This document shows positions 1 to 64,000 of a stretch of 64,000 nt of DNA, piece by piece. Below the pieces are notes generated by a model. That model worked only from the letters and a program-made list of their open reading frames with translations, had not been told where the DNA came from and did not search any database. The stretch is from Glaucostegus cemiculus (taxonomy: Eukaryota): assembly GCA_976551045.1 (NCBI GenBank), contig CDPCPM010000005.1, positions 2,852,001 to 2,916,000 of the forward strand. Reading direction: 5' to 3'. How positions within the stretch are numbered: the stretch's first letter is position 1; the number at the start of each line of letters is the position of its first letter. The translations under genes and the position numbers were made by a program.

Positions 1-339
1 ACTTGGTAAAACATATTAAAGATAGATGAATGGAACACATAAAAACATCTTCAAACATGTAAATAAACACATAGAAATAACAAACTATTACAGTTTCCGG
101 AGAATTGGAACTTCATGCTCAGCTGCTGGACTATAATGAGTTCAGCATCAGAGCATTAATAGGAAATGGCTGATGAATGTCTGTCACCCAGTCCTGGAAT
201 CATGTGTTCACTCATGCATACCTAGAAATTCCAAACTTGCTGAGATTTATACACAGAACTCAGCTGTTCCTTGCAAAAATCCATGTCAGCAATAATGTTT
301 CAGGACAAAGGTCTTTCATTGGAACGTGCTACATCCATG

Positions 340-455
340 ACTCATTGATCTGAGATGTTACATTTGTCTTTCTCTCCACAGATACTGCCTGGCCTTCTGT
401 GTTTCCTGCACTCTCCAGTTTTATTTCAGATTTGCACCATCCCCTGCAGTTTTCT
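340..455 (+). mobile_element. Old PLE 3' tail fragment
   Basis: TCTCTCCACAGATACTGCCTGGCC...TTTATTTCAGATTTGCACCATC. Confidence 0.55.
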
Positions 456-3400
456 TTTCCATTTGACTTGGAGTGAATAATGCTGCAAGGTTTGTGTTGC
501 AAAAGTGCATTAAAGTCATAGAATTTTTTAAATGGAGATGGCTATATATTCCTTCTGCATTCCCTAATTTCTGTTTACTTTAATCCCATTCAGTGAACAG
601 TGATTCATTTTTCCTGGGCAATTTTCCACTTTAGATGCCTGTGTTGCAACAGTACTAAAACAGATTGGCCAGAGGTTCGGTTGTCTCTGAGCATGAGTAT
701 TTAGCACAGAGCTGGGATGTTGTCAAGTCAAAAAAAAAGCCCCAATACTTCAATCAAATGCTTTGCAACGTGTGAGTGAATATTGACAGACTCTTCAGCA
801 ATGCCAACTTTCAATAGAAAATTCCAGTCTTTATCCAACATCATTGCTTTCGCACTTCCAGCAGAGTTCATTGGCTAGTAATCTACAGCCTGGCCTTTGG
901 CCAGTTTGTTTTGCCTGTTTTCTGAGTCCAATTGTAATACACTCACTTCCTCACTGTCTGAAATCAACAAGGACAGTTCAGTGTAGGCATTAAATATAGA
1001 GCCTACCTGGTCCATGTGGCACAGTGCCACACCATGCAGTACATTTTCTTACTGAGACAAGAGGCTGGTTATTGCCTCTGCATCTTTATACCATTACTTC
1101 GGAACAACCTTTCCTTCATTTTGAACTTGCTGGAATTCACTACATAATTCATAATTATTTAACATATACTACGTAGTCAGTTTTCCAGAAGAGTTATAAA
1201 ATTAACTGAAATCCCCTGACCTTACATATATTATTAATATTTGGAAAGAAAATGAAAAAATCTTAGAACATTGTTTTACAAGTGCCATTCAGTAAAGACA
1301 CTGAAAATGTTAACCTTGTCACATTTAACTAGGGACAGATTATCTTTCATTAATTTCTCAATAGGATAATATATTCTTATGCTAAATTGTGCATTAGCTA
1401 AAAGCATTTCTATAAATCTTATCTGCTCTAAAACTGTTTCATCACTTCATTAATTTATAGTACTCTGATAGTCATGAGTGACATCATTTTAAACATTATT
1501 GTATGATTAGATTTTAAACTGCAGCAATCATGTGTGGCCACTTTCAGAATTTATTAGTTCAGATCTTGAACATTTCAGGTTATTTGCAACTTTAAAATAT
1601 GAACATTTGAGGCCAGCAATCACAGTTTCATTTATTAGAGTCTGAATATTTAAAGTGTTGGTGTAACTTTCCTCCATTCACTATTCTGATGGAAACATGA
1701 GCTCATTTATTTCAAATGATAAATATCTGGAAATTAATCCCTGGTCAGTGGTGCTAAATGCACTGTGTGGCTGTGCATCCTCCTCCACTTCTTAAATCGG
1801 AGTCAGTTCTGTACATGGAATAGAACACACAGCCACCATTATATAGCGTCTGGCACTAATGACTGAGGATGAATCTCTAGATGATAATTCTTTCCAGCAA
1901 AATAGTGGAGGAAGGAGATTCATGTAAAATACTTTAAGGATTAATACCAATATTATAACTAGTAACTTCCCATTGTTTCTTTCTTATTTATTTTAAAGTA
2001 ATTTCAGCGAAATTACATATAGAGTCAGTAACAAATAATGCCAAATATTACCAAATACGAAATACTCCCTTTACTAACTTTAAGCTCCTTTTTAAATTTG
2101 AGCTATCATACAACAGATTTAATTGGGAAAGATAACAACATTTGAAGTCTAAACTGACAATTTAAGTTTTTATGAAATTTCACTACAATAATCAGAACTG
2201 AATGTTTTTACAAGCATTCTTTTTAAGAAGTGGATACAATAGTTAATCATAATATCAATTGCTATTGATGCACAATCACATCCATATTTGTAGGAACTTG
2301 TTACTTTCTTTTGAGGAACAGGAAACAGGAAAGGCAAAAAAAAGCTATCTATTTAAGTAAGTGGCATTGGCCTTTCTAAGATAGAAGTGGTTAATATTCA
2401 GCCAATAGTGCAAAAGCCACTTTTGCACAATCTACATACAATCTGTGTCTCTAATGTATGTTATACTTTTGCACAATACTATGCACTAGAATTAATTTTC
2501 AGAGCTACTAATACTTGTAAACTTGGGAGTATCAATAGCTTTCTAAACTACTGTGGTCATGTTAGTCAATCTGTTTGTGGAGGTAATTTGGGACACTGAG
2601 CAATTGGCAGACATTACCACTTTATAACAGTCTCCACTCTTCATATGCTCTAAGGAAACACAGTTGTGGGAAACACACAAAGAGAATTTGCTCATCCTAA
2701 AGACATTCAAAGTGTTTTGCTTTTTCCCTTGCCTTATTTTAACAACTGACCTCAAAGATTGACAGGTGTCAATAATTCACAAGAAAGAGAGTTGATGATC
2801 ACTTGCAGCTCAGTTCTCAATCAAATGCAAATGGTTTGCACTGGCACCATGTTGTGGATGCTTTTATCCACAACAAACTTTTTTATTTACCTGTTACCCT
2901 TAAACTTGAAGTTGGTAAAAGAAATTAAAATAAGGAGTTTCACAAATCAGTTCTCATGGCGCTACTGTGATTAACAGCAACAGTGGTTGAAAACAAAAGT
3001 TACTTTCAAAAAGTGCATCAGCTCTGCTCATGCATCTGAATTCGTGAAATAACTGAGGAAAAATAAACAAAGTTAATTTGAAACACTGCCTCATTTGCTG
3101 AGAACCAGTAAAAGTAAATCAGAGTTTTCTGCAAGAATTTATATACTTCTATTACAGAACCAAAACTGTTTCAGTGCCGAAGGTTAAGATACTTTATGGA
3201 TTCTGAGTTTAGAGTTTGCAAACTTTCAGTCTGTTGATAAACAACAGTTTTCAACACAGCAGTTGGAATTTTCAATAAGCTCATGGCATTTGTCTACACA
3301 ATATCTCTAGAATACTTTGACTTGCGTTAGACATCTAAGAAGTACGTAAACTAATTTACAAAGAGCAATGCACTACTTTCACTCAGATTGTGCTTAAACA

Positions 3401-4361
3401 ACAGACATGTAACGTTGAATTCTATTGTCACAGTTTCAGAAACTTTCAGGGACTCATTCATCTCTCTTGCTGATTGTAATGCAGAATTCCCAAGATCAAA
3501 GAGGAAGAGAATTCTAATGAAGCTGATAGTCATGGAACTTACATTTAAATGTGTGAATTTTAAAAAAGGGTGCTGAGGGTAAGATGATCTGGATCTGGAT
3601 GTAGAACAGAATACCCTAGGTTGACACAGCCTACATTCTTTCTGTGTGAGCTTAGCTGATAAGCTTTGGTCAACTATTCCAATGCATTGTCCACATACAA
3701 CAATTCTGTAGTTGGGCTTAAGTGACTGCAACTGGTTACAAAACACCCTACTACCACTCACCTTTAACTTTCTTACTGACATTTCTACTTAATATCCTTG
3801 CTGCCAACTTTAGGAGCCTGATAGAATATTCTCTACTTGCCTGGATGAGTGTAACTTTAACAGCCTTAACACCACTTCAATATTAACAACCTTTTCTGCC
3901 TTCTCAATCTTTATATTCCTCCTGTCAGCCAAATCTCAACATGCTTACTGCCAACTCTATTTTAACAATCTCACTGTCACCTAGTTGTCATCTCAATCTT
4001 TACACTCTTACATTTCCCACAATTCTATCATCCTTACTTTCCTCCCAAATGTAATACCTTCACTGCCAGACTAACTTTACCATCTTCTGGCTAACTTTGT
4101 GCCACACTGTCACCCTAACTGAATTCAGCTGATATATCATGGATGGATAACAATGCCTGTTACCCTCAGGTCTTCTGTTGGTTAAATACATTCTGCCATT
4201 ACCAGCTTGGACAATGTTTGTGTTTACCATGTCCAATGTGCTTACCCTTATTTTCCATCAGAAAGGATTTTTATTACAATTAAAATCATACACAAACAAA
4301 CAGCAATGGCGAAAATAAAACCTTCACTACAAAATCTTGGTTTGAATAAAATAACAGTTTT

Positions 4362-4530
4362 TTAATTTGAATTTTATTTACCACGTGGTAACAGGCCCTT
4401 CCGGCCCAACGAGTCCGCGCCGCCCATTTTAAACCCAAATTAACCTACCCGTACGTCTTTAGAATGTGGGAGGAAACCGGAGCACCCGGAGGAAACCCAC
4501 ACAGACACGGGAGAATGTACAAACTCCTTA
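4362..4530 (-). mobile_element. 5'-truncated V-type SINE, CR1-tailed subfamily
   Basis: Reverse complement of the 11724 SINE body and tail. Confidence 0.88.
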
Positions 4531-4829
4531 ATGACTAGGTAACCTCAGGCAGTAACCAGCTTGGAAACCTACTAGTAGTGATGGGAAGATAAAACCATTA
4601 TAAATTGTCAAGGATAGTGAAAGGAGGCTGGAGTGCAGTAACAGCAGTTTGATGCAGAGCACACTATCACTGAAGCTTCTGACTTCATTATCGCAACTTT
4701 TCTTCCTTTAAACTCATCTAACCCTGACAACATTCAGCTTAAATGAGAATCAGTGTAAGAGCTTCAATGAGAATCAGCGTACTATAAATTCTCTGTTGCC
4801 TCCACAGAATTATATATGTATGGTTCTAT

Positions 4830-6780
4830 TTTATCCATTTTTCAGGATGTGGGTGTGATAAGCATGGCTAAGTTTTATTCCTTCCTTATCTGCCATTGAG
4901 AAGCTAGTGGAAAACCTCTTCTTGGCCTTCTGACAGAGGTACCCCCACAGTGCTGTTGTAAAAGGAGTTCCAGGATTTAGACCCAGCAAGGGTGAAGGAT
5001 TCTTCCAGGTTAGAATGCTGGACTTGGAGAACATGCTGCTATGGTGTTCCCCATCTGCCTGAATCCCTGTCGCTCTTGGTAATAGAGATCACTGGTTTGG
5101 CAAGTGCTGTTGGAGCTAGCCTCGGTGAATGACTGCCATTCATTTTGTAGATGGTGCATACTGAAACCACGCTGTGCTGCTCATGCAAGGAATGAGTACT
5201 TAAGGTGGTGAGAGGGATACAAATCAAGTAGGCTGCTTTATCCTGCATGATGTTGAAATTCTTGAGTGTTCCTCTTATCTACTAGGCCCTACCATCATTG
5301 AGATGGGGATTTAAATATTCTTTATTTCAAGAAAGAGGTCATTCAATCCATCGAGTCAACGCCAGCTTGCAGAGCAATGCCATCAGTCCTTTCCCCAAAT
5401 TGTTCCCTGCAATCTAATTTCTTTCACATGTCCTTCAACCTACCCCTAAGTCTCCTGTCATTCACCTTCCTACATAGGCATTAGTTTATGGTAGCTAATT
5501 AACCTACCAACTAGCACACCTTTGGGATGTGAGAAGAAGCCAGAGCACTCAGGGGGAATCCCGTGGTCACAGGGAGAATGTGCAATCTCCACAAAGACAG
5601 CAATGGAGGTGAGGATTGAACCTGGGTCGCTGGAGCTGTAAGGAAGCAGCCCTGCTCTTTAGTCACTGTGCCGCCCTTTGCTGGGATGTTCCTGGAGCAT
5701 CCTTCTCCTGTTAGCTGCTTAATTGTACACCACCATTCACCAGATGTGGCAGGACTGCCAAGCATTGATATGAGCAGTTGACCATCAAATTGCTTAGTTC
5801 TATCAATTGCATACTATTTATGGCATGTTGTACACATGTAATCCTGTGCTGTACCTTCACCAGGTTGGCAATCTCATTTTGAATATGCTTAACGTTACTC
5901 CTGGCAAGATCTCCTGCGCTTCTGATTGAAGCAAGGTTTGATAGCGATGGTAGAGCGAGGGTTATGCCAGGCCTAGAGGTTACAGATTGGGGAGGTGTAC
6001 ACTTCTGGTCCATAGTACCTCACAGATGCCCAGTTCGGAGCATCCAGAACTGTTCTGAGCCTTCATTATTATTATGCCGCCAAACACAATGGAGAGTGCT
6101 CCTGGTGTGAAGACATGACTTTGTCATCACAAGTACTGTCCAGTGGTCACTTCTGCCAATGCCATTATGGAGAGATGCAACTGCCAGAGGTAGATTGGTG
6201 AGGACAAGGATAAGTGGGATTATCCTTGGTGTTTTCTGTCAGGACTGGGGCAGCTTGGTCAGTGGCATTTCTGTGATGGATGCTGAAATTCCCCACCCAA
6301 AGTGTATTCTGTGCCCGTGTTATTTTTTCAGTGTTTCTTCCTAGTGTTATTCAACGTGGAGGAATACTCATTCATTAGCTGTAGAAGGACAGTGGGTGGT
6401 AATCAGGAGGAGGTTTCTTTGTCTATGTTGGATCTGATGCCATGAAACTTCATGGGATCTGGAGTTAATGTTGACGACTCCCAGGGTTGTTCCTTTCACC
6501 CTTATATCAGTATCCAACCATCTCTGGTAGTCCGTCTTGCTACTGGGACAAGGCGCACCCAGGGATCGTAATGGAGGAACCTGGCACATTGTCCGTAAAA
6601 TATGATTCTGTGAGTACAACCAAGTCCAGCCATTGCTTGAGTGGTTTGTGGGAAAACTCTCTCAATTGTGACCAAGTCAGCAAACGTTTGTGGGGACAGC
6701 TTTTCAAAGTTGACTGATTTTGGAGAGACTCTGCCATGTGTGAATATGGTGCCCAGGCTTAATGTTGGATGATTTGTCCT
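4830..6780 (-). mobile_element. Degraded CR1/L2-group (possibly Zenon-like) LINE: APE N-terminus and 3' end, interrupted by a SINE
   Basis: DLVVLTESYFTDNVPGSSITIPG (APE start), EWWCTIKQLTG; 3' end similar to 38690-40145. Clade assignment is tentative. Confidence 0.7.
5335..5675 (-). mobile_element. Older V-type SINE with CR1-like tail
   Basis: GGGATGTGAGAAGAAGCCAGAGCACTCAGGGGGAATCCC...GGATTGAACCTGGGTC...CACTGTGCC. Confidence 0.75.
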
Positions 6781-9029
6781 GTTTAATTATTTTTTTGCAT
6801 TGAAATGTTGGTTTCTGCAATAACCTTTAGGATGCCTGAGGGTCAGTGCTATCTACAGTGCTGTCTCAGGTTCCCATCAGTATGTGCATGGTTGCACCTG
6901 ATTGCCTGTCTGATGAACTGTGCTTCTTCTGTCCGCCATTAATGTTATTGTTTCAGGCCCAACTCTAAGGGCTGGTGGCCTGTTGGGGGTCTTGCGACGA
7001 GAAGGAAAAGCAGAGGCAGTGACGGATTGGTCACTAAGTGTAGGGTGTGAGAACTGCTTTCAAACAATTGGCTGCGTTGCAATAAAAGTAGGCAAGGGGT
7101 TAAATGTTCAAGTTAAATATCATGTGAGAAAACATGATGCTTAGTTAATAGTGACCCAGAAATTGTTATTTCTTCCAAATGATCTTATTGATTTGTTGGT
7201 GATTACCTACACGGAAACATACAATACGAAAGGATCCCATTCAGGCTACTGTGTCTGTGCCAGGTTTGTGAAAAAACATTAGTCCTGTTCCAATGTCCTT
7301 TCTCCATGGCCCTTCACAGTTTCCCTCTTCAAGTTGTCCATCTAAATACCTTTGAAAGTCTGGAAATTCCCATTCAGGTGATGCATTCCGTAAAGTAACT
7401 TCTTCCATCTTATTTATTCATAAGTACATGACTGGAAGTAGAAAAGGGCAATGTGAAAGCATAAAAAAGAATAGGCACAGCTTTAGAATGGCTGTGCTGA
7501 TGAATGCAAACTAGAAGAAAGTGACTGTGGAGATAGCACAATTTCCAATAGCTTCAGTGACTGGGGTCCAACAGAAGAGTCGGACACCCCCACCACCACA
7601 CACATCCACAGGATATCCAGTTCACATCATCAAACAAGTTCCAAGTGAAACACACTGCAAAATGGATTCAAAACCACAAATAAAATAAGCAAAACATCAT
7701 TGTGTCAGACCTTGATGAATCCACAAAGTCTCAGGTGTGAGTTAACATTATGGGAAATGGGATGAGTAGATAGAGTGAGAAGAGTAAGAATAGTTATTTG
7801 ACAAGTGGTTAAGGAAGAACTCTGAAGAAGATCTACATCCTGGCTATCCCAAAAAATATCTACAGGATCCTCAATAACATGTTGGTATTCTAACTATGAG
7901 TATTTAACAAAGGGCTGTTTTTCACCATTGAAAATTGCTTCACCTTCTCTCCCATTCAGTAAGTAAATACAATTACTGTCCATTTCATCCTTTCAACCTT
8001 TGACCAAATCTAGAAGTAGCTCACCTCCTACAAAAAAGCATATTTTATTTCTTAAAAAACAACTTAAGTCGATGATCTTGTCATAGTCAACACATGCCTC
8101 CTTCACATCATGAACACAAATTGGGAAGTGTCCTGTATCACCAGTCATGGAGTCTGAAATACAAACTGGCACTGCATCTACCCACCCCTATCCCAGTGAG
8201 ACTAAGCTTCCTTTCCATCCTTCCAGGAAGAATTTTTTTTCCACCAGAGGGATCTAAATGTGTTTTAGTCCATTGTATCTCCATACCCTGGACCCTGGAC
8301 CCTAGACCCTTGCATCTCCCTTTCTATTGAGGACAATATCAAATCTGATGCAGTTCCACCCTGCTCTTCTCTGTTCCGTTTCACTCAATTATTTCCACTC
8401 ATACCCCTCTTCTCTATCCCTTCCTCTCCTTCCTGTTTACCTGTCCTACTATGATGAAAATGGGCACTTGGTCATGGCAGCCTTCTTCCCTGTCCTCAAC
8501 CCACCATCTCTTCCGTGTCTTACTCTTATTCATACCCTTCCTCTATACTTCTTCCCCATTTGTATCACACCTTCCTTTCTGCCTCCCCTCAGCTTCGCTC
8601 AAGCTCCATCCTGATGCTCTCTGCATGTCCTCCTTTTCCCTCACCTGAAGACAATTATTCCTCTTTTTTTCCAACTCAATTTGGTAAACTTGGACTTGAT
8701 GCCTAGTGGAGGTGGGGTTGACTAAAGGTGGTATGATTATCATGAGATTGTGTCAGGCTATCTCAGCAATGACATTGGCTCTACAAGTATCAAAAGTGCA
8801 ACATATCTGTCACTAGCAACTTAGAGTGAGATTTTCCTGTTTGTTTTGACTGCAGATAGTCCACGGCAGTTCAACCTTTAGATATTGCATTGAATTCTTC
8901 CTGGTAAGGCATTGCAGCCATCACTGTGAGCACTGTGTATCCATTTTGCTGCTCCACTGAAAAGTCTCTTCGAGATATACCTACTCTAAAGAATTTTTCC
9001 TCTTCTCTTCGACGGGAGTCCTGTGAGAT

Positions 9030-9256
9030 CCTCTCTCACTGTTCCCCCTCTGCGATCTCTGCTGCTCCCCACCTCCTCGACTCACCTATCACCCGCCAGC
9101 TCATGCTCCTCCCCCTCCCCTTACCCTTTTATTCCGGCTTCTGCCCTCTTCCTTTCCAGTCCTGATGAAGGGTCTCGGCCTGAAACATCAACTGTTCATT
9201 TCCCCTCCATAGATGCTGCCTGACCTGCTGAGTTCCTCCAGCAGTTTTTCTTTGCT
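9030..9256 (+). mobile_element. Penelope-like element (PLE) 3' pseudo-LTR fragment
   Basis: Pyrimidine-rich tract, CTGATGAAGGGTCTCGGCCTGAAAC, then GATGCTGCCTGACCTGCTGAGTTCCTCCAGCA; closely similar copies at 21502 and 46756. Confidence 0.8.
9157..9194 (+). ncRNA. Minimal type I hammerhead ribozyme motif (PLE-associated, CpG-decayed)
   Basis: CAGTC-CTGATGA-AGGGTCTCGGCCT-GAAA-CA-TC-AACTG; the inferred consensus GAAACGTCGACTG gives stem I CAGTC/GACTG and palindromic stem III ACGT. Confidence 0.75.
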
Positions 9257-10499
9257 ACCACCGTGACATAAGCTTGCTGGTTGGCCTGAAGGGGACTGAA
9301 GAGTAAAATAGAGGTACTTGTGCAGCAGTGCGGTTTCAATGTGATTACCTGGCAAAGAAACAGAAATGCTCTCACTTTTTTCTCTTTTCAGTGACAGAAG
9401 AAAGTAAAAATTTAACTGCAATTCCTTTACTGCAGGACTTTATGAGTTCTTAATGGTTCAATCATTATATGAGCAATTTCCATGGCCAACGACCACACTG
9501 TAGACAGGATCATTTCTTTCATATTGATTTTCCTTTAATGATGTTTGCAAAAGCATTCATAGGAAACAATACTTTCTGGGAGCTGTATATACTACATAAC
9601 CCAAAATAAACCTTCAGAAACACAAGGCATAGTGAGAAATAGCTCAAAGCATTCAGTAACCCACAGCTTCCAAAACAAATGGTGCTCTACCGATGAGCAG
9701 AGGATAAGAATGTACTTGAGTAAACATGCAGGAGCTAGATTTTGACTGTTCAATGGTCTGAGATGGGTGACAATGGGTTGGCTGCCCATTTAATACCTCT
9801 CACCAATTTTATCCCCATGCGAAGACCATGGTAAAAATCAAGATCTGTTTGTTGGAGGAAGCTAATACTAATCAGCCAAAGGCCAGCAATGCCACATCCT
9901 GTGCATGACGAGAAAGCCACAGTCATTCCGAGTTACACTTGTTAGCATTCCGACAAACTGAACTGTTCCATCCAGGTTTTGGAAACCCCTTGAAATATAA
10001 TATTCAGGTTAACCATGGGATCTATTGAAACAGTGACAGTTGTCAAAGTCCTTAGAAGCTGTTCCTGGTGTTTTGAGTTTGCAGCAATATCTTGGGCTTA
10101 CATAGGGATCAGGAGCAGCCATTCAACACCTTCAGCTGGTTAAGCCATTTAAAGTGATGGGAAACTTAGCTTCACTTACCTACTTTTGACCCATATCACT
10201 CAATTCACTCACCTGTTAAATATAACTGTTGAAGTCAGCTTCGAAAATTTTAATTGACCCTTAGCATTCTCAACTCTTTGGAAGAGTGCACTGTTGGGGC
10301 TGTGACTGCTGGCCATGGGACCAATGACTGCAGCACACTTCAGTGGCAACTAATGGAGATCTCCCATCATTTCATTCACATTCCCTCTCACTCTGGTCTC
10401 AGTTCTCAATGGCTGCCTGCTAATTTCTATTGTACTCTAAGATTGCCCACTTCCATCTTCTTAAAAGTTGCTCATCTTTATACTGCCTCAGATCAGCTG

Positions 10500-11310
10500 C
10501 AAATGAAAGTTTTATCTTTGCTTTAGTTATGTCTATGCATGACTTTCCAATGCTTCCCCATTGACTTCCAACTCCCAACTTCCATAAACATAAGTTCATC
10601 CAAAACTCAGCTGCCTAGATAGCAACTTGTATCCAGTCCCATCCACTCCTTTCCCTTTGCTCTCACTGACCCACACTGGCCTAAGCTTTGGAATTCCCCT
10701 CTAAACACGTCTACCTCTCTCCTCTTTGGAATTTCCCTATCCAAGTACCTCCTAAAAGGTAACTTATAACTTAATGTGGCTTTTTGTCAAATTTCATTTG
10801 ATCACGGTCCTGTAAAGCACCTTGGAAAGTTTTACAATGTTAAGGTTGCTAATGTCGGATCCGGTTATTTTCGAATCCACAGGTTCTTTCAGGAGTCCAG
10901 GAATGAGTTGAAGACAACTTGGTGCTTCAAAGTTTTATTGGAAAAGTTTAAAACAAAGGAACAGTCACAAGAGCACATGGCACTAGCTTTGATGAGCCGA
11001 GACAAGGGGAACAAAAGGTGAAGCTCAGGCCAGGGGAGATGAGCAAGAGAGAGATTACCAAAAAGCAACACCTTTTATACCTGTGATAAGAGATGCTCTT
11101 TAGCTAACAATAGTCCAACCAGGAAACCTATTAGATACTTGTGGCCAAACCAATCAATGAAGAAACCACATTCACCTGATGGATGAACCAATAAGCTAAT
11201 AAGCGGCCATTCCTTGTGCTGCCACTTGAGGTATATTAAACATTATACATGTTTGAAAAACTAATTAAAACACTTGAATCTAACACTAAATAAATACAAG
11301 ATGCTGTTGC
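10500..11310 (+). mobile_element. Old L2-type LINE 3' fragment interrupted by the solo LTR
   Basis: CATCCAAAACTCAGCTGCC...CCTGTAAAGCACCTTGGAAAGTTTTACAATGTTAAGGTTGCTAA|ATAAATACAAGATGCTGTTG, resembling the common elasmobranch L2 3' end. Confidence 0.7.
10853..11285 (-). mobile_element. Solo LTR (ERV or Gypsy type), 433 bp
   Basis: TG...CA ends with imperfect inverted termini (TGTCGGAT / ATCTAACA); 4-bp TSD CTAA at 10849-10852 and 11286-11289; minus-strand TATAAAAGG (~11071-11079) upstream of AATAAA (~10934-10939); CCAAT boxes; splits an L2 3' end. Confidence 0.85.
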
Positions 11311-11489
11311 CGCCCCGTATTTTTATTCATCCCTTGGATTTTCCAATAATGCCGATATTTTGAGATTTTCAGGAGATACTTATGGCAAATGCTTTTTGGA
11401 CATCTAGATGCATTGTATTGCAAGGATGTCCACACTACACAGCGGATGTTGCTTTCACTAGCAAGACCTTAACTTCCTTTGTGTACTGG

Positions 11490-11723
11490 GCATGGTTCAG
11501 TGGGTAGCACCCTGAGTCAGGAGCCTGAATTTGGATTGCACCATGATATTTCAGCACAAAACCACCCTCACACTCCAGTACAGCACTGGTGAAGTTCTGC
11601 ACATCCAGAGATGCATCGTTCAGATGAAATGTAAACCAAAGTCTTGTTTGCTTTCCCAGATAAAAGATCTTATGACACTTCGGTGAAAATAAATAGGAAT
11701 AACATAATCATCTTCAGTGACCT
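11490..11723 (+). mobile_element. Degraded Deu-domain SINE
   Basis: GGTTCAGTGGGTAGCAC head; CACTCCAGTACAGCACTG...TTCAGATGAAATGTAAACC; a V-SINE follows directly. Confidence 0.6.
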
Positions 11724-11975
11724 CGGCACGATAGTGTAGCGGTTAGCACGACGCTGGTACAGCGCCAGCAATCGGGGTTTGATTCCCGTCGCTGACTGCG
11801 AGGAGTTTGTACGTCCTCCCCGTGTCTGCGTGGGTTTCCTCCGGGTGCTCCGGTTTCCTCCCACATTCTTAGGGACATACGGGTAGGTTAATTTTGGGGT
11901 TTAAAATGCGCGGCGCAGACCTGTTGGGCCAAAAGGGCCTGTTACCATGCTCTGAATAAATTTATAAGTTATAAT
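11724..11975 (+). mobile_element. tRNA-derived V-type (HE1-like) SINE with CR1-type 3' tail
   Basis: A box TAGTGTAGCGG, B box GGTTTGATTCC, central GTGTCTGCGTGGGTTTCCTCCGGGTGCTCCGGTTTCCTCCCAC, tail GGGCCAAAAGGGCCTGTTACC plus AT-rich end. Confidence 0.9.
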
Positions 11976-12011
11976 TTAATTTATAATATGTGCCCCTCAA
12001 TTAAAAACTAG

Positions 12012-12390
12012 TAGAGCATAGAACATAGAAAATTACAAAACAGAACAGGCCCTTCAGCCCACAATATTGTGCTGATATTTTATCCTGCTCTAAGATCTAT
12101 CTAACCCTTCCCTCCCACATAACCCCCCCATTTCTCTATCATTCATGTGTCCACCTAAGAGTCTCTTAATGTCCCTAATTTAACTGCCCCACAACCTCTG
12201 CTGGCAGTGCTTCCATGCACTGACCACTGTGTAAAAAACTTACCCTTGACATCCCCCTTGTATCTTCCTCCAATTACCTTAAAGTTATTTCCCCTCATGT
12301 TAGCCAATGTTGCCCTGGGAACAAGTCTCTGACTGTCCACTCGATCTATGCCTCTTATCATCTTGTACACCTCTATCAAGTCACCTCTTA
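12012..12390 (-). mobile_element. CR1 3' fragment
   Basis: IEVYKMIRGIDRVDSQRL..GDVKGKFFTQ; (CATAGAA)n tail. Confidence 0.9.
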
Positions 12391-15300
12391 TATTTTGTTC
12401 TTTGCCATTTTGCTGTTTGTAAAAGCTTTCTGGGTGTGATGTGAGAGTGCACTGCTATATTCCTAAAGATGACTGTAAAGTGCATTGTATATTCTGCAGT
12501 TAAGAATGGTGCTATTTAATTGTTTTACTTCTTCTTTAAATCCATGTGCCTACTATATGTTAGGTTATTGTAACATAAAAAAATCCAGACTATTAATACT
12601 TAAGAGAATGAACATGATAACACTGTTATTGTCATCAAACCTGCAAATACACATTTCTCAAAAACATTGTTAACATCCTTTGTGAATAATTACAGAAATA
12701 ACTGAGAAAAAAATAGCATTGAACCTTTGAAGAAGATACACACTGGACAGATAGATTACAGGTTCCAGGTAATGCAAACAGAAGACATTTGAAGAGAAAA
12801 ATGTGGATAGCTATGAAATGAGAGAAAAGTTCAAAGCAACAATAGTAATACATCAATAAGATATTCTCACTATTCCATCCCCCCCAAATAAAATTATCAC
12901 CTGTTTTCCAAAGTTAAAACTGCCTTCAAAAATCTCAGTTATGTCTTCTGTGCCAAGCAATTCTTTTCCCTGCAATAGCTTTTGAGCATCTGGGATGCCT
13001 GTTTCTATCCAAGATTTGAAAACATCTCTCATATTTTCTGGCGTTTTTCTTATAGTTCTCTTGTGTTATCGGACAGAAAACAAATTAACAAGATGTCTTC
13101 CTAACATTCAAACCTTCCAGACCATTTGCAGAACATGAAGCTCTGCAGAATGAACTTTGGGCCATCCATGAGAAGATGTCCTTTGCCTCTATTGTGTTTC
13201 AGCAGCATATCAGCCATAAATTGTGCTGCAAAACATCTCACCCTCCGGTATCATCAAAACAGAGAGATCAAGAGAAATATTTTTACGCATCAAACTACTT
13301 CCATTTATGGGACATCATCCAAGATACACAGCCTTTAACAGCTTCAAAGGAAGAAACAGAGTATTTGTAAACACTTTTCAGAAAAGTTATAATGGGCTGA
13401 ATGGCCTCCTGTGCTATAAAATACAGATTTTTCATCAATAGAATAAATTGCTGATAATAATACATTGCTGTTGAGAATGCATAGCAGATGGTTCAGACCC
13501 TTGATCTCAAATTTACTGTATTCATGGAAACACCCAGTGGATCTTGTATCTCAAAGTCACTGCACTTTATCCTTTGTCACCACACTCCCTAAACTGAGTA
13601 CCCACTAATCAATGTAACTCACTCCCCAACAAGAATCATTTTATTCAGAAGTTATGTTAGGAATGCCACAGACAAATTATGGAGGTGAATTTAAAATTTA
13701 GATAAATATGTATCTAAGTATGGTAAATGTGTTAAATATGCATTTCTAAGTAAAATTGTCCATTTGTTTTTAATTTATTATAATTTGAATCAGTTATGAA
13801 ATTATGAGAAATCTCAAAATTGTAAATGCATCTGATAGATGGCACAATTCATTAATGTCACTCTTGATTATCTCTCCTTTATTTCCCTGATATGACAAAC
13901 ATTATTTACCTAACTCTGGATGTATTTCTGAACTCCAAATTTTCCACAGGAATGTCTCAAAAACAATAATGAGATAATAATGCCAAATAACCTCTTATTG
14001 TGATTCTGGTCAAGAAGAATCTCCTTACTCTTTTGTAAAATCTACTCGGTTCTCCTGGTAAGTAACAAGCCAATTTGTTGTCAAGTATAATCCTTGCTTG
14101 AAGATCAAGAATGCAAGATTGCATCCATCTGAAAATGCAAATAGGACTTGAATGATTGGTTAAATTTATCAAACAACAACTGAATATGAGTTCTATAAAG
14201 TGATATTAGAAAAGGTGGTCAAAATCTGGTCCAATCTGCTGGATCCTAAGGAGCAAAGCAGGAAAGGGAACTGAAAGACTGAAAGGTTTAGGGAGGAGTT
14301 TCCAGGACTCATGATCATTGGTAGTTGAGGCATAGCTGCCAATGGTGGAGCAATTAACATCAGAAATTTATAAGAACCCAGGATTGGAGGAGTAAGATAA
14401 CTAATAGGGTTGGTGGAGGTTACACTGGTAAAGAGAACAGAGGAACTGAAAGGATTTGAAAACAAGTTTGAGTCTCTTTAAGTCAAGGTATTGCTGGGCC
14501 AGGAGCTGTTGTAGGTCAGAAGGCACAGGGATGATGTGTGAATGCCTGCTGTGCAAGTTGCATGCTAGAGGTGACTGCTCATCTGTTTCAAACAGGCTGG
14601 AAGTTAATGAGACCCTGCCGTTAAAGAGGACTGTACCTCCCACTGCTGCCTTTGGTGCTGGAAGCTCACATATCTTACAGACTTCCTGCTCGGGAATTAA
14701 AGTTTCCCCCTTACAACCTTGCCACAGCAGGAGCCACCTTGGAAGATGATACAATACCTAATCAGCTGTGTGATATATGTGATGGAGCAGGTGCTGAATG
14801 CATGGCACCTGGATGGGAACTATTACCAGTTTATGCTAACATTGATTTGTTTTGTAAAAGCAAATTAAAATGCACTTTCTTCAGTAGCTCAGTGCAGCAT
14901 GTATTTGAACACTACTTGTAAGGTTGGATGTTTACTTTTATTTATCTGCTAATTTTTGTACCTTGGCCCACAAAAATTGATATAGGTTGAATTCTAGAGT
15001 TGGCAGACTGCACATCCAGTGTGTCTGTGCTTCATTTAAGAGCCTGATGGTGAACAGCAGCAGACTATTCAAGGCAACCCTAAACCCTAGGTATTGCATG
15101 GTCCAGAATTCAGTTCATTTGCTTCCCTCTTACTAGCCCAGAGACGTTTGGGCCAAATATCTTGTTCCAAGCTGCCTAAAACCCAAGAGACCAACTAAAC
15201 ATTAGAGATATCACTGATGGATACGACTACAAGGTACATTCACTGACTGAGATTCAGGACTAGAATGGAAATGGGACTCAAAGTTAGGGAGCCTTAGAAA

Positions 15301-18300
15301 TTATGGTTGGGAAGTAGAGAGGCGCTTTCGAAAGCGGTACTCCAGGTTTCAAGGGACGTTTTGGTGGAGCGGTTTGGAGTTAGGAACGTTTGATTTTGTG
15401 GGTTAGGCATCAGGAATCATCAAGAGGAAGGGTGCAAGTTTGACAGGGGAGTGCAACAGCCTTCTGCATGACACCAGTAACTTTCAGGGGAGATAGTGAT
15501 AGTAATTTTCAAATCCTAGTTTTGAGGAGACTTCATAGCTATTAGAGTAATGCGCATCTTGGTTGTTTCAGTGTTGGGAGAGGTACAAGGAATTTAATTT
15601 TTAATTTCCATGTCACTGAACCTTATTAACATAGTCACAAGAAACAACTGTTTATCAAATAACCCTTTTTATCCACTAGAAGGGTTGTGGAGAATTTGGA
15701 AACTGAATTGTGGTAGTTTAATAACATTTTTAACTCTTAAAGAAGCACTTTAATTAAAACTGTGATATATCATAGTTTAAAATCCTGAAATTTAGGCTGA
15801 CAGAAGTTTAATACAAGCTGTTAAATGATTTGGTCATATTTCTTCAACCAAGAATTCTTCAGATCTCTCCCTAGTTAAAGAGGTTCTGTCAGTTTGAGTG
15901 AGGTCTTTTCTTTTCCAAGCTCTCTGTAATTAAAACTTATGAGTGTCTTCGTGACTACAGGCCGCATTTGGTCTTGTTGCTGGGGTCTTGGCAATTCTTT
16001 GCAAAGACCAATAAGATTACAATGCATCTCCTTTCTTAGCACTAAACCAATTGAAATCTGTTCACCCTGTGTGAAGGGAGGAAAAGATTCATTAATGGCA
16101 CTTCATTAGGAAGCTGAAATAGAGTGCAGTGAATGTGACTCTTCTGACAGAAATGTCGGCCTGTCTATTAGGAAAGGAACAAAGACAGTTTAGGAAACTA
16201 AACTCTGTCTCCACTGCTGAGGATTAGGAAGGGTGATAGGATTAGTGTTTAATGACTAGAGGCAGGAGACAAAGGGAGTTGCTGCAAAGAGGCTTAGATA
16301 TGGAAGAATTAACACTGTCTATCCCAGCCATATCTTTGATGACTTCTAACATTCTCGTCTTTTTTCTGAAATGAAAGTCCAAAGACCAAACTATCTCTCC
16401 TTTTTTTTAAAGAAAAAGGATTAAACCCTTGCTCATCCTTTATTATCTCAGTAACATTACTTTGCCTGAATTATCTGGCAGGAATATAAAGTTCACGAGG
16501 GAAACCTTGTGAACCACCATTTGCTTCAAATGTGTAAAGCAAGGTGCTGCTTAAGTCTTTTAGAGAATGATGGTATTCTACAACGAGACAGAAGAAAACA
16601 AACTACCGTTCATTTAATGGGACTGTTAGTGCTCCACTGAAGCTGCAGTATGAGGTACTGACTGATTTGTGACCATTTTGGCACTGCATCGAAAATTGAA
16701 GCAGTGTCCAGGAACAGCCTTTCAGTAATGTGACCCTTTTCCAAAAATTTCCATAATGTGCTTAGGAACCTCAAGCCAAGCTAAATGGGTTGACATTATT
16801 TTTTTTACCCTTCAGAAAGAAAGAGCAAAATCATGCTAATATTTACCTTATTAGCAAGCACAAACTGGTAAGAGGATCTGTTAGCCGGTGCGCAAGATGA
16901 TCTCTACGGGCATCCGGATCAATCAACCTTCAGACTTATTGCATGCTTGGGAAACTTGTTTGCTTTTTAGTGGAGTAAGTGCTGTAAGTTATTGTACTTA
17001 TTTCTGGGAGAAATGAAAAGCAAATAAATTGATAGTCTCACACAAGTGGAGGCACATTGATCAGGTCAGTGCGCAAGACAAAATTAAGGCAGAGGTTTCT
17101 TTCGTAAAATTTGACAAAGCGGTCATGAAATCGAGATTCATGGTTTCAGACATAATAAAAGGCAAAAGTTATGAATTTATAAAAAGCCTTAGAAATCCGA
17201 GGCAATCTTTTTCTCTCTCCTTCAATGGTATAGATATTTCGATCACTGGTTGCTACTTAGTTTTGGTGCACAGAGTATATCCTACTCTTTCTTGTATAAG
17301 TGTGAAAATGGCAGCCCCCTGCTGTAATCCTTTCAGGGGCAATACCATCAGTCAGTGTGAAATTAAATACATTACAGGGTTGGGGATTAAAGCGTTTTAT
17401 AGGCAGTTGTTCAGCCACATCAAACTTTAGCTTTTTTAAATCCTAACATTTGATCCTGAGACAGGAACCGTGGCTTGAGAATGGGATTGGCTCATTTTGC
17501 GCTGCCAGTGGGGCAGAAAAGTCATTGCACAGCCTTCAGCTCAAAGCACAGCCTGGCTGAAGAGAAAATATGCAGGAGTAATGAGTCCCATTCTCGGAGA
17601 AGTCCACAAGCTGTGTTGTTAACAATCGACATATCGCAGGCAAGCAAAGTCAATGTGCAGCATCGAGATCCTTTACCAAGTCAAGACTGTTTCAATCACT
17701 ATATCAAGAAAACATTCAGGATTATATTTTGTAATACATCATTGCCAATTCTTTGAACTCTCTCTTGTGGAGGCCATTGATCCATGTAGGAAGCAACAGG
17801 GGATTCTACAGTTTTTGACTTTTATTTCCTTGTTCAATACTTGAGATTTCTTGTGATTCATGCCAGAAATAATCTATTACTTCAACATTTCAAACTAAGT
17901 GCAACTGTGTTTTTAACTTTGTATTAAACAAAGCATTTTCCTCAATTTGCAATCTTAAAGAGGGGGGAACAGCAGGGATAATTTAGCTTCATTAATTCAG
18001 GTTTTGTGATTGGAATTTGTTTTGAGGCGTGTGTTTCCCAAAATCTTGAAACACAGTGGAAAACCTGGCATAGAAAGTGCCACAGAGGTGGTTGCAATGC
18101 CAGCTCAACCTCAGCACAGATGCATTGTGTTTAGGCTACTCCAGACATCAAATATGCTGGGCAAAAGTAAATAAAACTTGTTGCTATTTATATGAAAGAG
18201 TCACCTGGTCATTTCTAAACTTGGTTTACTTAGATTGCAAATTTTTAACCTACAGTAACTCCAACTAACATTTGAAATTCATTTGAGTCTTGTGAGATGG

Positions 18301-18805
18301 AATTTCTTATTGTGCTAGTATTTGATATAAGTTGCTGCACACTGCTTTATCTCAGATATATGTAATGGCAGTAGCAAATGCTCATATCTGCATATGCCAT
18401 GTTTGAGTTTACTTTTCATTCATATTAGCTTGTTTAAATTAGCTTTGAAAGACACTCAGTTCTACTGGGAGGGGGGAGAGCAGGAAAAATAAATGCCACC
18501 TTTTTTGAATCATAATGTGTATGTCTGTTGTCTGATGCAGTTTAATTCACCTTTGAATGAAAGGTGTGATGTCACCAAGTGGAATACCTGGCAATGAAGC
18601 AGGCAATCAGGTAAGACCTAACATGGAGCTAAGTATACAGAACATAGCTAAGCATGGGCATGGATAGACAGGACACCATTGAGGAATTAAGATTCAGCTG
18701 CTCACAAATGTAAAGACACAACACTAGTTTTCAAGTAATGTGTATCCTCCAATATAATGCAAGGAGTCTATAAAGTTGTGTTGTGAAACTCATCTGGCAG
18801 GACTA

Positions 18806-18955
18806 AATTATGTATAATTTATGTTTAATTTATGTTTTTCTTGTGAATGTTGCTTATCTGATGCAATGTGCCTATGTTGCTGTTGTGAGTATTTCACTGC
18901 ACCTGTGCATACATGTACTTGTGCATATGATAATAAACTCAACTTTGACTTTGAA
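18806..18955 (+). mobile_element. Rex1/Babar 3' tail
   Basis: Matches 42420-42565. Confidence 0.75.
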
Positions 18956-21089
18956 TTTTAAGTGCCACAGTAATGATCATAGAGGAACTAAATTTGTAAT
19001 CTAAAGAAAATAATTTGGAAATGATCAGAAGATCCTTTCATGAAGAAACTTCAGCAGGTTTTATTTACTTTTGTCCCATGTATTTGATTCTGGGTGGCCT
19101 CAGAACCATGCACCTGTGACGATTATTGCCTTAGTGGTTGAGATTTTTTCCCAGCAAGTGAATAATCAGCTATGGCAGGTTATCTGTCAGGTTTTCATGT
19201 TTTAGCCTGTCAGAGTTAGATATCTAATTTCCCCTCTATCATTCACACAAATGCCAAGACAATGGTAACTCAGTGGGTACCATTCTCACTGGGAAACTAA
19301 AAACATGATTGCATAATTTGGGAAAACTAAAAGCATGATTGTCTAATTAAGGAATGATATAATTAAAACAAGCAATGATTGTATGTCACACAATGTGACT
19401 CCATTAACAGTGGAACAATCTATCAAAACCCAATAAATTGGAATAACAAACACCAAACTTCCAATGAAACAGTTGCCCTGAGTGCTAAGTAATGAAAAGG
19501 TGAGAGGAATGAAAGTGAGAAAGAAAGAAAGAAAGAACAAGAGCAGGAAATGGATCGACAAATAGATAGATTTCCAGACCTGCTGACTTGTATAAGGCAC
19601 TGTCCCAATTTGAGAGTTTAATGCCTTCAATAAAGGATGTTCTGTTGATAGCTCTATCTCTGTTATTGCCTCAGCAACACTAAAAAGCCTGCAGACATTG
19701 CACTGGTATCGAGTTTGGGGTTTTACTGCTTGAGAGAGTAGGAGGAAAGAGATCTGGAAGGAGGAAAATAAAAAACAGATTCCCTAGATAGAGGAGTGAC
19801 GATGACAAACAGTGGACATGTCTCATGTGTCAAGAGGAATGAGATATTCAGCCAATTGTTCTTAAGAAGCAACCAAAGTACAGGAATGGGTAGGATTAGG
19901 GTTAGTAGAAGGACACTACGGGGGATTTCAAAACAAGGACTTTAGAATTAGGGCATTGCTTAACTGAGAGCCAGCATGTTGCAGTGAGCAGCTGATGAGT
20001 GAATGAGTGGGACTTAGTATGAGTTAGGACCCAGACAGCTGGGTTTTGGATCATTTCAATTTACCATGTGCAGATTGTTGTATCATTTTTATGTAAAATG
20101 TTTTACATGAAAACAGGTATAATTGAATGCTTTATCCAGAGACCCATCACAGTAAGGCAAGATGCTTGTCAATGGGGAAAGGTGCCTTTTACACCCAAGA
20201 AATCCGCTACCTATTTGATCAGCTTAAGTGGGTTTGCTCCGTTGGATTCATTTTTTTTAAACAGATACCTTTGCCTGGTGTCCTGAAAAGGTCTTGTAAT
20301 ACAAAATACAAATCCATCTTCTTCTCTCTTCAGATGCCTTCTTGCTAATATCTATCTCTAAAACTGTTATAGAATTCTTGCAATCCTACTTTCCTTTTTC
20401 CTGTAACTGATTTCTTTCTTAAATTTTCATGTTCAAAATTAGAAATACTTATGATTAAAATTGCAGATAGACTTTGGTTAATAAAGTAAGCAAAAACTAT
20501 GCAAAATGCATAATAAAAAAGTGCAAAAAGTAATAAAATGTGATAAAATGTACTGCGTAATGGACTGACTCTCTTGACCTCACACTAAAAGCAAAACCTT
20601 GTATTACCTTTCTATCAATCAGACCATTAATTCTAATTCTTGCTATGGTTGTGTCATAAAGGGGTAGGTTTTCAAAGCACCAGGCATAAACACATTGCAG
20701 ACAGGAATTTTGTAAGTACATAATTCACTGTCAGGCCATTAATGCTGAACTCCACTACACCTTAACCCATCCCTGAAGCCAAATAAGAATGTTGGTTGAA
20801 TTTATTCTCATTTAGTACTTTAATAAGTGGGCATCAGTCACTTCTCAAATGAAAATCAGCACGATTTACAAGAGCATATTTTCCAGCTTGGATGCTTTGT
20901 TCATCAGAAATTCATTGTAAACAGCATTCCTTTGACACTCTGATATGAATTCATCAGGGTTACCCATTTTGGGCCAGTGCAGGTATTATCCCTGATTCAA
21001 TGGCAGAAGTCTACCCTATAAGAGGATGCCTATAGAGTAGACGTAGGGTCCCTACGGTGCCAACCACCAGTCAGTTGATCAAAGTTCAG

Positions 21090-21388
21090 ACAGTTAGGAG
21101 TTCAAGTCGCACTCCAGGTAGAAGCAAGGAGGGAGTGTTGCATGGGCAGAGGGATAATACTGAGAGAGTGCTGCATCATTTCAGGGACAGACTGAGAGTG
21201 CTGCACTTTTGAAAGATTTTAGGGATTGCTGCACTGTTGGAGGATAGCACTGAAAGCTCGGAGGGAGTGCTGCACTGTTGGAGGGACAGTCTTGTGGGAA
21301 CGCTGCACTGTCAGAGAGGCAATAGTGAGATAGTTCAGAGGGAACACTGCACTGTCAGAGGTGCTCCATTTAGGTGAAACATAAACTA
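21090..21388 (+). repeat. Deu-SINE relic with ~7 degenerate tandem copies of GAGGGAGTGCTGCACTGT
   Basis: GGAGTTCAAGTC B-box-like motif, then repeated cores at ~21131, 21163, 21194, 21221, 21262, 21296 and 21339, ending GTCAGAGGTGC..TTTAGGTGAAACATAAAC. Confidence 0.7.
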
Positions 21389-21501
21389 TTGGTAGATTTC
21401 TCGCAGGAAATTTTGCCAACAAAATGAGGCAGAGGGAAATGAATTTACTTTGTTTGATAAAAAGCTGGTGAGGGACAATATTCACAATTCTAGAATAATG
21501 C

Positions 21502-21759
21502 AATACATAAAAAGTGCTGGAGGAACTCAGCAGGTCAGGCAGCATCCACGGAGGGAAATAAACAATCAAAGTTTCAGGCCGAGACCCTTCATCAGGAAAG
21601 GAAGAGGGCAGAAGCCAGAATAAGAAGGTGGGGGAGGGGGGAAGAGGAGGGGGATCTCAGCTGTTTATTTCTCTCTGTGGACGCTTCCTAACCTGCTGAG
21701 TTCCTCCAGCACTTTCTGTGTATTGCCTCAGATTCCAGCATCTGCAGAATTCTTTTGTG
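21502..21759. mobile_element. Fold-back PLE-derived mini element with hammerhead motif and 13-bp TSD
   Basis: ~65-bp inverted arms (21500-21564 / 21662-21726); minus-strand hammerhead core 21563-21597; TSD TCTAGAATAATGC at 21489-21501 and 21760-21772. Confidence 0.88.
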
Positions 21760-22321
21760 TCTAGAATAATGCGTAGTGCAGATAGTATGGATTTAAGTGT
21801 ATAATTTAACACAGATTGTACAGGCAGAACTAAATGATGGGAGTACAGAATTAAAAATCTTAGAGATAGAAAGTAGAAATTATATCCCAGAAAATACTTG
21901 CTATGTATACTTTAGTCCCACCCACATTGCACTCAGGAGCACTCTCTAGAAATTTGTGTGTGTTGAACTGCTGCATGTCTTGATCTTGTCTCACGAGCTT
22001 GCAATAAACCATCATACAAAATTCTTAATGTAACATATAAAATGGGTAACTGTAAACCCTTTCTGTGCTTGATGGCCTTCATGACAAAATATCTCCACTG
22101 TTTGTCAGTGAAAGGTTGAAAAAAAAAGTAAACTTCCAGTCATGTTTACTTACTAAATTAAATGTTGTGTAAAATTAGCCTCCAGCTTAGCATCCCATGA
22201 AACTGAATTAAATAGTTCCAGCCTATTAATGTGATCCATCTCTTTAACTTAGTGTGATATCTGTAACTGCTGAGGTTAGAATAGTGCACTTTATGCTCTG
22301 AATGCATTTTGTTGAACTCTG

Positions 22322-22598
22322 GGCAGGCACAGTAGTGTAGCAGTTAGCATAACACTCTTCAGCGCCAGTGACCTTGGTTCATTTCCGGCCACTGTCTATA
22401 AAGAGTTTGTACATTCTCCCCATGTCTGTGTGGGTTTCCTCCAGGTGCTCCGGTTTCTTCCCACATTCCAAAGATGTACAGGTTAGGAAGTTCTAGGCAT
22501 GTTGGGTTGGCGCTGGAAGCGTGGTGAAACTTGTATGCAAAAGATGCATTTCACTCAGTGTTTCGATGTACATGTGACTAATAAAGATATCTCATCTC
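22322..22598 (+). mobile_element. V-type SINE, second subfamily (alternative 3' tail)
   Basis: Same head and core; tail GATGCATTTCACT..GTTTCGATGTACATGTGACTAATAAAGATATCT. Confidence 0.88.
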
Positions 22599-23454
22599 TT
22601 CAGAGAGGTGGCTGTTAAAGTCATGCAGGAGTTGGCTCCACAGGTGGGTTAAAAATGCTGCTTCTGCAGGGGTGGCCTGCAGGTGGCGCAGGTGACTCCA
22701 ATGAGACTCCCAGACGTGGCACCTGGGTGCGTTGCACATTGTTGGACACACGTGTGCATGTCCAGGCATTACGTGTTTAAACGTGGTTGAACAACGCCTG
22801 AGAACCCCAAGCTCCCAATCCACTTCAATCATGCAGGTGCACAAAAGCATGGTGCCATTGCAACCTAATTTGAAGACAGCTAATTTCTGTGAAAGGCAAG
22901 GTTGCACAAATGGCTATGACATAAACAGCTAAATAATCTGGAGGTACTGCTTGAGCGATAGATTGTGGGTGTGCACTTGCTCTTCTGGGAACAGTGCTAT
23001 ATTTTCAACAACAACTTGCATTAGTGTGGCTGAATTGAATGCACTAAAATGTCTCGACGTGCATCACAGGAGCAGTTAGCAAATAAAGTTTGAAGCTGAG
23101 CCCCATAGATAGTAGGCCAGGCAATAGCAGGCCGGGACAAAGAGCGAGGTTTTAAAAAATATGTTTAAAGGCCGAGAGAGGTAGAATCTGGGAGAGGCTT
23201 AGAGGAGAAGTTCCAGAGGTTGGGGCCTTGGCAACTGAAGACAGTGTCTTGACTGCACTGCTGCTGAAAAACAACAAATTTCACCACATGTCAGTGATAA
23301 TAAACCTGATTCTGAGTGATGAACATTGGACAAGAGTGCAGAGATCTCAAAGGGATGCAGGGCTGTACAAGCCCACAGAGATGGCAAGACTACAGAGTGT
23401 TTTGAAAAGAGGGGTGAAAACATGGTAGTGGATACCATTGGATCATCCATGCCA

Positions 23455-23582
23455 AGATGAGAAGTTAGCTGACCCGAAACACCGGCAATTTCTTTCCTCC
23501 TACAGATGCTGCTCGAACCGCTGTTCCTCCAGCAGATTGTTTGTTGCTTCAGATTGCAAAATCCGCAGTCTCTTGTGTCTCC
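23455..23582 (+). mobile_element. PLE 3' tail fragment
   Basis: GACCCGAAAC...ACAGATGCTGCTCGAACCGCTGTTCCTCCAGCAG...GCAGTCTCTTGTGTCTC. Confidence 0.7.
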
Positions 23583-24019
23583 TAAGAAGGCATCACCTCT
23601 AGCTTAAAGCCCTTCGGAATCAGCAAGATTAGGCTCATGAAGGGAAGCATCAAATGTAATGAAGTCAATTCCCTCAGTGGCCTACAGGGGGAGTAGGAGT
23701 GCTCCTCAGGATCCACAAACAAAGAAGGTCAGCCTCTGCTGCCACCTCTCTCTGGACGTTGGGGAGCCAACAGGTCAACTTACTAGGTCATTCCATGGAC
23801 CTACCTGCTCAGCGAGCATGCTCAAGACACTGTGCACTTGCACTCTGCCTCTAGGTTGGACTGCCAACGTGTAAATGACACCCAAATGTTAAAGCACACA
23901 GAGTTCCTTCATAGAAAAATACAGAATGGAAGTAGACCCTGCAGTCATTCAAGTCCACACTGACGGTCAGGAATCCATTTATGCTGAATGCAACCCTAAT
24001 ACCACTTTTATTCTCTCCA

Positions 24020-24237
24020 CATTTCCATCCACTCCCCGCAGATTCTACCACTCACCTGCACACTCTGGGCAATTTACTTCAGCCTGTTAACTTACCAGCA
24101 CTCTTGTCCTTGCTAGAGCACTGGGAGGCAACCCTCGCCGTCACAGAAAGCATGTGAAAACTCCACCAGAGATCAGGATTGAACCCAGGTTGCTGGATCT
24201 GGGAGACACCAGCTCTACCTGTTGTGCCACTGTGCCA
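24020..24237 (-). mobile_element. Older V-type SINE
   Basis: GGATTGAACCCAGG (reversed B box), CCACTGTGCC, TACCACTCACCTGCACAC. Confidence 0.65.
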
Positions 24238-25419
24238 ATATAGATGAGTCCTGAGCTCAAATCAAATAAAAAATTGACCCTGACCCAAGAGGGTGCTGTG
24301 ATAGACCATGACTGGAGGGTATATACATGAGATAATCACTAACTGATAGGGAACTCAGGAGAAATGGCTTCACTCAGAGAGCTGTTAGAATGTAGAGTTT
24401 GCCACTGGAGGTGCAATAAGTAGGAAACTTGAAAGGCAGATAAGATTTAAAGGAATGGAAGGATACACTGAGAGAATTAGATAAAGTGAAATGGAATAGA
24501 CACTTGTACAGACCGTAAGCACTAGGGTGGGCCAAACAGGCTCTCTTTGTGCTCTTCACTTTGTGACTGTATGTCAATCTCTCCTTTTAGAAACTGGTCA
24601 GTGCCTTTCCCTCTGATAAAATCTGGCCAACTAATTAATGGGAATATTTTTCCTGGTTCTTTCTTGAAACAAGAGGTGTTTACTGCATATTTCTAAAAGT
24701 GTTATTTAATGGATCAACTGTGTAACAAAAGATTGTATTGCTGGGACTCTGGAAAGTATGGGGCTGGTTGCGCTAAAAGGGATTTCCATGGTTACAGCTT
24801 GTTGTTGATGAGTTAAAGTTCTTGTGTTTTATTTTTAAGCAAGAAAGTGACTCCAGTGGCACAGTTACCTCATGTAGGTAGAATAAATTTGCTACTCCAT
24901 CAATGATCGATAACAAGTACCTACCAATACCCATTCTACGTCACATGCATTGACCAAGTGATGATTGATATGTTTGCCATGCTGATGCTGTTGCTACATT
25001 GAAAATCAGGAAATGATTGCACTATTGTAGTCTGGGGCCATGGATCAATGGCAGTGATGTTGAATGCTATTTTGTGACCTTGTTTAGATTGTAATCTTGC
25101 CAGTTATGTGTAGAAAATAGAAAGGAGAAGGATCACCAAATATTATGTTGCGCATGTAGGTGCGACAATAAGTGAGAAAGTCTGGTGTGCACGGTGCCTA
25201 GTCATGAACAAAACAAGCTGTGCTCACCATGCTAGGTTCATTCACTGTGGCAACAGCTGACATGTTAAGTGTTCATTTCGTAATGTGGCTGGAATACCTG
25301 AACACAGCCACTTAGATATTTGCTTGGGGAATGTGGACATTGCTGGCAAGCCCACATTTAACATCCAACCCATGTTGCCCCCCTTAGCTAGTTCAAAGGG
25401 CAGTAAAGAGCATTAGCTA

Positions 25420-25568
25420 ACTCTATCAGCATATCCTTCCGATTCTTTACCCATCACCTGTTTATCCAGTTCTGATGCAGGGTCTTGACCCGAAACGTCG
25501 GCAATTCCTTCTCCCCCACAGATGCTGCTCGACCCGCTGAGTTCCTCCAGCATTTTCTTTTTTGCACC
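25420..25568 (+). mobile_element. PLE 3' fragment with hammerhead motif (25467-25504)
   Basis: CAGTT-CTGATGC-AGGGTCTTGACCC-GAAA-CG-TC, then ACAGATGCTGCTCGACCCGCTGAGTTCCTCCAGCA. Confidence 0.78.
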
Positions 25569-28500
25569 AATAATGTATTTTATTTCAGTCACAAAAATGA
25601 TTGCAAAATTGCAAAAAAAGAGTAATGTCGTTGCTCAAAGTAATTTATTGTTTGCTAAACACTGAGATGTTTTAGGGGTTTGATAAAACTTTGCATAAAC
25701 ATTCATTGTTTTGTTGATATATAACCAAATGTTTTACTTTACAATACTTCATTTCAAATCAGTAATGTAGTGCTGTTTTTGTGATTTTCCTGGCAGCCAA
25801 TTCTCTACCAACATAACAAAGGAAAGTGGAAGAAAAGATCAGCGGGACCATCAAGTCTGAAACATAATGAGGTGTTTCCACCTTGGTCTTCCATTACGTC
25901 AAACTTTAAGAGACCGATGCCTGTGAATGAGCCCCCATCAACCACTTTGTGGAATCCTTTCTACAGACTCACAGTACGCATAGTAGCCCTGGGAAAAGTG
26001 AATCTGCAAATTGATGATCATTTACAGAACAACCAAATCCAACTGCATAAACACCTGTGGCAAACTCCCAGACGTAAAGCAGGGCTAACCTCAAGGATCC
26101 TTCACATTTCAGGTTTGAACACTGCTCTTTACAAGATGGGAATGCAGAGAACCAAAAAATGGAGAAAAAATTGAAAGTAAGAATTCGAGAAGCTTGGCAG
26201 GGCTCAGTTTTCTTTTAAAAGATCATGCAATGAATTTGGAGATTTGGTCGAAATAGATATGACAAAACACTCATAAACAAGTGGAAATGTGGCCAATAAA
26301 CTGAACTGTTAAGTAACTGAATTGGAGGTGGTCATATTTTAAACAACTACTTGTTTAATATGTCATTTACAAAGGTAATGAAGAATTCAACTGATAAAGT
26401 AAAGCTTCTGCATTTTCTTATGAGACCCTTGTTTTGGGTTTGATAGTTTGTTCATGTTGATTACCTCACCCTCATTAAGTTAATTCAAGCATATTTTTTC
26501 AAGCTTATGTTACTAAAATTTCAAATAGAAATATGTTTCTGGTGTCAGGGCTCTTTATCCAAAAATGAATCGTGGCTTCTTGTGATCTGAATTCCAGTGG
26601 GAGAGAAGTTGTAAAAGGGAAGGGATTTACACTGGATTTACACGTATACAATTTCAGTTAAGTAGCCAAGGTCAATTTAACAGCCCTGCTCCTTAAGGTC
26701 ACATTTACCACCCAGCTTTAGAAGCCACATGCAGTGAGCATTCTGGTGAATTTGTGGAGTGTACATGTACTTCACTAAGAAGGCCTGATTTACATTCCTC
26801 AGCAGTCAGTGGGATTTGATTTAATGAGGTCTGTCGTGTTGTCAGAAAATCAGCTCCTGTGGGTGTGGAAGGAAGAGGAATGAAGCAGCTGCCTTTTACC
26901 TCCAGGAGTTCTGTGGCTTTTCTTTTCCTTTTTTTTTGTGGCTATGCTGACCACAGCCTGCATCAGCTGTTGTCCTCTGTTTCTCAGTGTGGGGGAGACG
27001 GGGTTCCTAGGTGACAGCTCGAAAAGGAACAAAAAAGCCCAAAGCAGTTCAGAACCTACTGCATTTATTGAGCAAGTCATTATGGGGTCCCCTTTTTCTG
27101 GCAACTGCAAAGGCAAAATCCTAAGAAAATTGTAATTTTCAGAAGTATCACCTGTTCAGTTCTGTGAGCAATTTTGTGATCGAGGCATTTCCCAAAGATA
27201 ACTTGTTAACAATCTAAGTATGTATTATCAATGTAAGTTCATGAACAGAGGGTTAAATCAGTCAATGCCACTGGAATTCAATGGGAAACAACATACATTC
27301 TTTGAGACCTTTACTACTACAAGGGATTTTAAAATTAATTTCAGCCATACAACAAAAGATAAAGAATTGATATGTTCATCTAAGAGCATGTGTGTGGAGA
27401 AGTCAGAAAAATATATATTAAAGTGCATTTGCTGCAATCACCGTTAAGAGTATGTAATAACATTGTGACTCCAGTTACTTAGATTTTCCTTCTTTTATAA
27501 TGTCTAGTGATCCCAACAAACTGCCAAAGGTTGAGAGCAAGGTACCTCAGCACCTTCTCAAGGCCTTAAGAGATAGCCCTACATGACAGACTTCTCAGCG
27601 ATGCCCACCGCTCAAGACTGAATTAAAGAGGCAGGAAGCTGCGTAATTCCAGAAAGAAATGGTTGTGGTTATTTTAGTATTATTAGTGGGTCAGGGCCTC
27701 TGGCTGAAGAGTTTCAAATACGGCAATTCAGAAAAGGGGGCACAGATTATTGAGGAATAGCTTTAAGAACTTTAGAGCAGGACAGGGAAATGGAGATAGG
27801 CAATAGTTGCTGAGATGGAATTGGAAGTCAATTTTATGAGGATGGGTGATGACAGCAGTTTTGAAAGAGAGAAGGAATCAATGATGATTGATTAAGTTAT
27901 ATGTCATCAGTAGATGGCTGACATGCTAATGCCTATTTACACCAAATTATAGATAACATGAAAACTACACAACTTGGAAATAATTCTGGAACACACAATA
28001 TATGATAATTTTGCTTCCCATATTATGGGAGCAAATTTACCACTTTCAAGATCACAGATCTAGAGCAAAAATACATTTGCATATCGCCTCTGGAAATGCA
28101 AACAGATTCTCTCTACAAAGTAGTAAGGACTCAGATTTCCCTGGAGCTGCTTGTCCTATGAGAAGTCTCTAAAAGATATTTTGAAGAGCAATGCAAAGAG
28201 CCTGAGCACTAGAAATAAAGTGGAAAATAGAGAAGCTTTGGGGAAACAAGCAAATGCCCAGTCAAAGAGGGTTTGGAGGAGGGTCTTGAAAAACAAGGAA
28301 TGGTGTTGTCCAATGTGATTTAATGCTGCATTTTTCCAACATTTCTTTGACAAATTTCTAGACCCTTTTCCCACAACTTTTCCGAACTAAAATCTATCAA
28401 ACTAAGATTTCTAGATGTGCAAATTTCCTAGAAGGTCTGACTCTAATTTTAAGGTTATGCCTCCTTGTTCTGGAAACTGCCAGCCTCCAATATCCCATCC

Positions 28501-29639
28501 ACACCCCAACACTAGCACTTTCTTCCTACCTGATATTTGTCTTAATCATTTTATTTTGAGCATCATGAGTTTTCTGGCAACAAGATTCCTGAAATCCTGC
28601 ATCTCTCTTTTGTTTCCCTTCAATCTCCATGTACCGCAGGGTTCTTACCACTTATTGATCTGTGTCTGTATTTCCTCCAATGCCTTTTGCTCAGGCTGAT
28701 ATAAAGAGATGACTGTAATTCTGGGAAAGTTGTTCTTGGTTCCAGTGCAGTCAATGCTAAAGAGAGAGACAGATCTGTAACTATTGCACAGTTGTAGGCT
28801 ACCACTGGATGAGAATGACTGCTGAGTGAAAGGGCCTAGCAGAGAACACTTAGTCAGTCAATTAAACACTGGAGTCAGCAGGGCAGCAAGGCGCCCCTTA
28901 TGAAACTTTACAAAATCACTGGGGTAGCTGCCTGCCCAAGGGAATGCCCAAGGAAGCAGAGGAACAATTTCAGTATCCACCTTGTGAAAAGTTATTATTT
29001 ATTCTCTGAGTCTTTTCACCTCTCTGATAACTTTGAGAGGGTAAGGAGTTTATAAATCTCTTGCTGCCTTCCATTATCTTCTGGCATATTCAGTTTCTCG
29101 TAAAGATCTTAAAAAGGCTAAATTAATTTCCATCTGCTTCCATGTAATGAGCTCAGATAGATATTATATAGCCATTCAACTTGCCTCCTTGGTCACCTGA
29201 TTGAAACAGTGACAATCAGGCATGCATCCATCACTTGACCTAAACCAATTCCATTTTTTATTGTTGAACCAAACTGAGACCCTCTTTCTTTTCTCTGCAT
29301 GCAACTGCGTGCACATGTGTGCATGTGTGTATTTGATTAAAGAGGCCACTTGGCTCATCATGCATATGCTGACACTTTGGTGAAGCTACCCCATTAATCC
29401 CAAGCAATGCTCTTTCCTTTGCTTCCTTTGCACTATCAGGCAGTATATTCCAAAATGCAACATCTTGCATTCACACAACACTTTTAGCATAGAAAGTATA
29501 TCAATGAGCTCAGAAGAAGGTAAAATAAATTAAATACATTATGTAAAAGTAAGGAAGAACTGGTAGGACATTTAGTAAAGGCAACTGAATGGTTGGAAAA
29601 ATTGCATTTGTGTAGAGAAAGGAGTGGAGTAGCAAAAAG

Positions 29640-30990
29640 TGCTCAGGAAGTCCTGGGACCAAAGTAGAAGCAGGTCAGTAGGAATGCACAGAATGACAGT
29701 TTCAAAGCATGGCAGATTTGGCATGAAGCTGAAGCAGGTCACAGATGCAGAAAGTCCATTGATTGTCACAAAAGGATACAAGATGGGGACAAGGATGTTC
29801 AAGGCACTTCAATGCAATTGAATTTTAGAGGAGATAACGTGGAGGATTAATGAACTATTGCGATTGATGACATTTACATGGAGTTTATTGTGGCTTTTGA
29901 CAGGATCCCACGTATCAGACTGCTCTGCAAAATAAAAGCTGATGACATCTGAGGGAAAGTGGCAAATTGGATCGAAAATTGGTTCAGTAGCAGAATGCAA
30001 AGGGTAATAGTTTGTGAGTGTTTCTGCGACTGAAAGGATGATTGCATTGAAGTGCCATGAAGCTTAAAGGTCCCTTGCTGCTTCATATCAGTGATTTAGC
30101 CTTATATGTAGGAGACTAGGTTAAGAAGTTTGAAAATGATTTAAAATTAGCCATGTAATTGATAGAGAGGAAGAATATTGTAGACTGCAGGAAGTCTGGT
30201 CTGGTCAGGTGGTAGAAAAGTGGCAAATGGCATTCAGTCTTGGGAAGTGTGAGGTAATGCATTAGGGGAGAACAAAAAAGGCAAGGGAATGCATAATAAA
30301 TTGTAGGATATAGAGAAGAATAGAGGACAGAGGGAACTTAAAGTGCACATCCACAGATCTCCAAAGGGAACAGGACAGGAAGATAAGGTAGATAAGACAA
30401 AACTTTATTTTCCCTAATTAGCTGAGGCATTGAATGTAGGGGATAGGGGAATCAATCTGGAAGTGTGTCATATACAAGTTAGGACATAGCTAATGCATTC
30501 AGTTCTGGTCACATTACAGGATGTGATAGCATGACAGATTGTACAGATGAGATTTATAGGGTCATTGCTAAGACAGGAGAAAAATAGTTATGAGAAAAGA
30601 GTGGCCAGTTTCCTTAAGAACTGAAGTGACCGAGGGGAAATTTAAGTGAGGTGCATGGAACTAAAGGTAATTTAGACAGAACAGGGAAGAAGGGACTATT
30701 ACATTGAGCAGAGAGGTCACTTACCAGGGGTATAGATGTAAAGTAGCTAGTAGCAGGATTGGGAGGAATTGACAAAAGTATTTTCATCCGGAAGTTGGTG
30801 TGAGCCTTAAATTCAATGACTGAATGGGTGTGGAAGCAGAAATCCTCATCGTGTTTAAAAAGAGAATTGTATGGTCTCTATGAGACCAAGGACCAGAAGC
30901 TGGGAAATGGGTTGGGCTGGATGGCTTTTTTTCCAGCAGGTGTGGACACAGTACACAAGATGACCTTCTGTGAAGTAAATCTGACAACAT
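29640..30990 (+). mobile_element. Old degraded CR1 RT region and 3' end
   Basis: Recognisable decayed motifs (GGCTTTTGACAGGATCCCAC, AAGTTTGAAAATGA, GTGGCAAATGG..AAGTGTGAGGTAATGCA, TTCAGTTCTGGTCAC) with many stops. Confidence 0.8.
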
Positions 30991-31064
30991 TTTGCATTTG
31001 TGGAGCCAGAACGTTGAATGGGTGAGCTGAACTTAAGTTGATGGAAGGCGGGGTACCCAACAAT

Positions 31065-32055
31065 TGTAATAAAAACGGAAAGTGCCAGAAATATTCAGCA
31101 GGTTAGCCAGCATCTATGGAATTAACCTTTCTGATTAATAACCCTTCTTCAGAATTGTTGAAATGAGGAAAACAAATATATTTCAAGTTGAGGTGAAGGG
31201 GTGGGAAGGGCACTAGAGGAATGTCTGCGACGAGGTGGACACTGCAATTGATCAGGTAACACAATGCTTTCAGAGATGTCTGATTGATAGAACTGGAAAT
31301 CTGAAACAAAAGAAAACGTAATGTTGGAAATATTCAACAGACAAGGCAGCATCTGTGAAGACAGAAAAGAAATGACTGGTTATCTGAAGTAGCTGAATCC
31401 AACAATCTCCCAACCCAGTGTATTGCATTCAGTGCTCACAATGTGGTCAAACTAAACGCAGATTGGGTGACTGCCTTGCATTCTGTCTGCAAATGTGACC
31501 TTCAGCCTCCAGTTGCCTGGCACTTTACTTCTCCATCCCACTCCCACTCTGACTTCACTATCTTTGGTCTCCTGCAGTGTTCCAATGAAGCCCACAGAGT
31601 GTCAAGGAACAGCATCTCATCTTCCAGTGCTCAGCCTCAATGTTAAATTCAATTATTTCATATAACCAGATTCTTCTGTGGATGTCAGAACTGGCCATTT
31701 CTAACGTACGTTCATCAACCTTAACTCAATTTTGCTCCCTCCACAGATGCTGTCAGGTCTTCTGCATACTTCCAGAATTCTCTTTTGTTTCAGCTGCTGT
31801 GTTCTGCCTGTCACAGGTCTGGCATGATTTTTTTTCTATTCCCTCTCTATCCCTAACTCCAAAAGCATCGTGCCATCTGGATATCCTGGGTCTACACTGA
31901 TATTTCCTTTGTTCTCTTCATTCCTCTCCCTCTCTGTACATTTGCTTTCTCATTATTCGGTTCAGATGAAAGGTCAGTGACCTGAAAAGCTGACTCCATC
32001 TCCCTCTCCACAGAGTCTGCCTGACCTGTTGAATATTTCCAGCACTTTCTGCATC
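31065..32055. mobile_element. Old Penelope-like element: inverted and tandem pLTRs plus GIY-YIG endonuclease C-terminal remnant
   Basis: Plus-strand PVAWHFTSPSHSHSDFTIFGLLQCSNEAHR (~31505-31600) resembles the PLE endonuclease C-terminus; minus-strand pLTR tails at ~31068-31150 and ~31290-31370, plus-strand tails at ~31740-31795 and ~31960-32055. Confidence 0.75.
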
Positions 32056-32063
32056 TACAGTTT

Positions 32064-32355
32064 TAGTGTAGTGGTTGGCGTAACACTATTACAGCGCCAG
32101 CGACCCGGTTTCAATTCCGGCTGCTGCCTGTAAGGAGTTTGTATGTTCTCCCCGTGTCTGCATGGGTTTCCTCCGGGTGCTCCGGTTTCCTCCCACATTC
32201 CAAAGCTGTACAGGTTAGGAAGTTGTGGGCATGCTATTTTGGCGCCAGAAGTGTGGCGACACTTGCGGGCTGCCCCCCAGAACACTCTCGCAAAAAAAGA
32301 TGCATTTCACTGTGTTTCGATGTATATGTGACTAGTAAAGATATCTTAACTTTTA
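32064..32355 (+). mobile_element. V-type SINE, second subfamily
   Basis: Closely similar to the 22322 and 34240 copies. Confidence 0.9.
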
Positions 32356-34239
32356 TTTTAAGGCTTGCTTCTTGGAGATTATGGAAGTTCAAGGCTGGCA
32401 AGTGGCAAATAAGAAAATCACATTCGGGAGGGGAGGAAGGTGACAAAATCCACACAACCATGCAGCTATGAAGTTAATAAGGCAAAGATGGAAAACATAG
32501 CCTCAGGATATGGTCTCAGTGTGGATGAGAAGCCAAGGTTAAACCTCAGCTCCAGCCTAAACAGGATTACAACCTATCACAGGAACTGTTTAAGCTTGAG
32601 CAGTTGTTTGAGGCGATGGTTGGAATAAGAGACAGGGAAAGACAGTCAATGATAGGAGCTAAGCTAATGCCATCAGATGGTGATAGTCTCTGTTCTTGTT
32701 ACAGCACAGAAAATGCTGAATGAGTACTCAATCTAGATTAGAACATCTGAGGCTCTGTCTTTTATATAGGCAAAGCAGCTTTAGAGAGGTATTTTCAATG
32801 AAAGCAGTTCAATGTAACACAATTAAAATAATGAAATGTGCTTTACATTTCTTGAGAAGGAAATTCTCATGTCAGTGCGCATTGTGTATAATTTTCTCAA
32901 TACATTATGAACTAGTTCAGGATAAGCTCATTGTATTCCAGAGGGGTAGTTTACAAGTGAGAAAGAATCGGTAGCTCATTTTACATCACTTCCAATTTAC
33001 TTTTGCATTGACTTCTTGTCTGTTATTTTACGCAAGTGGTGGAGGAGGTTGAAGATAATTGACTGAGAACAGTAGCATGGAGTAAAGGATTAAACTGGTG
33101 CAGTGTGGCCATCCATGGCTCCCCTGTTTGATTAATGCGCACAGAGAAGCCTCAAATTCAACCACAGCTGAGAAAAACTCCAAATATTTCTAATTCCCAT
33201 GACCCCCCTCAATAGTACACTTCGATCTGTCACATAATACCTGATTTTATACAATCATTTCAGGTTCTCTGATTCGTGTTTTCATTTCAACGTGACAGTT
33301 ATTGTTTTAATGGGAATAAATTAGTGGGCAATTTCTGTTTAACACTTGACCATAAATGAATGTAAATAATTTGTTTCAGAATGCTGAATGTAGATGTTTA
33401 CTAGCGGTTTTGAAGAATGCCCACTTTAAACCTGTCAGGGTGGCATGTTTGCTTGAGAAGTTTAAAGCTTCAACAAAATGCTACTGCAATTCTAGCAAAA
33501 TGATTAAGCTTCCCCTATTGCTGCACTGATAAAAAAGATTGGTTGACCAACTAAGAACAGGCACTTCAAAGCACATAGCAGGTAGGGAAATTGTGGCCGA
33601 AAATAAGTCTTTCAGCAAAGTTACTTCTCACCTCCTGTACTGACACAAAGTGGGCAGGTAAAATGGTGAGGTGGATTTCCAATAAGGTTTTTAAAATGAA
33701 TTGCATGCTTTGTTTGTCAAAAGTACATGATGATCAAGAGACTTTTCAACTTCAATTAGATTGCGAAAAAAAAACTCTCCTCCCAGGCCCGTCACATAAT
33801 AGCCGACTACTATGTGGACTGACATAGTCCTAAATTGGATAGTAGCTGCACATGATTTTCCACAGGTTACTTCAACTGTTTGTTAAAGTGGTCTAAATTG
33901 CAAAAAGCAGGAGGTATTTGGGTCTTTATTGTAACAGGTTGGAATGTAATTTGTTCGTTCTGGAAATCTCACTGAAATGGTTGATCAGACATTCACTCCT
34001 GAAGGCCTGGTATCATGAGCAACATCACACAGAGCAATTAGGGATAAATTTGCTAGTAGGCTTCCTGCTTATGCTTGCTTCCATCATCCCACCGTTAGTG
34101 GTCTTCAGCTACCAAAGCCTTAAAACTCTGGAATTCCCATTCTAAACCATTCCACCTTTCTGCCTATCTACCCTCCTTCAAGAATGCTCCTTTAAATTTA
34201 CCCCATTAATCAAGCATTTAGACATCTACCCTAATATCT

Positions 34240-34543
34240 AATAGCAGGCATGGTAGCATAGTGGTTAGCATAATGCTTTACAGCACCAGCAACCCCGGTT
34301 CAAATCCAGCCACTGTCTGTAAGGATTTTGTATGTTCTTCCCGTGTCTGTGTGGGTTTCCTCGGGTTCTCCAGTTTCCTCCCACATTCCAAAGATGTACA
34401 GGTTAGGAAGTTATGGGCATGCTATGTTGGCGCCAGAAGCTTGGCAACACTTGCGGGCTGCCCCCCCAAAATCACTACGCAAAAGATGTATTTCGCTGTG
34501 TGTTTCAATGTACATGTAACTAATAAAGATCTTATTTTATCTT
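34240..34543 (+). mobile_element. V-type SINE, second subfamily, inserted in an L2 fragment
   Basis: Same family; probable TSD ATATCT at 34234-34239 and 34544-34549; L2-like host at ~34060-34575. Confidence 0.88.
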
Positions 34544-36483
34544 ATATCTCTTTTCGTGGCTAAGCATCAGACTCTCTTCAATAATTCTTCATTTACAGGA
34601 TGAAGGTGCTGCTGACAAAGCCAACATTTATTGTCCATTCCAAGTTAACATTCGTGCACTGCTGCAGTCCTGGGGAAATGTGCTTACACAGAGCTATTGA
34701 GTCCAGAGTTGCGGGATTTAGACTCAGCATTGATGAAGGAAGAGTGATACATTTATAAAATCAGGATAGTGCATATCTTGGTGGGGTTCGTGGGGCCTGG
34801 GGAGACACCCACATTTGATCTCATGTATTGCCACGTGCCCAAAGCCCTTCAATAGTAGTTTGCTCTCATGTAGAATTTTGGGATACTTTACTTCAATGAA
34901 GGATCTTACATGAACATCAGTTGTTATTGAAATACAAGTCATGAAAGATCCTTTTTACACAAGACTGATCTTGTCTAATTCCAAATTTTCCCAATGCCCA
35001 GTGGTAGTTTGGCTGAACTGTTTTCTTTATATTCAGACTCTGAGCCACTTCCAGTGTGACCTGGCCTTTCACACTTCCACTAGGCTTCACCAGTAGCCAC
35101 CAGCTATCATACTTAAGGGTGGATTGAGGGGGATTTACACCTTGCTGGCTGCTTTTGTCTGGATTTCATGTACTTCTTTCCAAGAATTCCTTCAGTCTTT
35201 TGGAGGTCTTTGCTCTCATATTTTCCATCACTTTTTCACTGTTATTGTCATTTAGCTCACGCTGGAAAATTCTTTCATTTGAGGTTGTTAGTAACTTCTC
35301 ACTTGTAACAGTGATCTAAAAGCGAGGAATTTTAGAATTCCCCAGTTGGTTCTTAGAAGCTGTCATGAAGTAACCATTAGCCCGAACGCAGGAATTTCAG
35401 ACTGGTGGTCTGTGATGCAGGTGTGGAGTGACTGTTCCATCTGAAGCTGTGCATTTGCATCGACAGCGTCGAAACTATTTTGTAATTTTCCTTGGGCCCC
35501 ACTTTCAAGCTGTCAAGAGGGGACAACTCTGGATTGATTTGCAGTAAACACACCAGTGTTACTGTTCTGCCCAGTTAATTAGCTCAGCTCAATGATTTGT
35601 TAAGTTTCTGATGGTAAATAATTCAGGTGTCCATTTAGGGTTGGCAGAAATAATCCACTCTGACAGCTGGATATACCCACTTGATCTTTAGATATGCAGT
35701 GACATTACTTTACTCTTACCATGAAAATATTTTCTATATTAATACCAAAAGGACAGTTGATGAGCAAGTTTGATGAAAACCTGTTATGGAAGAGAACGTG
35801 ATCAGTAAATCCTCAGTCCCTATAAGAATCACTTACTGAATGAGAGGTCTGGGAGGTGGTTATTCTTCAATATCCACCAAAGTCTCTTGGGATGGCAATG
35901 GCATTGTTATTAGTGTCTTGTACTGAATCATAGGGAGGTCTTTGGCAGCACAATGGCTTTGTTGGACCCTTTTAGCTTTCAGATACAAATACTGTCACAT
36001 GGGTTAGGAAATGGATGGCCTGAACATGACACTGATTTGATAGGTAGCGGGCTCATCCAGTCCTGGGCCAATTGTGTCCTCTCAATAACCTGAGAACATT
36101 GAATGATTTTTTTATGGGAGCAGTCCACACACTGAACTATGGTGAAAGTAGATAAAGGAGGCAGATTTACAATGTTGCACACATCCCCATGGCAACTGTA
36201 TGAAGATTCAGAACCATGTTGGGGACCTCAGTCTGGAGTTAAGAAAAGTAGGCAGTGCCATACTCTGCAGGCAATCTACAGTTATTTACAGGTATTGCAT
36301 GGCATTGTACAACGCCTAAATGATTCCAGAAGACAGCGGTCCTGAGATCGCAAATTTCTTTTCTGTGCTTTTTGGGGAATCTGAGTCGCTTGCTCTGAAA
36401 TAAGACATGAGCTGGCCATATGGTCAGCAGATTCCTGATTCTGCACAGCCATCATGTTCCTCTTGGCTCTGGTTTTGTATTGA

Positions 36484-36940
36484 CATGGAATATAGAACAT
36501 TACAACACAGTATAGGCCCTTCAGCCCACAATGTTGTGGCGACATTTTATCCTGCTCTAAGATCTATCTAACCCTTCCCTCCCACGTAGCTCCCCATTTC
36601 TCTATCATTCACTTTTCTACCAAAGAGTCTCTTAAATATCCCTAATGCATCTGCCCCCACAACCTCTGCCAGCAGTCCATTCCATGCACCCACCACGCTC
36701 TGTAAAAAAAACTTACCCTTTATATCTTCCTTCAATCAACTTAAAATTATGTCCCCTCATGTTAGTTCTTGCCACCCTGGAAAAAAGTCTCTGACTGTCC
36801 ACTGGATCTATGCCTCTTATCATCTTGTACACCTCTATCACGTTACCTCTGTCATCATCCTCTCCAAAGAGAAAAGCCCTAGCTCACTCAACCAAGCCTC
36901 ATAAGATATGCTCTCCAATCCAGGCAGCATCCTGATAAAT
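36484..36940 (-). mobile_element. CR1 3' fragment, same subfamily as 12012
   Basis: Shares TTTTATCCTGCTCTAAGATCTATCTAACCCTTCCCTCCCAC with the 12012 copy. Confidence 0.9.
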
Positions 36941-37464
36941 TTGTATAGGACTTCACCCTTAAACTACTCCAGTACACTAATATGGTCTGCAGCATGTTGT
37001 TCTGTTGCAGAGTGACTGAGTGAATAAGAAGACAAAATAAGAATGGATTTTAGGAAGTATCTTTGATTTCAATCGTCTTTGGTGCCTCTATCCTCTTCCT
37101 ACTAAATTACAGCCAAGGTGGTCACATTCAAGCTTGAGGGACGGAATGGCTTAATCGTGTTCGCATGTTCCCTTAGGCCATTCCTGCCTCTGGTTGAGTC
37201 TTAACTTACCCAGCAAACAGCAAGATAAACCCGAGATGCTGGAAGTTCAACAGTAATGCACTCTCTTTCAGAGTTTGTGTGAAAATTCCAAGTGACATGT
37301 TTGAAGGTTTCTTTACAGGGCAAATTGTTGAAGAGTTAATGCATTAGGAAGAATTCCAGAGTGATTTACAGGTGCAAGGCAGGCATCCTATGAAATGCAA
37401 TGAGTTAGCTTCACCTTTTTCACTTAATCATAAGTGATTGTAAAAGGGAAAAGAGCATTGGTCA

Positions 37465-37725
37465 ATTGGTACTATTGTCACATGGACCGAGGTACAATGA
37501 AAAATTTTGCTTTGCATGCCATTCATACAGATCATTGAGGTAGTACAAGATAAAACGATAATAGAATGCAGAATGAAGTGTTACAGTTACAGAGAAAGTG
37601 CAGTGCAGGCAGACAATAAAGTGCAAGGTTATGATGAGGCAGATTGTGAGGTCAAGAGTCCATCATATTGTGCAAAGGGACCATTCAGGAGTCTCATAAC
37701 TGAAGGATAGACTTGAGCCTGGTGG
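37465..37725 (-). mobile_element. Rex1/Babar 3' UTR fragment
   Basis: Reverse complement of the 46100-46340 3' UTR. Confidence 0.8.
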
Positions 37726-38689
37726 ATATGCTCTACCCCACTTCTAAAATTCAAAAGAGCAAAATTTCAGAAGCAAAGTAGAATGCTCAGCCACAACTAA
37801 ACAGCTCATTTAGTGTTAATGACCAGGGACAAACTCCTTGGCAATATGTTTCTTGCATACTTTGCCTAGTGTTGACATCTATTTGGTACCTTGGAACTTT
37901 TGACTCATCTGCTTCCATTTGTGCTCTGTAGGACAGTAATGGTTCACACTGGCTTGGAATTTGTGGGAAGCATATGGCAAAGTTCTAAGTGCTTTCTCTT
38001 AAATGAAGCAAATCCAACAGCAGCTTCTATTGTCTGCACATGTACAGTTAGATGTGGAAACTCAAATATTGCCATCAATGATTCCCTGCTCCCCCACATG
38101 TGGACTGTTTGCCAGCTTTCTCCAATTGAATCTGCAGAAATTAGTCAACTGACAAGAACAAGTGGAACTTATGAGCCCTCTGTTTGGGAGAATAAAATCT
38201 CTGAAAACATTAAGCCAAATGTTAAGTCAAATGAGCTTCCAGAGATGTACTGAGCCATAATTATTGCACAACTAATTTTGTATGTAGATTGTCATTTCCT
38301 TAAGTAAATACTTTAAAAGTTCATGTTTTTAAAAAGTTTTTTTTTATAAAATGTTTGGGTTTTATTTCAATCTCATGGCTACTTTCTAATCTTTGTTTCA
38401 TGCTCTGTGAAAGATTTAAAAGTTCATAAAAAATTGCACTTTTTTCCCCAAGTTTGCTGTCTGTGAGAATTTTTCAACATGATTCGTTGCTTAGTTGGAT
38501 TTGATGATGTCACAGTTGTCAGACACCAGTGATCCTCTGGAGCTGACACCTGACAGCAGACGTTGAGTGAGGAGAAACCTGTGGCACAGAGATCACTTGA
38601 TTTTTTTGGGTAGATTTCTTTGAAATCAGTGGTGAGTTCTATCACTTTGCCCCTGACCAGTCTGTTCCAGTAACTACATCACAGTTCCA

Positions 38690-40145
38690 AACAGCATTGA
38701 CCAGAAACTCAACTGGACCAACCACATAAATGCCACAGCTGCAAGAACCGGCCAGAGGCGGAATATTCTGAGGTGAGTGACTCGCTTTCTAACAACCCAA
38801 AACCTTTTCACCATCCACTGGAAACAAGCCTGAAGTTTAGTGGAACACTGTCCACTTGCCTGGATGAGTGCAGCTTCAACCACCCTCAAAAAGTATGACA
38901 CCATCCAAGACAATGGAACCCATTTGATTGGTACCCCATCCACCCGCCACCCCCCCCCCCCAAGCATCTACAGTGGCTGCAGTGTTTACCTTCAACTAAA
39001 TACACTGCAGTTACTTGAGTCGGCTATTCCAACAACACATCCCAAACCTGTAACCTCTACCGATCACCAAGAAGGACAAGGGTAACAGGTGCATGGGGAT
39101 ACCACCACTCACAGATTCCCCTCAAGATTTTCCCCTCAATAATTATTCTGATATGGAAAGTTATCGCCATTGGGTCTAAATCCTGGAATTCCCTACCCAA
39201 CAGCGATGTGGTAACACCTTCATCAGAAGGAATCAGAATCGGATTTATTATCACTGACCTTTATGATGTGAAATTTGTTGTTTTGTGGCAGCAGTACATA
39301 AAATTACTAAAAATTACAAAAATAAATAAATAGGGCAAAAAAAAGTAATAACATGGTAGTGTTCATGGACCATTCAGAAACCTGATGGTGGAGGGGGAGG
39401 TGCTGTTTCTGAATCACTGAGTGTGGGTCTTCAGGCTCCTGTACCTCCTCCTCGATGGTAGTAATGAGAAAAGGGCACTTCCCAGATGGTGAGCGTCCTT
39501 AGTGAGGGATGCCACCTTCTTAAGGCACCGTGCCTTGAAGATATTCTTGATGGCAGGGAGGGTTGTGCCCGTGATGGAGCTGGCTGAGTCTACAACCCTC
39601 TGCAGCCTCTTGTGATCCTGTTCATTGGAGCCTCCATAGCAAGCTGTGATCCAAACAGTCAGAATGCTCTCCACTGTACATCTCTTGAAATTTGTCAGAG
39701 CCTTTGATGAAATAGCAAATCTCCAAACAAAGTAGAGCCACTGGGAATACCTTCTTTGTGATTGCCTCAATGTGTTGGGTCCAGGATAGATCCTTCAAGA
39801 TGTTGACGCCCAGGAACTTGAAGCTGCTCACCCTTTCCACCGCTGACTCCTCGGTGAAGATTTGTGAGTGCTCTCCCGACTTCCCATTCCTGAAGCCCAC
39901 AATCAGTTCCTTGCTCTTGCTGACTCCGGGTGTGAGGTCGCAACGCCACTCAACCAGCCAATCTATCTCGCTCCTGTACACCTCCTCGTCGTCATCTGAG
40001 ATTCTACCAACAACAGTGGTGTCATCGGAGAATTTATAGGTGGTGTTTGAGCTGCGCTAAGAACTGCAATGGTTCAAGAAGGTAGCTCACCATCACCACT
40101 TTCTTAAGGGCAACAAATTATAACCTTACCAGTGACATCCAGACC
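38690..40145 (+). mobile_element. Same CR1/L2-group LINE family, 3' part (host of the Rex1 insertion)
   Basis: MEHCPLAWMSAASTTLKKYDTIQD; AAATCCTGGAATTCCCTACC; GGTTCAAGAAGGTAGCTCACCA. Confidence 0.75.
39232..40058 (-). mobile_element. Rex1/Babar LINE 3' fragment (RT C-terminus) nested in another LINE
   Basis: KSKELIVGFR, VERVSSFKFLGVNI, VESILTVWITACYG, LPSRRRYRSLKT; (GATTCT)n tail. Confidence 0.88.
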
Positions 40146-40914
40146 TTGAAATACTTCCTTTCTTGTGAGGGAGAGAGTTCTCTGAAATTCTAAACAAATC
40201 AAAGTGCTTGCATTGTCTTAGCTGAAGTTCTAGCTCCAGAAATTGCATTCCTGGTTTGATTCTACTCCATTGCAGCTCCAGTCTTAACACTTTTTAATTC
40301 TGCAGCTGGTTAAAAGATACCCCCTTGAATTGTGTAAGTTCCCAGCAGTAAGCTCAGATCATTCTGGCTGTACACAGTTAATGATCCATGTCATGAATGT
40401 TGGCGATCATTAGTGTGTGCCTAATTCAGACATTGCACAATTCAAGTAATGTGCCAATCCTACCACCTCTGTGAACATCACAGAAATTCTACTCCATAGA
40501 ACAGATGTTATATCATTTTCATAAAGAGCTAAGATAGTACACTTCCTAAAATGGAATCGATCTACCTTGTGAGAATGGACTCCACTGGTGTTACAGTTTG
40601 CTAGTGCCATACTTCGATAATTGCATTGATCCAACATTGGAAGGTAAAATGTCACATTACTGGAAATTAAATGAACAGTAGCATTGAAAGTGCTATGTTT
40701 TTTTTTCTGGCACGGAGCCATTGTTAGAATTACTGACATTAAGAAATTCCAGCCTTTTTTTCCGATGGTTCAAATTCAGATGCTGCCAAGTCTGAATGCT
40801 TTGAAACAAGCTGTTTATGGGGAGAACTCCAAGTAACTTTCAAGTGTTACAGTGACGCCAATTTCTGGGAATGAGTTCCTGTCCAAGTCTGCTGCCATAT
40901 TGTGCCCTCAGTAC

Positions 40915-41480
40915 TTTTAGCCATAAAAAGAGAAGCAGGAAAAGGCCACACACCATGAGCCTACTCTCCTTTTCAAGAAGATCACGGCTCATCTTCTATG
41001 ACACCTTAATTTCCCTACCTTATCCTTAAATCTTTTGTTTCCCCTAGATCTCAAAAAACTAGCAAACTCAGTCTTGAATAAACTCAACAATTGAGGATCT
41101 ATAACCCTGTGAGGTACAGAATTGCAAATATTCGAAAGAGAGAAGTTTCTCCTCAACTCAGACCTGAATGGTCAACCATTTTTCCCGGCATTGTATTTGC
41201 TGATGTTAGACTCACTGACCAGAAAAGTTTTCAATACCTACCCTGTCAATCCTAAGAATTTCACAAGTTTCAAGAGCTCACCTTTAAATTGCAGAGAATA
41301 CGGCTTCATTTTCAAACTAATCGCAGGACTATTCTCTTATCCCTGTAATCAATACAGTGAATCTTTGTTACAGCCTTTCTAAGTGTATTCCTCCTTGGTT
41401 AAGGGGATCCAAAGCTGTCCCATAATGGTGTCACCAGAGTAATTGCATCAAGACTCCTCACTCTTGTGTTCCAAACTCCT
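40915..41480 (-). mobile_element. Old CR1 3' fragment
   Basis: CATAAAAAGAGAAGCAGG tail, TCAGTCTTGAA, AGAAGTTTCTCCTCAACTCAG. Confidence 0.65.
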
Positions 41481-41547
41481 TGCAATAAACTGCAGCAAGA
41501 GTTGTCCGGCCTAATGGTGCAGATGCTAGAAATCCGAAACAGAAATA

Positions 41548-42565
41548 GAACTGAGCCCGCTGCTCGACTCTCTGTCCACACATCACTGTGTGGCTAAGCA
41601 CAGCTCCAATGCCACAGACAAATTCGCCTACGACACCACTGTTGTTGGACGAATCACAGGCGGTGAGGAGCGAGCTTGCCGGAGCAAAGCAGGACACCTG
41701 GTTGAGCGGTGCTGCAATAACAACCTCTCACTCAACGTCAGTAATAAAACAAAGGAACTGATTGTTGACTTCAGGAAGGGGAAGAAGGGTTAACGTATGT
41801 CAGTCTACATTGGGGGATTGGCAATGGAGAGAGTCAGCAGCTTTGAATTTCAGGGCATTAACATATTGGATGATCTGTCTTTGGCGCAGCACATAGATGC
41901 AATCACAAGGAAAGCGTGCCAGCATCCTTATTTTCTTAGGAGCTTAAGGAGATTCAGCTAGTCACTGAACATACAAACAAAATTCTACAGATGCACTATT
42001 GGAAGTATCCTGACTCGTTGCATCATGGTCTGGGTACGGCAATTCAAATGCACAGAAATGTAAGAAGCTACTCCCACATGCCCATGACGTACCTGGGAGG
42101 GACATACGTCATGGGCACGTCCCTCCCACCATTGGTAGTATCTGCAGGAGGTGCTGCCTCAAGAAGGCAACATCCATCATCAAATATCCTCACCATCCAA
42201 GCCATGCCATATTTTCAAAGCTACCATCGGGCAGGAGGTACAGGAACCTGAAGTCCCACACCACCAGGTTCAAGAATGGCTACTTCCCTTCAACCATTCA
42301 GTTCTTGAACTAACTGGCACAGCCCTAATCACTAGAGTTTAGCAACACTATAACCACTTTGGTAATTTGCACTAAAATGGACTTTGTTTTTTTGTATTAA
42401 TTGTGTTCTTCCTTGTAAAAATTATGTATAATTATGTTTACTTTATGTTTTTCTTGTCAACGTTGTGTATCTGATGCTATGTGTCAGTGATGCTGCTACA
42501 AGTAAGTTTTTCATTGCACCTGTGCATGCATGTACTTACCCATATGACAATAAACTTGACTTCGA
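41548..42565 (+). mobile_element. Rex1/Babar LINE 3' fragment
   Basis: KFAYDTTVVG (decayed FADD), NNLSLNVS.KTKELIVDFRK; 3' UTR ending AATAAACTTGACTT. Confidence 0.88.
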
Positions 42566-42589
42566 CCTGCCAGAAATGTTTAGTTCAGC

Positions 42590-42712
42590 AATTCTGCTGA
42601 AGGGCTATTGACCTGAAATGTTTACTCTGTTTCTCTTGCCGTAGATACTGTCAGACTTGCTGAGTATTTCCAGCAATTCCTGCTTTTATTTCAGATTTCC
42701 AGCATCTACATT
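42590..42712 (+). mobile_element. PLE 3' tail fragment with degenerate hammerhead
   Basis: TTCTGCTGAAGGGCTATTGACCTGAAATG...AGATACTGTCAGACTTGCTGAGTATTTCCAGCA. Confidence 0.65.
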
Positions 42713-43198
42713 AAAAAAAAATCCATTTACCATTCTGTCACCTTTTAAGCAGCAGCTGTCAATCTTAAAAGACACAGAACTCTGCATGTGTGTCACAAAT
42801 TAATAGTAATATGGTAATACTCAAGCATAGTTTTTGATCTGACCAGAGCCACTTCTGCAGCAGTACAACTAATGATAATTAAAGTGCTGACAGGAGGCTG
42901 CAGGGACAAGTGTCGAGTAGGCAGGAGTCCTTTAGCCTTATTCCAATGCCACACTTATGTCCTGACTGTTTCCTTTGCTGCCCGGGTTGGAGAAACCTGT
43001 GAACTGAGAAGGGCCAGGGGAAATGGGCAAAAACCCACCTGAACAAACAAATTAACAATGGTGGTTAAGATCTGAAGTTGATGAACCCAGTGTTGAGTCC
43101 AACTGGTTGAAAAGTACCTATATGAAGGTTACCAGCGTGTGACCTAACAGTGTTGCTGCATTGAATGAAGACTTTGAAACATCTTTTTCAAAATCAAG

Positions 43199-43532
43199 GA
43201 TTTCAGGATCCTTTGCACTGATTTCAGGGTCCTTTGTACTGATTTCAGGATCCTTTGCACTGATTTCAGGGTCCTTTGCACTGATTTCAGGGTCCTTTGT
43301 ACTGATTTCAGGATCCTTTGCACTGATTTCAGGGTCCTTTGTACTGATTTCAGGATCCTTTGTACTGATTTCAGGATCCTTTGCACTGATTTCAGGGTCC
43401 TTTGTACTGATTTCAGGATCCTTTGTACTGATTTCAGGATCCTTTGCACTGATTTCAGGGTCCTTTGCACTGATTTCAGGGCCCTTTGTACTGATTTCAG
43501 GATCCTTTGCACTGATTTCAGGGTCCTTTGCA
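43199..43532. repeat. 21-bp minisatellite GATTTCAGG(A/G)TCCTTTG(C/T)ACT, about 16 copies
   Basis: 15 full units plus one 19-bp unit, read directly; explains the three repetitive ORFs in the track. Confidence 0.98.
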
Positions 43533-43694
43533 GGATCACAATGTACAGATACCAATCCATTGTTAGCTCCAAAATACTGCAGTCATTTCTGCTCTTTACC
43601 TCCAGCCACATGCGAAATTGGATGCTTGGTTTTCCGCTGCCATTGGGTTGTGCGGGTTTGCACTTTCCAAAAGAGGTTTAAACTTTTCATGTAA

Positions 43695-43953
43695 ATTTTA
43701 TTTTATTATTTATTTTATTCTTTTACAGCATGATAACAGGCCCTTTCGGCCCAAGGAGTCTGTGCCGCCCATTTTCAACCCCCAAATTAACCTACCCGTA
43801 CGTCTTTTTAGAATGTGGGAGGAAACCGGAGCACCTGGAGGAAACCCCCCACGCAGACACGGGAGAACGTACAAACTCCTTACAGACAGTGACAGGATTT
43901 GAACCCCGATTGCAGGCGCTGTAACAGCATCACGCTAACCGCTACACTATTGT
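43695..43953 (-). mobile_element. Full-length V-type SINE, CR1-tailed subfamily
   Basis: Reverse complement of the 11724 SINE, including the tRNA head. Confidence 0.9.
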
Positions 43954-45449
43954 CCAAATTGATCCAAAAGATAAAAATCTTCACATTCTAACTGTGAGTG
44001 GTATTATGGAAATGCAAGACATTCATTCTCACCAAATGACAAGTTTAACATTAATTTCAAATGATGAAATAATACACACCTTGTCCGTTGGACTATGATT
44101 TGCTCATAAGATAAAGTGTTTAAAATAAAATTCAATGTTGGATCACTTTCTTAATACATAGTATCTGCTAATGATTCTATTTTAATTCTGATCCCAAAAG
44201 CAAATACAAGGACAAACTATCCTTTTATTTCCATTCAATGTTTCCAGTATACAATAATATGCGCCCTTGGGCTAGTTACTGAAAATCAATGTCAGTGTGC
44301 CATGAGGTCAAATTCTACTGAAGAAATTAACTGTTGGAGAGCTCCATAACTGATTTTATCTTGAACTTTCAGTGAGAGTAGTGCACATGAGTTTGGACAC
44401 AGGTCACAAGGAACTGGATTGTGGGCAGCAGAAAGTTTGTTTGATTGAATTCACCTTTAGGTTCATTAGAGGTTAATCTACTGGAGTGCAGGCAATGCCG
44501 GTGCTGAGCATCTGAACGCTCTCGATATGCTCAGACGCAGTGACACGATAACAAGCATGTTAACGGAATATGACACCTGTGATAATCTGCTCCCTGCTGA
44601 GGGAAAACACACACACGGATTCCATTACCACATACATTACTCCGACTTGAATAGGGATTACGAACTTTAATCGTGGCTAAATCGTTGATTTGTAACAAAT
44701 GACCAACCCAATCATTTACTAACCAGCTACGCCAACCCGCACATGACAATGTATAATCCCGTGCAGAGTGAGGCCTGATAAATAGAAACCCCAGTAACAT
44801 ACGATACTTAATTGTTGGGATTTGAGAGCAGCTGCATACTTACTGGTTTATTGGCTGGTAAGCTTGTTTTATCCACACTCTTTCAAGGTATAAAGGGTAT
44901 GGAATGGACACTTTTTCCATGAAACAGTAAACACCTCAATTTTAAAATTCTTTGATTTGTTTCCATGGTTTCCTACCTGTTCAAGTTCTGGGCTTTAAGT
45001 TCTACGATTCCCTCCTTAAATGTCCCTGCCTCTCTTCTTCACATTCCTTGTTTAAAGCTGTGAGTAGAAATGAGTTCTTGGTTGCCAGTAATAAACACAT
45101 AACGCAGTAGAGGCAGTACTCTATAACTCCACTTAAAGTATTTAGGTTATACGACTTCAATGGAGCTAAATTGAAGTGGGATATAATATACAGGTACTGC
45201 AATGTTGTGTATTTAATGCAGTGACCCTGGAAGAATTTGTTTTCATTCTTAACAATTTGAGCTTCCAATCAGCAGTCCTTGCATTGCTACAGCAATTTTT
45301 TATTTGATAAACAACTTCTGTCAGTGGCTCTGGTTTGCCCTGCTAAAAGGCAGAGTATAAAGGAAAGTTGAAATAAAATCAAAAATGCAAGAAAATAAGA
45401 GCAGGAGTAGGCCACCTGGTCCCTCAATCCTACCACATTTGGTGGATCG

Positions 45450-45670
45450 GGTTGTATCTGTGAAGAGAGAAACAGAGTCAATGTTTCAGCCATTGACATT
45501 TCACCAAGACTCAATTTGTTCCTCTATCCATGCTGTAGAAGATTTCCAGCATTTCCTGATTTATTTCAGTGTTCTTGTAGCTTCTCTCCAGAGATGCAAG
45601 CTGCCTTGGAGAGTATTTCCAGCTTTCTCTCCTTTTTCTCAGATTTTCAGCATTCTCAGTATTTTGCTTT
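45450..45670. mobile_element. Old PLE tail fragments in inverted arrangement
   Basis: Minus-strand tail at 45455-45500 followed by plus-strand TTTCCAGCATTT...TTTCAG tails. Confidence 0.5.
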
Positions 45671-45699
45671 GGATTTACAAATGAACAATGTTTTAGTGA

Positions 45700-46440
45700 A
45701 GTTAGTTAGTGGTGAATCTGTGGAATTTGTTGCCAGAGAGGGCTGTGGAGGCCAAATCATTGGGTGTATCTAAGGCAGAGATGGGTAGCTTCTTGATTGG
45801 TAAAAGGGGTTAAGGGTTGGGGGAGAAGGCAGGAGAAAGGGGTAACTGCAGAGAGTTGTGGACACAGCCCAGCGCGTTACGGAAACCAGCCTCCCCTCCA
45901 TGGACTCTGTCTATACCTTTCGCAGCCTTGGTGAAGCAGCCAGCGTAATCAAAGACCCCACCCACCCGGGTTATTCTCTCTTCTCTCCTCTCCCATCAGA
46001 CAGAAGATACAGGAACCTGAGGGCACGTACCACCAGGCTCAAGGAACAGCTTCTATGCCATGGTGATTAGACTATTGAACAGTTCCCTTATACGATGAGA
46101 TGGACTCTTGACCTCACAATCTACCTTGTTTGACCTTGCACCTTATTGTCTACCTGTACTACACTTCCTTGTTTGCTGTGACACTTTACTCTGTGTTCTG
46201 TTATTGATTTTACCCTGTACTACCTCAATGCACTCTGTTCTGCTTCACTGCGTAATGAATTGATCTGTATGATTGGTATGCAAGACAAGTTTTTCACTGT
46301 ACCTCAGTACAAGTAACAATAATAAACCGATACCAATACCAAAGAGGTTGGAAAAAAGATCAGCCATGATTAAATGGCAGAACAGACTCAATGGGCCAAA
46401 TGGCCTAATTCTGCTCCTGTATGTTATGGTCTTATGACCA
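45700..46440 (+). mobile_element. CR1 3' end split by a Rex1/Babar 3' fragment (45844-46340)
   Basis: CR1 GTGGTGAATCTGTGGAATT...GAGAAGGCAGG | insert | ...GGGCCAAATGGCCTAATTCTGCTCC; near-TSD AAAGGGGT / AAAGAGGT; insert encodes KDPTHPGYSLFSPLPSDRRYR. Confidence 0.82.
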
Positions 46441-46755
46441 ACCATCTGTTGAAGAACCCCTCTTCAGCAGTGAGGGCGTCTGCCTCACTTGGGCTCTTCA
46501 ATCACTCTTGCAACCACCACTAAAAGGCAAATTATAAAAGATATTTGAGAAAAGGCCATCTTCCTGATGGGACAGGTGGAGCTGGAGGAATTCCCTGATT
46601 CCTCAGGCTTGTCAATTCAGTCCCCTCCTGAAAACAGATGACTCAGTGGCTTGGCGCTGACTCATGTTTTGCTGGCGGGCCGCCCGGCAGCTGGAGACTA
46701 CAGCTCGGCGGTCTTGTTTAAACAAGATCTGAGACCTATTTTCAAAGGGTCTGTG

Positions 46756-47164
46756 ACTCGAGAAATTCTGCAGGTGCTGGAATCTGGAGCAATACACAAA
46801 AAGTGCTGGAGGATCTCAGCAGGTCAGGCAGCAGCCACGGAGGGAAATAAACAGTTGCCGTTTCAGGCCGAGACCCTTCATCACAACTGGAAAGGAAGAG
46901 GGCAGAAGCCAGAATAAGAAGGTGGGGGGACGGGGGAGGAGCACACGCAGGCAGGGGATAGGTGAGTTCAGGTGATCGGCGAGTCCAGGTGAGAGGGGGA
47001 ATGTAGTGGGTGGGGGGGTGGTTATGGGTGAAAGATGTAATAAGCTGAGAGGTGATAGGTAGAAGAGGCAAAGGGTTGAAGAAGAAGGAATCTGGTAGGA
47101 GAGGGCAGTAGACCATGGAATAAAAGATGGGGGAGGGGAGGAGAGGAGATGAGCAGGTCATCAG
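46756..47164 (-). mobile_element. PLE pseudo-LTR insertion with hammerhead motif and 9-bp TSD
   Basis: Same family as 9030 and 21502; hammerhead 46852-46889 (minus); TSD GGGTCTGTG at 46747-46755 and 47165-47173. Confidence 0.88.
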
Positions 47165-48631
47165 GGGTCTGTGTTGACCTGACAGTGTATGAGGATCAAA
47201 CAGGGATGTGCCCTGTGCCTTGTTCAGTCCAGCTAACTCACACTTTGGAATTTCCGACCTCTTTCTATTCATTTTGTTTGAAAAATTGCATGTTGCAAAC
47301 TCACCATTCAGATTTTAAAAGAATGGTTTCACATCAGCTCACTTTTCGTTTCTTAATGTTTATTTCTGAAAGGACAATTTCACTTAAACACAAACTATCT
47401 TCTTAGGTAATTTGAACCTTAAATGGGAAGGACAGCTTCAGTTAGCACTACCTTAAATACAGGGAGGTTGATCTCAATCTTCAGTGACTCGGTCTGAAGT
47501 ATTGCCAAAGGCAGGATGCAGAGAGGATAGCCTGCCGGAGAACTTTGCACACCCATCACTGATGTAGTTGAGCTTTCTTTCAAAAAATTTAAAAGGAACG
47601 AAACTCCAGCAATGCTTCTTGCCAGATTTTCCAATCTGTGGTCTTCCCAGACTCAGTCCATAAAGACCAAATTCGACTCCAGTGTATTATGATCCGTCAT
47701 CAGAGACGAAGGATTTCAGTGGGGTAAATCATCCTAGAATATTTTTGCAGTACATTTCTGACTGTCTGACTGTCTGATTTGTCTCTGGTTTACTCGTTAC
47801 AATTAGTTCTCCAGTGATATTGCTGACAGCCAATATAAGACTGGCCATGTGATTTCTTCGGTATGATCCATTTACTCCTTTGAAAGATAAAATTGTCAAG
47901 TTCTCACTAACTTCCTAATGAAATGCAAAGGAATTAAGTTGGTAATATCAGGAGGGTTTGTTTTTGAGTTTTGTTCACAAATCCTGAGTTTGTCAATGTC
48001 ATCTCCAATCCGGCAAACTGGGCAAGGCTGTCAGCTTCCAGTCTGAAGACATGATCATACTAGTGACCAGCATTTGATTGGGTTATCCAATACAGGGCAA
48101 AATGTGATAAGATACCAGATATTTTTATATCTTAAATTTTTATCAATTAAAATTGCACTGCTGTATTTTTCTTAATTCAGTCATGGGATATGGATGTCAC
48201 TGGCGAGGCCAACTTTAATTCCCTGCGTGAATTACCTAATTTGTCTAATGTGATTAATTAAAAGCAATAATCTATTTTAATTTTTCTATTTTTAATCTTT
48301 TCTTATTCATTTGCCTATATTTTGACTGCTGTAAATAACCATGTCATTGCCTTTTCCTTTATTCAGTGAATGATTTCCATCTCGCATGAATTAAAAACAA
48401 AAAATTAATATAAAGGTAACATACTAGAGTAGAAATTTACCCCATCCACAATGGTAGCATTGGCACAATGTCCTCTGCCTTGGAAATTCTGTTCCATTGA
48501 ATTCAATAGAACAAAATTGTCTGTGACCTCACATTCTACCTTACAATAGAACAATAGAACAATAGAACAATACAGCACAGAACAGGCCCTTCGGCCCATC
48601 AAGCTGTGCCATCCTACAAACATCTCCCAAA

Positions 48632-51600
48632 CTAACTCTTTCCACCCTCATATCCTACTATTCCACATTCTTCCATGTGCTTATCTAACAATCTCTTAAA
48701 CCTGTCCAACGTATCTACCTCCACTACCACCCCAGGCAGTGCATTCCATGCACCAACCACTCTCTGGGTGAAAAACTTCCCTCTGACGTCTCCCCTATAC
48801 TTTTCACCTATTATCTTAAAGGCATGCCCTCTCGTCTTGAGCATCTGCGCTCTGGGAAAGAGGCGCTGACTATTAACTCTATCTATTCCTCTCAATATCT
48901 TAAACACCTCTATCAAGTCCCCTCTCATCCTCCTCCTCTCTAATGAGTAGAGCCCTAACACCTTAAGCCTCTCTTTATATTCCATACCCTCCAATCCAGG
49001 CATCATCCTGGTAAAACGCCTCTGCACCCTCTCCAACGCCTCCACATCCTTCCTATAATGCGGCGACCAAAACTGAACACAATATTCCAAGTGCGGCCTA
49101 ACTAGAGTTTTGTAAAGCAGCATCATCACCTCTCTGCTCTTGAACTCAATCCCTTTATTTATAAAAGCCAACATCCCATAAGCCTTCTTAACAGCCCTAT
49201 CCACCTGCGAGGCAACTTTGAGCGAACTGTGGATATGAACCCCCAGATCCCTCTGCTCCTCTACACTGCCAAGAACCTTACCATTTACCTTATACTCTGT
49301 CCTGGAGTTTGTCCTCCCAAAGTGCACCACCTCACACTTCTCCGGATTAAACTCCATCTGCCACCTATCAGCCCATTTCTGCATCCTATCAATATCCCCC
49401 TGTAAGCTCCTACAGTCCTCCACACTATCTACCACACCACCGATCTTGGTGTCATCTGCAAACTTACCAACCCATCCCTCCACTCCTTCATCCAAATCAT
49501 CTATGAATATAACAAAGAGTAGAGGCCCCAGAACCGATCCCTGCGGGACTCCACTAGTCACAGCCCTCCAATCCGAGGGCACTCCCTCCACCATAACCCT
49601 CTGCCTTCTACAGGAAAGCCAATTTCTTATCCACACAGCCAACCTCCCCTGGATACCTCGACCTCTGACCTTCTGAAGAAGCCTGCCATGAGGAACCTTA
49701 TCGAACGCCTTACTAAAATCCATATACACTACATCCACCGCCCTGCCCTCATCAAGCTTCCTCGTCACCTCCTCAAAGAACTCTATCAGGCTCGTGAGGC
49801 AAGATCTTCCCTTCACAAAGCCATGCTGACTGTCCCTAATCAGTCCATGACTCTCCAAGTGCTCATAGATCCTGTCCCTCAAAATCCTTTCCAACAGCTT
49901 ACCTACCACAGACGTGAGGCTCACCGGTCTGTAATTTCCCGGACTATCTCTACTGCCCTTCTTAAACAAGGGAACAATATCCGCTACTCGCCAATCCTCC
50001 GGCACCATCCCCGTGGACAACGAGGACTCAAAGATCCTCACCAGCGGATCAACAATCTCCTCCCTCGCCTCCCGAAGCAGCCTGGGGAATATTCCATCGG
50101 GCCCCGGAGACTTATCAGTCTTGATACTACTTAACAATTTCATCACCTCCTCCCTCTCTATAGCTACATACTCAAGAATATTACCCTTGTCAGCACTCAC
50201 TGTCACATCATCAAGGCCCCTCTCCTTGGTGAATACAGAGGAGAAGTATTCATTAAGTACCTCCCCTACCTCTGCCGCCTCCAGGCACATCCTCCCACCT
50301 TTGTCCTTAATAGGCCCTACCTTTACCCTAGTCATCCTTCTGCCCTTCACATAAGAGAAAAAAGCCTTGGGATTTTCCTTAACCCTACGAGCCAACATCT
50401 TTTCATGTCCCCTTCTAGCTCTCCTCAGCTCTTTCTTAAGTTCCCTTCTCACTATACTATACTCCTCACGGGCCACATCAGAGCCTTGCCGCTTACACCT
50501 TACGTAAGCCTCCTTCTTCCTCCTAACCAGTCTTTCTACCTCTCTTGTCACCCACGGTTCCTTCACTATTCCATTCTTCCTCCGTCTTGCCGGAACATAT
50601 CTGTCCCCAACATCCTGTAAAACATCCCTGAACAACGTCCACATCTCTACAGTACACATCCCCTCAAAAAGGACTTCCCAATTTACACTCCCAAGCTCTT
50701 TCCTTATAGCCTCATAGTCTGCCCTACCCCAATTGAATATCTTCCTACGCTCCCTGCACTTATGCCTGTCCATGACAATTCTAAAGCTTATCGAGGAATG
50801 ATCACTGTCTCCCAGAGGCTCACCCACTAGTAGATCTCTCACCTGTCCCGGTTCATTTCCTAAGACCAGATCCAACACAGCATTCCCTCTAGTCGGTTTG
50901 TCAACATACTGCTCCAGAAATCCATCCTGGACACACTTAACAAACTCATTCCCATCCAAACCTCTGGCACTGAGCATGTCCCAGTCTATATTCGGGAAGT
51001 TGAAATCACCCATTATTACAACCCTATTATCTTTGCTTCTGTCCAAGCACTGCCTGCCAATCTGCTCCTCTATATCCCTACTGCTACCTGGGGGCCTATA
51101 GTATACTCCCAGCAGCGTAACCACACTTTTCCTATTCCTCACTTCCACCCACACCGACTCGAAAGAGGATCCTTCCGCAAACTCAGCCCTTTCCGCAGCC
51201 GTAACATCATCTCTGACCAATATCGCCACCCCTCCTCCTCTTCTCCCCCCCTCCCTATCCTTTTTAAAACACTGAAAACCAGGAATGTTCAATACCCACT
51301 CCTGCCCTGACGACAGCCACGTCTCAGTTATGGCTACAATATCATAATCCCCCATACCTATCCAAGCCCTCAATTCATCACCCTTATTCCTAACACTTCT
51401 CGCATTAAAGTAAACACACTTTAACCCATCCAATTTAACCCTTTTATAGCCCTCATCCTGCCTCTCTCTCCCCAAAGCCTCATCACCTGCTCGATGCAAC
51501 TCATCTCCATCTTCAGTACACGTCGACGTGATCCTGCATACCTCCTCCTTTAAGCCATGTTGGTTTCCCTTGCCTTGCCTGTCTAGTTTATCCACCTTTT

Positions 51601-51733
51601 TACTATTACTGCCTGTACACTGCTTCTCCTTCCTCAAAGCAACTCCATTTGTCAGATCTGCCTTTTCTGTAATCCCTACATCCTCTGACCAGCCCTCCTG
51701 GTTCCCAACCCCCATCTCAACTAGTTTAAACAC
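48632..51733 (-). CDS. CR1 ORF2: apurinic endonuclease + reverse transcriptase
   Basis: 1033 open codons. APE motifs YFNARS, ITETW, YRPP, GDFN, LDLV, SDH; RT motifs PGPDG, NYRPVSL, QHGF, DFSKAFD, GVPQGSVLGP, FADD. First in-frame ATG at 51715. Confidence 0.97.
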   Translation of the reverse strand: MFKLVEMGVGNQEGWSEDVGITEKADLTNGVALRKEKQCTGSNSKKVDKLDRQGKGNQHGLKEEVCRITSTCTEDGDELHRAGDEALGRERQDEGYKRVKLDGLKCVYFNARSVRNKGDELRAWIGMGDYDIVAITETWLSSGQEWVLNIPGFQCFKKDREGGRRGGGVAILVRDDVTAAERAEFAEGSSFESVWVEVRNRKSVVTLLGVYYRPPGSSRDIEEQIGRQCLDRSKDNRVVIMGDFNFPNIDWDMLSARGLDGNEFVKCVQDGFLEQYVDKPTRGNAVLDLVLGNEPGQVRDLLVGEPLGDSDHSSISFRIVMDRHKCRERRKIFNWGRADYEAIRKELGSVNWEVLFEGMCTVEMWTLFRDVLQDVGDRYVPARRRKNGIVKEPWVTREVERLVRRKKEAYVRCKRQGSDVAREEYSIVRRELKKELRRARRGHEKMLARRVKENPKAFFSYVKGRRMTRVKVGPIKDKGGRMCLEAAEVGEVLNEYFSSVFTKERGLDDVTVSADKGNILEYVAIEREEVMKLLSSIKTDKSPGPDGIFPRLLREAREEIVDPLVRIFESSLSTGMVPEDWRVADIVPLFKKGSRDSPGNYRPVSLTSVVGKLLERILRDRIYEHLESHGLIRDSQHGFVKGRSCLTSLIEFFEEVTRKLDEGRAVDVVYMDFSKAFDKVPHGRLLQKVRGRGIQGRLAVWIRNWLSCRRQRVMVEGVPSDWRAVTSGVPQGSVLGPLLFVIFIDDLDEGVEGWVGKFADDTKIGGVVDSVEDCRSLQGDIDRMQKWADRWQMEFNPEKCEVVHFGRTNSRTEYKVNGKVLGSVEEQRDLGVHIHSSLKVASQVDRAVKKAYGMLAFINKGIEFKSREVMMLLYKTLVRPHLEYCVQFWSPHYRKDVEALERVQRRFTRMMPGLEGMEYKERLKVLGLYSLERRRMRGDLIEVFKILRGIDRVNSQRLFPRAQMLKTRGHAFKIIGEKYRGDVRGKFFTQRVVGAWNALPGVVVEVDTLDRFKRLLDKHMEECGIVGYEGGKS

Positions 51734-52380
51734 TCATCAACCACCCAAGCATAACGTGTTGCCAGGATATTTGCCCCCCACCGGTTGGGGTGTAACCTGT
51801 CCTCTCTGTACAGGTTCCACCTTCCCCAGAATAGATCCCAATTATCCAAAAATCTAAATCCCTCTGCCCTGCACCACTCTCTCAGCCACGTATTTAACTG
51901 CCTCCTCTCCCTGTTCCTAACTTCCCTATCACGTGGCACCGGGAGTAATCCAGAGATTACTACCCTTGAGGTCCTGGTCTTCAGCTTTCTGCCTAGCTCC
52001 CTGAACTCCCCTTGCAGGACCTCATCCCTCTTTCTACCTATGTCGTTGGTACCAACATGAACCACGACTACTGGCTGCTCTCCCTCCCGATTGAGAATCC
52101 GGGGAACCCGATCAGTAATATCCTGGACCCTGGCACCAGGGAGGCAACATACCATCCGGTATTCATGATCACTTCCACAGAATCTCCTATCTGTTTCCCT
52201 GACTATCGAGTCCCCTATCACCACTACATTACTCTTCACCTTCTTCCCCATCTGAGCAGTAGTACTGGTCATGGTGCCAGTGACCTGGGTACTTGTGCTT
52301 GGTCCCTGCAGGCTATCCCCCTCCACAGTTTCCAAAGTTGAAAACCTGTTACTGAGGGGAACAGCCCCCAGGGTGCCCTG
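51721..52380 (-). CDS. CR1 ORF1 C-terminal part, SGNH/GDSL esterase domain (5'-truncated)
   Basis: PLSNRF, VIGDSIVR, PGARV, HVGTND and DRLHPN blocks; frame stays open to the truncation point; ends ...ECLN*. Confidence 0.93.
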   Translation of the reverse strand, partial: QGTLGAVPLSNRFSTLETVEGDSLQGPSTSTQVTGTMTSTTAQMGKKVKSNVVVIGDSIVRETDRRFCGSDHEYRMVCCLPGARVQDITDRVPRILNREGEQPVVVVHVGTNDIGRKRDEVLQGEFRELGRKLKTRTSRVVISGLLPVPRDREVRNRERRQLNTWLREWCRAEGFRFLDNWDLFWGRWNLYREDRLHPNRWGANILATRYAWVVDECLN

Positions 52381-52381
52381 C

Positions 52382-52578
52382 TCTACCTTGCGCGACCTTG
52401 CACCTTATTGCACTGCACTTTCTCTGTAGCTGTGACACTTTATTCTGTACTGTTACTGTTTTCACTGTACTATTTCAATGGCACTGTGTAATGAATTGAC
52501 CTGTATGATCGGTTTGTAAGACAAGTTTTTCACTGTACCTCGGTACAAGTGACAATAATAAACCAATACCAATACCAT
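52382..52578 (+). mobile_element. Rex1/Babar 3' UTR; its 5' piece lies at 48525-48542, split by CR1 element A
   Basis: Joining GACCTCACATTCTACCTT to GCGCGACCTTGCACCTTATTG matches the intact copy at 46110-46340. Confidence 0.85.
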
Positions 52579-52579
52579 A

Positions 52580-52800
52580 TCAAAGTGCAGCTTCTGCCTC
52601 ACATCTCTAGTGAACCAGATTCAATCCTGACCTCTGGTGCTGATTGCATGGAGTCTGCACATTCTCTTTCTGACCACATGGGTTTCTTCTGGGTGCTCTG
52701 GTTTCTTCCCACATCCCTCAGATATACTGGTAAGGTAATTGGTTACTGTGAATTACTCCTTAGTGTAGGTTAATGGCAAAGTGGAGTTGATGGGTATGTG
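52580..52800 (+). mobile_element. Older V-type SINE
   Basis: GATTCAATCCTGACC...GGGTTTCTTCTGGGTGCTCTGGTTTCTTCCCACATCCC. Confidence 0.75.
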
Positions 52801-52809
52801 TGACTCAGG

Positions 52810-53145
52810 GAGTAATACAGCCTGGAAGTAGGCCCTTCAGCCCAACTCATCCATGCTGACCAAGATGCCCATCTAAGCTAGTCCCTTTTTCCCGTGTTTA
52901 GCCCCTATCCCTCTAAACTTTTCCTATCCATGTATCTGTCCGTGTCTTTTCAACATTGTTGTTGTACCTGTCTCAACCACTTCATTTGGCAGCTCATTCC
53001 ATATACGTACCACCCTCTGCGTGAAGAAGTTGCCCCTTTTAAATATTTCCCCTCCCACCTTAAACTCACGCCCTCTAGTTGTTGACTCCCTTTCCCTAGG
53101 AAAAAGACTGTGTGCATTCACATTATCCCTGCCCCTCATAACTTT
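52810..53145 (-). mobile_element. CR1 3' fragment
   Basis: LFPRERESTTRGREFKV..NFFTQRVVRIWNELP. Confidence 0.85.
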
Positions 53146-53280
53146 CATGAGAGAGAATAAAATTATGGCAAGGTCCTAATGCATCATTATTAGATAAGAT
53201 AGGAGGAGTACTTGATGGTTGGCAGGGTCACAATGGGCCGAAGGACCTTTATCTGTGCTGTATTACTCTATGAATCCTGA

Positions 53281-53583
53281 AGGGTCCTGAAGGAAGAATA
53301 CAGAGAGTTAGGAAGAAAGTTGAGGAGAAGGACCCCTAAGGTGGTAATCTCAGGATTGCTGCCTGTGCCACGCGCAAGCAGTAGCAGGAACAGAAAGATT
53401 TGGCAAATAAACGCGTGGCTTAGTGACTGGTGCAGGGGGCAGGGCTTCAGATTCCTGGACCATTGGGACCTTTTTTGGGGGAGGGACGACCTATACTGCA
53501 AGGATGGGTTACACCTCAACTCAAAAGGGTCCAGAGTCCTGGCGGGATTATTTAACATAGCTGTTGGGGAAGGTTTAAACTAA
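53281..53583 (+). CDS. CR1 ORF1 C-terminal esterase fragment
   Basis: VVISGLLPVPR, NAWLSDWC, FLDHWDLFWGR, DGLHLN; homologous to element A ORF1; ends ...EGLN*. Confidence 0.92.
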   Translation, partial: RVLKEEYRELGRKLRRRTPKVVISGLLPVPRASSSRNRKIWQINAWLSDWCRGQGFRFLDHWDLFWGRDDLYCKDGLHLNSKGSRVLAGLFNIAVGEGLN

Positions 53584-56500
53584 TCAAGCAGGGGGATGGG
53601 ACCCAGAATATTAGGGTAAAAGTAGATAGAGGAAGGCAAGAGTTAAATAAAAATAGGTCAAAGTTAGTGCGTGATCAGGATGGCAAGACGGACAGGCAGG
53701 TAATTAATCAAGGTAACATGCTGAATGACAATAGTACAGTAAATGAGGATGTTAGGTCACAGAATGTTAGACGAGAGGTGGAGGCAGATAAAAAGAAGTC
53801 CATGACAGTGAGCAGTCAGGATCGAAAGAAGGGCGAGGAAATGGAAATTAAGGATAAGTTGCTCAAGAAAGGAAGCGCAGCAAAATCAACAGTGGTTAAT
53901 GAGCTAAAGGTATTATACTTAAATGCACGTAGCATCAGGAACAAGGCAGATGAACTAGCAGCACAGCTGCAGATTAATAAATATGACATTGTGGCAATTA
54001 CTGAGTCGTGGCTGCATGATGGATGTGACTGGGAGCTCAATGTCCAGGGGTACACAGTGTATAGGAAGGATAGGCGGGAAGGTAGAGGGGGTGGTGTGGC
54101 CATGATGGTTAGTAATGAGATAAAATCAATAGAAAGGAAGGATATTAGGTCAGATGAAGTGGAAACTTTATGGGTGGAGCTAAGGAATAGCAAGAGTAAG
54201 AGGACAGTTGTAGCTGTTGTATATAGGCCCCCTAATAGCAATCAGGAGGTAGACCATAAGTTGCGGTTAGAGATAGAAAAGGCATGTCAGAGTGACAATA
54301 TCAAAATAATTATGGGTGACTTTAACATGAAGGTGGACTGGGAAACCCAGCAAGGCAGCAGTTCTCAGGAGAGCGAGTTTGTTGAATGTTTACGGGATGG
54401 CTTTTTGGAACAACTTGTTGATGAGCCCACCAGGGGATCGGCTGTTTTGGATTGGGTGTTGTGTAATGAACCGGAGGTGATTAGAGAACTAAGGGTAAAG
54501 GAACCATTAGGAACTAGTGACCATAATATGATTGAGTTCAGAATGAAATTTGAAAAGGAGAAGCTGATGACTGGAGTGTCGACATTTCAGTGGAACAAGG
54601 GGAATTACAGAAGGATGAGAGAAGAGTTGGCCCAGATTGATTGGGAATATAAGCTCGCTGGAGGGACGGCCGAACATAAATGGGTGGAATTTAAGCAAGT
54701 AATAAAGAAAATGCAGGACAGACACATTCCAAGAAAAAAGAAGGTTTTAAATGGAAAAAGGGCACAAATGTGGATAACGAGAGAGGTGAAAGCTAAAATA
54801 AGAGCAAAAGGGAGGGCATATAAGGTAGCAAGAAAAAGCGGAAAAACAGAAGACTGGGAAACTTTTAAGAACCTACAGAAAGAAACTAAGAAGGTCATTA
54901 GAAAAGAAAAGAGAAATTACGAAATGAAATTGGCAGAAAATATTCAAAAGGATACTAAGAGTTTTTTTAAATATATAAGAAGCAAAAGAGAGACGCGGGT
55001 TGATATAGGACCGATAGAAAATGAGGTGGGAGAGATTATTATGGGTGATAAAGAGATGGCGGAGGAGCTAAATCAGTATTTTGCGTCGGTCTTCACGGTA
55101 GAAGATATTAACAATATACCGGTTAGTCAAGGGTCTCGAGGGACGGAATTAAAGACAGTTAAGGTTACGAGAGAGAAAGTGTTGGGGAAGCTAAATGGGT
55201 TAAAGACTGATAAGTCTCCGGGACCGGATGAGATACATCCCCGTGTACTGAAGGAAGTAGCTCTAGAAATAGTGGAGGCATTAGTGATAATTTTTCAGGA
55301 ATCGATAGACGCTGGAGAGGTGCCGGAGGACTGGAGGGTCGCGAATGTAGTTCCATTGTATAAGAAAGGTGGGAGACAGCACAGAGGAAATTACAGACCT
55401 ATCAGTCTTACATCTGTGGTGGGGAAGATACTAGAATCGATCCTCAAGGATGAGGTGATGGGATACATGGAGGTGCAAGGCAAGATAGGTCCTAGTCAAC
55501 ATGGATTCGTGAAGGGAAGATCCTGCCTGACCAATTTATTGGAGTTTTTTGAAGAAATCTCAGGCAGGGTGGACAAGGGAGAGGCCGTAGATGTAGTGTA
55601 TTTAGACTTTCAGAAGGCATTCGACAAGGTGCCGCACAAAAGACTAATTAGTAAGATGAGAGATCACGGAATAACGGGCAGGATAACAGAATGGGTGGAG
55701 AGTTGGCTGGATGGCAGGAAACAGAGGGTGGGAATAAAAGGATCGTGTTCTGGTTGGCTGCCGGTTACTAGTGGTGTTCCGCAGGGGTCGGTGTTGGGGC
55801 CCCTTCTTTTTACCTTATATATTAATGATTTAGACGAAGGAGTCAATGGGTTTGTGGCCAAGTTTGCAGATGACACTAAGATTGGGGGAGGAGTGGAGAG
55901 TATTGAGGAGACAGGAAAGTTACAGAGAGACTTGGATATTCTAGGAGAATGGGCGAAGAAATGGCAGATGAGGTTCAACGTGGAAAAATGTGCAGTTGTA
56001 CACTTCGGAAGTAGAAATGGAAGGGCAGACTATTATCTAGAAGGAGATAAAATTGGAAGCACAGAAGTACAAAGGGACTTAGGGGTGCTCGTACAGGATA
56101 ACCTAAAGGTTAACCGCCAGGTTGGATCGGCAGTAAGGAAAGCGAATGCTATGTTGGCATTTATTTCGAGGGGTATAGTATATAAAAGCAAGGAAGTGTT
56201 GATGAGGCTATATGGGGCACTGGTGAGGCCTCACTTGGAGTACTGTGTGCAGTTTTGGGCCCCATACCTTAGGAAGGATGTGCTGATGTTGGAGAGGGTT
56301 CAGAGGAGATTTACTAGGATGATTCCTGGGATGAAAAAGTTTACATATGACGAGCGACTGTCGTCACTTGGACTGTACTCGTTGGAGTACAGAAGAATGA
56401 GAGGGGACCTAATAGAAACGTACAGGATGTTGAAAGGAATGGACCAAGTGAATGTGGTCAAGCTGTTTCCCTTGGTGGGGGAATCCAGGACTAGAGGACA

Positions 56501-56702
56501 CAAACTTAGAATTAGAAGAAGCAGGTTCATAACAGAGATAAGGAGGAATTTCTTTAGCCAGAGGGTGGTGAACCTGTGGAACTCCTTACCACAGAGAGCA
56601 GTGGAAGCCAGATCATTGGGGATATTCAAGAAGGAAATAGATAGATATCTAATTGGTCAAGGTATCAGGGGATATGGAGATAAGGCAGGGATTTGGACTT
56701 AG
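53574..56702 (+). CDS. CR1 ORF2: apurinic endonuclease + reverse transcriptase
   Basis: Frame open from the ORF1 junction (FKLIKQGDG...; the ORF track starts at GTG 53667, first ATG 53718). Motifs LNARS, ITESW, YRPP, GDFN, SDH, PGPD, QHGF, DFQKAFD, GVPQGSVLGP, FADD. Confidence 0.97.
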   Translation, partial: FKLIKQGDGTQNIRVKVDRGRQELNKNRSKLVRDQDGKTDRQVINQGNMLNDNSTVNEDVRSQNVRREVEADKKKSMTVSSQDRKKGEEMEIKDKLLKKGSAAKSTVVNELKVLYLNARSIRNKADELAAQLQINKYDIVAITESWLHDGCDWELNVQGYTVYRKDRREGRGGGVAMMVSNEIKSIERKDIRSDEVETLWVELRNSKSKRTVVAVVYRPPNSNQEVDHKLRLEIEKACQSDNIKIIMGDFNMKVDWETQQGSSSQESEFVECLRDGFLEQLVDEPTRGSAVLDWVLCNEPEVIRELRVKEPLGTSDHNMIEFRMKFEKEKLMTGVSTFQWNKGNYRRMREELAQIDWEYKLAGGTAEHKWVEFKQVIKKMQDRHIPRKKKVLNGKRAQMWITREVKAKIRAKGRAYKVARKSGKTEDWETFKNLQKETKKVIRKEKRNYEMKLAENIQKDTKSFFKYIRSKRETRVDIGPIENEVGEIIMGDKEMAEELNQYFASVFTVEDINNIPVSQGSRGTELKTVKVTREKVLGKLNGLKTDKSPGPDEIHPRVLKEVALEIVEALVIIFQESIDAGEVPEDWRVANVVPLYKKGGRQHRGNYRPISLTSVVGKILESILKDEVMGYMEVQGKIGPSQHGFVKGRSCLTNLLEFFEEISGRVDKGEAVDVVYLDFQKAFDKVPHKRLISKMRDHGITGRITEWVESWLDGRKQRVGIKGSCSGWLPVTSGVPQGSVLGPLLFTLYINDLDEGVNGFVAKFADDTKIGGGVESIEETGKLQRDLDILGEWAKKWQMRFNVEKCAVVHFGSRNGRADYYLEGDKIGSTEVQRDLGVLVQDNLKVNRQVGSAVRKANAMLAFISRGIVYKSKEVLMRLYGALVRPHLEYCVQFWAPYLRKDVLMLERVQRRFTRMIPGMKKFTYDERLSSLGLYSLEYRRMRGDLIETYRMLKGMDQVNVVKLFPLVGESRTRGHKLRIRRSRFITEIRRNFFSQRVVNLWNSLPQRAVEARSLGIFKKEIDRYLIGQGIRGYGDKAGIWT

Positions 56703-57799
56703 AATAGTAGGTGGGTTTTTTTTTTTCCCCCCCCCCCCCCCCCACCTTCCCTTCCCTTTGGAGCAGACTCGATGGGCCGACTGGCCTGCTTCTGCTCCAT
56801 TATCTTGTGATCTTGTGATCTTGTGAATCTATAAGCAGTAGCACAGATGAGTTGGGCTGATTGGCCTCTTTCTGTGCCACCTAGACTATGTAATTTAATG
56901 CAATGTATTCATTCAAGAGCAGTATGATCTTACACATTTGAACATGCTCCCTCTTCTCTGTGGGACTGAGCGCCATTCAGTGCAAAACTGTATATGGATT
57001 CCTTTTCGTCATTCAGTGATTCTGAAGGAAATCTTTCTCGATATCCCTTGCAAAAAACAAGCAGTTCTCTGGCTGCTGGCAAGGCTGACAGAAGGGAGGA
57101 AACACATGTTTGCTACTGCACCAAGCCTCTTGAGAAAAGCATGACAACCCTTCAATCCTTTTCGTGTGCCCAAATCTTCCTTTTATCCAGTTTCTTCACA
57201 ACTCTTTCAAAAGGGATAATTTAACATATTTGATATCATAAAGCACTTATTCCCTCAGAATTGAAATGCAGCATTTGATTTAGAGAAGATAACACATGAT
57301 CGTGGATAAATTGACAAGTGTTAAGGCTACTGTCAATATAGTTCATCCATCAAGTGATTTCAAAAGCAGTAGGGTTGATAGCTGAACCACTTGGCAGAGA
57401 TTTAGCAATTGCACTGTAATGAACCTGATCATGTCTGTCCTTTCCTATCTTGACAGATGACAAGCTCTCCTGCAGAGCATGCGGTAGTATATATGAAACA
57501 GAACTGTCTAGCATTTAACCAGTGGATGGAACATGTGTTTAGCTGAAGGAAAACCACAACTCCAAATGTTAATTATTGGTATTTTTTATTTATTTCATTC
57601 TTCAATTATTGTGTCAGTCCCAAGATGGAAATTGTTTTGTTAAAATGAAGCATGGTGGTTAATGCTTCGGAATAAAAATGAGTTATTTTTCATCCTCTAA
57701 TACAAATGGAATGCATAATGCCATGATAAAAACAAATGGTAAACACACTGCCATTATATACTGAAACAATGTTGATGACCAAAGCTGATCCTACAATTG

Positions 57800-58325
57800 C
57801 AACTTGTGCAGATCCCTTAAGGTTGCCAGTGTCCCCGGTACTTCACAGGGTTGTAACCAAGCACAAATATGACGCCAAGTCTTGTAAAGCAATATTAAGG
57901 CAAGTGGCCAAAAGCTGGGTGGTTTTAAAATGTCTCTTAAAGGAGCATAGAAATAGGGAGAGGCTGAAGAGACTCAGAGAGGGAACTCCAAAGTTGAGAG
58001 TCTTTCACTTAAAGGCACAGTCAACAATGGTGGTGTAACTAAGTTCGGGGTGTTCAAAAGACCAGAACTGGAGGAGTACCTGCGTCTTGGAGAGTTTTCA
58101 GACTGGAGGAGATAATCGAAATGTGAAGGAATTTGAAAGCAAGGATAAATATTTTAAAACTGAGGTATTGTAGGTCTACGAGTCAGGCGGTGTACGTGGG
58201 TAGGACTTGGTGCCAGCAGAATTTCGGATGACCATAAATTTGTGAAGACTGAGATGATGGAAACTAGCCAGATTGCTTTGGAATAATCAAGTCAAAAGAT
58301 AACAATGGCATGGAGGAGGTAACTA
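57800..58325 (-). mobile_element. Old L2-type fragment
   Basis: GGTGGTTTTAAAATGTCTCTTAAAGGAG..GAGGGAACTCCA..AGGCACAGTCAACAATGGTGG; similar relics at ~14220-14520, ~19900-20060, ~23005-23240 and ~60740-61200. Confidence 0.65.
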
Positions 58326-60930
58326 TCTAATTACAGTGAAACAGCACACACCTCTTTCCATCAAATGTAACCATCGTTGGATGTGAAAGGAACAGAAAAG
58401 AATTAAAGGCATTCAGCTTTCGAGTGATCAGACAAGAAACAGACAGCGTGGAATGGGATTGAATAAATTTATTTCCAGCCGTGTAGTTTTCGTGGTTTAA
58501 GTTACGGATATTCTCACCAGATGGCAAGGTATATCACTAAGGTTAGGGGGAAGGCTAGTCATTGGTACACACAAGTGGGAGCTTACATTGATGGAAAGAT
58601 GTGCAGTATCATTTAAATTCTGTTATGATCTGAAGATTTAGCAATCAATCTAACAGAGGGAATCACAAAATGCATTGTTTTTGTCTTTAGAATTCAGTTG
58701 TTTTTAGGTAGGTGCTAATTGTTAATTTAATGAGCTCTAAATACAGTCTGCTAAGTATGGAGCAGATGGTGCTAGATCTGGCTGCTTGCCCACTATCCCT
58801 GCCTGCCTGCACCCACCTGGGTAAGGTGCAAAGAGTTGAATGGGCTGACCCTCAGCGACAAGGAGGCCTCAGCTGGCGTCTTGCCAAGGCTCCACCCCCA
58901 AAGTCCCTGACAGCCTTTGACAGAGAGCAGGGGAATGGAGCTTTGTCTGCTAATTTCTCTGTGGCTGTTTTACAGCTTTAATTTTCTCTGATATTCAGAT
59001 GCATCCAAAAATCAGTAAAATTGCTATAAATAACTGAAAAAAACAAAGATGTTGAAATAAAAGAAAACAACAGAAGTAAAAATTAAATAACTTACGATTT
59101 TCTTCCTAGTCTCCAGGTCGAGATCCCCAATTGAAATTAACAGGGTCTCTGATCTTTCACCAGGTGGGCTACTGTAGGAAAGAAGAGGGGAATTATCCCA
59201 GCACATTCAGGCTCTGCTATTGAAGACCACTTGCAGTCAACAGACAGATACATTGTCCAGCATGGCTTGAACTTCAAGTGGTCCCGTGTAAGTCCGAGAC
59301 TTATTGTTGAGTGGCTGAACACCAGCAGTTCCCTTTGGTGCTGCTGCCCACAACCAGCACAATGCAGCACAAAGTGCTGTCCGCCAGCTCGAGTAATTGA
59401 TATAGCTCAACGGCAGTAGTCACAGTTGGCTTAGAAACTGGTATTGTGCAATGTGAAGTCATTTTGTGATTCTCCAGGTGTGTGATATCTGCTTTTGGAA
59501 TAAAGGGGACTGTCTGAATAACACATCAAAAGTACAAAACAAGCAAAGCACATGTTAAATAAGTTCAAGCCAGTTCGCTGATATTATTTGATTTAGCAGA
59601 AGAGACGTTACCGTGTCATTCTATTCATATCTTGAAAAGGATATTAGAATTTCTGACAGCTGATTATCACAGAAGTGATGATCATTGCTATCTTGCAAAA
59701 TAAGGGTCTGATTCATTTGAAACCAATGGAGAAGCTGCCAGTATGCAAGCCTATGTAGACTAAGCAGCAGTCTGTGCATTATTCATGAATAAAGAATTGG
59801 AGGATTAAGATAATCACTCGTCTTTCCTTCATGGCCAAAGTAATAGTGAAATATGGTTGTTGCCAGGAATTCACAATCAATATGCTTTTGGTTAATAGCA
59901 CCAGATTAATAATTTAAGGTCCCAAATTATCCAATCCTCTCAATGTGTTAACATGTAAATTGTTTCAATATTCTTGGCTTTTTTTGTATAAACACATTAG
60001 TTTGAAATTCGTTTTCAACTTTGTAGTTTTCATCTGACGGAAAGTGAGAGTGATTGGCAAACACCTTTTAAAAAGAAGAAAAATAACAAAGATTGGTCTT
60101 CAAAGGGACACCATCATCTGCCAAGCTTGCTATTTAAGTGGAAAACTACAATTTCTTTATGATTCACTTAAACTGTTTACAGACCCAGTCATAAAGACAT
60201 CTGCTGAGGCTACCTCTGAACTCGTATCCTATTTGTCCACATTTGCAACATCCGTAACTTTGTGACAATTAAAAGAACATTTTCCTGGCTTTGAGTCTTG
60301 ATGACAATGAAATATAATCTGTTATTGGCCAACATAAGGCAGACTGAAAAAATCTGTTTTTCTTCCTAACCCATTCCCAAAGCTTGCTGAAAAGGGGTAC
60401 ATTAACTAAGGCTTCCACTTTATTCACAGTGAAAATACATAATTGATTATCATGGCTTAATTATGTTAAAATCATTAATTCTTTTGCTAGTAAAAACATG
60501 AATGCAGCTTGGACAATGTCTTTTCCTAATGGCACTCGTTGTACATTTCTTAATCGCTATTATTTGGAGCATTAAAATGTCACAATAAAGTTGCATTCTG
60601 TAAATTACACAGATGCAGTGCAGAAGATTGGTACTCTTATCTTGAAATGGCACATGAATCAAAAATAAATCTAAAAAAAAATCTCCTGTGGAAAGGAGGA
60701 GGGAGAGGTTTCCTGTCTGCTGAAGTAACTGTGAATCAACAACAACAGTGACAACATCTTGTATTTGTAGAGTGTCTTTACTGTGGTAAAACATCCCCAG
60801 GTACTTCGCAGAACTGTTGTAAAACAAAATTTTATTTTGAGCCGGTTAAGGAATTACTTAGAAAAATAACCAAAATCTTGGTCAAAGAGGTAAGTTTTAA
60901 CGGGTATTTTAAAGGATAGGTAGATAGAGG

Positions 60931-61070
60931 TGCAATACAAGAAACTGCAGATGGTGGAATCTGGAGCAGTAAACAAGATGCTGGGGGAACTCAATGGGTC
61001 AGGCAGCATTTGTGGAGGGAATGGGACAATCAACGTTATGGGTCAAGACATTTCATTTTGGCTGATGAAG
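60931..61070 (-). mobile_element. PLE 3' tail fragment inside an L2 fragment
   Basis: AAACTGCAGATGGTGGAATCTGGAGCAG...GGAACTCAATGGGTCAGGCAGCATTTGTGGAGGG. Confidence 0.7.
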
Positions 61071-61389
61071 AGGGAGAGGGACTTCGGGAAGGAATTCTGG
61101 AGTTCAAGCCCTCAGCGACCGCAGAAATATGGTGCCTGTTCAGTGACAGAGCTATGAAATTCTGAAGATTGCCAGCTGAAAAGGGTACTAAACTCTGGAA
61201 ACCACAGTGAGAGTACATTGAAAGACCCATTGATTATATGGGTCTATGAGCCACGAGCTTGGGAAGGCTGGTGAGATGGGAACATTGACTGGGGAGCAAC
61301 AGTGAATTAATTTGGGAAAGGAAATTCACCTTGCTGTTCAGGGATCCAAATGGGGAAGATAAAATTTGAATAGCAACTTTCACTACCTC

Positions 61390-61823
61390 AGGTCAAAGTA
61401 GAACCAGTTAAGTGTCTTAGAAGTGTCAACACTGTTATGTTTTTATTTAGTAAACGTGGTGGTAGCTTATGCACAAGTTTGCAGAAATGATAATGACCAG
61501 TGCTCTGCTTTTGGTCTGTTGACTGAGGGTTAAGTATTGGCCAGGATATTAAGGAGAACTCCCCTGTTCTTATCGCCATGAGACATTCTGGACTTCTCCA
61601 TGCAACATGCCATGCAACATTTTATATTCACCCGAGAGAACATTTCACCCAGGGCCTCGTTTTATCATCTCACCTGAAAGGTGGCACCCTGACAGAGCAG
61701 CTCCCCCTTGGTACTGCACTGAAACATCATTTCAGTTTGAGTGCTCATTTCCCCTGTGTGGGACTTGAACACACAACCTGGAGATACAGAGGCAAAATGC
61801 CCTATACTGTCCCATGCCTGACA
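61390..61823 (-). mobile_element. Deu-domain SINE (SacSINE1/AmnSINE1-like)
   Basis: GGGCCTCGTTTTATCATCTCACCTGAAAGGTGGCACC..GACAG..GTACTGCACTG (reversed Deu domain) and GGGACTTGAAC (reversed B box). Confidence 0.75.
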
Positions 61824-64000
61824 TGATCTGACACTAACCTGTTCTCCCCTCACTGTATTTTCTCAGCAGGAGCACTTCCTCTGATGTTTGAGCTGAGTGA
61901 CGAGGATGCATCAGCTCCAATGTAAGAAGCTCAGTCCTCCTGCCTACATTATAAAGGGTGGGCAGAGACTCAGAATAAAACTACAGCATATCTGGAACTG
62001 GCCAAAAATTCTCAACTCCTGATATTGTGGTGAGAATATGTCATAAGGACAACCGTTTATAAGGAACCAGAAACATAAGAATTAACTTTGGTACAGCTAG
62101 AAAATATTGTTAATTTGAGGTCAGAACAAAAAATACTTTGTCAAACCATAAAGATTGACAGTCTCCAACTGTATATTGTGATAAAGTCAGAAATATCACA
62201 GTTCAAGTCTGTGATGTCTCCAGGGTGCTTGCAATTTTATTTTACTTCAACATTAGATGATTAATTGCTTTATTTTTAAAATAATCTTTAAGATGACACT
62301 GCAGCAATTCAAATGTTTAGACTGCCAGAAATATTAATTGGCCAAGCCAAACAATTATTTTTACATAGCAAAAGACATTGTGATTTAGATTACTCGGAAT
62401 ACACTTTTCTTTTCTCTCTCTAAAAGGCAATTGACTACTTTTAATACTGATCAAAGGCATACATTATATAACTTGATACCATGGCCCAGAAACATGTGGA
62501 CACAGCTGTAGTGTCATGTGTCACAGCTGAAGTTGCTGCCAGCTGGCAAGGACATAAAGGAAGACCAATGCAAACAATTACTGTAATTCATAACACCAAC
62601 TGTGCATTCAGAACACAGTACAGGCTTTATGCAATAACTCTGCATTAAAACACATCCTACGGTGTAGAAATGTTTTAATCACCTGTCAATCTTACCCATG
62701 TGACTGTGCCAAAAAATCACTGTACTTTACTATGCATTGTCCTGCTGAGAGACTGTCACATTTGCAAACGGATGCTTTTTGCACTACATGCCATAGAGGC
62801 ATGATGTTATGTCTCACTGAACTGTCAGACATTTTTGTTTAAGTTACAGTAAAACTTGTTTTGGCAGGGTTTAAATCAAAAATGTGTCATCTGGGCAAAA
62901 ATAAAAAGAATTCACTTAACAGAAGTTTACTTTTGCAAACAGAACGTTAACAGGATGGCGTGGACAGAAATGGTTTGAGTTTTTTTTGAAGCAGTATTTA
63001 TTTAGCAAAAATATTCACTTGTCAGATATTTACTTAAGTGAAAATGACCACATTCTTGATGTTGGATTAGTAAGCACTGAAATTGTAAGTGCTTCAACAG
63101 TACAAAAACAGTTCTGAATTAAGTAATTGCAAGGATCTTATCAAAAGTAGAACTGTGTCTCAAACCATTGCTGCATTAACTTGTTGCACTTTACACTAAG
63201 CTGAAATTTGAATCCTGCTTGCAATTCCTTTAAAATGCATTATGTTTGCATTCAACATTTGGCCAGTGTGATGTTGGCTCTGTTCTAATGCGGATTTCGG
63301 AGCAGTGGATTCCATGAGCCAGGCCTTGGTGTTTACACATAGCAGTCAAGAGTTTAGGAAACCGTCAGCTGCTGGGAATGAGGAAGCTAGATCCACCATG
63401 TGATAACTGAGAAGTGATTTGCAAACAACCTCCTGAAATCCAAATTCAGGGAACCTAAAAGATTAAAGCAGCTTTAGCATTAAGAATTGTACTCTTCCAC
63501 AACTAATGCAAAATGGACCATACAAAACTTAGTCAAGTTTCCGCTTACACTGTTGGCTTTAACAACATCTCTGAATGGGCTTAGATCAGGCTTCATGGGT
63601 TGAGGGTGTTGGTTTGGGTCAGACCAAAATGAAAATCCCAAACGTAAAAACTAGCAGCTGAGCCAAGAAGCAATCAATTATCGTCATGCTCCAGTGTAAA
63701 ATATATCTTTAAAATCCCAACTATATTCATGCCAACAACAAAATGGCAGGAATACAAGCCATTTCTGTTGTTCTTGGCACCTGCAGGTTTATATAGGCCA
63801 AGGATTGATAATCCTAGTGGTGTAAAATACTGAAGTTAAAAGGTTGACATGGAGTTACAACAAATGCATTAGCAAAGGCATATTCATTTCTTTTGAATAA
63901 TTTATACCAATAGTTGTATCTTTCCATTTCAATTTTACACCTACTTGTAGCTTACACAAAAGTTGCTGGCTGTGACCCCAAGCCATTACATAAAAATGCT

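Follow-up and report, generated by a model that had tools for sequence, protein, structure and literature searches.

Two CR1 elements lie head-to-head in the window

The window (the whole stretch of DNA analysed, 64,000 nt) holds two CR1-type LINEs, called A and B here, arranged head-to-head. Their parts are as follows.

48543..52381, minus strand: CR1 element A, 5'-truncated inside ORF1
52389-52382 and 48542-48535: target-site duplication of A, 8 bp, AAGGTAGA
51721..52381, minus strand: ORF1 remnant of A with an SGNH/GDSL esterase domain, ending ...VVDECLN-stop
48632..51733, minus strand: ORF2 frame of A, 1033 codons with no internal stop (leader, APE endonuclease, reverse transcriptase)
48543..48572, minus strand: 3' tail of A, an 8-bp microsatellite in 3.8 copies
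about 53270-56826, plus strand: CR1 element B
53281..53583, plus strand: ORF1 remnant of B, its last 100 codons, ending ...AVGEGLN-stop
53556..56702, plus strand: ORF2 frame of B, 1048 codons with no stop, APE-RT
56802..56826, plus strand: 3' tail of B, the 8-bp microsatellite ATCTTGTG in 3.1 copies

The ORF1 remnant of A matches PF13472 (E 2.5e-17) and PDB 4C1B (E 1.3e-33). Both ORF2 frames carry PF03372, PF14529 and PF00078 with their motifs intact, and in A an open, divergent leader of about 100 codons precedes the APE endonuclease. The ORF1 remnants of B and A are 60% identical over 99 aa, and the ORF2 products share 494 of 1,010 aligned residues (about 49%). The N-terminal zinc finger/leucine zipper of ORF1 has been cut off by 5' truncation in both copies; homologues show CxxC pairs. 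The ends of B, checked alongside those of A, show no clear target-site duplication. The 3' UTR of B contains a long poly-T followed by poly-C and a CCTTCCCTTCCC tract (56718-56758, plus strand) that is absent from the 3' UTR of A.

An esterase ORF1, an APE-RT ORF2, an 8-bp microsatellite tail without poly(A) and 5' truncation fit membership of both elements in the CR1 clade, and together with their vertebrate relatives they resemble its subgroup 7, whose type IVB ORF1 joins a zinc finger/leucine zipper to an esterase (as described in part of PMC4120745). The nearest named ORF1 relative of A comes from Pristis pectinata (74%), and sharks and rays make up the majority of the named matches, which makes a cartilaginous fish the probable host. 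In the ORF1 tree A falls among proteins of sharks, fish, turtles and lizards, the ZfL2-1 group standing separate. Since A and B have lost their 5' ends, any signal at the junction of their ORFs comes from the parent elements and is not used in place.

ORF1 of both elements ends in a slippery heptamer

The ORF1/ORF2 junctions contain the following features.

51724..51730, minus strand: slippery heptamer of A, T TTA AAC, covering the last two ORF1 codons in phase
51721..51723, minus strand: ORF1 stop of A, TAG, adjoining the heptamer
51734..51739, minus strand: two TGA stops at the upstream end of the ORF2 (-1) frame of A
53574..53583, plus strand: slippery heptamer of B, T TTA AAC, with its TAA stop

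On the minus strand the ORF1 frame of A reads GAT GAG TGT TTA AAC TAG. The ORF2 frame of the same strand reads, from 51739 to 51698, TGA TGA GTG TTT AAA CTA GTT GAG ATG GGG GTT GGG AAC CAG; that is, two stops are followed by VFKLVEMGVGNQ, after which the -1 frame runs without a stop across APE and RT, 1033 codons in all (51733-48632). The sequence-only reading had placed an in-phase TTTAAAC at 51730-51724 (minus strand), taken the -1 frame to be ORF2, and let the TGA at 51736-51734 limit the overlap to 51733-51721. Reading both frames bore out all of this: as that TGA closes the -1 frame, the ORFs of A overlap by 13 nt. The overlap in B is 28 nt (53556-53583). As expected of a -1 frameshift site, an X XXY YYZ heptamer lies in the phase of ORF1, ORF2 is open in the -1 frame from the heptamer on, and no start codon is conserved.

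TTTAAAC is found 27 times in the window, against 14.8 expected, and is followed by a stop at 2 of these 27 places, which are the A and B junctions. There is no third ORF1/ORF2 junction within the window, and none of its decayed CR1 ORF2 fragments extends that far. The overlap of A starts with GTG in the ORF2 frame (51731-51733, minus strand), a possible near-cognate start; B has AGG.

The junction is a conserved island

At fourfold degenerate third positions, A and B are identical at 43 of 148 sites, which is near random and indicates saturation. The codons of the heptamer are seldom held in common elsewhere: both elements use TTA at 1 of 44 conserved Leu pairs and AAC at 1 of 14 conserved Asn pairs. 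With synonymous sites near random and such pairs rare, the common heptamer is not a matter of passive inheritance. Identity from the heptamer onward is 26 of 33 nt (a length picked post hoc), compared with 3 of 15 and 8 of 15 in the two preceding blocks and with background afterwards, so that the earlier description of the two leaders as differing entirely but staying open holds for the open frames and fails for "entirely". Past the stop, A and B agree at 17 of 23 nt; the maximum among 80,256 leader-vs-leader pairs of 23-mers is 16. The junction is thus a conserved island. Beyond codon 11 the leaders cannot be aligned and show no significant similarity (best E 0.18), and leaders as open as these arose by chance in 8 and 3 of 20,000 shuffles.

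ORF1 relatives end in Leu-Asn

Two ORF1 protein searches (88 of 398 and 42 of 1,057 candidates) yielded 102 proteins. We left out 38 that lacked either the last esterase motif, as defined by a pattern, or a tail of 20-50 aa, and kept 64; the pattern skips one LN-ending turtle protein, P0065. Among the 63 distinct tails of these close relatives, 60 end in LN, 1 in IN and 2 otherwise, counts that are descriptive because the protein rows are related. The named matches give the same picture: 24 of the 41 have a tail of 20-50 aa and 22 of these 24 end in LN, the LN ends coming from sharks, rays, Paramormyrops, sturgeon, turtles and lizards. LN stays terminal while the length of the tail ranges from 25 to 39 aa. 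The heptamer is seen as DNA at two junctions and is deduced from protein ends at all others. The proteins in one alignment (A1) were selected for LN or IN ends, and its invariant Asn is therefore not counted as evidence.

The heptamer needs a T before TTA AAC, so the residue ahead of LN must have a T-ending codon. Residues that have none (E, Q, K, M and W) occupy this position in 1 of 90 tails, while the two positions ahead of it have them in 39 and 33 of 90; pyrimidine-only residues occupy it in 27 of 90. The same five residues are also low at -6 and -7 (4 of 90 and 7 of 90), on a hydrophobic helix face, and the test at -3 is therefore not free of structural effects. Position -3 accepts D, H, N, Y, S and T and avoids E, Q and K, while -6 and -7 are hydrophobic.

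Some of the proteins recovered merit separate mention. In P0176, P0246 and P0173, 1, 2 or more extra residues stand between LN and the stop, which suggests junction variants or lost stops. P0003 and P0103 are CR1-type ORF1 and ORF2 proteins filed under Pseudomonas aeruginosa and Carnobacterium on contigs of 3-4 kb, and are probably contamination by animal DNA. A scan of GTDB for more junctions yielded no CR1, its 25 matches being bacterial SGNH loci with 22-34% identity. Several gene models (P0001, P0070, P0092, P0058, P0098) consist partly or wholly of CR1 ORF1/ORF2 under host names (40S ribosomal protein S24, NUBP1, hydroxyacid oxidase 2 and others), reflecting either mis-annotation or exonisation.

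Other lineages end in residues that match other heptamers

For covariation we used the best 150 representatives at 50% clustering, 87 of which have a tail, 83 of them distinct. These 83 tails end in LN (38), GN (8, all QGN), KN (2, both SKN), EN (1), SN (2) or otherwise (32). A heptamer-compatible tripeptide is terminal in 47 of 83, compared with 883 of 24,157 internal positions. QGN matches G GGA AAC and SKN matches A AAA AAC, both in a clade more distant than the LN relatives. Leu, Gly and Lys have no common chemistry, yet they are the products of TTA, GGA and AAA; U_UUA_AAC, G_GGA_AAC and A_AAA_AAC belong to a set of four heptamers that one review counts among the most shifty on mammalian ribosomes (PMC5009743).

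The ends were then set against the ORF1 tree (88 rows; a quick version with SH-aLRT support only, the terminal residues having been left out). The clade of A has LN in 33 of its 37 rows, and two 6-row clades have LN in 4 and 5. A 16-row clade contains GN 8, KN 2, EN 1, LN 1 and other 4, and LN is found in 0 rows of both an 11-row clade and the 10-row ZfL2-1 clade. Overall, 32 of the 83 representative tails, whole clades among them, are compatible with no heptamer, and QGN, invariant in its own rows, could be a peptide motif. The ORF1p of ZfL2-1 is a homologous SGNH esterase from a clade without a heptamer-compatible end; its solved structure (PDB 4C1B) has ...RLLRTI as its end and stops two residues before the LN position, which makes Leu-Asn dispensable for the fold. 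In an AlphaFold model of the A ORF1 (mean pLDDT 92), Leu is the last residue of the terminal helix and Asn lies outside it.

The heptamer, its phase, the frame relation, the open leader, the conservation and the covariation are all present in the sequences compared. The earlier frameshift reading is supported beyond two copies, both by a heptamer retained at saturated sites and by relatives whose C-termini follow heptamer-compatible codons. A role of the same letters at the RNA or DNA level, as a splice acceptor (...AACTAG, spliced after the G), as a site of polymerase slippage on TTTAAA or as an endonuclease target, would fit the CTAG that follows a branch-point-like TTAAAC in A and the fact that GTTTAAAC is palindromic in both elements. 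Such a role predicts neither a codon phase nor a swap to GGGAAAC or AAAAAAC, the TAA stop of B leaves no AG there, the upstream sequence is G-rich with no pyrimidine tract, and three-base runs are short for slippage by a polymerase. We find it scarcely credible.

A predicted ORF1p-ORF2p fusion and the question of separate starts

Judged from sequence, the esterase-ORF1 CR1 LINEs of vertebrates very probably use programmed -1 frameshifting, in the manner of retroviruses, to make an ORF1p-ORF2p fusion. The majority of ribosomes would read UUA AAC, stop, and release ORF1p with a Leu-Asn end. A minority would slip from UUA AAC to UUU AAA and read on in the -1 frame (in A, ...ECLN-LVEMGVGNQ...), crossing a linker that is variable, rich in charge and about 50-110 residues long before reaching the endonuclease and RT. 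In a full-length parent, with the length of ORF1 taken from homologues, the fusion would have about 1,340 aa. We infer that slippage occurs and that the working RT is this fusion.

LN-stop in one frame together with FKL in the other implies TTTAAA(C/T)T. Among 229 ORF1-search matches scanned, three proteins continue past the end of the esterase into FKL, which is what LN-stop becomes in the -1 frame:

P0091 (Hypanus gene model): ...REG-FKLNLQGAGIQ
P0092 (Hypanus gene model): ...RGG-FKLDVQGAGIQ
P0136: ...QKS-FKLGNLGRR

As these may result from indels, assembly errors or annotation, what they display is the sequence of the -1 frame rather than a natural fusion. A search aimed at longer proteins turned up two gene models that span the junction and no natural fusion of full length, which is weak evidence of absence. 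In a search with the ORF2 N-terminus (23 matches of 1,051 candidates), the seven new matches begin past the junction and are uninformative on FKL.

One start codon at the junction of A needs to be considered.

51713..51715, minus strand: in-frame ATG of A, not conserved

ORF2 might be made separately by termination-reinitiation, from ATG 51715 in A and from a later or non-AUG start elsewhere, with Leu-Asn-stop kept for the sake of the ORF1 protein. ATG 51715 lies 5 nt past the stop in a strong context (G at -3 and +4) and is the sole in-frame ATG of A ahead of the endonuclease; some Met precedes the endonuclease region in all five leaders; SART1 and L1 provide precedents for reinitiation or unconventional initiation, shown for the former and proposed for the latter (PMC3708506 and part of PMC5009743); and no structural stimulator was found at the A and B junctions. 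The position of the AUG is not conserved, however: the first Met after FKL comes at 6, 49, 19, 44 and 25 in the five junctions, and no UAAUG-type overlapping or otherwise conserved stop-start is found. In B the first in-frame ATG (53718) is preceded by two out-of-frame ATGs and by 48 codons of open frame. Reinitiation also leaves the choice of TTA and AAC, the preceding T-ending codon and the Leu/Gly/Lys covariation unexplained, and the solved ZfL2-1 homologue has no LN to keep. We therefore regard it as distinctly improbable. The 2A motif DxExNPGP is absent from the five leaders by eye.

The sequence-only reading had observed that ATG 51715 faces CAG in B, so that the heptamer is conserved and the ATG is not, and had retained reinitiation at 51715 as an alternative for A; the alignment confirms the former and we agree with the latter. 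Both routes may even coexist, with frameshifting ancestral and subfamily A adding free ORF2p from 51715, a view that overlaps with the fusion model and draws on the combination in A of a conserved heptamer with a strong ATG. Against it, the ATG differs from the CAG of B (Gln in P0091 and P0092) only outside a conserved G, which is the first G of a G5 run common to A and B, and the ATG may thus be incidental. Neither the window nor the search with the ORF2 N-terminus offered another subfamily-A copy that includes a junction. A real contribution of the ATG is unlikely, if worth bearing in mind.

A G-rich motif is the leading candidate for a stimulator

Three features downstream of the heptamers bear on how frameshifting might be stimulated.

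51688..51702, minus strand: 5-bp hairpin ACCAG/CTGGT (ACCAG-GAGGG-CTGGT), in A only
51698..51713, minus strand: G-rich motif of A, GGGGG-TT-GGGA-A-CCAG, candidate stimulator
53591..53606, plus strand: G-rich motif of B, GGGGG-AT-GGGA-C-CCAG

The small hairpin and the G-runs noted earlier downstream of the heptamer are present, and we reject the hairpin as a stimulator: it begins 21 nt past the heptamer, is missing from B and has a folding z close to zero. Over the 60 and 100 nt downstream, neither element folds better than shuffled sequence (z -0.09 to 0.34), and a two-sequence consensus fold is weak, with a two-sided change in 1 of 16 pairs. No stem-loop or pseudoknot lies 5-9 nt after the heptamer in A or B (pseudoknots and long-range pairing by a crude scan), and Rfam gives no match at the junctions and one chance-level match far away. 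With neither a structure at this distance nor an Rfam match, the efficiency of frameshifting could be low; lacking a 3' structure, the junction would, from its sequence, function like a canonical signal but is not classed as a canonical member.

What A and B share is an unstructured GGGGG-NN-GGGA-N-CCAG, exactly 10 nt past the heptamer at both (2/2) DNA junctions and occurring once per element; in B it includes an out-of-frame ATG at 53596. Both Gly codons of the motif are GGG in A and in B (background 30 of 94 and 22 of 79), and its variable residues keep a flanking base (ATG/CAG, GTT/GAT, AAC/ACC). These two properties point to constraint on the RNA and make the ATG of A look incidental. A peptide compatible with the motif is found in P0091 and P0092 and a different one in P0136, so the G motif could be confined to lineages of cartilaginous fish. 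The spacer between heptamer and stimulator is usually 5-9 nt, with 11-14 nt in arterivirus and cardiovirus signals (part of PMC5009743), and for the C-rich motif of PRRSV it is 10 nt in the wild type and efficient at 9-11 nt (part of PMC4937337).

Our leading guess, a tentative one made by analogy, is that the single-stranded GGGGG-NN-GGGA motif at its 10-nt spacer binds a putative G-run protein. A G4Hunter-like score reaches 1.64 in A, where 24 of 3,821 windows score as high, and 1.08 in B, where 101 of 3,536 do. ViennaRNA, run with quadruplexes allowed, predicts none, and a weak two-tier quadruplex is a minor option. Pausing at the adjacent stop and unstimulated low-level slippage are alternatives, and a contribution may also come from the stop, which adjoins the heptamer in nearly all tails. 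A long-range C-rich partner common to both elements was rejected, B having poly-C in its 3' UTR, which could pair with its own G motif, and A none there.

Relation to known systems

As in retroviral gag-pol and coronavirus 1a/1b, the polymerase of the CR1 elements lies in the -1 frame and the upstream structural/RNP protein would be made in excess. In Rous sarcoma virus, too, the stop directly follows the heptamer. The elements differ from these viruses in being non-LTR retrotransposons, in having no pseudoknot or stem-loop 5-9 nt downstream and in having no protease to cut the fusion. The heptamer and its phase in A and B match U_UUA_AAC of IBV (part of PMC5009743). With the nsp1-beta/PCBP system of the arterivirus PRRSV (part of PMC4937337) they share a short, unstructured, conserved motif at a 10-nt spacer, a likeness that is positional only, as their motif is G-rich and not C-rich, the heptamer is another one and protein binding is putative. 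Among non-LTR elements, the UAAUG termination-reinitiation of SART1, the unconventional ORF2 initiation of L1 and 2A-bearing elements yield low ORF2p from one mRNA (PMC3708506 and part of PMC3894237). Unlike these, A and B have no stop-start overlap, inter-ORF spacer or 2A, and frameshifting would give a fusion where theirs is free ORF2p.

Early papers on several non-LTR elements reportedly suggested frameshifting for overlapping ORFs, with no test of the idea. Frameshifting in the HeT-A gag gene is cited in part of PMC5009743, so recoding has a precedent among non-LTR elements; CR1 goes unmentioned in that portion of what is the main frameshifting review. Part of PMC3894237 treats ORF2 translation in non-LTR elements as an open question and weighs reinitiation, IRES and 2A, not frameshifting. 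The CR1 literature examined describes two ORFs without a slippery site or frameshifting, in contrast to the both-frame heptamer junction of A and B. Full-text searches gave no title or abstract that reports a CR1 frameshift site, although one may be mentioned in the first papers on CR1 (Haas 1997, Kajikawa 1997, Kapitonov and Jurka 2003) or in the Repbase notes. It is absent from the main text of PMC4255032, PMC3905857, PMC3708506, PMC8665684 and PMC4316615 (term search) and from the portions examined of PMC5009743, PMC11835228, PMC4120745 and PMC3894237.

A conserved -1 frameshift, if true, would mean that the RT of CR1, the most abundant repeat in chicken (part of PMC11835228), is made as an ORF1p fusion, that the ORF1p:ORF2p ratio is fixed as in Gag-Pol, that the RT is tethered to its own particle, and that gene models with ORF2 starting at Met are wrong. 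An efficient heptamer without nearby structure would point to an uncharacterised stimulator. The junction is real and strongly conserved, and it is most likely a retrovirus-type -1 site of a major LINE clade, its stimulator non-canonical or uncharacterised. It is rather doubtful, though conceivable, that jawed-vertebrate CR1 and at least three further esterase-LINE lineages (with UUUAAAC/GGGAAAC/AAAAAAC swaps) all make the fusion and that in cartilaginous fish a protein on the G motif, not an RNA structure, drives it. If true, this protein-driven version would mean that a cellular retroelement uses a trans-activated frameshift and that transposition has a switch which the host could control.

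Surrounding repeats

A and B are embedded in a nest of older repeats. The 0.9 kb between them (52390-53270) holds a decayed CR1 3' fragment (53160-52891, minus strand) and short CR1/SINE-like tail sequences, and further short decayed CR1 ORF2 fragments are found at 12397-12018, 29860-30012, 36996-36492 and 45709-45834. At 43199-43532 a 21-bp tandem repeat in 15.9 copies, with a higher-order period of 63 bp and several open frames, is probably a minisatellite.

Follow-up and report, generated by a model that had tools for sequence, protein, structure and literature searches.

How does a CR1-type LINE translate its second gene when that gene lies in another reading frame and, in some families, offers no usable start codon? 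The question is raised by a 64-kb stretch of Glaucostegus cemiculus DNA (the window), which carries two such elements placed back to back: element A is encoded on the minus strand, element B on the plus strand. In both, an esterase-encoding remnant of ORF1 is followed by an APE-RT ORF2 without interruption. A sequence-only reading of element B had proposed that a slippery heptamer joins the two frames. The evidence assembled below indicates that the ORF1/ORF2 junction of CR1 elements very probably directs a programmed −1 frameshift, which would give rise to an ORF1-ORF2 fusion protein.

Layout of the two elements

The features that bear on the junction are the following.

Element B, 53281..53583, plus strand: 3′ remnant of ORF1 (SGNH esterase), 100 codons, ending L-N-stop
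Element B, 53553..53555, plus strand: TAA that shuts the −1 (ORF2) frame, 18 nt 5′ of the heptamer
Element B, 53574..53580, plus strand: slippery heptamer U_UUA_AAC in ORF1 phase, predicted −1 shift site
Element B, 53581..53583, plus strand: ORF1 stop TAA, directly 3′ of the heptamer
Element B, 53591..53600, plus strand: G-rich motif GGGGG-NN-GGG (+11 to +20), candidate unstructured 3′ stimulator
Element B, 53574..53897, plus strand: linker, open in the −1 frame only
Element B, 53574..56702, plus strand: ORF2 counted from the heptamer, 1042 aa, APE endonuclease and RT, no interruption
Element B, 56703..56826, plus strand: 3′ UTR with U-run/C-run and terminal 8-nt repeats
Element A, 51721..52387, minus strand: ORF1 remnant (esterase), C-terminal end L-N-TAG
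Element A, 51724..51730 (read 51730-51724), minus strand: heptamer U_UUA_AAC
Element A, 51704..51715, minus strand: in-frame ATG (51715-51713) overlapping the G-rich motif, which starts at 51713
Element A, 48632..51730, minus strand: ORF2 counted from the heptamer, 1032 aa, APE and RT, no interruption

Element B is 5′-truncated at about 53280, leaving only the last 100 codons of ORF1; in its sister copies the full-length ORF1 has 307 aa. As the sequence-only reading had described, ORF1 ends GGT TTA AAC TAA with TTTAAAC in the X_XXY_YYZ phase, ORF2 lies in the −1 frame, shut upstream by the TAA and running 48 codons from the heptamer to the first in-frame ATG at 53718, and a GGGGG-NN-GGG motif starts 10 nt past the heptamer in both elements. 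Two out-of-frame ATGs (53596 and 53680) precede the in-frame one, and the linker contains no stop in the −1 frame vs. 9 and 15 in the other two. In element A the −1 frame is shut by a TGA (51736-51734) just 3 nt 5′ of the heptamer; its in-frame ATG, 8 nt past the heptamer, was absent from that earlier account. TTTAAAC is frequent per se (the two strands of the window together hold 27 matches), so that its presence alone is uninformative. Its position, phase and conservation at the junction far exceed chance.

In the ORF2 of both elements a match to PF03372 (APE) is followed by one to PF00078 (RT), and the endonuclease also matches L1 EN structures; no protease domain was found in either ORF2. 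The ORF1 esterase matches PF13472 and is a homologue of the ZfL2-1 ORF1p esterase (PDB 4C1B, E 2e-29). Full-length copies of ORF1 show the Cys pairs of a zinc finger and an L-rich helix, a coiled coil as judged by eye. The short 3′ UTR ending in tandem 8-nt repeats and the frequent 5′ truncation are typical of CR1, and the nearest named ORF1 homologues come from rays and sharks. The label CR1, as used here, rests on this architecture and on vertebrate ORF1 homologues. The family of element B is young and abundant, with 2317 candidates, 40 of which were scored and are all about 100% identical over 601 nt. The genome sampled amounts to 2.85 Gb.

Conservation of the heptamer

ORF1 ends from this genome were gathered without use of the heptamer, by a Pfam family search, six protein queries, 40 random 10-kb stretches and 20 extra rows of one match list; 29 further copies were added from a DNA query that contained the heptamer. 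The sampled ends fall into about ten families. The exact heptamer occurs at the homologous place in 133 of the 158 ends, and 144 lie within one mismatch; the inexact ends comprise 11 with one mismatch, 8 with two and 6 with three or more. Once the 29 DNA-query copies are left out, the count of exact matches is 104/129. The random stretches alone supplied 10 ORF1 ends, 5 with the exact heptamer and the others old and broken. A search of the same genome with query P0053 gave no match at E 1e-75.

Beyond this genome, 92 homologous ORF1 proteins were examined, and in 52 the esterase His motif lies 22-30 aa before the C-terminus. All of these 52 terminate in L-N, named shark, ray, Xenopus and lizard proteins included, except one that ends I-N (51/52). 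A scan of metagenomes yielded 80 loci, 47 with an ORF1 end; 19 loci are of vertebrate type, their best matches being lizard-like or frog-like proteins, and among these 12 have an in-frame TTTAAAC-stop, 5 the heptamer with nearby damage and 2 a mutated heptamer.

Constraint at the codon level was assessed in 24 representatives, of which 10 come from this genome and 14 from metagenomes. Each is an intact-looking copy that stands for a single family or locus, and together they span cartilaginous-fish, amniote-like, amphibian-like and one distant lineage. All seven heptamer bases are identical in 23 of them, a count inflated, like every count made on this set, by the choice of intact-looking copies; the 24th, the element L110, has G_GGA_AAC, another canonical shifty heptamer. 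Across the 23, the Leu codon is TTA (23/23), the Asn codon AAC (23/23) and the wobble base before them T (23/23), though the amino acid that this preceding codon specifies varies (G, C, S, A, H, T). Parsimony on the tree assigns 0, 0, and 0 changes to the Leu, Asn and preceding wobble positions. By comparison, five other conserved Leu columns show 4-9 synonymous changes, a further Asn column shows 4, and the third positions of every other column show 1-13 changes. TTA accounts for 37 of the 255 Leu codons in the same ORF1 ends, and the median third-position identity among representatives is 0.36. The constraint, as read from these codon patterns, acts on RNA or DNA and not on the protein. The heptamer is a real, conserved, CR1-wide signal, and its retention, together with its phase, at synonymous positions across families lends support to the −1 frameshifting suggested earlier.

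Phase of ORF2, linker and start codons

In this genome ORF2 lies in the −1 frame at 104 of the 130 junctions with a downstream endonuclease (family B 30/31, A 26/27, C 29/36, D 7/14, E 6/8; old families F 2/7, G 1/2, H 2/2; singletons 1/3). Families F, G, and H, with 5/11 between them, are too decayed for a test of phase. The same phase is found in 9/11 vertebrate-type metagenome loci with a reliable anchor and endonuclease. In each of the five families with good sampling the commonest linker length is 2 mod 3, and 16 distinct lengths, from 74 to 317 nt, all retain the −1 phase; five copies of family A share an in-frame linker deletion of 27 nt. In 20 representatives the −1 frame before the first ATG holds 2 stops in 579 codons (both in old copies) vs. 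36.7 expected, and the other two frames hold 34 and 66. The −1 frame is shut 3-6 nt 5′ of the heptamer in 9/24 representatives, and ORF2 must therefore be entered at or after the heptamer.

The position of the first ATG, which the sequence-only reading had marked for comparison across families, turned out not to be conserved. Families C and D have no usable ATG: the first in-frame one typically falls 25 and 38 codons inside the endonuclease, aligning to about L1 EN residues 33 and 46. It lies past the first active-site Asn in both families and, in D, also past the Glu (L1 N14 and E43, both catalytic). In 7/24 representatives, which belong to several separate lineages and include element A, the heptamer is followed within 4 codons by an in-frame ATG. 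This exceeds expectation if the ATG were irrelevant, and leaves room for reinitiation, either added to frameshifting or instead of it. A conserved AUG that overlaps or adjoins the ORF1 stop, the SART1-type arrangement, is absent: a nearby ATG is confined to these 7/24, and families C and D have none before the endonuclease.

The candidate 3′ stimulator

Two candidates for a stimulator, the adjacent stop or the G-tracts, had been put forward with the original proposal. Across copies the first two bases of the ORF1 stop (TA) are kept and the third is A, G or, in one subfamily, C. In family C, TAC replaces the stop in 18/40 copies. Fourteen of these copies form a pure clade (14/14, support 0.86) in a tree built without those bases, and in them the stop has moved 15 codons away with the heptamer intact. 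The variant has thus replicated with a distant stop and an intact heptamer. The adjacent stop as sole stimulator was rejected, since both the TAC subfamily and the distant lineage L133 lack it. A plant virus −1 shift, according to the accessible text of one review, does depend on a stop 3 nt downstream (PMC5009743).

Because the adjacent stop is dispensable, the G-rich motif is the favored candidate for the stimulator in vertebrate copies. Among 21 representatives G is conserved at +11 in 20, at +12 to +14 in all 21, at +15 in 18 and at +20 in 16. Positions +11, +14, and +20 are wobble positions, for which the background frequency of G is 32%; conservation of the G-tracts across families thus extends to wobble positions, as the earlier reading had asked to be checked. 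Heptamer and G-run together form one conserved block of 27 nt. Linear stimulators at 11-15 nt act via bound proteins, as in PRRSV, or possibly via rRNA pairing (PMC5009743, accessible text).

Local folding 3′ of the heptamer, by a procedure that does not cover pseudoknots, revealed nothing conserved in the 21 vertebrate copies folded (z +1.6 to −1.7), nor significant structure in the window copies (element B z −1.16, element A z −0.34). Such a lack of structure counts against the frameshift reading, since the stimulator of a canonical −1 signal is structured. No three-tier G-quadruplex occurs 3′ of the heptamer in any vertebrate copy, and no long-range partner of the G-run is shared among 14 element stretches, the best duplexes differing in place by family. 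The C-run in the family B 3′ UTR was rejected as such a partner: element A has no such C-run. In vertebrate CR1 the G-rich motif at +11 is most likely the stimulator, helped by the stop but not requiring it; this is the weakest step of the argument.

Distant lineages

The distant element L110 is intact, shares 37% identity and is known from a single copy; its relatives are named from crustaceans, one of them flagged as contamination. At the homologous place its junction reads G_GGA_AAC-UAG; ORF2 follows in the −1 frame and stays open for 60 codons until its first ATG. In this swap from TTT to GGG it appears to be the pattern, and not the letters, that is kept. Among 18 relatives of L110, known at the protein level only, the C-termini include G-N (4), K-N (4), E-N (1), and G-F-x (3). 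These endings would be mostly compatible with the four most shifty heptamers listed in the accessible text of PMC5009743; the E-N ending fits no canonical heptamer.

L133, likewise a single copy, has U_UUA_AAC, with ORF1 running on for 8 codons (stop 24 nt away) and a 14-bp hairpin starting 9 nt 3′ of the heptamer (z −3.95 with 0/200 shuffles in one folding, z −6.3 in another). A pseudoknot or stem-loop 5-9 nt downstream, as in coronaviruses and retroviruses, is found in this distant lineage only, and its junction, to judge by sequence, is a textbook −1 signal. Searches for further invertebrate relatives found none in viral contigs and no match in plasmids; genome contigs gave 7 loci, and the 4 examined have no LINE ORF1/ORF2 junction.

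Predicted mechanism and alternative explanations

From these features we infer slippage at the heptamer, with an efficiency that would set the yield of a fusion product. For most ribosomes, reading would end at Leu-Asn-stop, with release of a 307-aa ORF1p made up of zinc finger, coiled coil and esterase. The smaller share would slip back by one base, re-pairing on UUU-AAA, and go on with CUA into ORF2. For family B the predicted product is a 1347-aa fusion of ORF1, linker, endonuclease and RT, with the junction ...EGLN-LIKQ. Slippage would thereby fix a low ORF2:ORF1 ratio and tether the RT to the ORF1p multimer, and the G-motif may be bound by a protein or paired with rRNA at the mRNA entry channel.

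Termination-reinitiation, as in L1 or SART1, is the alternative that survives best, improbable as it is: ribosomes would stop at the ORF1 stop and restart at an ATG or any other codon, tethered by heptamer and G-run. Translation of L1 ORF2 is AUG-independent. The ORF1 stop is directly adjacent in most families, 7/24 representatives have the nearby ATG and others a near-cognate codon, and SART1 uses an overlapping stop-start (PMC3708506, accessible text). Reinitiation, however, predicts neither the symmetry of tRNA re-pairing that the G_GGA_AAC swap preserves, nor a fixed −1 phase over 16 linker lengths, nor an amplified subfamily with its stop 15 codons off. Moreover, families C and D have no ATG before the endonuclease, nor is any near-cognate codon common to them (in TAC copies the first codons contain none), and in B the two out-of-frame ATGs come first. 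A mixed form may also apply, in which frameshifting is joined by reinitiation wherever an ATG lies close by.

Much less probable is a function of the motif as an RNA or DNA binding site unrelated to decoding (packaging, recognition by ORF1p or ORF2p, promoter), with ORF2 translated by another route. Conservation at the nucleotide level alone cannot name a function, and the single 27-nt block would suit a binding site; such a site, however, need not adopt the X_XXY_YYZ phase at a frame overlap, the swap in L110 preserves the slippage pattern only, and the ATG-less ORF2s would still require an entry route. Still less credence is due to splicing, or an internal transcript, that gives ORF2 a start codon, with the motif as branch point or acceptor. 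An AG does follow the heptamer in TAG families, and an AG often lies at +10/+11, but the AG at the stop site is missing in 8/21 representatives, the region is purine-rich without a pyrimidine tract, and the heptamer symmetry is left unexplained. Selection of the L-N amino acids alone, with the heptamer as a by-product, is scarcely credible: it would account for the near-universal L-N ending (51/52), but was rejected because three positions show no synonymous change at all in a region in which every other column varies, and distant lineages end G-N or K-N.

Relation to known systems

The −1 frameshift proposed for CR1 resembles retroviral and LTR gag-pol and coronavirus ORF1a/1b in its in-phase X_XXY_YYZ heptamer, and the IBV heptamer is identical to the U_UUA_AAC of CR1 (PMC5009743, accessible text). 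As in gag-pol, the structural ORF overlaps the RT ORF in the −1 frame, with a low-ratio fusion predicted for CR1. In contrast to these systems, CR1 is a non-LTR element, its vertebrate copies have no pseudoknot or stem-loop and the stop is directly adjacent. The PRRSV nsp2 frameshift relies on PCBP-nsp1beta bound to a linear stimulator, CCCANCUCC, that lies 11 nt 3′ of the shift site (PMC5009743, accessible text). Both systems thus have an unstructured conserved motif at +11; that of CR1 is G-rich and that of PRRSV C-rich, making the likeness an analogy only.

Termination-reinitiation in L1 starts, like the CR1 case, from a bicistronic RNA with low ORF2 output after ORF1; it gives a free ORF2p and needs no fixed phase or slippery site. 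SART1, with its UAAUG, shares with CR1 the bicistronic LINE RNA and low-level ORF2 after ORF1 but differs from it in the same respects, namely a free ORF2p and no need of a fixed phase or slippery site (PMC3708506, accessible text). The general statement that studied non-LTR elements reinitiate, made with the original proposal, is borne out by SART1 and has to be qualified for Dictyostelium TRE5-A and TRE3-A, APE-RT LINEs for which a −1 frameshift is stated to be necessary for ORF2 (PMC5911963). These belong to another clade and have another type of ORF1, and the figure legend that makes the statement names no shift site or assay and says nothing on CR1 (PMC5911963). For Paramecium LINEs, +1 frameshifting, reinitiation or readthrough has been suggested (PMC5405496, accessible text). 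With the Dictyostelium and Paramecium reports there is some precedent for recoding among LINEs.

In most vertebrates the dominant retrotransposon belongs to the CR1 group, according to PMC13343379, whose accessible text contains "frameshift," "start codon," and "translat" 0 times. Frameshifting is likewise not mentioned in the accessible text of the ZfL2-1 ORF1p paper (PMC3905857), and CR1 does not occur in that of a frameshifting review which treats HeT-A, TART, and L1 (PMC5009743). No link between CR1 and a slippery site was found in the literature as accessible, including PMC4316615, bioRxiv 788562, PMC4255032, PMC11835228, and PMC7175516; the overlap may be discussed in Haas 1997, Kajikawa 1997, Kapitonov and Jurka 2003, and Alisch 2006. 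The mode of translation of CR1 ORF2 is not addressed in the accessible texts of this literature.

A wider proposal can be offered only tentatively, and it may well fail: that recoding is obligatory in esterase-type LINEs, yielding a Gag-Pol-like ORF1-ORF2 fusion, and that the signals for it can replace one another. These signals would be U_UUA_AAC with a linear G-rich stimulator bound by protein or rRNA in all vertebrate CR1, other shifty heptamers or a heptamer with a hairpin in invertebrate elements, and UGA readthrough in more distant ones (L169, L153).

Implications

A conserved shift site would answer how CR1 elements translate their second gene, and makes that question directly testable with a 60-nt reporter insert. 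If the frameshift is real, the predicted product of ORF2 is a fusion of about 1350 aa and not an ATG-started polypeptide, and the ATG-less CR1 ORF2s found in annotations would be explained. A Gag-Pol strategy would then be common to a major non-LTR clade, and the junction would join the small number of known natural −1 signals whose stimulator is apparently unstructured. Should the wider proposal also hold, vertebrate genomes would each contain many thousands of copies of a −1 frameshift signal that needs no structure and may be regulated, and functional shift sites could occur wherever CR1 ORF1 ends have been exapted into host mRNAs.

ORF1 and Its Occurrence in Protein Records

The esterase ORF1 of these CR1 elements carries a short motif, L-x-N-R-[FY]-x-x-L, that is kept in sharks, lizards and crustacean-type elements (alignment A1, columns 301-320) and is duplicated in family B (residues 78-83 and 100-107 of the ORF1 at locus L005). 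Among the homologous proteins, a record named Pseudomonas aeruginosa SGNH hydrolase (P0023) is 51% identical to CR1 ORF1, with a C-terminus of L-N, and is likely vertebrate contamination of a bacterial record. CR1 ORF1 sequence also lies within host gene annotations (P0022, P0079, P0080, P0085, P0087: ribosomal protein S24, TMEM204, NCOA5 and ABHD14A isoforms), which are either annotation artefacts or cases of exonisation.

Linker and 3′ UTR

Between heptamer and endonuclease, family C has a shorter linker than element A, whose own linker (window 51420-51720, minus strand) looks like two tandem copies of it, and the whole is in frame. The family B 3′ UTR contains a U-run/C-run (window 56716-56760), absent from element A, for which the G-motif, 3.1 kb upstream of it, is a possible pairing partner. 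Elsewhere in the window, a 21-nt tandem repeat (43118-43694) has long open frames on both strands.

Continuous and Same-Frame Arrangements

In family E, a G-run immediately precedes the heptamer. In copies with one added G (L255, which is also L237 and G000:C302; L231; L242), ORF1 is continuous into ORF2, giving at L255 a natural open frame of 1296 aa. The extra G may reflect homopolymer instability or assembly error.

In distant esterase-ORF1 elements, ORF2 lies in the same frame as ORF1 behind a single TGA:

L169, 2043-2140
L158, 2032
L159, 2032
L153, 1682
L127, 758 (one additional stop)

The stop context is TGA-CTA in L158, L159 and L169, which is a readthrough context. The first in-frame ATG of L169 falls inside the endonuclease, and the downstream RNA fold is weak (z -1.1). 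These elements possibly represent a readthrough version of the proposed ORF1-ORF2 fusion.
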